From the NCBI GenBank assembly GCA_030390025.1, contig CM059432.1, positions 132,928,001-132,992,000 on the forward strand: a stretch of DNA of 64,000 bases, in the 5' to 3' direction. Below are positions 1 to 64,000 of the stretch, piece after piece (position 1 is the first letter of the stretch; each line of letters begins with the position of its first letter). The stretch is from Squalus acanthias. Taxonomy: Eukaryota. The position numbers were made by a program, and so were the translations under genes. The notes under the pieces are model-generated. The model did no database searches, was not told the origin of the DNA, and worked only from the letters and a program-made list of their open reading frames with translations.

Positions 1-437
1 TGATCTTCTACCTCAACTCCACCTTCCCGCACTATCCCCATATCCCTTGATTCCCTTAGTTCCCAAAACTTTATCGACCGCTGTCTTGAATATACTTAAC
101 GACTGAGCATCCACAGCTCTCTGGGGTAGAGAATGCCAAAGATTCACAACCCTCTGAGTGAAGAAATTTCTCCTCATCTCGGTCCTAAATGGCCGACCTC
201 TTATCCTGAGACTGTGACCCTGTATTCTAGATTCCCCAGCCAGGGCAAACATCCTCCCTGCATCTACCCTGTCAAGCCCCTTAAGAATTTTATATGTTTC
301 AATTAGATCACCTCTCATTCTTCTAAACTCTAGAGAATACAGGCCTAGTCTACTCAATCTGTCCTAATAGGGCAATCCCCTCATCCCAGGAACCAGTCTG
401 GTGAACCTTCATTGCACTCCCTCTAAGGCAAGTATAT
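1..437 (-). mobile_element. CR1 LINE 3' fragment (ORF2 C-terminus)
   Basis: ORF 13..357 reads LGLYSLEFRRMRGDLIETYKIL...RNFFTQRVVNLW, the typical vertebrate CR1 ORF2 C-terminus; near-identical to the end of the 49291-51039 frame. Confidence 0.95.
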
Positions 438-755
438 TGTAAGTTTTGTATCTGACTCTTACTGAAAGGTCTTTCCTCTCAGGTATTTGTAAATCAGATT
501 ACAAATCTCTTGGTTTTCTTTATTTCCTCTTTTGGGTTCTTTCCTCAGATTAAAAAAACTCTGTTGGACACCTGACCACAAATGTCAAGATGGTTACCAA
601 AAAACAAAATCGTGGTTGGGAGGCAGGAGACTTGGTAGGAAAAATTTGGCAGCCTCTTGGAAATTCCAGGATGGTCAGAGGGCCCAGCAGCTTCCCTTTA
701 GTGGTATTGTACTGCTACAGTTTGTACATCTTGATAAATCGATTTCAACCACTAT

Positions 756-1602
756 GGGCTGGATTTTGAAGTTGGAGTCGGGTTGGGGTCGGGAATCACA
801 CATTCTGGCTTGTGAACCCGCCTCCATCGAGATGTGGCCAACCCACTGTATTTTCCCTTGATTGACCTTGTTGAGCCCGCCCAGTGGGCTCAGCAGGCCA
901 ATTAAGGGCCACCCGGCAACAGGTGACGTCACAGACTGACATTTCATCTGTTAAGAGCTTTTGACAGATGAAATATCAGCGTTTGACAGCTCTGTGAAGC
1001 TGTCAAACACTCACAATATGATTTCTAACTTCAGTCCTTCCTTTCAGGCTGAGTTAGAAATCATTCCACCACAGAAAACAGAAGGCTGCTGTTTTTGACA
1101 GAACCACGGCTTTCCTGCTTTCTGTGCCGGTGAGATTTCTAACTCCCGAGAACTGAAGGGCTGACACCTGCAGGAGGAAGTTAAGGTGAGTAAAACTTTT
1201 TCCAACACTTAGCACTTACCTTACACACTTACCTCTGCACACATGCACCCATCACTCACCTGCCCACCGGACATATCGACCCCTCCAACCCCTGCAGACC
1301 CACGGCCCGACCCAATAACTTGGAGTGGTTGCCACCTGTCGAGAAGCCCACACTTTCCTTTTTAAAATAGGGATTATGCAAAAAACTGCCTGTTAATTAC
1401 CTGTTAACAGGCAGTTAATTGTCACTAATCCCTTCCCACCTCGGGGAGTCGGGTCTCAGACCAGGTCGGGTACCCGCCACCAGAGAAACTGGCATGGAGG
1501 CGGGTTGGAGTCGGGATGGGGTCGGGACCCCCGAATCTGCAACTTTAACCCCCCCCCCCCCGCCTCCAAACCCGACTCCACGGGTCATTGAAAATCCAGC
1601 CC
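756..1602. mobile_element. PIF/Harbinger-type MITE, family A
   Basis: TIR GGGCTGGATTTT ... AAAATCCAGCCC with 3-bp TSD TAT (753-755, 1603-1605); internal sequence shared with 16240-16846 and 22510-23289. Confidence 0.9.
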
Positions 1603-1689
1603 TATATGTCTGACTGTAAATAGCTTCATTGCAAGTGCACACCAATCTACTTGCATGCAAGGGATAGAAAGAAAAACCACAAATGCTAA

Positions 1690-2832
1690 GAAAGACTTGC
1701 ATTTAATAGCACCTTTCACGTCCTCAGGCCATCCCAAAGTGCTTAACAGCCAATTAAGTACTTTTGAAGTATAGTCACTGTTGTAATGCAGGAAATGTGG
1801 CAGCCAATTTGTACACAGCAAGGTCCCACAAATAGCAATGTGATAATGACAAGATAATGGGGACAAAATTGGGTACCTTTGCACCTCCTGTTAGTGCCCC
1901 CGGGGGCGCTAATGGGGTGCAAATGGCTTTGCGACCGGGCGCGGTGCTGACATCGACTCCCTCCATATTCAGCGGGAGTTTTGCAGCGCTACAGCATTGT
2001 GCCCGATCTCCTTCTCCCAGAGATCGTGACGTCATCGCCGTGCGCATCGCCCCGGTAGCGCCCCGGGCCTGAAATTGACTTCTGCCCCCTGCAGCCTCGC
2101 CGGTCGAAAACACCGACAGCTACAGGAGGCGTGCATCGGGCGGCCGGCCGCTTCAGGGGCGATGATTAAAGGCGAGGTGGCCTAGGTAAGTAAAAAATAA
2201 ACTTACCTTTCTTGATCCCATTTTTTTCGCGGGTTCCTGCCCGCGATCGATCACTCTGCTTGAGTGCCGGGCTGATCGCGCGGGATTGCGGCTGCCTGGG
2301 TGGTCCAGGTAGGTACTTTTTCTATTGCAGAGCCTGCAGCGATGGCCCTTCCCTTTAAGGGAGGGAAGGAGCCTTTGAACTCTCCGCCCCGCCTGCTGCC
2401 GATTGCGCTCCAAGAAGGAAGTGGAGCTTGATTTAGCGCTCCACGTCCTTCTTAGAGCACAAAACCGAATTTTTTAGAAGTTTAGAAACATTAGCGCCTG
2501 GCGCTAATTTTCTCTCAACTTTTAAAATTTAGCATCCCAAACGGGGCTATAATGAATTTCTCCCCCAATCTGTTTTTAGTGATGTTGGTTGAGGGATAAC
2601 TATTGGCCAGGACACTGGGGAGAACTCTCCTGCTCTTCTTCGACGTCCACCTGAGAGAGCAGACGGGGCCCCGGTTTAACATCTCATCCAAAAGACAGCA
2701 CCTCTGACAGTGTTGCACTCCCTCAGTACTGCATTGGAATGTTGGCCTGGATTTTTGTTGCTGGAGTGGGGCTTAAACCCACAACCTTCTGACTCCGAGG
2801 CGTGAGTGCTACTCACTGATCCACAGCTGACA
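1690..2832 (-). mobile_element. tRNA-derived DeuSINE (SacSINE1-like), split by a MITE
   Basis: 1690-1858 and 2567-2832 are colinear with the uninterrupted copy at 52808-53270; tRNA-like head at the right end, L2-like tail at the left. Confidence 0.85.
1859..2566. mobile_element. Harbinger-type MITE, family B (GC/CpG-rich)
   Basis: Ends GGGGACAAAATT / AATTTCTCCCCC; TSD AAT confirmed by the empty site GATAATCTGT in the paralogous SINE at ~52971; related to 11091-11981. Confidence 0.88.
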
Positions 2833-3569
2833 TTCACTATCCAGAATCACATCATTGGAGGACGACCATTTGGCAAGGTATCTGCTGACTGCTTGTACCC
2901 TGGGGACCTTTGTCCTGCATGTGTTCCTGCCTTCAGGTAAGGCAATCAAGCCATGAACTCAACTTTAAATATACCAGTTACCAGTAATGTTACTCTCAAT
3001 TGAACTTTACATTGTGCAAGTGGAAAGAAAAACCATGTTATAAAGTATACTCTGCTGATCAGTTACTAGACAGATTTCCTTTTATGACATGCTTTTATTT
3101 CATGGCCTGGCAAAGGAATTTGATGGTTTTAAATCTGTGTGGGATTTGTTATCAAATTTTATGCGCTTGTCTAGAGGAAGATTAGGCTCCATAACTAGGA
3201 TAGGAAGCAAAGAGGCATCAATTGGCATATGTTATGTATTTAACAAGTGGCTCACTAGCCGCATATTGAAGGTGTTCAATGACTCTACATTGCATATATT
3301 TTCTATTTATAATTGTGAAAATAACAACTCCGATAGCATTTTTAGTTTTTAAATAAATAAAATTATGTTTGATATTCTGTGGGATGGAGCTGGACCTTTT
3401 GAAAAAGGCTAAGTTCTGGGTGACATCCAACCTGATGTTATCCTTCCCTTTCCAAGCAGTAGTGTTCATTCCGTATTGTGTGCTGACGCCTTTTGAAATG
3501 AGTTGATGTATCTTTTTTAAACTGGGAGGAAAATCACCTTAAAATTAATTTTCTTCTTTGTTTTCTCAC

Positions 3570-3790
3570 AGTTCCCCTCCAAGTCAGTGCTACTTTTTTT
3601 TTTAGCTGTCACAGGGTCAGAATCTCTACCTAACAGCACTGTGGGAGCACCATCATTGCAAGGACTGCAGTGGTTCAAGGAGAAGGCAACTACAGGTAGG
3701 CAAGAAATAGCTCCTTCAAAGAGCCTCCTTCGGTGCTGTTAAGATTCGATGAACTGTGGTCTTGCCCATTTTGCCCACATCCTGAGAACA
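3570..3790 (+). mobile_element. Decayed 3' end of CR1-group LINE family 2
   Basis: AGTTCCCCTCCAAGTCA...CCTAACAGCACTGTGGGAG...GGACTGCAGTGGTTCAAG resembles 7440-7620. Confidence 0.65.
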
Positions 3791-3906
3791 AATTTAAGTT
3801 ATAGCTGATTTTATTTTTCCCTACCAATTTTTATCCATCAATATTTTAATTTTATTTCTTGACGTGGAGCAAACAGTAGATATAATGAATTGTTCAGTAT
3901 AACTAT

Positions 3907-4663
3907 GGCCCGTAATTTCCGATAGGAGGCTTCCCGCGTGCGGAGGCCTCCTATCGGAAAAATGTCTACGCACTTTCCTGAGGCTCCCGAGGTCCGGACA
4001 CTTCCGCTCCTGGGCCTCTCCACAGTCGAAATGCGCAGGGCCCTCGTATCCCAGGGATGCAGGCGGTTCACAAGCGTCCCTGGGATCACGTGGGCCAGGC
4101 CAGCCAATAGGAGAAGGGAATCTCCCTTCATACGGTTGACAGATAGACCTGTCAAATATATGAATGGAGATCACCCCAAAAAGACAGCAAAACATTAAAT
4201 AATTTAAAAACAAACCATCACGTTTTTAAAATTAGTTAAAATTACATAAAATTTAATATTTTAAACAAAAATTTAATTTTCTGGAAAAAAAATTAAAGTT
4301 TTTTACGGGGCTAAAAATAAACTTAGCTTTTTTAAAAGTATTTTTAAATTATAAATGAGTGAAAAAAAATTATTTTTTTACTTTCTTCAACTCTTACGCT
4401 GGTAAAAGCAGGCCTTACTGCTTTTACCAGGCGTAAGATTTCTAAGGGTTTTCTGCGGGCGGAGGTTCTGCAGAAAGCGGAACTCTCCACCCGCAGAGGC
4501 CCTTCTCCAGGGCAGGCGTACGATCTGTCAAGAGCATTCTTGACAGATCGGAAATACCGGTTTTCAGCGCGTGCGCTTCACATGCCTGAAACTGGCATTT
4601 CCGATGTCCCTACGGGTGTGTACACACCTCGTACACACCCGTAGGGATCGGAATATACGGCCC
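3907..4663. mobile_element. Harbinger-type MITE, family C (multi-hairpin)
   Basis: 17-bp imperfect TIR GGCCCGTAATTTCCGAT / ATCGGAATATACGGCCC, TSD TAT; inverted copies at 12161-12920 and 28708-29380. Confidence 0.9.
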
Positions 4664-5281
4664 TATATATTTACACAACAGTTTTTACATGCTTCAGAAA
4701 TGGTGTTGATATGTAAATGAGCGTCGAGCTATTTGTTTATTTTAAAATCCAGTGATATTCAGCAGGTCTGAGAAATGGCGTTGTTGGGGTTACAAAGTGT
4801 ATTGATGGCAATGGAGAATTGCAGGATCAACCTCTTAAGAGCACAGCCCTGTGGAAGGACCGATGTCTGAGTCATGCACAAGGGCGCCGATTTGTGGGCT
4901 TCCATGGGAAAAATGAACGGAATTCAATCCCCAAAGCACCGGTAAAAATCCCGGAATTCCTTGTAATAAAAACGTAATTTGACTTTGTCAGGATAACTCT
5001 GTGGGCCTAATTGGAAACAGATGGAATTGTGGAGTACAATCGCTAAAACACTGGTTAAAAATCCCAGAATCCTTTGTTAAAATATCCTTATTTAGTCAAC
5101 GTTTGCAGAGGGCGTCTCATCCTCACAAAAACTGATTAACTTTAACATTTTTCCCCCCGTCTGCTTCTGTGGGTACTTCGAGAAACAATACATGGTGATC
5201 GCACAATTAGGGAACTGGCTATGGTACAGTTGCTGACTGTGTGTGACTACTGAATTAACCCAGGAGAACCTTAATGAACAG

Positions 5282-5439
5282 GGGTTTAAAATCCCTCCGC
5301 ATTATTTGAACACCGTTGTTAACTCATTTAAAATAAAAATAAATGGGTTAACAACGTTGTTGAAATAATGCACACAGGAAGTTGATGTAAATACATTAAC
5401 CAGTTTACTGATAAATAGCACACAGAGGAATTAAAACCC
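5282..5439. repeat. Small old MITE-like element with internal hairpin
   Basis: Hairpin arms 5299-5330 and 5340-5371 (29/32 complementary); outer imperfect IR GGGTTTAAAATCCCTC / GAGGAATTAAAACCC. Confidence 0.55.
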
Positions 5440-6735
5440 ATTAATATGGGATAGATTCAGAACAGATCTAGCTGCTCAAAACTGGGCATCCATGAGGCGC
5501 CGTGGGCCATCAGCAGCAGCAGAATTGTATTCCACCACAATCTGTAACCTCATGGCCCGGCATATCCCTCACTCTACCATCACCACCAAGCCAGGGGACC
5601 AACCCTGGTTCAACAACGAGTGTAGAAGAGCATGCCAGGAGCAGCACCAGGCGTACCTAAAAATGAGGTGCCAACCTGGGGAAGCTGCAACATGCATGCT
5701 AAAAAGCGGAAGCAGCATGCTATAGACAGGGCTAAACGATCTCACAATCAACGGATCAGATCAAAGCTCTGCAGTCCTGCCACATCCAGTCGTGAATGGT
5801 GGTGGACCATTAAACAACTAACGGGAGGAGGAGGCTCCAAGAATATCCCCATCCTCAATGATGCAAAAGACAAGGCTGAAGCGTTTGCAACCAACTTCAG
5901 CCAGAAGTGCCGAGTGGATGATCCATATCGGCCTACTCCTGAGGTCCCCACCATCACAGAAGCCATTCTTCAGCCAATTCGATTCACTCCACGTGATATG
6001 GGCCCCGACAACATCCCGGCTATCGTGCTGAAGACTTGTGCTCCAGAACTAGCCGCGCCTCTAGCCAAGCTGTTCCAGTACAGCTACAACACTGGCATCT
6101 ATCCGACAATGTGGAAAACCGCCCAGGTATGTCCTGTCCACAAAAAGCAGGACAAATCCAACTCGGCCAATTACCGCCCCATCAGTCTACTCTCAATCAT
6201 CAGCAAAGTGATGGAAGGGTCATCGACAGTGCTATCAAGCAGCATTTACTCACCAATAACCTGCTCACTGATGCCCAGTTTGGGTTCCGCCAAGACCACT
6301 CTGCTCCCGACCTCATTACAGCCTTGGTCCAAACATGGACAATGGAGCTGAATTCCAGAGGTGAGGTGAGAGTGACTGCCCTTGATATCAAGGCAGCATT
6401 TGACCGAGTGTGGCATCAAGGAGCCCTAGTAAAACTGAAGTCAATGGGAATCAGGGGGAAAACGCTCCACTGGCTGGAGTCATACCTAGCACAAAGGAAG
6501 ATGGTTGTGGTGGTTGAAGGTCAATCATCACAGCCCCAGGACATCGCTGCAGGAGTTCCTCAGGGCAGTGTCCTAGGCCCAACCATCTTCAGCTGCTTCA
6601 TCAATCACCTTCCCTCCAACATAAGGTCAGAAATGGGGATGTTCGCTGATGACTGCACAGTGTTCAGGCTTGGGCTGATAAGTGGCAGGTAACATTCGCT
6701 CCACAGAAGTACCAGGCAATGACTATCTCCAACAA

Positions 6736-6938
6736 TGATGTAGAGATGCCAGTGTTGGACTGGGGTGGACAAATGTGAGAAGTCGCACAACACCAGGTTA
6801 TAGTCCAACAGTTTTATTTGAAATCACAAGCTTTCGGAGCGCTGCTCCTTCACCTGACGAAGGAGCAGCGCTCCGAAAGCTTGTGATTTCAAATAAAACT
6901 GTTGGACTATAACCTGGTGTTGTGCGACTTCTCGCATT
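6736..6938. mobile_element. Fold-back Penelope-type terminal-repeat insertion inside the LINE
   Basis: 81-bp inverted arms (6771-6851, 6859-6939; 1 mismatch); 12-bp TSD TATCTCCAACAA; empty site visible in the copy at 46271-46295. Confidence 0.85.
6850..6886 (+). ncRNA. Minimal type I hammerhead ribozyme motif
   Basis: TCAC-CTGACGA-A-GGAGC-AGC-GCTCC-GAAA-GC-TT-GTGA: conserved core, stem II, palindromic stem III and stem I TCAC/GTGA. Confidence 0.75.
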
Positions 6939-8071
6939 TATCTCCAACAAGCGAGAGTCTAACCACCTCCCCTTGACATTCAATAGCATTACCATCGTCG
7001 AATCCCCCACTATCAACATCCTGGGGGTCACCATTAACCAGAAACTTAACTTAACTGGACCAGCAACAAGAGCATGTCAGAGGCTAGGTTTTCTGCGGCG
7101 AGTGTCTCACCTCCTGACTCCCCAAAGCCTTTCCACCATCTACAAGGCACAAGTAAGGAGTGTGATGGAATACTCTCCACTTGCCTGGATGAGTGCAGCT
7201 CCAACAACACTCAAGAAGCTCGACACCATCCAGGACAAAGCAGCCCGCTTGATTGGCACCCCATCCACCACCTTAAACATTCACTCCCTCCACCACCGGC
7301 GTACCGTGGCTGCAGTGTGTACCATCTACAAGATGCACTGCAGCAACTCACCAAGGCTTCTTCGGCAGCACCTCCCAAACCCGTGACCTCTTCCACCTAG
7401 AAGGACAAGGGCAGCAGGCGCATGGGAACACCACCACCTCCATGTTCCCCTCCAAGTCACACACCATCTGACTTAGAAGTATATCGCCAATCATTCATCG
7501 TCGCTGGGTCAAAATCCTGGAACTCCCTACCTATGAGCACTGTGGGAGTACCATCACCACACGGACTGCAGCGGTTCAAGAAGGCGGCTCACCACCACCT
7601 TCTCAAGGGCGACTAGGGATGGGCAATAAATACTGGCCTTGCCAGCGACGCCCAGATCCCATAAACAAATTAAAAAAAATAATTACCCATTAGCTTGTTA
7701 ATTCACTCCACTCAGTAGATCCTCCAGTAATCTCATCAGCATTTATTCCTTAAATGAGAATCTTCAAAATGTTACGATAATGTGCACAGCATTATCGCTC
7801 ACTCATAACCTGTTTAAAAAACTAGGACGTTGATCTTTTTTTTACAGTAGCTGTGAACCTGTTATAAATTTAGGTCAAACTTAAAATGTATTAAAACGTA
7901 GCATCATCCAAAAGACTTGTTTGAGAATGGTGATTCCAGGTACAAACTATTTCATCCAGACACTGCGCAGGATATGATGGTTCCTGTGCTGTTGGCACAT
8001 GAGGGGAGATGTTTGTTTGTTTGTCTGGAGTACAGCTGGCTGGGTTTGAATAGCGGAAATAAATAGTTTCT

Positions 8072-8372
8072 TTCATTCACAGGATGTGGGCATCGCTGGC
8101 AAGGCCAGCATTTATTGTCCATCCCTAATCGCCCTCGAGAAGGTGGTGGTGAGCCGCCTTCTTGAACCGCTGTAGTTCGTGTGGTGAAGGTACTCCCACA
8201 GTGCTGTTAGGGAGGGAGTTGCAGGATTTCGACCTGGCGACGATGAAGGAACGGCAATATACTTCCAAGTCAGGATGGTGCGTGACTTGGAGGGGAACTT
8301 GGAGGTGGTGGTGTTCCCATGCGCCTCCTGCCCTTTTCCTTCTAGGTGGCAGAGGTCGCTGGTTTGGGAGGT
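8072..8372 (-). mobile_element. CR1-group LINE family 2, 3' fragment
   Basis: Reverse complement of 7370-7670. Confidence 0.9.
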
Positions 8373-9064
8373 ATGAGGATGGATGAAGCGTTTTGCTTGA
8401 TTACCATTAGGAATCAGAGTTTTTCAGTATAACTTTACCTGAGGAGATCAAATGGGTGTGGTACAGTCCGAAACTTGGGTAAATGGTGCATGGGTTTGAT
8501 GGGCTGAATGGCTTTTTTTGTATTCCATGCTTTCTTATGATCTTGTCATACCAGAGTTGATAAGCAAGATCTATTGAGATATTTGTATGTATCCTGAAGT
8601 ACCTGTAACAGTCCTTGCTGAAATGATCAGTACACAGCGATTGTAGTTAAAGTCGAACTCCATAATGAACAATAATTGCACAACATTGCCAACCTTGCAG
8701 GCTTACCTGCTACTACACAGTATAAGTGAACCGCATATGTGCTATGAAGCTGACACTCTGACAGGCTGAATGTTCTTCCATTTGGCTCAATAAAATAGTT
8801 AAATAATGATGTGCTGTACAGGACACAGATGGATAATGTAACATCATATAACCCAGGGACTGCGCATTATGCATTTACACCACATTTCAAATCACAAAAG
8901 CAGATTTGTGATGTGCAGATGAGCTTCATGTTATTCCCATTATTGACCACCACGTGGAAACAATAAGAAAAAACACCCTGCAAATCTGAGCTAAAAGCAG
9001 AAGATGTCAGAAGTTCCGTCAGGTAAGGTCACCAGCACTTGCCGTTTACCCAGAAATCCTGCAC

Positions 9065-9209
9065 GATCTATGGCCTAGAAATTAATCTCGGGCGTATCGG
9101 ATCGACCGCCCGTTATTCAGTACTATCAGGCGCAGCGTATGCGCGGTGTGTGGCGGCCGATCCGATACCGCCCATTTTGCGCCCGAGATGAATTTCTAGG
9201 TCATAGGTC
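9065..9209. repeat. Short fold-back Harbinger-like MITE remnant
   Basis: GGCCTAGAAATTAATCTCGGGCG (9072) vs CGCCCGAGATGAATTTCTAGGTC (to 9202), 21/23 complementary; second internal IR GTATCGGATCGACCGCC / GGCGGCCGATCCGATAC. Confidence 0.7.
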
Positions 9210-11090
9210 GGGACACAATGATCGAATAAGTCAAGTGCCGTTTTTGTCATATGGAATTTTGGGATTTTTACCAGAGTCCTCAGGCTCGCACTCCGCCATT
9301 CTGTCCATTTTTCTGTGAAAACCACAGGACATTGGCCTTAGTTCCAGGCTAAAGTAGTCGAAGAAAATTGATTTCTTTCTTCAATTACAGAATTTTTGAA
9401 TTAATTATAACTCTGAACTCCAGGGAAATAATTTCAGGATTCCTGAGTGGCCACCTTGAATATAATTCTTCCAAGCGGCACTCATATCTTTGACTTGTGA
9501 CTGAACATTGTAAATCCCTACCTCCAGACTTGGTGTAATCATTCCAGAAATGCGGAGATCAGTACAAGGTGGAACTCCACCAGATATTCTACAATAGCCC
9601 CAACGTTCTTTTCTATAATGTAGATCTGGTACTTCTCCTGCTGACCTGACTGAGTGACTAAGTAAATTTGCAAAGCTTCCTGTGAACCCAGGGAGTTCCT
9701 TGGGATTGCTGCATAGCTCCTCATCTCCGGCGCTGACAAAGGCTAAAGAGAGAAATCTAGTCAGGGGAATGAAGAAATAAAAGAATTAGAGGATTGTTGA
9801 AAAAAGAGAGAATCACAAAGAGGGAGGGAGAGGCTGGGACAGCTGCTGAATGTGTAATTGTGGTATTTCTTGTACAACATTTTACCTATCTGCTTTAGAA
9901 CGCCGGTGTAGAAGATTGTGCTTTTTAAAAATTTGTTCGTGATACCAACAGGAAGGGAAAAAGAGCTGGTCAAAAAAAAACAATGCCCGAGAACTCCTTT
10001 GTAGCAACAGTGCTGTGTTTAGGGGGCAGTGGCCATGTTTTGTTTGACCGTCAGTGCCTTGGCTCTCAGCTCCTGCTGCTGAGCACCGTGAGTGGAAAGC
10101 AAGGGAATTTGCACTTTCAACTTTCAAACTCCCCTCCCCCCCCCCCCCCCCCCCCCCCAACCGATAGGTGGGATTCAAATAAATCAGATGAAATAAAATT
10201 GCCAGGTTGATGATAGCAATCGGGAGCCAAAATGATACATTTACTAATAAAAAAAGGGAAGGGTGGCAGGGGGGGGGAAAGTGCTGTCTGTCACTGGCAA
10301 AATTTCACCTGTATTAATAAGCCATTCTCTTTGAGAATACCTTGGGCCTTCCACCTTCTGTTTAACAGTTCACTATAATTCATATGTTGCGGGATTTTAA
10401 TATCCGGCATTTCAAACCACTTCACTGACTCACCTTGCCTTGCATTCTTCAGCTGTGTGACAATAAAGAATGGTCAGGCTTGACTCTATGAAAATTGCAG
10501 ACCATTTGCAGCTGCTCGTTGCCACGGAGAGTGACTAATATGAAGCCCTAAAGGAATTTCCAAGGTATCACTCTGCAGAAACTGTCTGTATGAGAAAAGC
10601 TAGATCATTTTATCACAGTAGGCATACTGAAATGTTTGTTTTAATAAAATGTCATATTTCTACTCTTTTTAATCATTCATGTCAACTCTGTCTTAACCCT
10701 CTAAGGTCTTTCAGCAGCAATATCGTACTTCATCCAAAAGGTATTGGGGAAGTTGGAAATCTTTAGCTTGTTCTCGCAACACTACGGAGAGGGAGATGAT
10801 CTATGTGTCTGTTGTGTTCTTCCTCCTCATTGTATTTGGAGTATTCAGCAATGAAGTCCAGCAGAATCCAAGCAGTCATATGGGTAGGTAATAGCATAAT
10901 GTTAGAAGTTACTTTTGAGAGCTAGTTTTCTTCTTGTTCTTGCCGATATGCATGATTATTTTACTTTTCAAGGTGCGTGAAGGGTCTGCGGATCATTCAC
11001 CCACACATTTCCCCCCACTCATCATGAATTGCTTACGCCTTTCCCCCGTACAAATTACATTAAAAAAAATTAAAGTAATTCGAAGAAAAA

Positions 11091-11981
11091 GGGGGAGAAA
11101 TTCAGTATCGCCCCATTTGGGGCGCAATTATCGGCCGGGCGCAAAGATTAGCGCCTGGCACTAATTATCGCCACCGACTGCAAACTTGACTTTTATCGCC
11201 CCTGGAGGTGATTGGAGCGCTAAATCAGGCGCTTCACACCTGTCTTAAGGCGCAAAGGCCGAGGAGAGAGGCGCTACCTCAGAGCGCTGGCGAAGCTCAT
11301 GTAATGTCAGTCAGCAATGGAACACACACACAATGGCACGGGCCAGTTCTTAAAGGGGAATGTTAATCTCACTTTCCATCCACATCCTACTAATTGCAGC
11401 CTTGAATCTCGGCCTGGAGAGACCTGCACATCAAATCTGCTGGAAAGAACAATGGAGAGTACCAGGCAAAGAGCTCAGAGTGCAGCCCCCACAGTCTCTT
11501 CTAAATCGATACAAGGAATGGCAAATCAAAATGAACCTGCAAAGTGCTGCTCAGTACCCAAAACTCCTTCACACAACGTTGAAACTCTCCAGAAGTCTCT
11601 CTCTCTCCCTCTCAATGCGTAGTTCAAAAATGGCACCAACAATAAAAGGCAGGAAGTGGTCACCTTTAAATAGCGCTCCCCCTTTCCCTTCATGACTGCA
11701 GGACGCTCCACTCAAACTGTCGTTGCTAGCGTCAGGCGGTAAGGCAGGGGGCGCCACTCAATATCCGCTCCGGGGCGATACCAGGGCGTTGCGCACTCGA
11801 GTGACGTCACGATCTGCCGGCGCAGGTGATCGTGGTGGTAGTGTTTAGCGCCGCCGCAAAATGTCTAGTTAATTTCGCGAGCGGCGCAAACTTCGCCGCG
11901 CCTGGGCGCTAGATGCTTTGCGCCCCATTAGCGCCCTCTTAAGGCGCTAACGGGAGGCGCAACCAACTGAATTTTTCCCCC
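11091..11981. mobile_element. Harbinger-type MITE, family B-related
   Basis: TIR GGGGGAGAAATTCAGT / ACTGAATTTTTCCCCC (15/16), TSD AAA; subterminal GGCGC-rich sequence shared in inverse orientation with 1859-2566. Confidence 0.88.
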
Positions 11982-12075
11982 AAAGAATATAAATAAGAAA
12001 GACCACGGTGCATTCCAAACCAGAATCCCATAGTTTGAGAATGAAAGGGCAGAAGGACCAGCAGTGAGAATTAAG

Positions 12076-12968
12076 AACAGAAAATTCTGGAAATACTCGG
12101 CTGGTCAGCGTCTGGAAAAGAAACGCAGGCCAACATTTCGGGTGGGTTCTGATGAAAGAAAGCCTGTATTTTCTGATCCCTACGGGTGTGTACATTGCTG
12201 TGTACACACCCGTAGGGACATCGGAAATGTTGGTCTCAGGCATGCGAAGCGCATGCGCTGAAAACCGACATTTTCGATCGGTCAAGAATCCTCTTGACAG
12301 ATCGGGACGCCTGCCCTGAAGAAGGGCCTCTGCGGGCAGATAGTTCCGCTTTCTGCAGAACCTCCGCCTGCTGAAAACCCTTAGAATTCTTTCGCCTGGT
12401 AAAAGCAGGCATAAGGCCTGCTTTTACCAGCATAAGAGTTTAAAAAAGTTTTTTTAAAAATTTCACTCATTTATAATTTATAAAATCTTTTAAAAAAGTA
12501 AGTTTATTTTTAGCCCTGTAAAAAACTTTAATTATTTTTTCCCAAAAATTAAATTTTTGTTTAAAATATTTAATTTAATGTAATTTTAACTCATTTTGAA
12601 AACGTGATGGTGTTTTAAGAATGTATTTAATGTTTTGATGTGTTTTTGGGGTGATCTCCATTCATATATTGACAGGTCTATCTGTCAAAAGTATGAAGGA
12701 AGATTCCTTCTCCTATTGGCTCCCCATGGCCCACGTGATCCCAGGGACGCTTGCGAACCGCCTGAGCCCCTGGGATACGTGGGCCCTGCGCATTTCAACT
12801 GGGGAGAGGCCCAGGAGCGGAAGTGACCGGACCTCGGGAGCCCTCAGGCAAGGGCGTAGATTTTTTCCCGATAGAGGAGGCATCCGCACGCAGGAAGCCT
12901 CCTATCGGAAATTACAGGCCCAGTATAAAATATTAACCTGTCTTTCTCTTTCAGATGCTGACTGACAT
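12076..12968. mobile_element. Decayed Penelope fold-back terminal repeat split by a family C MITE
   Basis: AACAGAAAATTCTGGAAATACTC...GGTTCTGATGA on the left and AAAATATTAACCTGTCTTTCTC...CAGATGCTG on the right match the terminal repeat at 36990-37090 and 21134-21313. Confidence 0.65.
12161..12920. mobile_element. Harbinger-type MITE, family C
   Basis: Full-length inverted homolog of 3907-4663; TIRs partly decayed. Confidence 0.9.
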
Positions 12969-13316
12969 GCCATGGCACCGCGGTATTCCCTGGCCTTTGT
13001 TGGAGCAGTCTGCAACAGTTCCCTTTAAGGACCACTGGCGAGGCCCACTCTACACCCAGCACCACTGGCGCATGCTCCACCCATTTGGACCTGAAAACTG
13101 TCTCGGGTGCTACAGCTGACAAAGGACACTGATTTAAATATTTGAATGAGGCATCCCCCCCGCCCTGCCTGTTTCGGGCAGGAGCGCTTCTCACCCATTT
13201 TGAGGCCTGCTTGAAGATAGAGTCTGGCGGGCAGTCGGTTTTTTGTTAAATTTTCGCCTGGCTACCACTCTAGTTTTCAATGTGAGCGGGACAATAGGCT
13301 GATGAAAATCAGCCCC
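12969..13316. mobile_element. Partial Harbinger-type MITE (right end only)
   Basis: Ends in AAAATCAGCCCC, the same TIR class as family A; left TIR not seen. Confidence 0.5.
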
Positions 13317-13684
13317 ATAATATTTTTAATTGTGGTCGGCTCACACTTGGGAATAGGAATCAAATCAGCATGCCGAAGTATAAAGTATCCTATATTGAAG
13401 AGAAGAGGTTTCCGTGCAGTGCACCACAGGAGGCGAGTTACAGCTTTGCAACAAATATTTTTTTAAACTTCTGTTCGTAGAGATCTTCCATCTCAGCTTT
13501 ATTTCCCTGGAAGTCAGAAATCCCATCCTTGCGTTTTACACATTTGCTTGTCCTGGAGGGTGCAGTTATGTACGTCAGGTGCTGGACAGATAATAAAAAG
13601 TGTTAAATGTTACTTTTCATTTTTTAAATCATGGAATCGTAGAATGGTTAATGCACAGAAGGAGGACATTCAGATTTTTGACTT

Positions 13685-13795
13685 CCACATTACAACAGTT
13701 ACTACACTCCAAAAGTACTTCATTGGCTGTAAAGTGTTTTGAGACATCCGGTGCTCGTGAAAGGCGCTATAGAAATGTAAGTCTTTCTTTTTTTT
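13685..13795 (+). mobile_element. DeuSINE 3' tail fragment
   Basis: ACATTACAACAG...GTACTTCATTGGCTGTAAAG...AAAGGCGCTATAGAAATGTAAGTCTTTC. Confidence 0.8.
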
Positions 13796-13974
13796 CTTTT
13801 TCCAGGGAAATAATGTTAATATGCTCTCGTTCTCACAGGGGCACAGTTTTCTTCCAAAACATTTTCATTTACAAAAAAGTCACAATTTAAATCAAAGTAA
13901 TAAAGATTGATTTCCTAATGAATAAGATTTCAGCACTCTCTGCCCCCCCACCTTGTCTGTCTTCAAAATTAGGT

Positions 13975-14332
13975 CAGACTGTGGCCAATTCTGGGCACCA
14001 CACTGTAAGAAGGATGTCAAGGCCTTAGAGAGGGTGCAGAGGAGATTGACCAGAACAATACCAGGGGGGCTTCAGTTATGTGGAGAGACTAGAGAAGCTG
14101 GGATTGTTCTCCTTAGAGCAGAGAAGGTTAAGGGGAGATTTAATTGAGGTGTTCAAAATTATGAAGGGATTTTGATAGAGCAGATAGGGAGAAAGTGTTT
14201 CCACTGGCAGGAGGGTCGGTAACCAAAGGACACAGATTTAAGATAATTGGCAAAAGAACTAGGGGGGCGATGAGGAGAAATTTGCACTGCCAGAGAGGAC
14301 GGTGGCCTCCTTCTGTACTGTATGATTCTATG
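13975..14332 (+). mobile_element. CR1 LINE 3' fragment
   Basis: [23 protein letters not shown] followed by a CTATGATT-type tail. Confidence 0.88.
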
Positions 14333-14908
14333 ACTGCATAATGTGCAGTGACAGGGCCTGTGAACCAGGGCCTCTGGATAACAAGGTTTCGAAATTGCTT
14401 CTAGTTCTTTTAAAGAGAGAATATTTTTAAATCTGATTTGTTTTTAATGCTGGTGGTAGAATTGGAACACGATGGATCATGCCAGTAGAAATGTCAAATT
14501 AATGCCTTTTATTAAATTGAATAAATGGGGTTTACAGAAGCTATCTAATCGTCTTCTCAAAGGGAACTAGTGATAGCGCTGCCTGCAGAAGCTGAGCCAG
14601 TTTTAAACACCTATGAAACCCATCGCTGCATAGGGACCCCCAATAAATGTGAGGTGGGGCGTGGGGGTGGCTGGGCTATCCTGCCAACCAATACTGACAT
14701 CTGTCCATCCACACCCAGCAAACAAATCTATTGACAAGTTGGGGATAGCGATCGACCCATTCCTAGGATTCCTAATACTGGTGGGCAGAGGTTTACAGAG
14801 TAAAATGACACTGATATTTCTACTCCTTTTAAGAAGGTTTAATCAACATCTGCCTTTCTGTTTTGGAGAAGGGGGGCATTTTAAAATATAACCACCGCTG
14901 TGAATATT

Positions 14909-15675
14909 GGCCCAGATTTTGCGTTAATAATAACGGTGAGGCTAAAAGCGCCCATTGTTATTATGTAGTAAATTGGACAGCAACTTCTGACGTCCGCACA
15001 TGCACATTTAAATGCGGAAATCCAGAAGTTGCTATCAGAGATACCCCGCTCCTCCACAAGCTGCACTGTAACAGTCCTCGCCAATAGACTTGGCATTGAA
15101 AGACATGCAATGGCATGAAGTTGGGGTACTTGCCCACTAGCTCCCCACTAAAGATGCCATAAAAAGTTGGGGCTGGTGCATTCAGGGGTAAGTGAATTTT
15201 TAATGGCGTGATAAGTGATAATTACTGCTAAACAACCTCTCTGCCCCTGAAAATTTAATTTAACAAATGTGGAGTCTCATTCCTTCAGAAGTTAATTAGT
15301 GTTGGAGATTTAATTTTTTTTTTACTTTTTCTGTCTCTCTCTTTTATTTATCACTCCTAATCCCATGTGTCTGTCCCAATCTTTATTCCGCTTTCTGTAC
15401 ATGATTTAAATCTAATTTATACTTCCTGTTTTATAGTTCCTGGTTTAGACTCTGCGTGGCACAGTGAGATTCTTCAATCTGATTGGTTGAAGAGCCTTGC
15501 TGTTTCTTGATTCTGCTCACACACACCTCAGATGGCCTGTAGAGGGCGCCGCGCTGGGTCAGGCACCAGATTAGAGCACGTCTCCACTCTAAAACCCGCA
15601 AAAACTTTGTGGGCAGCTGTCAGCGAGGTGAACAGCGAGCGCCATTCCTTCGCCGCTGACCCCAACATCCGGGCC
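14909..15675. mobile_element. Harbinger-type MITE, family D
   Basis: Ends GGCCCAGATTTTG / CAACATCCGGGCC; an older inverted homolog lies at 44703-45397. Confidence 0.75.
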
Positions 15676-16049
15676 CTTGTAATTGCTTATTTAAATTGAT
15701 CAAGCTACCAGGGCTGTGCAATGCATAGATTGTCATTCTCTGAAGAGCTGTCTCCCTATCGTGAAGGGGAGACAGTCACTTACTGGAGCACACAACCTCC
15801 TATCTCCCCTCTCCCAGAGCTTCTGTTTCCCTCATTACACCGTCAGCTCCACAGTGGGGATGACCTGGGAAGAGCTGCTGCTTACGTTTGTAATTTTGAG
15901 ATATAGTTTTCTTCCTTTTTGACTTGTGCGTTTTAGAGCTGGTAGAACAATTTTCAACCAGCGGTCACTGCGCCAATCATTACCTGGGACAAATACTTGC
16001 TCGTCACATCCCAAAATAATCGCAGCGATGAATTCTTTTCAAAGATATC

Positions 16050-16846
16050 GGCCCGTATTTTGCGGCCCCTACGGGTGCGTACGAGGTGCGAACGCGCCCG
16101 TAAAGGCCGCGCAAGTTCTGGGTATTCGCTCGCGAAGCGCATGTGCGAAAACCCGGAGCTTGTGATCTGTCAAAATTCTTCTTGACAGATCATCTGCATC
16201 CCCGGGAAAAGGGCATCCGCGGGCGGAGAGTTGGGCTTCTGTGAAGCTGTCTACTGACATTCTCTGTGGTTTTGAATTCAAGACCTCATCAAACCTCTTT
16301 CTTCTGCAGAAATGAGATGGTTGTTGCATTGGAGAATGCAATGGCCATCTGTCATCTCTACCGCGGAGGTGCGAGACTCTCCGCATACCCACCGACTGAA
16401 GCCTGCAGGAAGAAACAAAGGTAAGTAAACTTTTTCTAACACTTTCCACTTACCTCAGATACTCACCTCTCCACACTTGCACCCATCACTTACCTTCACA
16501 GCACACTTTTGCAGCCCTCCGACCCCCGCAGACCCACTACTCGCCTCGGTGACCCTGGCGGGTATCGGAGCCTTCGGGAAGCCTGCACTTGTGTGGGCAA
16601 AATGGTGATAAGCCTATTTTCTGCCTGTTAACTACCTGTTAACAGGCAGTTAAGTGGCTGTAGTAACTTTCCGCCTCCAAGGTGATGGGACCCGGCGCGG
16701 GACGGCTACCCGCCTCCTGGCAAAGTGGCATGGAGGCGGGTTGGGGGCTGGTTGGGAGCGGGTTGGGCACCCGCCCCCAAATTCTACCATTTTCCCGGCA
16801 GTCCCGCCTCCATACCCGCCTCCCCAGGGCTGGCAAGATCGCGCCC
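16050..16846. mobile_element. Chimeric MITE: family C-like end (16050-16240) fused to family A (16240-16846)
   Basis: Left part aligns to 28708-28900 and right part to 22700-23289; flanks ATC and CAG do not match. Confidence 0.8.
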
Positions 16847-17082
16847 CAGGTTTCAAAATTAATTCATCATCGTTAAGAACTTCTGACCCATTGAAGCTGG
16901 ATTTATTATTTTAAATTGATACGTAATATTTCTGGAAACAGATACTGTGGTTGTGCAGGTTCGATTAGCAACTGACTTGAAGTGGAGTGGGAGGAATGAG
17001 GGGACAGATGTGGTTTGCGTGAACATCTGGAGGTGCACTACTCTGGCCATTATGTGTAACAACAATGTAAATACAACAGGTG

Positions 17083-17350
17083 TACAACAACTTGCATTTA
17101 TATAGCGCCTTTAACGTAATAAAACACCCCAAGGCGATTCACAAGAGCGTTATCAGACAAAATTTGACACCGACCCACTTGAGATATTAGGACAGGTGAA
17201 CAAAAGCTTGGGCAAAGAGGTAGGTTTTAAGGAGCGTCTTAAAGGAGGAGAAAGAGGCGGAGAGGTTTAGGCATTTCAAATTAGTCAATTCCAAAGCATG
17301 GGGCCTAGGCAGCTAAAGGCATAGCTACCAATGGTGGAGCGACAAAATTC
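17083..17350 (-). mobile_element. L2 LINE 3' fragment
   Basis: CAACAACTTGCATTTATATAGCGCCTTTAACGT...AAAGAGGTAGGTTTTAAGGAGCGTCTTAAAGGAGGAG, homologous to 45640-45870; further L2 remnant at ~17860-17970. Confidence 0.8.
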
Positions 17351-17989
17351 AAGGATTTACCATGTTTATGCACCTTGCAAACAGAGTTCATCCTGGCCTG
17401 ACATCCATTTATCAGTCCTGAGGTTTAGTAATGCATTTAATTTATCTAAATTATTGACTTAACAAAAAAAATCATTACATTTTCTCATATTGAAGAATGT
17501 TGTGTGTATGATGAAGATTATTGGTGGCATAGAAACAATTTATGCTTAGGCTGGATCGCCTTCCGTTAACTACAGTGAAAAGGGGAGAAAAAGAGTAATG
17601 AAGCCAGAAGGGGTTTTGATAAGTTATTATTCAATTATCTTTCTGCTCCCGTTTAGTTTAAAACATTTTGAGTGGAAAACGCTTGTGAGTGGAAAGGAAC
17701 ATGCTGGTGGTGGTTGAGGGTGGTTATGGAGAAGGGCCACCATAATTAAACTTGCTGGGGCCTTGAAGATGCTAAGGTCTGCACCTTGCAGACAGGAACA
17801 GGCTAAACAGTCTATCGTATGAGAAGGAATCTCTATCAACAGTATGTTTTAATATCAACTGCAGGTGAACGGAGCATTCGGGGAAGATTGGAGCGGGTCG
17901 CAGAGATAGGGTGGGGCAAGGCCATGGTAGGATTTGTAGATGGGCACAAGAATTTCAAGTGCAAAATGTTGGGGACAGAGGGCCAACGT

Positions 17990-19285
17990 GGGCAAGTGAA
18001 TGACTGAAGAAGTTGAAGGAAGACAAGTCGCCAGGGCTGGATGGACTTTGTACAAGGATACTTAAGAAACGAGTAGTAAAATCGGTCAAGACCTTGACAC
18101 AATCTAAGGGAAACTTCAGAAATGGGAGTAGTGCCCGAGGACTGGAAAATAGAAAACACATTTTTTTTTAAAGGGAAAATGTAGAAAACTACTACAGGCC
18201 AGAAAGCCTAACATCTGCTGTGGGTAAAATATTAAAAGACAACCTGAAAGAGAAGATAATAAAACACTTAAATAGGTGTAGTACGGTAAGAGGGAATCTA
18301 CATGGATTTCTGGAAGGGAAGTCTTGCCTAACAAATTAACTGGAATCCAAGAGGAAATGGCCAATTACATTGACGATGGAAATTCTGTGGATGTTATACA
18401 TTTGATGCAGTGCTACACAAACAATTAGTCCACAAAGTAAATCGGTTAACCCAGAGAAAGTAAAAAGTAGTTGAGTTGTGAATGGATCTGTATCAACATA
18501 CAAGGGGTCACGAGCGATGTACTGTCGAAAGAGATGCTGCAGCCGTTGCTGGTTACCACTTACATGAATGATTTGAAGCTGGGCAGCAAAGCTGTCCAAG
18601 TTTGTAGATGACAACAAATTAGGGAGTGGAAGGAGCTTCAAACATTGGGGAGAAGGTAAACTAAATACCTGCTCTCTGGATAGTTTTGGAAGGTAAGTGA
18701 ATGAATGGCAACAGAAAGGTTGAACAGCCTGGGGTTCTCAGGAGAGACATTATTCGAGGTTCTCAAGGGAATAGATAAATTGAACCTGATGTTTGCAATT
18801 TGCACCGTCAAGGTCTTAGAAGGTGCAGAGGAGATTTACCAGAATGGTACCAGGGATGAGGGAATTCATTTATGTAAAGAGACTGGAGAAGCTGGGATTG
18901 TTCTCCTTAGAGCAAAGAAGATTAAGGGGTGATTTAATAATTGTTCAAATTTATGAGAGGTTTTAATAGGGTAGATGGGGAGAAACTGTTTCCACTGACA
19001 GGAGGGGCGGTAACTAGAGGACACAGATTTGAGATATTTGGCAAAAAAGCTGGGAGTGGGGGGAAGGAGATGAGGACACATTTTTTTACTCAGCGAGTTT
19101 TTAAGATCTGGAATGCATTGCCTGAAAGGGTGGTGGAAGCAGATTCAATAGAAACTTTCAAAAGGAAATTGGATCTCTGCTTAAAAAGGAAAAATGGGGA
19201 GTGGGACCAATTGGATAGCTCTTTCAAAGAGCTGGCACAGACACGATGGGACGAATGACCTCCTTGCTGTATCATTCTATGATAA
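17990..19285 (+). mobile_element. Heavily decayed CR1 RT region plus better-preserved CR1 3' end
   Basis: Remnants of NYRP, HGF, KFVDD motifs; ORF 18941 FKFMRGFNRVD...FFTQRVFKIWNALP; tail TTCTATGAT. Confidence 0.8.
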
Positions 19286-20854
19286 CTGCAAACTCTAGGA
19301 CCGATGGACATTGGCGATCAACCAGACAGATTGCAGGCTTTTCCAGTCTTTAACTTACATGCATTCTTAGATGGCTCCTGTGGAGCGAAAGCGAAATAAC
19401 AGCACAGACTTCATGGGCTGAATGACCCATTTCTGTGCTCTTAACATTATGTGGCTCGATTCAACCCAACACACCGCAACAAGCACTTGAAGAAAGAATC
19501 TGCCTGGCATCTGCCAAACAGAGCAAGTGAAGGCCAGACTGCACCTGGAACGAAGGAGGACACGAGAAGAAAGAAGGTACGGACCTCCTTCCTGTAGGCC
19601 CACCCACTCTGTGCCTTCACAACCAAAAGGGTCTCTAGGCCGACCTTTGAATGATCAAACCAGATTCTTCATTTCATGAATGCATTTGTCATACATGCCA
19701 ACCCTATGGACTGTCGGCGTTTGCACCTTTTTTTTATGCCTGCTTGTTAAAGTTAGCTGATACTAAACCATTTCCTTCAAACTTTTTGTACATGGCTCTG
19801 CACAGCTCCCCCATGAGCCTCGAGCTGCTTGGCCACTTCATTCGAGTGACTGGTGGGTAAAGACATAAAAGATTTTAGCGCTGCTGTTCTTGCGCTTTTC
19901 CAGCACACAAACTCTGGGAGCAGATTCTTGCTTTGTCACTGCCCATCGTCAGTACATCACAGGACTGAAACAGGGGAATTCCACTGAGAAAAGCTCGGCT
20001 TGCTCAGAGAGAAATGGAGCTTTCTTCAAATAAAACTGTTGAAAATGGATTCTTCAAGATTCCTTTGAAGGATTAGATGTCTGGAGCTTTTGAGGACACT
20101 CGGAAGGGTGCACCAGTAAAGTATGCAATCATGTCACCATGCTGCTGACGAAAATTCACCTTTTGATTCAGGAGGTCGACTATGCAAAAGAAGGGCTTGT
20201 GAGATCTTTTACCTGGTCTTGAGTGACCTGATTAGTTGATCGGTAGCATAGTATACTGCAAATTCATATTATAAAAAGAAAACCTGCTAACTACTGCCCA
20301 GTGACGCCTGTTCAAATTATTACATGGTCCTTAAAACCTGGGGGGGAGGGGAAGAATAATGTTAGTTAATTTTTAATTTTTTTAAATTATTTAGTATATT
20401 AAAAAAAATAACCTTTGTAACCCTGGGTCACATTCTCCCTCAGTTAAAGCTGGAGAATAATTTATTCAACACAATTTGCTGAGGTACTTCTAGAAAGACC
20501 AGAACCTGGGGAACAAATCCCAACCCCCCAGCTGTTGTCAGGGTCCCCAGATTGTGAAAGTGAGAAGTCGGTCTTTTCCCATTCACTCCATGTAGATGCG
20601 AGTGTGCACGAACACTAGGGTCGATACCTAGACAAGAATTATTATCAAGGGCACCAGATGACTTCTTAACCCTTCACCTTAGCCCGCCGTCAAAGAATCA
20701 TCGGAGGTTTAACATCCAGTTTATGCCTAGAATTAATGTTGCCCAAATTAAGCTCGCCAAACTGGCTTACAACCAGTTTAAATTATATTGGCATTTACGC
20801 TACTAACCTCCCGTCAGGATCTGCACAAGGTACTGTGAGAATGAATTGCCAATT

Positions 20855-21800
20855 CATAGAAACATACAGCACAGAAGGAGGCCATTCAGCCCATCGTGTC
20901 TGTGCCAGCACTTTGAAAGAGCTATCCAATTAGTCCCACTCCCCTGCTCTTTCCACATAGTCCTACAAATTTCTCCTTTTCAAGTATGTATCCAGTTCCC
21001 TTTTGAAAATTACTATTGGTTCTGCTTCTACCATCCCTTCAGGAAGTGCATGCCAGATCATTATAACTCGCCGCGTAAAAACATTTCTCCTCAATTACCC
21101 CATGGGTTGTTGCTTCAATTATCTTAAACCTTTATACAAAAAGAAAATACTGCAGATGCTGGAAATCTGAAATAAAAACAGAAAATGCTGGAGATACTCA
21201 GCAGGTCAGGCAGCATCTGTGAAGAAAGAAACAGAGTTAACGTTTCAGGTCATCGTGTTTCTCTCTTCACAGATGCTGCCTGACCTGCTGAGTATCTCCA
21301 GCATTTTCTGTTTTTATCTTAAACCTTTGTCCTCTGGCTACTGATCCTCCTGCCAGTGGAAACAGTTTGTCCTATCTACTCTATCAAAACCCCTCATAGT
21401 TTTGAACACATCTGTTAAATCTCCCCTTCTCCTTCTCTGCTCTAAGGAGAACATTCCCAGTTTCTCTAGTCTCTCCGCATAACCGAAGCTCCCTCATCCC
21501 TGGTACCATTCTGGTAAATCTCCTCCGCTCCCTCTCCAAGGCCTTGACATTCTTCCTAAAGTGTGGGGCCCATAATTGGACACAATGCTCCAGCTGAGGC
21601 CTAACCAGTGATTTATGAAGGTTTACCATAACTTCCTTGCTTTTGTGCTCTATGCCTCTATTTATAAAGCCAATAATCCTGAATGCATTTTTAATAGTCT
21701 TATCAACTTGGCCTGCCACCCTCAAATATATGTCCACATACACCCCCAGGTCGCTCAGTTCCTGCACCCCTTTGAAATGGTACCATTTAATTTATATTGC
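20855..21800 (-). mobile_element. CR1 LINE 3' fragment interrupted by a Penelope hairpin
   Basis: ORF 21384..21767 DLGVYV...LVRPQLEHCVQLWAPH; CR1 3' UTR at 20855-20960. Confidence 0.9.
21134..21313. mobile_element. Fold-back Penelope terminal-repeat insertion
   Basis: 62-bp arms 21172-21233 and 21256-21317 (1 mismatch); 15-bp TSD TTATCTTAAACCTTT (21119-21133, 21314-21328); same sequence as the 3' end of the GIY-YIG element (37030-37090). Confidence 0.88.
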
Positions 21801-22509
21801 AAATTAAATAATCAAAGAAGTCAGACAACAAAGCCTTGATTTAACAATTATTTATGAATCTTAAAATCATATTTAACAATAAATAATTATGCAAATAATT
21901 AGATTTAATTGACCAACTAAATAGCAGACGTTACATAGGCCACAGTAACTCAGCTGTAACGGCTTGCTGATTATGTATTTACAGTTGAGATCAGTATCTG
22001 AGATTGATATCAATTGGTGAGATTAATTTAGTATTAGCTGACAAGTTAAATACATTAGATAGCCAGTGTATTGGATAGATTAAAGTCTTTATGCTTGTCG
22101 TTAACAATGTTTCCAAAAAGTTCATCATGATGAGCTGCCACAGATGAAGTGGTTGACTCATCATCATCTGGGAGGATGGTGTTAGTCTTCAGAGATGTAG
22201 AAGTGATGAACCCGCATCTGTAGAAGTGCTATCTGATCTTCCTGGGTTCTCTGCTTCTGGGTAAATTCATCTTCTGCATTGGTAGCTGCATCTCGACTAG
22301 CTGGCTTAAACCTCGGCTCCTTTGGTCTCAGTACAACTTACATCTAAGTGACAAACTTGTATTTACCTGGTATAGCCATGCAATCTTAACTTCTGTAGCC
22401 TTCTCGTTCTGTCCGAGATGCACTTTCTGATTTTTAGAGACACCTTTCTACATATACTAGACAAAGTATGACTAAAAGAACTAGAAATAAACTAGAAACT
22501 AAGGACTGA

Positions 22510-23289
22510 GAGGGTGATTTTGTCAATGGGGGCGCATTGGAGGCGGGACTGCTGCTTGTCGGGTTTTAGTCCCGCCTCCATCGACTTGTGGCCAACGGGC
22601 TTAGCAGGCCAATTAAGGGGAAGCCGGTTACAGAGAACGTCAGCGTATGACGTTTCATCTGTCAAAAGTTTTTGACAGATGAATTGTCATCGTTTGACAG
22701 CTCTGTGAAGCTGTCAAACACTGACATTCTCTGTTGTTTGATGAGTCCTTGTATTCAAGACTCATCAAACCTCTTTTGTGAGCAGAAATTAGATGGTTGT
22801 TGCATCGGAGAATGCAGCAGCCATCTGTCATCTCTGCCGGTGAGATGCGAGACTCTCCGCATCCCCAATTGTTGAAGCCTGCAGGAAGAAACAAAGGTAA
22901 GTAAACATTTTCTATCACTTTTCTCTTACCGTACACACTTACCTCGCCACACTTGCACCCATCACTTACCTCCACAGCGCACTTTTGGACCCCCCCACAG
23001 ACCCACTGCTCGCCTCGGTGACCCTGGCTGGGTTTCCCGACGTTGGGAAGCCCGCACCTCTGCTGGAAAAATGGGGATAATCCTCCTAACTGCCTGTTAA
23101 CCTGTTAACAGGCAGTTAAGTGGCTGTAATCCCCTTCCCGCCTCCAGGAGACGGAACCCGGCGCGGGTCAGCTACCCGCCTCCTGGGAAGATGGCACGGA
23201 GGCGGGTTGGGGGCGGGATGGGTACCCGCCCCCAGATTCTGCCATTTTCCCGGCAGTCCCGCCTCCCCAGGGCTGGCAAGATCGCGCCC
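22510..23289. mobile_element. Harbinger-type MITE, family A
   Basis: Ends GAGGGTGATTTTGTCA / TGGCAAGATCGCGCCC, TSD TGA; colinear with 756-1602. Confidence 0.88.
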
Positions 23290-23540
23290 TGAACGTTAGT
23301 GTATCTTGTATATCCTTAATTTCCATTAATTGCTTGATTCTATTGACCAATCTTAGTGACACATGTTAGAATAGTTAGGACCTCTGGTATCAATCACTTC
23401 ACACAGCTTTGTTGGTAACCTTGATGATCTCCAAATCAATGATGCGCCAGCACCTAAACATGCCAGGTCACTTGTTTACATCCTAGCTTCAGGTCCGATA
23501 ACAAAGGGCCTCATAAGGTCCTGAAAAGGCAGGACATAGC

Positions 23541-23855
23541 TTTTTTTTAAAAATTCATTCTTGGGATGTGGGCATTGCTATCAAGGATATGCCCATCCCT
23601 GATTGCCCTTGAGAAGGTGGTGGTGAGCCGCCTTCTTGAACCACTGTAGTCCGTGAGGTGAAGGAAACTCCCACAGTACTGTTAGGATGGAAGTTTCAGG
23701 ATTTTGACCCAGCGACGATGAAGGATCGGCAATATATTTCCAAGCCAGGATGTTGTGTGACTTGGAGGGGTACTTGGAGGTGGTGGTGTTCTCAGGCTCC
23801 TGCTGCCCTTGTCCTTCTAGGTGGTAGAGGTCGCGGGTTTGGGAGGTGCTGTTGA
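23541..23855 (-). mobile_element. CR1-group LINE family 2, 3' fragment
   Basis: Reverse complement of 7360-7680 including the T-rich tail. Confidence 0.9.
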
Positions 23856-24794
23856 AGATCGTTGTAATACCATTATATCCTCTGGGAGGATATCTATTGT
23901 GTTCCCCTTAATCAGCCATCTCCTGGCCTGTGGTCTTGAAGGCTGGTCTTCTGTCCCTGGTAAGGAATGTTTGGTTTGTATAAGACTTCATGGTTTAATC
24001 ACTAGTAGCCCCTTTGTTTCCTAGCATTCGACCATACCACTGACTCCATTTTGAGGACACATTTAAGACTATTCTTGCGGCAATATCTCCTGCAAGTGAA
24101 AGAAGTTGCTGTTTGTTCCCAGTCACACCGGCCAGGTAAGAGTGAGTAGTCACATGCTATTCCTAGGCTGCTGAAGATGCAGCCTTTCACCATGAGAAGT
24201 TATTCAATTATCAGCTTGTTTTATTTTAGAACAAGATAGGTTTTACATTCGGATTTCCACAAATCCGCAAATAAATGGTGTCGGTCCTTGTCAATTAAGA
24301 GTGTAGTGTGGGAGGCTAGATGTAACGGTTACACAACTGTCTTCATGTCAATTTCAGGATAAACACATTGATATTATTTTAATAACGTTCTTAAATTCCA
24401 GTGCACTCCTGTGAGGCAGGCAGTTGGTCTGTTTGTGTGGGAGTCACAGCACTCGGTTATATTCTGTAAGTTTGGCAGTTGTTCTCGGTATAGTTTTGAA
24501 CTCATGGTGATTACTGTGCAGTAACGGGGCCAGATCTTGCAGCATTCAGGCCAGAACCATAAATGTATGCAGAGAAATGAGAGGAGGGATCAGTAAGAGT
24601 TGGAATAGGTCGCAAGCCTCACACTGGGTGGGGGGGGGGGGGGGGTGTTGTAAGTCAGATCTATCTGAAAACACAAAAGCTCACCTGCCACACCCTTCCT
24701 GCAAACTTCACTGTCATGTGAGTTCGTTTTTTTTAAATGATTGTAGTGTGCAACTATTTTCGAGAGTGTCAAAAGAGCAATGTGTCTTTAAAAT

Positions 24795-25145
24795 ACAGAA
24801 AAAGTTAGAGATGTAACAGGTTTAAAGCAATTACAGAGGCAGGGAAAGGGGGAGGGGGGAGGGGAGAATGAACAAAAGGGACGGTCTGTGATAGGGTGGA
24901 AGGCAGGAGAGATTAAATGAGCAGCGGAGTTATTACCAGCACCTGCTGTCCAGAAACAATGGGGGCAGAGGCTATGATCTGCAATTGTTGAACTCAATGT
25001 TGAGTCTGGAAAGTTGTAAAGTGCATAATCGAAAGATGAGGTGCTGTTTCTCGAGGTTCCGTTGAGCTTCATTGGAACCATGTAAGAGGCCAAGGGCAGA
25101 GAGGGCAGAGAGGGCAGCGTGGGAGTGGGGCCGAGAATTAATGTG
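24795..25145 (-). mobile_element. Penelope-like element 3' fragment
   Basis: Reverse complement of 36560-36990 (EKQHLIFRL...LNIEFNN and 3' UTR). Confidence 0.85.
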
Positions 25146-25803
25146 CTTTAAAGTTTTTTTTTACGACAGAAAATATTTGAAATACACAGTAGACTGATCG
25201 ATGCAAGAAAAAGAATGGCTAATTGAATGTGACTTCATCAGATCTCGGTTCTTAGACCGATTCTTGATATCCCCCCACCCCCTACCACCCAACCCCTTCC
25301 TACTCCTCCTGAAGATATTTTAAAAGTTAAAAAAAAAAAGTTCTGTAATTTTTTTGAAATAAGCTTACTCTGAAACGAGTTAATCCCCTGCCTGGATAGC
25401 CATGGGCACCAGTACAAATACAGTACAGATGTGACAGTGAGCCAGTTTTCTATTATCAATGTGGAACGCACTGCCCGGTGGTTTTATTGGCGGTGTGTGT
25501 TGTAAACGTTTCAATTCACACATCAATGTGAATCTGGGGTGTAATTCCCAGGAACTAGACTCCATAACGGTGTATTGCGGTCTCGAAAACAACATTATTT
25601 CCATATGTAAAATCTATAACTACCAAGATAAATAAATCACTCTTGCTTTAAAAGGCGGAGAAACTGTTGACATCCAAATGATGCCAATTGATTTTTATTC
25701 GGGACGGTTGGGGGGGGCGGACACATAATGTGGAGCTCATCAGGAAATAAATCTCTTGCCCTCACCACGATCTTGAGAAATTTATGAATGTGCTACTAGA
25801 GAA

Positions 25804-26115
25804 TTAGCCTTGGCTCAGTGGTAGCACTCTTGCCTCTCAGTCAAAAGGTCGTTCAAACCCCGCTCTAGAATATGAGCACCTACATTGTCAGCGGCACTGT
25901 CTATCAGACGGGACTTTAAACCATTGCTCTCTCAGATGGCTGTAAAATATCCCATGACACTATTTGCAGAGTCCTCCCAGTGTCCTGGCCAACATTTATC
26001 CTCAACCAACACCACTGGTTATTCATCTCATTGCTGTTTGTGGGACCTTGCTGTGTGTAAATTGGCTGCCATATTTGCTTAAAAATGATTACTGTGCTTC
26101 AAAGGTAGTTCATTT
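25804..26115 (+). mobile_element. Decayed DeuSINE
   Basis: tRNA A-box TGGCTCAGTGG and B-box-like GTTCAAACCC; Deu-domain-like CATTGCTGTTTGTGGGACCTTGCTGTG. Confidence 0.8.
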
Positions 26116-26349
26116 ATAACAATATCAAGATTGCCTAATGCAACATTGCACTTAGTTAACCAATAAATACCTCTGAATAATAAGTAAAGCTACCGTATAT
26201 ATCAAAAGAAATTGATGCCAGCCAAGGGAAGGAAATAATGGGCAATACTGGCATTAAGCATTAAATCAAGAATTGAATGGTCAATAAAGGTAAATTAAAT
26301 CTGGAAAAATAAGTCCTGTATCTGCAAGTCTAAAATGTCCTTTAACTGC

Positions 26350-26580
26350 TTTACCCAGAGTGGTGAGAATGTGGCACTCGCTACCACAGGGAGTGGTTGA
26401 GTCGAATAGTATAGATGCATTTAAGGGGAAGCTAGATAAGCATATGAGGGAGAAAGGAATAGAGGGTTATGCTGATAGAGTTAAATGAGGTAGTATGGGT
26501 GAGCCTTGAGTGGAGCATAAACACCGGCATGGACTGGTTGGGCCGAATGGCCTGTTTCTGTGCTGTATATCCTATGTAAC
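26350..26580 (+). mobile_element. CR1 LINE 3' end
   Basis: TTTACCCAGAGTGGTGAGAATGTGG...GGCCGAATGGCCTGTTTCTGTGCTGTATATCCTATGT. Confidence 0.85.
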
Positions 26581-27182
26581 CACCTGTGTGTTTTATTATT
26601 CTCCTGCAATAAAATTGACTGAATGTTGGGACTGCTTGCAGCTCCAGTTATGACAGGACTGTGTCCCACCACACTTTCAGTGTGACTACTTGTTTTCACA
26701 TGTCATAGTTCTATATTCAGGGCTGTAGTCGGCAGCTTTTTTGGTGGGCTGTGTCAATTGAAGCTGCTGGTCAGTTTTCACTAATTTTGTTAGGCTGTCA
26801 TGTAAGATCTTACAAACAACACATGTAGGCTCAGTACGTGCAGTGCTGGAGTGTTCAAAGAAACATGAGTTCAAATCCCATTGATGACTGGTGTTCAGAC
26901 CTGGGTGTCCTATTGAGGAAGGGGGATTGTTTGAGGTTTTCCAGGCCTGACCATGTTACTCAGGGTGGAATGGAGGGATGGCCAAGATGCAAATCCCTTC
27001 TGGTGAGTTAGCTTAAGGTGTTCTGATGGGATTGTTGGAGATATCCACAGACTGGAGTCGTCCCTACCCTCTCACCTAAAAGAGCACGCATTTGAGTTAC
27101 AGGGGGTGATTTGCATCTCTCTACTGCCTCATTTTCCAGGGTGAATGGGGTTCCAGGTTGAATAGGGTAGTAACAAGACAAG

Positions 27183-27937
27183 GGGCTGGATTTTCATAGA
27201 CCCGTGGAGGCGGGTTTGGAGGCGTGTGGGGGGTTAAAATAGCGAAAAGTGGTGGGCGGACCCAATCCCGCCTCCATTCCGCCTCCACGCAATTTTGATG
27301 AAATCGTGTGCGGTGGTCCCGTCTCTGTCCCGCCTCCAAGAGGCGGGAGAGGCCATTAAAGCCCTTAACAAGCCCTAAATTGGCTCTGTAATGCCATTTT
27401 GAAACGTTTTAGCTAGTTTAACCCTTTTCCCACGTGAAGCACGCCTGATCTGAAACACGCCAGTGAAACCTGGCGGGAGCACAAGTGGATAGCTGACTAT
27501 CAGCTGCAGGCCCACTATTACAACGGAGATGTGATGAAGGTAGTAGTAGTAGTATTAGGTCTGAAAGTCGCCTCTGATGCTGCTGCATTGAATGTCTTCA
27601 GAGACTGCCTGGCCTTTGCTGTGAGAGGACCTGGATGCAAAAAAATTCTCTCTCTCTCTCTCTCTCTCTCTCTGAGCTGCTGCTCATTTTGCATCCAGGT
27701 CCTCTCACAGCAAAGGCCAGGCAGTCTCTGACCTGCAATGCAGCAACAATGATGACATCATCAGAGGCGACTTTCAGACTAAAACCACTAATTGGTTCAT
27801 GGGTTCCCACATGCTGGAACTCAATTGCCCAATTAAGTGAAAATTGCATCAATCTCCCACATCCAATTGCAGTCGGGTGGATAACACGAAATGCGGATGA
27901 CACGACCCCAACCCGCCCCAGTATCAAAATCCAGCCC
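27183..27937. mobile_element. Harbinger-type MITE with central palindrome
   Basis: Perfect 12-bp TIR GGGCTGGATTTT / AAAATCCAGCCC, TSD AAG; internal perfect IRs of 45 and 21 bp around a (CT)n tract. Confidence 0.9.
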
Positions 27938-28707
27938 AAGAGTACTAAAAATAAACTTTAATACTGACTTCTCGCCCAATGTGATTTTCAAGTGGCTCTT
28001 GACCTAAGGCAGCAAAAACTCCCGCTGCGAACAGGACGGGGTCCTCATCCTTCTGTGCAAGTTGCGATCTTATGACATCTCTAGGACTCCGATGCAATTT
28101 TTGTCGTCGCCTCTCATGGCATCCTTTCAGTAGTCAAACCCTGCCCCCTCCCCCCTATTCATGGGCGATACAGGGTGTGAATTGGCCAGGTCCAGTGCAA
28201 GTTAAAGGGACCACTAGAAGCAGGTCTGGGAATATTATTGATTCAGTGGTTTTGAGCTGTCAGGATGACCTGAATTGCCCTCCATGCTCCTTCTGCAAAG
28301 CCCTTCACCCTTAAATGTTGCCTCCTGTGGCCCCCCCTGATCTGCCCAGCCCTCCCCTTTACCATGCTGCAGGCCCATGTTCAGTGGCTGCCCTGCTGGA
28401 TTTCCTGCCCTCCCACAACGGTGAGCTGCCTGTCAGCACTTAACTCACATGGGGAGCTCGCTGACTAAGCTTAAATGCAGCCTGACTTTCAAAATGGTTG
28501 GGGCCTCTCGCCGACATCATTGGCTGGGTGCTGCCATCACTCCACCAAATGCTGCCAAAGGTAGGCCAAAGACCAAAATCGGAGCCTTGGTATTAAATGT
28601 GACCCCAGCTTACTCCTTGGGACGTTTTACTATGTTAAAGGCGCTATATAAATACAAGTTGTTGTTGTTACTTACGCTACGAAAATTTAAAGCAAGTTTT
28701 TAACCTT

Positions 28708-29380
28708 GGCCCAGATATTCCGATCCCTACGGGTGGGTACGTGCTGTGTACCCACCCGTAGGGACATCGGAAATGCCGGTTTCAGGCATGCACAGCGCAT
28801 GCGCTGAAAACCGGCATTTCCGATCTGTCAAGAATGGTCTTGACAGATCCTCCAGCTGCCCGGGAGAAGGGCCTCTGCGGGCGGATAGTTCCGCTTTTTG
28901 GAGACCCTCCGCCCGCAGAAAACCCTTACAATTCTTAAGCCTGATTTATCATTTAAAAATACATAAGTTTATTTTTAGCCCTGTAAAAAACTTTAATTAT
29001 TTTTTTCAAAAAATAAAATTTTTGTTTAAAATGCTTAATTTATTGTAATTTCAAGTCATTTTGAAAATGTGATTTTTAAAAAAATTATTTAAAGTTTTAC
29101 TGTGTTTTTTCATTGATCTCCATTCATATATTTGACAGGACTTCCTGTCAAGTGTATGAAGGGAGATTCCCTTCTGTGATTGGCTCTCCATGGCCCACGT
29201 GATCCCAGGGACGCTGCGAACTACCTGCGCCCCTGGGATACGTGGGCCCTGCGCACTTCAAGTTTGGTGAGGCCCAGGAGCGGAAGCGTGTGCGTCCCGG
29301 GAGCCCTCAGGGAAGGGCGCAGATTTTTCCAGATCGCAGGCCTCCGCCCGCAGGAGGCCTGCGATCGGAAAATGCGGGCC
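28708..29380. mobile_element. Harbinger-type MITE, family C
   Basis: Ends GGCCCAGATATTCCGAT / ATCGGAAAATGCGGGCC; homolog of 12161-12920 with an internal deletion. Confidence 0.9.
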
Positions 29381-29595
29381 CGTGTCTTTAATAAACTAAG
29401 TCGTGATACAGTACTTGTTCATTCTTCTTGTCAGGACCTAAGGATGCTGCAGGCTTTTTGTAGCATGTTGCATTCATCTTTGGAATTCCGTTTGGATGGC
29501 AGGTCAAGTTGATTGCAATAATTGAATTTATCTGCTCTTCTTGCTTGCATTCCTTTCAATTTGACGTGAGCTTCTTTGTCATAATAAGATAGTCT

Positions 29596-30195
29596 GGAGT
29601 GGATTTTTCCCCCCAGAGTGGTGGGAGGCCCCGTCCCTTTTGAAGACTGGGCTTCATTTGCATCAGGCCGGCAGGCTGAGGCCGGAAACCGAGTGCAATA
29701 TCGGGCCTCCTGGCCATCCTGCGGGACAGAGGCAGGTCGTTTCCTGGAGGGGAGAGGCCCGGTCTGCAGATGTGAGGAAAGGTGGGTGTCGGAATGGCAG
29801 CATCCCAGGCTGGATTTGTGGAACCAGGAGGAGCGCGCCTGTTCCTCCCAGCACTCACACAAAATGAAGAGGAACTCGCCTGCTGGCGATCCCCTTTGCC
29901 GGGACCGCCAGCTGATCCCAGACTGAGCACAGGCGGCATGCGTTCCGTCCCAGCTCGGTCCAAAAATGGCAAGCAGGGTCCTCTGTGTGCCGTAGGACCC
30001 TGACTAGCATTTGAAATGGGCTTACCTCCTGACTCGGGTCTGGTCTGGTCTGGCTGCCCAGTGGTAGGCCCAGCGAAATGTTGCCATGGTCACGACGACG
30101 GCGGCAACGGGGCAGTAGGTCATTGTCGACCATTGTCATGGCACTATCACCCTGTTTCCGCCGGGGGAGTGGAGGGGGGCCTCAGAATTCACTCT
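29596..30195. mobile_element. Older Harbinger-type MITE
   Basis: GC-rich block bounded by GGAGTGGATTTT / AGAATTCACTCT with TSD TCT. Confidence 0.65.
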
Positions 30196-32930
30196 TCTGT
30201 TCGTTATTCTGAGGCACTACAAAAGTGGGACATTGTCATTCTGAGAGAATGCTACAGGTGTGCAGTTGGAAAGACTATTACATTTTGAAAGCTTCCTTCT
30301 GCACATTTGCTTTTTATACCTTTGTATTTTTTTCTTGGCTTCATTTTAGGGCCTCTGCCTCACTACACACCGTGGCCTTCTGCCAATGCTGTTCCAAGAG
30401 TCACTGAAGTATCCTCTGTACATTAGATAGAGGAGGGAGTGAGAGAGATTCATTATGGGCAGAGTAAAGCCACTGTTGTGCTAGTGCTTGTTCATGGGTC
30501 TACATTCTGCTTCTGGGATAGGGGAGCCGGGTTTAGTAGTGCAATCACTGGGAGCAGGCCGATGGTGTCCTGGGATCAGACCTAAAGCAACGCCAGTATA
30601 AGAGCAGCTTAAGCTAGGCGGATGAAAGTCGCAATCATCAGCCGGCTCTATTTAGAACAATCTTTCCATTTCCCAATGGCTCTTCCTCACAATTTACCAA
30701 TATTTGACGAGCTTTTATTCTCCCTTTTAAAATAAACGAAGGCATCGGTACTTACAAATTTGGGATTTTCGATGTTCACCAGAGGAAGGAAAATCCACAA
30801 TTAAATTTCGCTTTAGTGTCTGACGAACAATGACTGTCCCCTTCGAGATCAGTAGCCCATGCACAGTAATGTACCTTTCAGCTGTGTACTTTTATTGCAC
30901 ACTGAACAATCTCTTGAAATTGTGCACAGGCACAATTTCTTTTCACATAACAAGTCAGATAGTTCAAAGAGTCCAATTTTTCATTTTATAGCCCTGGGCA
31001 ATCTCTCTCTCCTCACCACCCCCCCCCACCCCCACCCCTTTGAGATGTAAAAATTAAAGTCGAATGCTGACTTTTTGATGTTTGATTGACAAAAATCAAT
31101 TGCACTTAATGAAGTAACTTAAAGACGGACTCACTCCGTTCTTTGGATCTTTCACCGAGCTTCTGCCAGAATTGCTGATGGATCTCACCGTTTTGGTATG
31201 TGCAGGATGATTGACATGCCATGGAGGGTGTACTGTTTTCCACAACCAACATTCAGTGCCAGCGGCTGTTCAATAAATGGGCTGCAGGCGCGACATGGTG
31301 CTTCTGTTACAGTTGCTGTTTTTAGACGAGACACTAAAGCAAGTATTGTCATTTTTTTTAATGTCCAGGTGATGCTTTCCTCTCGCATAACACGGGCAGT
31401 TTTATAAAAAGAAGGTTTGCCCATCTTCCTTTCTCTCCCTTGCCCCCTGCCCAATCCAGGTTAATGTTGGGTAAATACCAAGTTCCCAGCCTGCTGCCTG
31501 ATTGTTTACCTGCCATCTGGGATAATGCGTTTTCTCAATAAGTTAGTCTTTCATTTAAGGATCATCTTATATCAGATCAGAGCAGCATTAGGAGATTGAT
31601 GAGGATCTCGGGAAACTGTGGAAGCTTAGGGAAACAAATCCGACAAATATGAATGCTTCGAGGAAGCCAAAGCCACAGCAACAATGGAATTCAGCAGCTT
31701 GAGCTGTTTCCATAGTGTGGCTGAACTTAATCCCATAATTGGCTGAGCTTCAGTAATGGGTGAAAGTTAGCAAAGAGCTCTTTTCAACTTTAAATAGCAG
31801 ATGTGCATCAGTTAATAGGGTTGTCACATAAGCAGCACCAATAATCTATTACAAAGTTTATTTTCAAGAGGGCTGGGGGTGGGGGCTGGGGTGGGGTGGG
31901 GTGGGGGGAGGAAAACCACTGTGTGGTACTGTTAATCGCACAGGCAAAAGAACCCTATTCATGATAAATGATTATGATCTTGAGCCATTTTCATGCAGAA
32001 AAGAACAAAAGGCGGAGATGACGGGATTGAAATGAGCTTTTGGCTTTAGTTGAGAAGTGAGATAATATCCTATAGAAGCACATGAAAGTGCCGAGTAAAA
32101 CGAGTATGGAAACTTGGCTGATAAGTAAACAGGTGAGTGCTTGATAGGACCTATCGCAACCCCTCCCCCCAAAAAAGGGAAAAATGATTTACTACCTGGA
32201 CCTGTTCTCTTTGCATCCACTGGCTGAATCATTGTAACTGTGACTGTTAAATGTTTTTTTTCCATGTTTAATCCAATTTTTACATTCTAATCTTTTTCCA
32301 AATCACATTCTGTATAAACTGTCAGGTTTATAAAATATTTGAACTTGATCGCAACAGAGTAAGTTAAAAGAAATAAAATAGTTTTTGTCCTTTTAGAAAC
32401 TGTTCTGCTACAATTGAATTATGTAAATTTGATTTAACATTTGCACTTGTGTCCCTGATAAACAAATACATTTTACTCCTAATTCAAAATCACATCATTC
32501 AAGTTTTCTACCAATTCAATTTTTAACACAAAATTTCCACTTCGCTGTGTTATTTATTTTTAATTCAAATTAGTGGACAATTCAAATGTCTCAAAGTGCA
32601 AAAAAATAAATATGAATGATCAGGAGTAGATAATAATTCCAGTTTAAATCTAGTGACAAATGGATTATTACTTATTGGGAACTGACTGGCAGGAATTTAT
32701 ACAGTAGATATTAAACGCAGTGCGACTTTTTCAATACTTTAGCCTATTGTCTTAGTCTCCCTTGAGAACAAATATCTTCATGCAAGACAGGGATTTATTC
32801 AGCGCCATTTGTTTAAAGCGAAGCAACAGCTCAGGGCACTGAGGGGAAAAAAAACTGTTGTGAAATGGGTTGCTGGTATTGGGAGTCTTACTTTACACCA
32901 GGCAAACATTGGTCTCCTCTCTACTCACCG

Positions 32931-33566
32931 TAGTAGTGATACCCGCCCTGCTGTATGCCTCAGAGATATGGACCATGTACAGCAGGCACCTCAATGCACT
33001 GGAGAGGTACCACCAACGCTGACTCCGCAAGATCCTGCAAATCCATTGGCAGGATAGGCGCACCAACGTCAGTGTTCTCGCTCAGGCCAACATCCCCAGC
33101 ATCGAAGCTTTGACTACGCTCGATCAGCTCCGATGGACGGGTCACATTGTCCGCATGCCCGATACGAGACTCCCAAAACAAGCGCTCTACTCGGAGCTCC
33201 GACACGGCAAGAGAGCCCCAGGTGGGCAGAGGAAACGCTTCAAGGACACCCTCAAAGCCTCCTTGAAAAAGTGCATTGACACCTGGGAATCCCTGGCCCA
33301 AGACCGCACAAAGTGGAGGAGAAGCATCCGGGAAGGCGCCGAACACCTCGAGTCTCTTCATCGGGAGCAAGCGGAAGCCAAGCGCAAACAGCGGAAGGAG
33401 CGCACGTCAACCCAAGCACCCCACCCACCCGCCCCTTCAACCACCGTCTGCCCCACCTGTGACAGAGACTGTAGGTCTCGCATTGGACTCATCAGTCACC
33501 TGAGAACTCATTTTTAATGTAGAAGTAAGTCATCCTCGGCTCCAAGGGACTGCCTAAGAAGAAGAC
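32931..33566 (+). mobile_element. RTE-clade (BovB-like) LINE 3' fragment
   Basis: QLRWTGHIVRMPDTRLPKQALYSEL...GGQRKRFKDTLK, C-terminal CPTCDRDCRSRIGLISHLRTH zinc finger, (GAA)n tail. Confidence 0.93.
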
Positions 33567-35426
33567 GACTAAACTATTCAATAGTTAATAAGAATACATT
33601 GGGTCATGGAGTTTAGTTTAAAATGGGTTATTTACATCAATGATGAACAATATGCAGGAAATGTCATGTTATACTAGGGCACCTTGTAGTGAATGGTGTT
33701 GCTTCTAACTCCTCTTATTGTGTTGCTTATATGCTTTTCTACTCTAAATCAGTGCTGTCAGTTCTTGTTTTTAATGTTCATTTTTCTATTTTGTTAATAA
33801 AGAAAAAAATCTTCCTCTCTCTTTTTAGTTCTCTCCTGAGCCTTGAAGGTGGGAGGGTGGGCAATCTGCTTCCTTGCCTCTCTGTTAATGACGCACCGTA
33901 CCTAGCCTCTGGGGAGGTGCAGGAGTGTGTGTGGGGTTGGGAGTAGGGAACCTCATCTTGCTGTCTTCCCCCTCCTCCCCATCTCCCTGTGCAGAAGCAC
34001 CATGACTCAATCCCGTGTAACCTTCTAATGCCGAGGCTGAGATCAGGAACTCGCCAGCTAGGATCCAGTGGGAAGAAGCAAAGCCACATTGTACCAGTAT
34101 ATCTGCCCATGCTGCTCATCCAAATGGACTCTTGTGTGGCAAAAGTGATGAACCAGACTGAATTACACTGAAAAGAACACAAAATGCTGTTGGCGCCTCT
34201 TTGAAGTAAAATAGCATTTCCCAACAAAAAATACCATCAAACTGAAATTGTTCCCATCAGTACTTGCTCTTTTCCACTGGTCCCTGAACTCGTAAATAGA
34301 GGAATTTGCTCCTAAATCAGGAGCAATATCTGTCTGCCTTCTATTGAAAAATCTGTAACAAATTGGGAGCCAACTGCAAGCATCAATTAGGCTAGGTAGC
34401 CACCTCCCCGCCTCTCCGGCAGACCCCGTGCAATTTGCCAGGTCTGACCTGTCCCAGGTGACCTGTTCCCAGGTCTCTCAACAATGCTGCTCTGAACCAG
34501 TTATTAGAAGACACATGAATGGTCTGGAATGACTCATTTTGCCCTCCTTGTTTTTGCTTTCTCCTTCACAACAGCAGGATGCCTGAGATTGGGAGCTGAG
34601 TGAAGTGAATCTGTACTCCTAATAGGGCGTGGACTCCAAAGACTCCCATTCTATAGAAATGCTGAGCTGTGAGATACTATATGGTGTTTAGGACTTTTAC
34701 TTTATTTGACAGCCTTGCAAGGGCACTGTGCAATGTGCAAGATATCATTTTAAGATAAAACTACATTTGGTCGCTATAAATTGTCCATGTCCATTCAGCC
34801 AAAAGTGTTTCAAATGCACTAAACATTTGTAGCAGAACCTGTACACAAGTCTGTAACTATTTATGATTCCTGACCACTTCAACCAGCATAGCCAAAGCAA
34901 AAAGCGTCCCATTTGGAAAATCTGGCATGATACCACGTTTAACAGGGATATCGTGTAATGTACAATAGGTAGTAATTATTTTTAAGATGGTTTCAAGGAC
35001 CTTTTGAAGTCACCAGCTAGCCTGTTGAAATCAAGGAAGCACAACTTTAATATACCCTTAGTACGTTTGATAAATTGCATGAGTAAATCTACATGATTGG
35101 TCATGACAATATGGTTCCTCTACGATTGGGTAGGACAGTGATCGACCACATTTTGAGTTGTCCATCACCCTGAAGTCATTCATCTGTCCCAAGGTTTTGA
35201 AACATGAAGGAGTTAGACAGATGAAAAGAGTCAGGGAAGTTTACATAGCAACGTCATTATATTTGCAGTGGGATAATCATACGAGTTAAATCCTATTAAT
35301 TTCCTATTTACGTATTGTGGAAAGGTGCACATATGCAGTTGATAGTAGCAATCATCCTTGGAAATGCAACAATGCCATGAAACTACGCCGGAATCCCAGA
35401 TGCAAACAATCGACTCTATGGAAATG

Positions 35427-35731
35427 AACCCGCGACCTCTTCCACCTAGAAGGACAAGGGCAGCAGGCGCATGGGAACACCACCACCTCCAAGTTCCCCT
35501 CCAAGTCACACATCATCCTGACTTAGAAGTATATCGCCAATCCTTCATCGTCACTGGGTCAAAATCCTGGAACTCCCTACCTAACAGCACTGTGGAAGTA
35601 CCTTCACCACACGGACTGCAGCTGTTCAAGAAGGCAGCTCACCACCACCTTCTCAAGGGCAATTAGGGATGGCCAATAAATGCTGGCCTTGCCAGTGACG
35701 TCCACATCCCATAAACGAATAAAAAAAAAAA
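35427..35731 (+). mobile_element. CR1-group LINE family 2, 3' fragment
   Basis: Matches 7378-7680; poly-A tail. Confidence 0.92.
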
Positions 35732-35980
35732 GTGCCCTCTTGGCTCGTGTAGCACACTGCAGTGTGCTAATATTGTGAATATACTACCAACCATCTGTCA
35801 AATAAAAAGCACAACCACAAACCAATAGACATCCACTATAAGCCCAATGACTCCCACAGCTACCTGGACTACACTTCCTCCCACCCCGCTTCCTGTAAGG
35901 ACTCTATTCCATTCTCCCAGTTTCTCCATCTCCGCCGCATCTGTTCTGACGATGCCACCTTCCATACTAGTGCTTCCGAT

Positions 35981-36727
35981 ATGTCTTCCTTTTTCCTCAA
36001 CCGAGGATTCCCCTCTACTGTGTTTGACATGGCCCTCGACCGTGTCCGTTCCATTTCCCGCACTTCTGCTCTCACCCCTTCCCCTCCCTCCCAGAACCAC
36101 GATAGGGTTCCCCTTGTTATCACCTTTCACCCCACCAGCCACCACATTCAATGGATCATCCTCCACCATTTCCGCCACCTCCAGCATGATCCCACCACCA
36201 AACACATCTTCCCCTCGCCCCCCCTTTCAGCATTCCGAAGGGATCGCTCCCTCCGTGACACCCAGGTCCACTCCTCTATCACCCCCAACACCCCTTCCCC
36301 TTCGCCCGGCACCTTACCGTGCAAGCGCAGGAGACGCAACACCTGTTCTTTTACCTCCTCCCTTCCCACTGTCCAGGGTCCCAAACACTCCTTCCAGGTG
36401 AAACAGCAATTTACTTGTACTTCTTGCAATTTAGTATACTGTATTCGCTGCTCACGATGCGGTCTCCTCTACATTGGGGAGACCGAACGCAGATTGGATG
36501 ACTGCTTTGCAGAACACCTCCGTTCAGTCCGTAAGGGTGACCCCGAGCTTCCGGTCGTCTGTCACTTTAATTCTCCGCACCACTCCCACTCTGATCTCTC
36601 CGTCCTCGGCCTCTTACATGGTTCCAAAGAAGCCCAATGTAAGCTCGAGGAACAGCACCTCATCTTTCGATTAGGCACTTTACAGCCTTCTGGACTCAAC
36701 ATCGAGTTCAACAATTTCAGACTATAA
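35981..36727 (+). pseudogene. Penelope GIY-YIG endonuclease frame (fragment of TE ORF)
   Basis: NLVYCIRCSRCGLLYIGET...EH...HF...EQHLIFRLGTLQPSGLN. Confidence 0.9.
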
Positions 36728-36993
36728 CCTCTGCCCCTATGTTTTCTTTTTTCTCCCACATGGCAGCTGTTGATGATTCTGCCATTGCCATTTACACTTC
36801 ATCTCAAGTCATCTTTTGTTTCTTGACTTGTCCCATTACCATCTCCTTTTGCCTTGCACCATCATCCCTTTTGTCTTTTAATCTCTCCTGCCTTCCAGCC
36901 TATCACAGACCTTCCCTTTTGTTCTTTCCTCCCCTCCCCCCTTTCCCTGCCCCTGCACTTGCTTAAAAATCTGTTACTTCTCCAACTTTTTCC

Positions 36994-37030
36994 AGTTCTG
37001 ACGAAGGGCCATCGACCTGAAACGTTAATT
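36994..37030 (+). ncRNA. Minimal type I hammerhead ribozyme motif in Penelope terminal repeat
   Basis: AGTT-CTGACGA-AGGGCCATCGACCT-GAAA-CG-TT-AATT; the sister copy at 54228-54252 shows the perfect stem II AGGTC/GACCT and the stem I partner AACT. Confidence 0.72.
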
Positions 37031-37150
37031 CTGTTTCTCTCTCCACGATGCTGCCTGACCTGCTAAGTATTTCCAGCATTTTCTGTTGTTGTTATACATT
37101 TCCTATATAAGTTCACCTCTCAGTGGCCTTGTTTCCAGGCTGTAAGGTCC

Positions 37151-38298
37151 AATCATAGAATCATAGAAATTTACAGCACAGAAGGAGGCCATTCAGCCCA
37201 TCTTGTCCGCGCCGGCCGACAAAGAGCTATCCACCTTAATCCCACTTTCCAGCTCTTGGTCCGTAGCCTTGTAGGTTACGGCACTTCAAGTGCATATCCA
37301 GGTACTTTTAAATGTGATGAGGGTCTCTGCCTCTACCACCCTTTCAGGCAGTGAGTTCCAGACCCCCACCACCCTCTGGGTGAAAACATTTCTCCTCAAC
37401 TCCCCTCTGAACCTCCGACCAATTACTTTAAATCTATGCCCCCTGGTTATTGATCCCTCTGCTAAGGGAAATAGGTCCTTCCTATCCACTCTATCTAGGC
37501 CCCTCATAATATTATACACCTCAATTAGGTCTCCCCTCAGCCTCCTCTGTTCCAAAGAAAACAACCCCAGCCTATCCAATCTTTCCTCATAGCTAAAATT
37601 CCCCAGCCCAGGCAACATCCTCGTAAATCTCCTCTGCACCCCCTCTAGTACAATCATATCCTCCCTGTAATGTGGTGACCAGAACTGCATGCAGTATTCT
37701 AGCTGCGGCCTAACTAGTGTTTTATACAGTTCAAGCATAACCTCCCTGCTCTTATACTCTATGCCTCGGCTAATAAAAGCAAGCATCCCGTATGTCTTCT
37801 TAACCATCTTATCTACCTGTCCTGCTACCTTCAGGGATCTGTGGACATGCACTCCAAGGTCCCTCTGATCTTCTGCACTTCTCAGTGTCCTACCATTTAT
37901 AGTGTTATCCCTTTGTCTTGTTCGCCCTCCCCAAATGCATTACCTCACACTTCTCCAGATTGAATTCCATTTGCCACTGTTCTGCCCATCTGACTAGTCC
38001 ATTGATACTTTCTTGCAGTCTGCAGCCTTCTTCTTCATTATCAACCACACGGCCAATTTTTGTATCATCTGCAAACTTCTTAATCATACTTCCTACATTC
38101 AAGTCCAAATCATTGATATATACCACAAAAAGCAAAGGTCTCAGTACTGAGCCCTGCGGAACCCCACTGGAAACAGCCTTCCAGTCACAAAAACACTCTT
38201 CGACCATTACCCTTTGTTTCCTGCCTCTGAGCCAATTTTGGATCCAACTTGCCACTTTGCCTTGGATCCCATAGGCTTTTACTTTCGTGACCAGTCTA
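37151..38298 (-). mobile_element. CR1 LINE 3' ~1.1 kb
   Basis: ORFs 37905..38255 (GVPQGSVL, KFADDTK) and 37286..37852; (CTATGATT)n tail. Confidence 0.95.
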
Positions 38299-41200
38299 AC
38301 CGATGAAGGTGGCTTTAAGTCTCGAGACTATCTGTCACTGAAACTTGCCTACCATATGTTGAGATGGGTTTCAAAAGTTTTTTTGGCTTTTTGGTAATTG
38401 CAGAGGTATTTTGTCAGTTAGGGCAACAGAAATAGATTCTTTCCGGTCTTATCTGCTGCACGTGCTATAACTAGTCAGCTAATTGTGAGCGACACTGGGA
38501 AAAAGAATCAGAGCCTAAAAATAAACCTCCGAGAAAGGTCAGCAATGTTCTCTGGAATTATCCTAGCTTGCATCATACAGTAAATCACTCCAATACATTT
38601 TTATTATGGTAATAAAATATTTTCAAAGTTCATTGTCAATGATGAGCTGCCTACAAGATTAAGAGGCATTAATCATAATTGTCATTAATGAGCGAAATAA
38701 GTAAATATCAGGGAATCAACACAACAGGAGACTTCTCTACAGCCTCAATTACCTGATGAATTTCTTATTTCAATGCCAGTCAATGAATTGGTTAGCGGGA
38801 GAGGTTCCAGCACCAATAGAGATAGTATACTGAGTGATGCATTTACCCCTCTTGCTAAGGATGCCTGCAACTAAGCATTAGCTGGAGGATGAGCCACTGC
38901 ATTCTCAATGAAGCACCTGAATGTGACTGTGAATTATATCAATGCCCACCTCAAGAGCATTCGGGCGAATCTGTACTACCCCCTCAATGAGCACCTGGCT
39001 GTTACTTCCCTCATCTCACAATTTGCTGGCTGTACCTAACAACCCAGCCATTTCCCAATATATCCACCATTATATTTGCCTTTTCTCACACAAGCTATCA
39101 AGCAGAGCACAACGTGTGTCAGTTACAAGAAGGCTGCATTGTTTTGCAGCCTGAGGATTTTACTCCCTTCCATCTTTCATGACTCGTGGACAAAGATTAT
39201 CTAAAGGAGACGTTGGGGCAGGTTGTCTTTGTTCAAGTTCTGTTTGGCAGTTGGACTGAAACCACAAAAAAAACTGGAAAGTGTGATCCTTAGCTCTGTT
39301 GTTGGAGCAGAGCCCAAGACAGACAACAGGAGTAAAACTGTAATGTTGTAAGATTACACAGTAAATAATAAACCACATTATATTTCAAAACTACAAGGTC
39401 TCAGAATAACATCTTGCAAACACTTTTGCACAAAGCTTACAAGGATTGCCTCCAGTCTCTCGAAATAATCAAGGCAAATTATTAATTAATTAGAAAAGAA
39501 TCCTAACTCAAAATTAATCGTTCTAGTTTAGGATTTGTAATAACCTCAGTAAAATTCATCAATAATTTCAAATAAAGCATATTTCCAACATTCAATGTTT
39601 ATGTTAAAATGTGTTTATCACAACGACAACTTGTTTACCTCATATCAAGAGATGATGTTGCAGATCCTGTGTGGAGATTGGAGAATGGATGACAAACCTA
39701 CTGGGGGAAAAACTGGACCCGCTTCAGAATGGGAGCAAAAAGCACCAGTTTCTCAGTGCTATCTTCCCAAGGACACCTGAAACACATCCAGCGGCACATT
39801 GGGTTACATGCTGCATGTTTGCCAATCACAGAACAATGAACTTGCTAAGTGTTTGCTTGTTGGAACTGTGTTAACTGTACAGAATATGGACTGGACATAA
39901 AATCTGCCCTATATCGACAGCCGATTATTTTTCAACAAGCCTACAGTAATTGCACCTCAAATTTTGAATGTCTTCACACCTGAAGAGCATGGAGTGCTCC
40001 GAAGGTTAGCATCCACTCTGATGGTCAGTGCTGGCAAAAGGTTGGCAAAATCTAAACACTCGGCTAAAATTGAAATGGTCTGCATTCTAAATAACAGCAG
40101 ATAGTAGGGAGTGATTTCAGTCCTGCAATTTCTCCAGCTCTGCTCTCGTAGTTTATGTCATCACCTGAACCCTTCATTCACATTACTGCCTCGTAATCGC
40201 TACCAGGTATTCATTATTATTCTTATACACAATGAGACAATTACAGTTAAAAGTAAAATGCACAGAGTTTAATCTTATTTTTTTGCAAGGAGCCATATTG
40301 TAATAGCAGAGAATTGAACATGCCTCTAGACAGACTAAACCTATGTTTATCATTATTGATTTTCAGTTGAATTGCATTTGAAATGATTTTTCACTGTAAG
40401 ATAATTGTAGCGTTACTGATAAAGCAGAGGGTCTCGACAATGCCAATTCTACAAGCCACACAAGAGCTGGAGATGTCGTAAGAGGAGGAATCGTTTCCGT
40501 AGTTACAAAGATGCCACGAACAACCTATTATTTATATGGGATGTAGGAGTTCATGTCCAGTATTGGCACACCCAGGATCATATGCCAGGAGCGCATATAG
40601 GAATATCGGGCGTGGAGGACAGCTTGCTCATTATGCAGCCCACTTTATTTTCCATCCATTAAAATGAACAGGCAGAAAATCAGGCAGGAGATGCGATTGG
40701 TGCACGATTCCTGCACCAGATATTCTGATAGGCTCTGCTCACACTAGCAATGCTGTACGGCAGCACGCTAAGGTGGATAATTGTCCCGTACCAGATCGCC
40801 AATAGACGGACAACACTTAAACAATTCATTTTAGTCTGTATTTAGTTTCTGAATTTGTTTTTTTAAATTTCTGTAGGGCTGCCAACACAGTCAATTTGGC
40901 AGTAGGTATCCATTTTATTGGCCTTCACAGGTTGTTGTGTAGATTTAATAGAATCTATATATAGTGCGGCATAAAATCCCACATTCACACAGTGAGGCCC
41001 CTCCAAGTCACAAAGCTTTTAGCTGATCTTCTTAGAATTTTCCCCCCCCCGAAAGAAAGCTTTTCTGAAAAGGTTTTTGTAAATGGTGGAAATTTCCCGC
41101 AAAGATTCTGAATGTGATGCCAGTGGAAGCTTTGCGAGGAAGGCCTAACTGGGAATGTATGCAGAGCAGGCCACAGTTCAAATTTTACAATTTCTGTTTG

Positions 41201-43744
41201 GCATAAACTGATTTCCACCCTTCCTCCCCCAAGCTTGTGAACACAAACTCGGACCCCAGCAACTTAGACTCCTGGCACAATCAACGGTACAAAGGAAAAC
41301 ACAGCTTTGTCGATTGGGTTTGGATTTCTTAAGGGACAGAGGGACTGAAGATCTTACCTGGAATCCAAAGTGGTACGGGAGGTGGTGGGGTGGGGAGGGA
41401 AAGAGATCAATTTTTTCCTCCAGTGCCATGCATCCTCTCAAGATTTAATTGGATTCTCTCTCAAAATACTCTGCAGTACACAAAAGGAGTATGTTTAAAA
41501 TACTTACAATTTGAGAAAGGCTTAGGATTTATTTTAAAAAACCTAATTTCTGCATTCTAATAGCTGGCAGGAAACTAAAAAGTTATTTACAAAGTGTCCT
41601 CAAAAAGCTCACTTAAATAGAATCTGTCTTTATTTTTATTTGCTTCACAGAACAGTGACGAAATTTGGGTTCAATGTTTTAACAGGTAATAGGAGTCGAA
41701 AGCACGTAAACAAATAACCCTGACTAGAACTGCAAACGAGCAGGAGAAATGTAATAACACTGTCTTGCTTGGTTTTAATTTTGGAAAATGCACGGTCCAC
41801 TTAAAATGTTTCGAATTCTTGACAAAGTGTTTGTAATGCGTGGCTGGAGCTGAATTATCCATTATTGTACTTAAAGTTTTCAATTAAACGATCCATCAAA
41901 CTTGGCAGAGTTTTCAGAGGAGCCTGGGTGCGAATGCATTAAGATTGCGTTTGAAAAGTGGGCTTTGAGAGACATGCCCACAAGCATGGTTTGGTAATCC
42001 TCTTTATGCTACTGGCGAGGATACAATACCGATTATGTTTCGTGTTTATGCAGTATTAATAGTGGGATCCTAATGCAATACATGACCTCTATTTCTGTGG
42101 AGGAAGATTGGACTTAAACGATATTCTGATCCACTGGGACCATCCTGGGCTTTTTTTTTTTGCCCGTCTGGACACTATAAAGCTTGCATCTTTTCTGGGA
42201 ATTCCAGAATAAAATGACTGTTATTTATCATTACAAACCTCTTTATCATTTAGTCAATAAAAGCCTTTTTTTTTGCACAGCGAGCTCAGAGTCAGAAATC
42301 TGTAATAGTCTCCTTTGGCCTGAAGGCAGGAGATGTCAAAAGCTAAATCATGATCAGCCCTGGCTTTCTGGCTAAATTGTGTATGAAGGCCTCGGGCAAA
42401 AAGGTGCACATGCTCATTACTTGAAACAGAAAAAAGAAGTTCACATACAGAGACACACATATGCAGCTGGAAATATTAGATATGAAACAATCCAGCTTCA
42501 GACAAGTTGACTCCATTTGTTTCATGGATTAACGCATAATGTGACTTTCAAGGGAGGGGGGTTTAACTCCGCATAATGCACCTTTTGAAGTTTGTCGCAG
42601 TAGCTTGGAAACAATTTAACAGTCAAATTGCCCCAACAACAAAAAAAAGATATACTTTGGGTTCTGTAGCATTCCCCCCCCCCCCCACCCCCCCACCTTA
42701 ACCCTTTGGAGACTGCAGTACTTTACCCAGGCCCCTGTGCTTTCATTTTGTTTCAGTTAAGTTTATTTCAGAAGCTTTTCTAATCAAACCCTTGATTTTG
42801 TGCTTTTGTATGTTTTTTTGCTGGTTTTCCAGAGGTAGAAAAGTAAACCGAATCGTTTTCCTAACTGAAGTCCTCTTCAAGTTAAACTGTACCCGCCGAC
42901 CGTCTATAAATCATTCACCTAATTTATGGTCGCCATTACAGTTTAAAAAAAAAATTGCCAAGGTGTCCCCGAAAGAGATCATGAAAACTCGATTTTACCC
43001 AGTACGATTATTAAATTATGTGGGGGAGAAAATATTGCAAAGGACCTTCAGTATTCAAATGGGTGAAAGCAGCATATGTGGGGGTCTCCACCCCCACTTG
43101 CACGCACTCCCCACTCTGCAGCCAGTTTCCTTTGCTGATTCAACTTTAGCCCTAATTAGAGAAGAGTTACTGACTCCAAAGACTTTCCTGTTGTCAGTTG
43201 ATACAAGGCAGTGATTGGCAGGCCACCAATTTTCCTTGAGCTGTTTTACGTTTATTTACTTTTATTACACACAAAAAAAAGCCACAGCGCTTTTGTCCGC
43301 ACCGAGAATAGCACAATGGGTGGTGGCTTTGCCTTTGAATCCAGCTTGATGCCAAATGCGCTGTTTTATGTCAGAGGTTGTTTTCCAAATCTCGTTGAAT
43401 GGCCTCGTTGGGAATTATGCTGTAAAACTACAAATATTCGTGCCGTTAAATGTTTCATAAATCCCCAACCCCCCACCAACTGTGGCTTATATTTGCATCA
43501 TAATTTGGAAATCCAGGTTTCTGGATTTATTAGTGCTAGTATGTATATATTTGCAGTTATGTTGCAATTTATTGAATATGGCATATTTATTTTAGAGGAT
43601 AATTAGCTTTAGTTTTTCAAGTAGTTCACTTGGGAAGGAAACCAGGTTATGGATCTCTCTGTTGTAGAATGCCCGTGGAAAAGTATCTTGTGTACTTGCG
43701 TGCCATCCTGACCGTGGCCAAATCAATGGGGTGGGTGCAGAGTT

Positions 43745-44052
43745 CTCATCTTTCGGATGAGACGTTAAGCCGAGACCCCGTCTGCCCTCTCAGGTGGACG
43801 CAAAAGATCCCATGGCAGTATTTCGAAGAAGAGCAGGGGAGTTCTTTCTGGCATCCCTGGCCAATATTTATCCCTCAACCAACATCCATAAAGCAGATTA
43901 TCTGGCCATGATCACATTGCTGTTTTGTGGAACCTTGCTGTGCGCAAATTGGCTGCCACGTTTCCTACATTATAACAGTGAAGTACTTCATTGGCTGTAA
44001 AGTGCTTTGGGACGTCCTGAGCTCATGAAAGGCGCTATATAAATGTGTTTCT
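43745..44052 (+). mobile_element. DeuSINE, 5'-truncated
   Basis: Reverse complement of 52815-53125. Confidence 0.88.
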
Positions 44053-44702
44053 TTTGCTGAGTGGCAGCCTAGTGTTGCTTCATAAGCGGAAAGAAAAATT
44101 GTACAGAGGAAAGATCCACTCTGCCTGCTCTTGCACACTGCCGAGAGGGCTGGTATGAGCAGAGGTCTAAACAGCAGGTGAGCTGCACATCACATAGAAT
44201 GTGACGGGGAAAACTAAACAAGGAAGGGAAATACATAAAATAATTCACAAAAGAAAAACCACAGAAAAAAATACCAGTCATCAGTCATCGAATGTCTTTT
44301 GTCTGCATTAACAGATTGAGTGATTGAGATGTAGATATGGGGCGGAAGGTAAATTGGTGTAAGAACTGATCGCACTGATCTGCCTGAGCTTTTAAAAGCA
44401 ACCTTGCGTCCTGTAATGTTTTCACACCAAAGCCTGATAGTAATGGGGCGAATAATTTGTGAATTGTTATGCATTAGGTGGTTTTACTATTGGAATGGTC
44501 ATGCCCTTGGATTATAAGGGCAGCTCATGTTGATTCTGTTGTCTCCCAAGCAAAACAATGAGAGTACACTTTGCATTTGTGAACATCATCTTGATTAGGG
44601 CAAGGTGATTTCCAAGTTAAACCTCCTCTTTCTAGCCTGACCCTGATATTCTCTGGTCTAGCGTCCTAATGCAGTAAAACGTTCTTCCTGTCTCGACACG
44701 AT

Positions 44703-45397
44703 GTGCTGGGTTTTGTGGTCAGTGGCGAATGAGCGGCGGCAGCCGTTCATTACACTTGCCTTTCGCATTGGAAGTTCCTGTCAGTCAACTAGCCAAACAG
44801 CGCAGCGCCCTCTACAGGGCATCTGGGACCTGTGTGAACAAGGCAAGCAATTGTGTGTCTCATTAACCAATCCGATTGAAGAATCATTACTGAGCAGTGC
44901 AGAGTCTGAACCAGGAAGTGTTAGTTAGTATATTGAATGCGATGTCAAGTACAGGTACAGAAAGCCGAATAAAGAGAGGGAAAGAAAGATTGGATTAAGA
45001 GAGACAGATAAAAGAGACAAAGACATTTTTTAAAATCTCCAACAATAATTTAAAATCTAAAGGAACTTTTCACACTTGTAAAAGTTAAGTTTCAGTGCCA
45101 GAGAGATTGTTAGGCAGTGATTAAGACTTATCACGCCATAAAAAGGGTACTTGCACTGGAATGGACAAGCCCTAACTTTTTCTGATGAGTTTAGTCTGTA
45201 TCTATGAGGTATGCACAGCAATGTATTTGAATGGTGAGTCTCGGCGAGATACCATTGTAGTGCAATTTCTGGAGGAGCAGGGCAAGTCAGACAGTGATTT
45301 CCAGACTTCCACGTTTAACTGCGCATGCGGAAGTTGCTGCTCGATTTCCGCATAAATAAAAGTGAGCGCTGTTAGCCTCACTGTTATTTCTACTGCA
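44703..45397. mobile_element. Decayed family D MITE
   Basis: Inverted homolog of 14909-15675 (e.g. GCGCCCTCTACAGG, CCAATCCGATTGAAGAATC, AAAATCTCCAACA). Confidence 0.7.
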
Positions 45398-45439
45398 TAG
45401 TATCACAGAAAAGCTCTGTGGTTATGGAAGGCACAAACT

Positions 45440-47160
45440 CCAACAACAACTTGCTCTCTACCCCTCTCTCCTCCTTTAAGATGCTCCTTAAAACCTACCA
45501 TTTTTGACCAAGCTTTTGAACATCTGTCCTAATATCTTCTTATGTGGCTCAGTTTCAAATTTTGTCTGATATCGCTCCTGTGAAGTGCCTTGGGATGTTT
45601 TGCTACATTAAAGAGGCTATATAAATGCGAGTTGTTGTTATAGTGCCTTTAACGTAGTAAAACGTCTCAAAGTGCTTAATAGGAGCGTAATCAGACAAAC
45701 AAAATTGGCACTCAGTCAACAAAGGAAATATTAGGACAGGTGACCAAAGGCTTGATCAAAGAGGTAGGTTTTAAGAGCATCTTAAAGGAGGAGAGAGAGG
45801 TGGAGAGGTTTATGAAGGGAATAAGCTTTGGGCTTAGACAGCTGAAGGCACAACTGTCAATGGTGGCGTGAAGGAAGTTGGAGATGCACAAGAGGCCGGA
45901 ATTGGAGTAATGCAGAGTTCTCTGAGAGTTGTAGGGCTGCAAGAGGTTACAGATATAGGGAGAGCTGAGGCCATGGAGGGATTTGAACTCGAAGATGAGA
46001 ATTTTAAATTCAACGCATTGATGGACTGGGAGCCAATGCAAATCAGCGAGCACAGGGAAGATGGGTGAACGGGACTTGGTGCGTGTTAGGATACGAACAG
46101 CAGAGTTTTGGATGAGCTCAAGTTTATGTATGGCCTACTCCTGATCCTAATTCTTATGTTCTTATGAATGAGGGCTTCAGCAGCAGATGGACTGAGGCAG
46201 GGGCGGAGACGAGCGATATTATGGAGGTGGAAGTAGGTCTTAGTGATGGAGAGGATATGGGGGTCAGTCAATGACTATCTCCAACAAGCGAGAGTCTAAC
46301 CACCTCCCCTTGACATTCAACGGCATTGCCATCGCCGAATCCCCCACCATCAACATCCTGGGGGTCACCATTGACCAGAAACTTAACTGGACCAGCCACA
46401 TAAATACTGTTGCAACAAGAGCAGGTCAGAGGCTGGGTATTCTGCGGCGAGTGTCTCACCTCCTGACTCCCCAAAGCCTTTCCACAAGGCACAAGTAAGG
46501 AGTGTGATGGAATACTCTCCACTTGCCTGGATGAGTGCAGCTCCAACAACACTCAAGAAGCTCGACACCATCCAGGACAAAGCAGCCCGCTTGATTGGCA
46601 CCCCATCCACCACCTTAAACATTCACTCCCTCCACCACCGGCGTACCGTGGCTGCAGTGTGTACCATCTACAAGATGCACTGCAGCAACTCGCCAAGGCT
46701 TCTTTGGCAGCACCTCCCAAACCCGCGACCTCTTCCACCTAGAAGGACAAGGGCAGCAGGCACATGGGAACACCATCACCTCCAAGTTCCCCTCCAAGTC
46801 ACACACCAAACAGACTTAGAAGTATATCATCGATCCTTCACCGTCGCTGGGTCAAAATCCTGGAACTCCCTACCTAACAGCACTGTGGGAGTACCTTCAC
46901 CTCATGGACCGGTTCAAGAAGACGGCTCACCACCACCTTCTCAAGGGCAACTAGGGATGGGCAATAAATGCTGGCTTTGCCAGCGACGGCCACATCCCAG
47001 GAACGAATAAAAAAATAAGTCAGGGTCAAATAAGACGCCGAGGCTGCGAAAAATCTGGTTCCGCCTGAGACGATGGCCAGGGAGGGGGATGGAATCGGTG
47101 ACTAGAGAATGGAGTTTATGGCAGGGGTGAAAGACAATGGCTTCGGTCTTCCTAATGTTT
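45440..47160 (-). mobile_element. L2 LINE fragment hosting several nested insertions
   Basis: ORFs LADLHWLPVHQCVEFKIL and ITKTYFHLHNIARLRPCLS; interrupted by a plus-strand L2 tail (45456-45639), a short CR1 tail (~46128-46165) and a family 2 LINE. Confidence 0.85.
46269..47017 (+). mobile_element. CR1-group LINE family 2, 3' ~750 bp
   Basis: Near-identical to 6720-7680 but without the fold-back insertion. Confidence 0.93.
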
Positions 47161-47565
47161 GTTTACCTCCCAACATTAATACCACACTGGAACAGTTCCA
47201 GAGAAGTGAAAAGATTAGACAGTAAATTGTAAGAATAAGCTATTTTTTTTGGATATATTCAGAAGTAAACCACACTCAGTATTGGTATGACTGCAGAAAG
47301 CACTTCAGCTTTGCTGAAAGAGTTCACAATATCAACTTCCCTCTATTGTGTTATAACTTTCAACAGTGTCTTAAAACACAATGGTCGCGATTTTGCTCAC
47401 CTCGGTGGGTCTGTGGCGGGCGATGTTGGTGGCGGGTCCCGACCCCGCTGCTGTCTCCATCCCGCTCTGTGAACTGAATTTCCCTTGATGAGGCTTGTTA
47501 AGCCCGCCCAGCGCGTTTCCCGGCCAATTAGAGGAAGCGGGTCTGGTGACATCATTTGATGACGC

Positions 47566-47784
47566 TGACGTAAGAAAACTACTAGGCACTTGGTCTAAGC
47601 GTTAAACAAAGCTTTAATCAACTGTTTTACAACATGGAGATCTAGTTGTGTCCTTCACTAGTTCCGGTTAAGAATGTCCTGCGCAAGCTGGGCCCGTGCC
47701 CGAGTATTTATACTCTCCCTGGACAGCACCACCCGCAGGCCACTCAGTATTATTTCATAAGTCATGAATGACAGATTCATGTCA
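47566..47784 (-). mobile_element. Solo LTR
   Basis: TGAC...GTCA termini, 5-bp TSD GACGC/GACGT; on the minus strand TATAAATA (47705-47712) is followed by ATTAAA (~47613-47618). Confidence 0.75.
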
Positions 47785-47894
47785 GACGTGTCATCAGCCG
47801 ATTTCCTTAAAGGGACCATGTCCAAATTGATTTTGACATTTGTGCTGTCAGTGTTCTACAGCATTGAGGTGCTGCAAACACTGACAAGCACTGC

Positions 47895-48115
47895 ACAGAG
47901 GTGCAGGGCTGCACCCAGGCTCTCCCATGACTCTCTGCATATGCTTATGGAGGGAGTCACAGCACGCAGGGAGGTCCTCTTCCCTTGCCATAGGTGGAAG
48001 AGACCTCCCCAGGAGATCAACAGCGCCTGGTTGCACATTGCAGAGGAGGGCACAAGCAGGGATGTGGTCAGGAGGACCTGGGTGTGGTGATGCAAATGTT
48101 TCAATGATCTCATTA
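47895..48115 (+). pseudogene. Harbinger Myb/SANT-like DNA-binding protein remnant
   Basis: AAPRLSHDSLHMLMEGVTARREVLFP...AWLHIAEE...RRTWVW*CKCFNDL matches the W-spaced trihelix pattern of Harbinger ORF2 (NAIF1/MSANTD-like); in-frame stop present. Confidence 0.8.
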
Positions 48116-49290
48116 GATCATGAAACATTAGTACAAAGCCACACTCAACCTCATCCTGCTGTGCCTCTCATCACATCCCCTTCACTCTGTCTTTCCTACC
48201 CTACTCCTGCACATCCTTACTCACACCAACTCACCTTAGACCTCCACTCATCCCTCTCTATCTATATTATCACATTCCCATCTCACTAGCCACCCTTCAC
48301 ACTCACCCTCATCCTAGTGCACTCATATGAACTAACAACACACAAGTATTGGCACTTGGGTCTTTTATCCAATGTTCATGTAAAGTTTCTGTTAACGTGG
48401 TGTCAAACATTGAAATCTTTATTTTCAACACTTTGTGTCCTTGGACAGATTTGTGTGCTCCTTTGGAAGCAGCTTAGTGAGTTGCAGTGAATGATGAGAC
48501 ATAACGGTACCCCCCGCAATGGTGATGAGTGTGAAAGGAATGGCTTGGGCTTTGTAGGGATGATTTATGGTGTTGGTGTGGGGTGGTGCCAACCTGGCGC
48601 ATGATGTGGAAGCCAGGGTGTACAGTGTCAAGTGGTGAGGCCATCCTGGCCTCCTGGGCAGCAATGTGCTCAGGTGCTGATGCCCTCTGTCCTGTGCAGC
48701 ATCAGTTGATAGTGGAGAATGTTGGTGTTGTTGTTGGTGCTGCTGGTGTGCCTGGTGCTGCTGGTGTTGGGGCTGATCGTGGTGGGATTCTAAGGACCAA
48801 GGTGAGAGAGTATAAAGGGAACCCATGTTGATGGAATAGATGGCAGGTGAAGTTGAGATGAGAGAAGCGATCTGTCAATGGTGAGAGAGGTTGTTCCAAT
48901 GAGGTGACACTGGATAGAGAGTTTGCTCCAAACACTTGCAACCTGCCTAAAGTTCAATCTGTCTTCCAAATGCAGTAAGCAACAGCTTCCGAGCTTGGAA
49001 AGTGAAGAGCTGTGAGGTGGGAGCGTTTATAGCACATTTCAAGCTGTCAAGTATTCAGCTAATTCAATGGCCATTCAGCTCCTGCATCAGCTTAACAGAT
49101 GTGATCCCCAAGCAGTGAGGACCCCGTGGGTGAGCACGTAAAGTCAAAAGGTAAACTAAAATGTATTCTCAATGATGTCTAAACAAGGTCATAATGCACT
49201 TAATCTTGTCCCCCGCCGCTGCATGTCGGGTCTGCTCAGCGCTGACAGACCCGACATTTGGTAAAGGCACGTGGCGGCGGGTTTACAGCG

Positions 49291-51039
49291 TATAAATATG
49301 TAAAAAGAAAGAGGTTAGTAAAAACAAACGTAGGTCCCCTGCAGTCGGAAACAGGGGAAGTCGTAATGGGGAACAAGGAAATGGCAGATCAATTGAACAA
49401 GTACTTTGGTTCGGTGTTTACTGTGGAGGACACACACAACCTGCCGGAAATAAAAGGGGTCAGAGGATCTGGTAAGAGGGAGGAGCTGAGGGAAATCCTT
49501 ATTAGTCGGGAAAAGGTATTGGGGAAATTGATGGGACTGAAGGCTGAAAAATCCCCGGGGCCTGATGGTCTGCATCCCAGAGTACTTAAGGAGGTGGCCT
49601 TGGAAATAGTGGATGCATTGACGATCATTTTCCAACATTCCTTAGACTCTGGATCAGTTCCGATGGAGTGGAGGGTGGCCAATGTAACCCCTCTTTTTAA
49701 AAAAGGAGGGAGGGAGAAAGCAGGGAATTATAGACCGGTCAGCCTGACATCAGTTGTGGGTAAAATGATGGAAGCAATTATTAAAGATGTCATAACAGAC
49801 CATTTGGAAAGTGGCGACATGATAGGTCCAAGTCAGCATGGATTTGTGAAAGGGAAATCATGCTTGACAAATCTTCTGGAATTTTTTGAGGATGTTTCCA
49901 CTAGGGTGGACAGGGGGGAACCAGTAGATGTGGTGTATTTGGACTTTCAGAAGGCCTTCGACAAGGTTCCACACAAGAGATTGGTGAGCAAAGTTAAAGC
50001 ACATGGGATTGGGGGTAATGTGTTGACGTGGATTGAGAACTGGTTGGCACACAGGAAACAAAGAGTAGGAGTAAATGGGTACTTTTCAGAATGGCAGGCA
50101 GTGACCAGCGGGGTACCGCAGGGTTCGGTGCTGGGACCCCAGCTGTTTACATTATATATTAATGATTTGGACGAAGGGATTAAATGTAATATCTCCAAAT
50201 TTGCGGATGACACTAAATTGGGAGGCAGTGTGAACAATGAGGAGGATGCTAGGAGGCTACAGAGTGACTTGGACAGGTTGGGTGAATGGGCAAATGTATG
50301 GCAGATGAAGTACAATGTGGATAAATGTGAGGTTATCCACTTTGGTGGTAAAAATAGAGAGGCGGACTATTACCTGAATGGTGGCAGATTAGGGAAAGGG
50401 GAGGTGCAACGAGACCTGGGCATCATGGTACATCAGTCATTGAAGGTGGGAATGCAAGTGCAGCAGGCAGTCAAGAAAGCAAACGGAATGATGGCCTTCA
50501 TAGTAAGGGGATTTGAGTACAGGAGTAGGGAGGTGATGCTGCAGTTGTACAGGGCCTTGGTGAGGCCACACCTGGAGTATTGTGCGCAGTTCTGGTCTCC
50601 TAACTTAAGGAAGGACATTCTTGCTATTGAGGGAGTGCAGCGAAGGTTCACTAGATTGATTCCTGGGATGGCCGGACTGACATATCAAGAAAGATTGGGT
50701 CAACTGAACTTGTATCCTCTGGAGTTCAGAAGAATGAGGGGGGATCTTATAGAGACATTTAAAATCCTGACTGGTTTAGACAAATTAGATGCGGGCAGAA
50801 TGTTCCCAATGGTAGGGAAAACTAGAACCAGGGGTCACAGTCTAAGGATTAAGGGGAAGCCATTTAGGACTGAGCTGAGGAGGAACTTCTTCACCCAGAG
50901 AGTGGTGAATCTATGGAATTCTCTTCCACAGAAGGTTGTTGAGGCCAGTTCGCTAAATATATTCAAAAGGGAGTTAGATATAACACTCACAACTAGGGGG
51001 ATCAAGGGGTATGGCGAGAAAGCAGGAATGGGGTACTGA
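49291..51039 (+). CDS. CR1 ORF2 reverse transcriptase frame, intact but lacking the APE endonuclease domain
   Basis: KSPGPDG, NYRPVSLTS, QHGF, YLDFQKAFDKVPH, GVPQGSVLGP, KFADDTK; no stops or frameshifts; the first 11 codons of the called ORF (49258-49290) come from flanking DNA. Confidence 0.85.
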   Translation, partial: YKYVKRKRLVKTNVGPLQSETGEVVMGNKEMADQLNKYFGSVFTVEDTHNLPEIKGVRGSGKREELREILISREKVLGKLMGLKAEKSPGPDGLHPRVLKEVALEIVDALTIIFQHSLDSGSVPMEWRVANVTPLFKKGGREKAGNYRPVSLTSVVGKMMEAIIKDVITDHLESGDMIGPSQHGFVKGKSCLTNLLEFFEDVSTRVDRGEPVDVVYLDFQKAFDKVPHKRLVSKVKAHGIGGNVLTWIENWLAHRKQRVGVNGYFSEWQAVTSGVPQGSVLGPQLFTLYINDLDEGIKCNISKFADDTKLGGSVNNEEDARRLQSDLDRLGEWANVWQMKYNVDKCEVIHFGGKNREADYYLNGGRLGKGEVQRDLGIMVHQSLKVGMQVQQAVKKANGMMAFIVRGFEYRSREVMLQLYRALVRPHLEYCAQFWSPNLRKDILAIEGVQRRFTRLIPGMAGLTYQERLGQLNLYPLEFRRMRGDLIETFKILTGLDKLDAGRMFPMVGKTRTRGHSLRIKGKPFRTELRRNFFTQRVVNLWNSLPQKVVEASSLNIFKRELDITLTTRGIKGYGEKAGMGY

Positions 51040-51140
51040 GGTAGCATGTTCAGCCATGAACGCATTGAATGGCGGTGCAGGCTCGAAGGACCGAATGGTC
51101 TACTCCTGTACCTATTTTCTATGTTTCTATGTTTCTATGT
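49291..51140 (+). mobile_element. Young 5'-truncated CR1 LINE
   Basis: Uninterrupted ORF2 segment, CR1 3' UTR and (TTTCTATG)n tail ending at 51140. Confidence 0.97.
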
Positions 51141-51611
51141 GTCCTGACCTGCTGGGGAAAAATAACACTTTCTGACCTGACTCGCCACCGACCGTTGACC
51201 CCCCGCAAAATTCCGGCCTATGTAAATTGGTATGCAAGGGCAGATTTAATGAACTTGCACTCCCTGCACAGAGCTTCATGTTGCAGCAACATACATCCAT
51301 TCATCTGCTAATTCTAATGGACAGAACGTCCTGCAGGACACAACGACCCCCGTGTTGAATTCCCATTGTACGCTGCCAGCCCAAAAAGCTCTGTGTGAGG
51401 AATTCACAAAATCTACCCTGTAGTGTAATTCCAGCCATTAACTATTCTTGGTGGAATACGGACTAAAAAGGATTGAGGTAATGGATATAGAAGAACATCA
51501 ACCATACTCCTCAAATGGGATGGATGTACATGGTAATATTTGCATATTGTTAAACACCTTGATTTCAATTATTCACTTTTTATAATAGAGAACCCACATA
51601 GAACCAAATTC

Positions 51612-51702
51612 CATGGGATTAATTGGATAGCTCAACCAAGGAGCTGGCACAGGCACGATGGGCCGAATAGCCTCCTTCTGTGCTGTAACATTCTATGATT
51701 CT
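51612..51702 (+). mobile_element. CR1 3' UTR fragment
   Basis: GAGCTGGCACAGGCACGATGGGCCGAATAGCCTCCTTCTGTGCTGTAACATTCTATGATTCTA. Confidence 0.8.
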
Positions 51703-52807
51703 AAGTATAAAATGTTCTTAAGTTATTCCTAACATAGTAAGTCTGGTTATAGTCAGTCCTCTGGTATAGAAATCTCTCCGGCCCAGCCTGCTGTCTATAG
51801 CTGCATTGTGTTGTGTTAGTACACTACAATTTACTTATTTCTGGGTCAAGGCAGTAATCCTGTTCTAATATGCAATCATAGCTGTCCAGCTTCCTTGAAT
51901 TAAAAGGGAGCCTGAAAGGGGTTCATAATTTGGAAACCAGTGGTTCTTTTCGCAAAGTGACCTTTCACCCCCACACACCAAGGTTGTGGGACTGAGGAAG
52001 AGCTTGATGTGCTGTAATGTTGGGAATTGTTGAATAATCAACTTCTGACCTACAAAGTGCTGTCAGATCCAATTTTCTGAAGAAAATTGTGTTATTGTTC
52101 AAGTTACGCAGCTTCAAGATGCTTTATCTTACACTGGGATAACAGCATTTACTTTTGGTTTCCTTGCTGTATGGAATGGAAAGAGTCTACCATTGCCAGG
52201 CCAGTACCATAGCAAAATCCAAAATGGCATTCTTTCTGTATGAAACGATCTGGTAGGGTGGCTGGTTAAAAATCCTGCATAATCCCATGCGATTCTTGTA
52301 TAAATGCTTGAAATAAAGTCATGGGGGACCTTGTATTTTATAAGGTTTTATAAAGTCTAATATGATCCTAAATGAGAATTTTCAAAATTCTACGGAATTT
52401 CTTTCTGGTTCTTCATTGATTATCATTTACTTTTACATCATCTACCTTGAAATGATTGAATCCGAGAGTGCAATTACAGGGGTTCCAATGACATGATAGA
52501 TGATGAGAGTGAAGTTTGAGTCTTTTGTAGCCAAACGCCAAGCAGATGCCCCGTGGTGTTGCTCACGGTAACGCTGAGGGTTTGCTGTTTCTACGTACAT
52601 ACGAACATACAAACTTTACGGGCAGGAAAAAAACAGCTGGTCCATCAAGCCTGCCCCACACCATGATGGCTGGAGCATCATGACTGGACACTTCCTTAAC
52701 CGTCCCCATCGCCCCCGCCTTCCCCCCCCCCTCCCCGCCCACAACCATGTAATCTCCTGGGAGAGAAAAAAATAGAGAAGAAACCTGGGGCCAATAAGAA
52801 AAAAAGA

Positions 52808-53270
52808 AAGACTTGTATTTATGTAGCATCTTTCACAACCACCAGACATCCCAAAGCGCTTTACAGCCAATGAAGTACTTTTTGAAGTGTAGTCACTGTT
52901 GTAATGTAGGAAACGGGGCAGCCAATTTGCGCACAGCAAGCTCCCACAAACAGCAATGCAATAATAACCAGATAATCTGTTTTAGTGATGTTGATTGAGG
53001 GATAAGTATTGGCTAGGACGCCAGGGATAACTCCCCTGCTCTTTTTCGAAATAGTGCCATGGGATCTTTTATGTCCACCTGAGAGAGCAGACAGGGCCTC
53101 GGTTTAATGTCGCATCTGAAAGACGGCACCTCCGACACCGCAGCACTCCCTCAGCACTGCACTGGAGTGTCAGCCTAGATTTTTGTGCTCAAGTCTCTGG
53201 AGTGGGACTTGAACCCACAACCTTCTGACTCAGAGACGAGAGTGCTACCCACTGAGCCATGGCTGACACT
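52808..53270 (-). mobile_element. Full-length DeuSINE (SacSINE1-like)
   Basis: Minus-strand A box TGGCTCAGTGG and B box GGTTCAAGTCC, central conserved domain, L2-like tail; family name from recall. Confidence 0.88.
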
Positions 53271-53984
53271 ATAAAGGAAACATTACTCTGGAAAATTCCT
53301 CTTCGGCAGTGACTCGACAATTGACCTTAGGCAGCCATGCCAGCCAGGGAGCTCCCGACTGATAGCATGAACCCCCCCCCGCTAGAAGGTGCAAGTGTGT
53401 GGGCGTTGAGCTCGAATGGGATGCAGAATGTGGTCAGGTCATGCTCAATTGTTTAGGGTCACGAGTGAAGAATGGTTGCTTTACTGAGGTATCGGATGGC
53501 TGCTGGCCCCCTGTTCAACTGTACCCCCAGCCTCAATCACTGCCTTCAGGAGCAGACGGGAGAAAAGGAGAATTAAAAATAATCCATTCACAAAAAACAT
53601 CCATTTCAAGAAATTCCGTCAAATTGAAATCATTACGCTCATCATCATTATCTCAACTGTGCTGATATATGAAGCCTACACAGTGAGATGTGGAACCCCC
53701 ATTATTAGCAGAAGATTGAATACATTCAGAGACCAGGTTATATACCACCTGCTCATATCAAGACATCAACTTCGAACCAGTCAGCTGGTCCATGAGGCAA
53801 ATTGTGAAATTAGTTTACTGCCACCTCTCTCTGCTGACTTCATGATGCTTATTTGATAACAAAATGGAGCGTCAATGAACAGCTCATACTGAAACCTGAA
53901 AACAACTGACTGGGCAGTATAGTAGAGATTCTAATTGGTTCATATATTGCTGACTGCCAAATCTGATGGTCCAATTTCTCGGAC

Positions 53985-54320
53985 AGCTGGTGCTGGTAAT
54001 GATTCTGCTGTTAACATTTACACCTCCTCTGGGCCCATCTTTTGTTTCTTTACTTGTCCCATTACCACCCCCTTTTGCCTCGCACCATCATCCCTTTTGT
54101 TATTTAATCTCTCCTGCCTTCCACCCTATCACAGCCCTTCCCTTTTGTTCTTTCCTCCCCTACCCCCTTTCCCTGCCTCTGTACTTGCTTAAAACCTGTT
54201 ACATCTGTAACATTTTCCAGTTCAGAAAGGTCATCGACCTGAAACGTTAACTCTGTTTCTCTCTCCACAGATGCTGCCTGACGTGCTGAGTATCTCCAGC
54301 ATTTTCTGTTTTTATTTCTG
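53985..54320 (+). mobile_element. Penelope 3' UTR and terminal repeat fragment (hammerhead core damaged)
   Basis: Homolog of 36763-37090; CTGACGA core reduced to CAGA at ~54223. Confidence 0.88.
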
Positions 54321-55172
54321 CTGATCAATAACTTGTTGTTATACGTTTCTCTACAATGATTTTCATAATTTTATTATTCTTAAATAATGGTTGATATTTT
54401 CAGAAGCATCTTTGGCTTTAGGAGAAGTAATACCTGATTATGAAAAGGATTGAAGGTTACAGGGATAAGCACAGACACCATTCATCAAATACTCTATAGA
54501 AACAAGAACCTGGCGGCGCTGCCCCTGACATGAATAAGCTGATCGCGCCCAGAAAGGTATGGCCAGCTTTCCTTGGCAGGCATGGTGCGTTGCTCGTGAT
54601 GTACTGGGTGGGGGGCGGGGGGGCCTGCATTTCGGGTGTTAGCCATTGCAGAGTTGCTGGCAATGTTTCCTGGTGGTGGAGGTGGCACAAGGTAGGGAAG
54701 GGGAAGGAAGTGGGGGGGTGGGGGCGGTGGAAGAATACGGGCGGTGCAAATGGAATGCAGAATACTATTCACAATGACTCGATAATGTTAACGTAATGTT
54801 AGACTGGCATTCGTGAGTTTTTTTCTGAATTCATTTCAGGAATGAGAGAAACGTTTCCCAGCTTGTTTTCGCCTCTTAGAGGTGTTTCTCAAATTTGGGC
54901 AAGGTTCAAGACTGTGCTATTTGCACATGACCTATTAGGCTCAATATCTTGTAATATTCTACTGATACTGCTGCTGCCAAGTTGCAGCCTCTAACACACG
55001 TACCGAAAAATTGCTAAGTCATTGGCAATGATGCTCTTTTGTAATAAAGCTCCTTTCCACTATACATGAACAATGGTAAGGGTTTGCTACTTTTGGTTAA
55101 ATCTCAAATATGTTTTTTTTTATGCTTCAGTGTAATCTGAAATTTTATTTCAGTGCTGAAAGTAAACTTCAG

Positions 55173-55765
55173 GGAGTCGATTTTTAACTGGCCGGAATCG
55201 GTGTTCACGGGGCGGTAATGGCCTCAATATGGCGACAGTAGACTTACCGTCCCGTTAACTTCAGCGCTCTTCCCACTGCCACCTTTTACAGGGCGGCTGA
55301 AGCTCCTGCCTGTCTCATGCGGTAGGTCCCTTTTAATAGGCAAATCAGGGTCCTATGACGTACATGGGACCCCGATTGCCGTTGTAGGACAGAACTGGCC
55401 AGAACCTGCCTCGCGCAATCTCCGACCTGTTTCAATGGCGATAGAGGCCAAAGAGGGCTCAACAAGGAAAGTTTGACATTTATTTTTGTGAGGCCAGGAG
55501 GAGCTGGCTGCTACCTCAAGCACCCCGACCCCCTCCGCAATAATGCGCTCATTCCCACCCACCCCCGCACTCACACCGACCTACCTTGGCTGTTGGCCAG
55601 GCGACTTCAGGGCTGCCCGACATTGTGTCGGCCTGAATCTGGCAAGTTCTGTCGGGATACCCGTTTGGCGTTCCGATGATCATCGGCTCTATTTAAATGG
55701 CTTCGGCCTTCTTGCTGCTGGCCCGCTCCACCAGTCAGTCCCCCCCAAAGTTTAAAATCGACCGC
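55173..55765. mobile_element. Harbinger-type MITE
   Basis: Ends GGAGTCGATTTT / AAAATCGACCGC with TSD CAG. Confidence 0.78.
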
Positions 55766-55839
55766 CAGGACTCCGAGAATCACAATCTTCTCTCTAGTAT
55801 TTACTTCAGAAAGTGATTCAACCACTCTCCCACAGCTTA

Positions 55840-56110
55840 GATGTTAAACGCATCGGATAGACAAAAATAGATCCCCTGGTGCCATTTGAAGAAGAGTAGG
55901 AAGTTCTAGTGCCTTAGCCAATATGTGTCCCTTAACCAAAATTGATTAACCGGCCATTTGGGTCATTGCTGTTTGTGGAACTTTGTGTGCTAATTGTCTG
56001 TCGCCTTTCCCTACCTAACAACAGTGACTATCAATCAAAACAAAAAGTAATTAATTGGCTGTGAAATCCTAAGGATGAGAAAGGAGCTATTGTGAATGCA
56101 AGTTCTTTCT
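55840..56110 (+). mobile_element. Decayed DeuSINE 3' half
   Basis: CATTGCTGTTTGTGGAAC...ACAACAGTGACTA...ATTGGCTGTGAA...AATGCAAGTTCTTTC. Confidence 0.65.
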
Positions 56111-58494
56111 TATCAATATACTACATGATGGGCGTCTATCTCAACACTGCTATACTGGGATAAGTTTAATGGGCTGAATGTTGTCTTCTTCCAGGTTTTC
56201 CTTTGCATTTAACTCACTTTGTTGGTCTGGCTTTGAGGCACTTTTTCAGCCTGCCTTCTTATTCACTTAACGCCTGTGGGCTTCCTGATTTATTATATCA
56301 AGTGCCACTCCTAAGAGTTGTCAATTCTTGCTCATTAGGGATAACACTCATTTACTACTTGTCATTCCTAGAAACCAGCACTGCAACATTTGTTTAAATG
56401 GATTTGCAATCTGTTTTACTCTTTGTGATCATAAATATCACTTCTACCATTTCCTCAATGTTGACAGCTGTGCATTCTGGCTTATTTTCTAATAAAATGC
56501 TGCTTCCCCCGTCATATAACTTATACCAAATGTGTAGCATGCAGAAAATAAAACATGTAAAAGCTTCTGTTCCTATTCAGACAAACCAGGTGTTACACTA
56601 ACTAGATAGTAAAAAAATGCCTCACCGATCCAAAAATGCCTAACTGCTTTCCATTATAATAATTATATTGCACTGTTTCCTTCAGAGCATGTTTTGATTG
56701 ATTAAGTTTTCTCTTTCATCAAGTCTAAGACACCGATATTGCCTTTTGCAATGGAAAGTTCCTGGCTGTTCAGCAGTCATCAGAACACCTGATATGTCAG
56801 GTCTCGTGGTGATGAGTCTGATACAGTGATGATGGGTTTATTGCTCCAGTTCTGTTCCCAGCGCCCGATGAATTCTTCACAAATTATACCAACAGCTTTC
56901 TGTTGCTGCCTGAGATCGAGCTAGCAAAATAAAGATGACCTGTTTGTGCTCGGGCTCCCAAATGGGGCTTCAATGTATTACCTGGATCTAATTATCTCAT
57001 CTCCGTTTGACAGAGAAGTTTCTTTGGAATGTTCTCCATCATTGGAAACCTCACCCATGCCTACAATGCTCTAAATTGTTTAAAAACACAAGGGAGATTA
57101 GGTTGTGCATTCAATATTCTGGGCTGTCTGATGGTTTGATGTATTTTTGGGTCTCTTGCACATTGGATGAACAAGTTAGAGCAAATCTTGTATTGACCTC
57201 AAAGCCTTTATGAGCTGTTCAAACATAATATCCTCATCAGAGCCACGTGGGGAGTACCACTAAAGTGCCTCTGCTCTGTAACATCGTTTTGAATGTGCAC
57301 GAACTCAAGGATGTTATTGCCTAGCAACAAGGCATCATTTATGGCACATGCCATTTCCTTTTATTGAAGAAAACTCTTTGAGTGAAAACTCGAGGCACGT
57401 AGGTCCGTTCCTGTGCAGACACAGCCTCCACTGTTATTGTTAACTTTGGTTGTGAAGGGTTCTGCGTATAAACTGACAGCTACCGTGATGAGTCTGCGAA
57501 AATGTGGCATTTGTTAATCTGGATCTTGTTAACACAGCTGCCTCAAATTCCAGTCCACGAAGTGGAAAAACAAACCAGCAAAAATTTGAATCGGCCTTGA
57601 TAAACTCAAGTTGTTCCACATTTCCATTTTGATGGTTAAGTTTCTCCCCAGCGATAGTGTACTCGTTTGAGCGATACTTTCCACGGCTGTCCATACGAGT
57701 GTTGTAACACTCTCTTCACAAAAACTTGCTTTGGAGCTGTGTACATTGAAGCTTCAATGCTTTTTGGATCCTTGTACACGCAACGCCAGAGGGGAGTGAA
57801 AATTTGTGGACTGTAGCATGAGCGGGACTGGAGGAACAGGAATTGAAGTTGGAACCCCTAAAAAAGGACAAACGTTGAACTGGGCGGGTGAGGTGCAAAG
57901 CCACGTTAAACAAATGAAACTTCAAAGCAGCTTTGGCAATCAAGTCAGATTATTTCTCCCCCAGCCCACAGAACCGAACAACATATCTGTTTTAAAAAAA
58001 AGGGAAGAAAATGTTGAAGCGTTTCAATTTTCTCATAAATAATTCTATGTAATAATGGCTTTGAATAATTTTTCAATTGGAATTGCCTGGAACCTAATTA
58101 CAAAATAGGCCCTACCCAGTACTGCACCTAGATGGGCGTCTGAATTGCGAAAGAAAATAATGTTCTTTAATGCACTTTGCTTGATTGAGAAACTGGGTTA
58201 CCAATGAAATTAAATCAAAACCCTTAAATATATTTCTCAGAAAATCAAGACCATCCCATACACCACACCCTCTCCATCTTTGTTTACTTATTTGGCCCCC
58301 AGAAACGATAGAATGAATCATGTCTTGGAAATATGTTTCTGTCTCATCATTGACCGTGTAAGAAGTATTTCCCACCGACTGCAAGCCTCTCGTGCTCTAA
58401 GCTTATTTTGCTTTGCGGTATTCCTGCATTTTTAAAGCTACCGTCCTCATAATAGGAGGCAACCTCAGTCATTGTTACACAACGCTAAATGTTA

Positions 58495-59360
58495 GAACAT
58501 AAGAGCATAAGAATATAAGAAATAGGAGAAGGAGTAGGTCATTCGGCCCTTCGAGCCTGCTCCGCCATTCAATGAGATCATGGCTGATCTGCCTCAACTC
58601 CATTCACCGGCCCTATCGCCATATCCCTTGATGTCCTTACTAGTCAGAAATCTATTGACTTCTGTTTTGAATATACCCAATGACTGAACCTCCACAGCCC
58701 TCTGGGGTAGAGAATTCCAAAGATTCACCACCCTCTGTGTGAAGAAATTTCTTCTCATCTCAGTCCTGAATGGCCTACCCTTTATCCTGAGGCTGTGGCC
58801 CCTGGTTCTAGACTCCCCAGCCAAGGGAAACATTCTCCCAGCATCCACCCTATCAAGCCCTGTAATAATTTTGTATGCTTCAATGAGATCCCCTCTCATT
58901 CTTCTGAATTCAAGAGAATACAGCCCCTAGTTTACTCAATCTCTTCTCATACGACAGTCCCGCCATCCCAGGAATCAATCTCGTGAACCTTCGTTGCACT
59001 CCCTCTATGGCGAGTATATCCTTCCTTAGGTAAGGAGACCAAAATTGTACACAGTACTCCAGGTGTGGTCTCACCGAGGCCCTATATAATTGGAGTAAGA
59101 CTTCTTTACTCCTGTACTCAAATCCTCTTGTAATGAAGGCCAGCATACCATTTGCCTTCCTAATGGCTTGCTGCACCTGTACATTCACTTTCAGTGACTC
59201 ATGTACAAGGACACCCAGGTCCCTTTGAGCATCTGCATTTCCCAATCTTTCATCATTTAGGAAATACTCTGCCTTTCTGTTTTTTCTACCAAAGTGGATA
59301 ACTTCAAATTTATCCACATTATATTCCATCTGCCATGTTCTCGGCCACTCACTGAGCCTG
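58495..59360 (-). mobile_element. CR1 LINE 3' fragment
   Basis: ORFs 58910..59329 and 58594..58899; (TTCTTATG)n-type tail. Confidence 0.95.
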
Positions 59361-59459
59361 TACCACGAGACAATACCATGCTCTGCAGCTTTTTCATGTT
59401 GCCAGAGCCAAATAGTATTTTCTGTTCACCTTTTATTTGTGATTGCGTTACATAGTTAC

Positions 59460-59645
59460 ACAGTATTAGTGCCAATGGATCTTCAATGTCCATCTGAACA
59501 TGTAACCAGGACCTCAGTTTAATGTCTGAGCTAAAGCATAGCACCTTTGGACAGTGGAGTACTACCTCAGTGATGCACTGGTGCGTCAGCCTGGAAAACC
59601 ATAACCTAGAGAGTCAACTGCTATCAACTGAGCCAAGCTGGTGCT
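59460..59645 (-). mobile_element. Decayed DeuSINE 5' half
   Basis: Weak colinearity with 53050-53270. Confidence 0.55.
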
Positions 59646-60137
59646 TGTAAATTGGACAGTAAATCCGAGCACATCACCATGAGCAATAACAAGCTGAAGG
59701 TACCTGCATATTGGTGGTTTTAACCATACTATTGATTCTGTGCTATATCTGATATGTTAAATAAACAGGACAGGCTTAAATAGTATTTAGCCAATTTGAG
59801 ATGAATCTCACCAGAATCTAATTACATGCTATTAATGAGAAAATGTGTAATTTAGCATAACTGGGATAGTTTGATACGAGATGAAGCCGAATGCTAAGGT
59901 GCACTTTGGTGTTGAAATCCACAAGAAATACACCTTGAATGCAGAATTAAACGAGTTCTCAAGTAATTCAAAATCTCAGTTCATTCCAATTTGGATTTTT
60001 TTTAAACCATCAAGGTGGAGAGTTGAATACTTTCTATTTTGGATATTGCCTGTCAGCATCAAGCACTTCTAGGTCAGGCAGAGGATGGTTAGGTATTTGA
60101 TAGGATATGTAAAATATCATGGCATGAGATACTTCCT

Positions 60138-60649
60138 AGACACTCGGATCAGCCAGATACTGGGATCAGCCTGACGCTGGGATCAGCCAGATACTAGGAT
60201 CAGCCAGATACTAGGATCAGCCAGATACTAGGATTAGCCAGGCGCTGGGATCAGCCAGACGCTGGGATCAGCCAGACGCTGGGATCAGCCAGACGCTGGG
60301 ATCAGCCAGACGCTGGGATCAGCCAGGCGCTGGGATCAGTCAGACGTTGGGATCAGTCAGACGCTGGGATCAGCCAGGCGCTGGGATCAGTCAGACGCTG
60401 GGATCAGCCAGACACTGGGATCAGCCAGACGCTGGGATCAGCCAGATGCTGGGATCAGCCAGGCACTGGGATCAGCCAGACACTGGGATCAGCCAGGTGC
60501 TGGGATCAGCCAGACGCTGGGATCAGCCAGACACTGGGATCAGCCAGACACTGGGATCAGTCAGGTGCTGGGATCAGCCAGACGCTGGGATCAACCAGAC
60601 ACTGGGATCAGCCAGACACTGGGATCAGCCAGACACTGGGATCAGCCAG
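60138..60649. repeat. 17-bp minisatellite, ~30 copies
   Basis: Unit CTGGGATCAGCCAGAC(G/A) repeated head-to-tail with variant units. Confidence 0.97.
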
Positions 60650-60811
60650 CCAGATGGACTGCAATGATCTTTTTGGTTCTCCATTCCTCTGATGCAGAGT
60701 AAAAGCACCTTTGCTTCGCCCCCAGCAAAGTGCCTCCTGTATCACGGTGGCAATTTTCCATTTTCCTTCGCAGCTATGCCGTGACATCTCTCGGTGAGAT
60801 TCATGCTGAAT

Positions 60812-61042
60812 TGGGGCAGTTTTTTTTTCTACGGGCCATAACCGTAAAGAATGGGATTGAGACTGCCAAAAACTCATTTTACATGGCGCGTTTACAGATA
60901 TCAGACAGCAAGATAATGGTCATCCCAACAGTCTGGGATAGATTTGGAATGGGCGGAAAACTAGGGGTAATTTGGTGCCTCCCGTTTCCATGTAATGTTG
61001 GCCCTGCTACCGTTTTTAGGCACAAACATAAAAGCTGCCCCC
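60812..61042. mobile_element. Short old Harbinger-type MITE
   Basis: Ends GGGGCAGTTTT / AAAAGCTGCCCC; flanks AAT/TAT. Confidence 0.55.
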
Positions 61043-61620
61043 TATGTGTCCATGTCTCTGAGCAGCCAAAGGAGGATCTCCTCTCTGCTGCAAATTGCTT
61101 CATTATTTTTTTCTTCTTCATGAACTTTGGATTCAGATTCAGATCATTTGAGTTTTCTGCAATAGCCAAAGTCTTACTGAACGCTTTGTGAGCAGCTATT
61201 GGATCTCCATATGGTTCTGGTCATGATGAGTCGGAGGAAACACTGTTCTGCAACAACAGTGAAGTTAGACCATGTAACATACAATGTCTTACCTGCCTTT
61301 TACAGTTAAAGAAAAGTTGTCAGAGTTTCCATTACATTCCAGATGTCACATTTTGTATAAAACACTAACAAATTACAACAGTAAACTCTTAAAAAGAGTG
61401 AGAGCAAATAATCCTGCTGCTTTGTTGCTCACTTAGAAATAACCTGGAAAAGTTGTCGAGGTAACAAGGAGCGAAGCCAAACAGCTGCTGATCTAAAGAC
61501 ACTTCAACAATGACAATAATTAATCTATAATTGCCCTCAGGACAACTCTGTTCCAGGAATTACCTGCGCAGTGGCCTTAAAGGGGACAGGTTAGTGGCTA
61601 AATATTCCAATTGTGCTCCA

Positions 61621-63330
61621 GACATAGGAACAGAGGAACAGGAGTAGGCCATTCAGCCCCTCGAGCCTGTTCCTCCATTCAATGAGATCATGGCTGATCT
61701 GTGACCTAACTCCATATACTCCGCCTTTGGCCCATATCCCTTAATACCTGTGGTTAACAAAAAGCTATCGATCTCAGATTTAAAATTAACAATTGATCTA
61801 GCATCAATTGCCGTTTGCGGAAGAGAGTTCCAAACTCCTACCAGCCTTTGTGTGTAGAGGTATTTCCTAATTTCACTCCTGGCTCTAATTTTTAGACTGT
61901 GCCCCCAGTCCTAGAATCCCCAACCAGCAGAAATAGTTTCCCTCTATCTACCCTATCTGTTCCCCTTAATATCTTGAAAACTTCGATCAGATCACTCCTT
62001 AACCTTCTAAATTCCAGGGATACAAACCCTAATTTGTGTAATCTCTCCTCGTAACTTAACCCTTGAAGTCCAGGTATCATTCAGGATGGGTAATAAATGC
62101 TGGCCTTGCCAGCGACGCCCACATCCCATAAACAAATTTAAAAAAAAATCTGGTAAACCTATGCCGCACTCCCTCTAAGGCCAATATATCCTTCCTAAGG
62201 TGTGGTGCCCAGAACTGCTCACAGTACTCCAGGTGTGGTCTAACCAAGGTTTTGTACAGCTGCAGCATAACTCCTACCCCCTTGTATTCTAGTTCTCTAG
62301 GTATAAAAGCCAGCATTCCATTAGCCTTTTTGATTATTTTCTGTACCTGTTCATGACATTTTAATTATCTATGTACCTGGACCCCCAAGTCTCTTTGGAC
62401 CTCCACTGTTTTTAGCTTGTCAACATTTAGAAAGTACCCCGTTCTATACATTTTAGGTCCAAAGTGGATGACCTCACATTTACCTACATTGAAATCCATT
62501 TGCCATAGTTTTGCCCATTCAATTAATCTATCAATATCCCTTTGTAATTTTATGTTTTCATCTACACCGCCTACAATGCTGTCTATCTTTGTGTCATCGG
62601 CAAATTTGGATATATGACTTTCTATGCCATCATCTAAGTCGTTAATAAATACAGTGAATAGTTGAGGCCCCAACACAGATCCCTGCGGGACACCACCAGT
62701 CACATCCTGCCAATTGAGTACCTGCCCATTATCCCGACTCTCTGTCTTCTGCCGCTCAGCCAATTTCTTAACCAGGTCAATAATTTTCCCTCAATTCTGT
62801 GGGCTTCTACCTTAGATAACAGTCTCCTATGTAGGACTTTATCAAATGCCTTCTGGAAGTCCATATAAATAACATCCATAGACATTCCCCTGTCCACTAG
62901 TTTAGTGACCTCCTCCAAAAGTTCAATCAGGTGTGTCAGGCATGACCTAACTTTCACAAATCCATGCTGGTTCTCTCTGATCAACTGAAAATTTTTGAGG
63001 TGTTCAGTCACCCTATCCTTAATTATAGACTCTAGCAATTTCCCTACAACAGATGTTAGGCTAACTGTTTATAATTCCCTGGTTTTCCTCTCTTGCTATT
63101 CTTAAAAAGCGGAGTGACATGCGCAATTTTCCAATCTAAAGGAACGGTTCCTGAATCGAGGGAACTTTGGAAGATTATGGTTAGGGCATCTGCAATGTGC
63201 TCACCTACTTCCTTTAAAATCCTGGGATGGATACCATCTGGCCCTGGGGATTTGTCACTCTTTAGTGCCATTATTTTCCTCATTACTGTTATTTTACTTA
63301 CATTAATTTTATTGAGTCCCTGTCCCTGAT
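61621..63330 (-). mobile_element. CR1 LINE ~1.7 kb, frameshifted RT
   Basis: ORFs 63056, 62700, 62365, 62077 and 61892 carry KSPGPDG, DFQKAFDKV, GVPQGSVLGP and KFADDTK; 66-bp family 2 tail inserted at 62083-62148. Confidence 0.95.
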
Positions 63331-63334
63331 TCAA

Positions 63335-64000
63335 ATCCAGACCCACAGCGATGTGGTTGACTCTTAACTGCCCTCTGAAATGGCCTAGCAAGTCACTCAG
63401 TTGTAACTAACCGCTACGAAACAAAATAATAAGAATGAAACCGGACTGACCACCCGGCATCGACCTCTGCACCAGCTACGGACACAGTAACGGCACACCC
63501 AGCCCAGTCGACCCTGTAAAGTCCTCCTCACCAACATCTGGGGACTTGTGCCAAAATTGGGAGAGCTGTCCCACAGACTAGTCAAGCAACAGCCTGACAT
63601 AGTCATACTCACAGAATCATACCTTTCAGCCAATGTCCCAAACTCCTCCATCATCATCCTTGGATATGTCCTGTCCCACCGGCAGGACAGACCCACCAGG
63701 GGTGGTGGCACAGTGGTATACAGTCAGGAAGGAGTGGCCCTGGGAGTCCTCAACATTGACTCCGGATCCCATGAAGTCTCATGGCTTCAGGTCAAGCATG
63801 GACAAGGAAACCTCCTGCTGATTACCACCTACTGCCCTCCCTCAGCTGATGAATCAGTACTCCTCCATGTTGAACACCACTTGGAAGAAGCACTGAGAGT
63901 AGCAAGGGCACAGAATGTAGTCTGGGTGGGGGACTTCAATGTCCATCATCAAGAGTGGCTCAGTAGCACCACTACTGACCGAGCTGGCAGAGTCCTGAAG
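63335..64000 (+). mobile_element. CR1-group LINE 5' region with APE endonuclease frame (runs off the window)
   Basis: Frame from 63521 translated by hand: VLLTNIWGL...PDIVILTESYL...DRPTRGGGTVVY...VWVGDFNVHH, open to the window end; probably family 2. Confidence 0.9.

Follow-up and report, generated by a model that had tools for sequence, protein, structure and literature searches.

Anatomy of the insertion and its target site

An insertion of 203 bp occupies positions 6736–6938 of the window, the whole 64-kb stretch of DNA analysed here, and interrupts a broken host LINE between two copies of TATCTCCAACAA (6724–6735 and 6939–6950). The longest identical flank is 12 bp and, as the first and last bases of the TSD are also compatible with the element, the true TSD measures 10–12 bp. 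The insertion folds back on itself through two 80-bp arms (6772–6851 and 6859–6938) that enclose a 7-nt loop and carry a single mismatch (6776/6934), with the inner 75 bp identical and the mismatch located 5 bases from the outer end. The resulting hairpin displays a fold z-score of −25.5 and none of 200 shuffles folds equally well. An unpaired, one-sided extension of 36 nt, the tail, which had not been singled out originally, is borne by the left arm, leaving one insertion end with a tail and the other without. The main features are the following:

5626–7680, plus strand: broken host LINE interrupted by the insertion, with RVT_1 in 5997–6689
6724–6735, no strand: left TSD (10–12 bp; last base also fits the element), from flank comparison
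6736–6771, minus strand: 36-nt one-sided tail with its outer 3′ end at 6736, from arm mapping and loose-end clusters
6749–6763, within the tail: stem of 5 bp capped by an AC-rich loop that reads CCAAC in the sense of the element
6772–6851, minus strand: left arm, a 5′-truncated repeat copy in which the CUGANGA core is missing while the cleavage site, stem II and GAAA remain
6848–6862, no strand: junction of CTTC, 7-nt loop and GAAG, with loose ends behind 6851/6852 in 4/4 runs
6850–6886, plus strand: minimal type I hammerhead motif with predicted cleavage after U6882 (CUU triplet), from a descriptor match
6859–6938, plus strand: right arm, a sense repeat copy ending at the inner (tail-less) 3′ end
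6939–6950, no strand: right TSD, from flank comparison
21134–21313, no strand: fold-back of a second family between TSD copies of at most 15 bp, 21119–21133 and 21314–21328
46276–46287, plus strand: the target 12-mer, present once within a paralog of the LINE (empty site)

In the sense of the element, the two halves of the insertion face outward (head-to-head). The minus-strand copy begins just past the core and ends with the tail at 6736, while the plus-strand copy extends from stem I to 6938 and bears no tail. The insertion terminates on either side in a 3′ end of the element, at the outer tail boundary in one case and at the inner in the other, and a TSD flanks this pair of copies. All alleles common in the family are shared by the two arms, whose single difference lies near the outer end, and the sense repeat contains no ATG. 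No second copy of the repeat was found elsewhere in the 64-kb window, where the best other match is 17 nt. The original prediction of a 203-bp insertion with a 12-bp TSD is borne out by these boundaries. The near-perfect palindrome described with it also stands, although its length of 81 bp had counted the first TSD base. Similarly, the empty site is visible where the 12-mer occurs once, but it belongs to a paralog of the host LINE and is not the empty allele of this locus.

The hammerhead motif and its predicted folding

Stem I of the hammerhead motif is formed by TCAC and GTGA (6850–6853 and 6883–6886), with the CTGACGA core at 6854–6860 followed by an extra A, stem II (GGAGC/GCTCC), GAAA, GC and TT; a G10.1–C11.1 pair and a palindromic 15.2–16.2 are also present. 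A strict descriptor matches once in the 64-kb window and never in 300 dinucleotide shuffles, which confirms the complete minimal hammerhead motif that had been proposed, although the descriptor is incomplete and misses the motif of the second family at ~36994–37030, whose stem II is different. The core is found exclusively in the plus copy, CTGANGA being absent from the minus strand of the insertion. Rfam hammerhead models gave no match at the motif even at E ≤ 10, and nothing in the whole window attains an Rfam gathering score. A microRNA identity was rejected, the Rfam candidates being generic hairpin models far below their cut-offs. CUU is a poor hammerhead cleavage triplet. Both repeat copies continue through the predicted cleavage site, and the template RNA was thus uncut at this position.

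The predicted energies are −162.7 kcal/mol for the hairpin and −115.9 kcal/mol for the ribozyme-compatible fold, a gap of about 47 kcal/mol. In the plus-strand transcript prefixes tested the hairpin probability is at least 0.999 once position 6866 has been made, and the probability of stem II is below 1e-14 in all of them. Taken alone, the 37-nt motif is predicted to form stems I and II, at −10.8 kcal/mol. These predictions support the earlier view that the two folds are mutually exclusive. The RNA switch that had been built on this view did not survive, and it is highly improbable that the RNA alternates functionally between the hairpin and an active hammerhead or was adopted by the host as a regulator. 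Such a switch would draw on the mutual exclusion and on the ability of the isolated motif to fold alone, but it is opposed by the large energy gap, by an antisense arm that is transcribed before the ribozyme and by a hairpin that closes as soon as the core is made. In addition, a minimal hammerhead depends on another copy in the same sense, and none is present in the insertion; single minimal hammerheads remained uncleaved in vitro and dimers cleaved weakly, according to the available text of PMC4209133. A role as host regulator is further disfavoured by the youth of the insertion and its position within a broken LINE, and by the 138 non-repeat ORFs of at least 70 aa, none of which matches a host-gene Pfam family above cut-off (a survey that misses short exons). 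The hammerhead motif travels as a passenger with the repeat and is predicted to be inactive in this insertion, where no partner in the same sense exists and a duplex of 80 bp encloses it.

Copies of the repeat in public sequencing runs

Of 24 public runs listed, 14, from five coded organisms, contain at least half of the sampled words, and 5 of these 14 may derive from the source of this DNA. Contig mapping on 6700–6875 covered four runs (X1, X2, X10 and X13), leaving out X15–X24, whose word shares are small. X1 is possibly the source DNA itself and so is not independent; about 55% of it was covered. The four runs, which represent three organisms, hold 10,244 (from the ~55% of X1), 5,109, 22,883 and 2,270 matching contigs. 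A copy number derived from summed depth was rejected, as summed depth is no copy number.

Among the rows listed (the best 24 of 448), loose ends with unrelated flanks cluster at 6735, with 77, 39 and 13 records in X1, X2 and X10, and at 6774–6776, with 18 in X2 and 40 in X1. These clusters mark the two boundaries of the tail, the inner one lying within 2–4 bases of the stop of the right arm. The consensus of a further cluster, at 6766, resembles a variant tail, and this cluster was therefore not taken for an additional 3′ end. A fixed 5′ end at 6848–6853 was also rejected, as the reference sense copy itself only starts there. The loose ends behind 6851/6852, seen in all four runs, give the natural upstream sequence of the family, and the 4-nt inverted repeat CTTC/GAAG is the family's own sequence upstream of the core; it is therefore a built-in microhomology. 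Past the tail the loose-end consensus would read as ATG in three of the four runs, with an agreement of 0.39–0.47.

Core position 7, which is a free position, varies between C, G and T among copies, with the remaining core constant. In X13 the loose-end consensus displays an altered loop II and an A-U to G-U change in stem II. All 17 listed variants fall in 6773–6820 and none in the hammerhead part (Fisher p ~6e-5); the tail is likewise devoid of listed variants, as is 6821–6851 (0/17), and edge effects may account for this. Positions 6777 and 6785 carry near-fixed differences between organisms, with G in A and A in 77–96% of depth in B and E, which indicates lineage-specific subfamilies that were still amplifying after the species split.

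Joints were also recovered. Among the best 15 of 41, 13 are hairpins in which a shorter left arm is fused to the start of the hammerhead copy, and these use 12 different breakpoints between 6768 and 6811. With sides of 18–26 letters at 85% likeness each joint is individually weak, and taken together they show that the fold-back junctions are scattered, with at least 12 different inner junctions. In X1 only, at 6731–6776, two joints link host-LINE sequence, at the site of this insertion, with the repeat end that bears no tail. Each is represented by 2 contigs, at depths of 600 and 174 against ~19–61 for the listed X1 pieces, and shares 3–4 letters; both are absent from the other three runs. They point either to a site targeted more than once with the help of microhomology or to amplification of one locus. 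Exact searches with two motifs of the repeat retrieved 0 matches from contigs of metagenomes, prokaryotic genomes and viruses, collections not intended for vertebrate DNA.

A second Penelope family and other features of the window

A 5′-truncated Penelope-like element lies at 35771–37092, where the end of a 318-aa ORF is followed by a terminal repeat. The ORF (35771–36724) itself has no Pfam match, while among 11 longer relatives, one of them named from bamboo shark, PF00078 (RVT_1) is found in 9 and PF01541 (GIY-YIG) in 4. The terminal repeat carries its own hammerhead motif at ~36994–37030, with stems that differ from those of the 203-bp insertion. Further pieces of this family lie at 24798–25145, 53992–54316 and 12073–12108. 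The best match between the 203-bp insertion and the other Penelope repeat (36720–37130) is 11 nt, a length attained by 13/300 and 16/300 shuffles, and the proposal that they are separate families was therefore upheld.

The second family also forms a hairpin at 21134–21313. Its arms (21172–21233 and 21256–21317) are separated by a 22-nt spacer that belongs to the tailed arm, and a tail of ~38 nt extends one arm. CTGANGA is absent from both strands of this fold-back. As the second family makes the same TSD-flanked, tailed hairpin without a core, the fold-back arises from the insertion process and not from the ribozyme.

Other repeats were observed in the window. Older nested inverted arms, 75–90% complementary, extend over 45454–45807 at the 3′ end of a LINE-like ORF (45712–46134, minus strand), and are the fold-back of a different element. 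Another hairpin, at 27559–27779, combines a perfect arm pair of 45 nt with an outer pair of 24 nt. A tandem array with 17-bp spacing and several open frames occupies 60036–60749. An open reverse-transcriptase-like frame of 597 aa, presumably of a CR1-type LINE, lies on the minus strand at 49246–51039, with related fragments elsewhere in the window. The 3′ end of the host LINE and an opposite-orientation copy (8067–8372) form inverted repeats 0.4–0.8 kb apart at 7370–8372, which could possibly give dsRNA if transcribed.

Origin of the insertion

The insertion is best explained as two head-to-head, 5′-truncated 3′ ends of a repeat of high copy number that is likely a Penelope-like element (PLE), placed there by a single and likely dead-on-arrival event (probability about 0.85). 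It combines an inverted 5′-truncated copy, a 36-nt tail, element 3′ ends at both boundaries and a hammerhead within the repeat. Membership of the repeat among PLE ends is likely from structure and family behaviour, and the TSD-arm-arm-tail anatomy supports the original identification of a Penelope-type terminal repeat present as an inverted truncated copy. In PLEs an inverted 5′-truncated copy together with a tail of 30–40 bp on one end is typical, in the available text of PMC8557442. The PAc element cleaves and extends both strands, with reverse transcription from two sites that bound the tail; it is a predicted dimer and inserts without hammerhead cleavage (PMC11167929, available portion).

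By this mechanism, a PLE protein would have nicked both target strands 10–12 bp apart, and each 3′-OH would have primed a short cDNA, one from each reverse-transcription start site. Both cDNAs would then have halted near the hammerhead and joined via the CTTC/GAAG microhomology of the family. Of the last four bases of the right primer, 3 match the template (the arms extend to 6768/6942), against one for the left primer. A two-primer join has an analogy in the twin priming known for L1. Literature searches on PLE twin priming, template switching and palindromic pLTR hairpins returned no paper on the joining step among the titles listed.

A variant within the PLE-insertion reading is that a single cDNA folded back (snap-back) at the CTTC/GAAG stem, served as its own template and was then joined to a short tail-bearing cDNA from the other nick. 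The identity of the inner arms up to the outermost bases would suit self-copying, and the loop is part of the arm without a tail, which is the polarity that snap-back requires; the family alleles shared by both arms are as compatible with it as with two independent cDNAs. The tail, however, is not copyable from the first cDNA, such that a second primed cDNA would still be required, and neither the 13 shorter-arm joints (among the best 15 of 41) nor the second-family hairpin, whose spacer lies on the tailed arm, has such a fixed stem. Snap-back is therefore the less probable of the routes, although a sizeable minority share of the PLE-insertion reading falls to it. A self-standing non-autonomous mini-retroelement of retrozyme or MITE type, in which the whole hairpin is copied, is far less plausible still. 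In its favour, runs of organisms A and B contain every one of the 14 words sampled from the 203-mer, and a 70-nt contig from X10, probably an RNA run, crosses a like junction, with only 14 letters beyond it. The at least 12 different inner junctions among the joints listed speak against such propagation, the junction depth in X1 is ~1% of the peak (partly an edge effect), no piece among those listed spans the stretch, and the built-in microhomology accounts for a recurrent junction. These varied junctions and the core-less hairpin of the second family also tell against the self-mobile ribozyme unit envisaged at the outset, which would be expected as one amplified form. The insertion contains one core in an inverted arrangement and not at least two head-to-tail units with complete hammerheads, whereas animal retrozymes are defined by tandem units in the available text of bioRxiv 10.64898/2026.07.22.740005. 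A MITE or another DNA transposon is opposed by ends that are not terminal inverted repeats, one of them bearing the 36-nt tail, and by the variable junctions.

Possible double-stranded RNA and editing

If transcribed, the locus would give a near-perfect hairpin, a predicted substrate of ADAR or Dicer. The run X10, on the guess that it represents RNA, was compared with the DNA of X1; both belong to organism A, but they are different samples and the DNA is not matched to the RNA. A>G/T>C rows are more than 2-fold commoner in X10 than in X1 in 6/8 cases, versus 0/9 for other rows (Fisher p ~0.002). Four A>G/T>C sites pass 2% in X10 and not in X1, being 6–69 times commoner in the former: 6798 (10.0% versus 0.21%), 6800 (5.3% versus 0.66%), 6801 (5.9% versus 0.98%, with 4.1% in X13, a run of unknown kind) and 6816 (9.2% versus 0.13%; 65 versus 7 contigs). 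A 5′ G is absent at all four sites, and the UAG context at 6802 is not among the listed X10 variants. Expressed alleles can mimic editing and the signal in X10 is family-wide and not that of this locus, such that these variants are a weak hint of dsRNA editing of the family RNA. At this family level the suggested dsRNA source receives some support.

Penelope is heavily edited in a lizard (PMC5625713) and in X. tropicalis (PMC10636886), and in Drosophila siRNAs arise from inverted Penelope copies (PMC3681739), as reported in the available parts of these papers. Tentatively, PLE proteins that prime both strands and join the products head-to-head might seed thousands of self-contained perfect hairpins in sharks, which would constitute a main ADAR substrate and dsRNA source and be the equivalent there of inverted Alu pairs; this proposal is more doubtful than probable. 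If true, a shark hairpin class would also explain Penelope as the stand-out edited retroelement in lizard and frog. The 203-bp locus is itself of small importance, being one among very many leftover insertions. The class of minimal hairpins retains, within ~200 bases, a record of the two priming sites, the two nicks and the joint. Genome-wide counts of these hairpins could test how PLEs form inverted ends, a step called undefined in the literature available in part, and a major part of the edited dsRNA in sharks may come from minimal PLE hairpins.

Comparison with known systems

The insertion is of an already published kind of PLE insertion, consisting of an inverted truncated copy plus a tail. 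The complex insertions of endonuclease-positive PLEs (Craig et al. 2021, PMC8557442) display, in the text available, the same inverted truncated copy, one-sided tail and hammerhead in the repeat. In contrast to these, both copies are here cut to 80–116 nt and the whole insertion is one hairpin without an ORF. PAc, a Poseidon-type PLE of Anolis (Frangieh et al. 2024, PMC11167929), similarly presents two 3′-end clusters bounding the tail, an AC-rich stem-loop in the tail and insertion that passes through the uncleaved hammerhead site, in the portion of that paper available. The PAc ORF starts inside the hammerhead, while here the start would be at the end of the tail, which is a weak hint only.

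The metazoan PLE hammerheads described in the accessible part of Cervera and De la Pena (2014, PMC4209133) possess the same 4-bp stem I, G10.1–C11.1 pair and palindromic 15.2–16.2, as well as the additional nucleotide between 9 and 10.1. Stem II has a length of 5 bp here and 7–8 bp in Schistosoma, and one of the two copies here is core-less. Pairs of hammerheads on opposite strands, 100–700 bp apart, are already mentioned there for metazoan PLEs; no shark example was found in that text. The hyper-edited repeats of lizard Penelope and palindromic frog Harbinger (PMC5625713), and of X. tropicalis Penelope (PMC10636886), are likewise a self-folding source of dsRNA, and the available text of these papers and of PMC3681739 holds no tie of Penelope editing to a fold-back structure or to sharks. 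Non-LTR retrozymes (bioRxiv 10.64898/2026.07.22.740005, text available in part) are, as the insertion is, non-coding, derived from PLE terminal repeats and equipped with a type I hammerhead. They differ in being arranged head-to-tail with at least two complete motifs, whereas the insertion is head-to-head and carries one.
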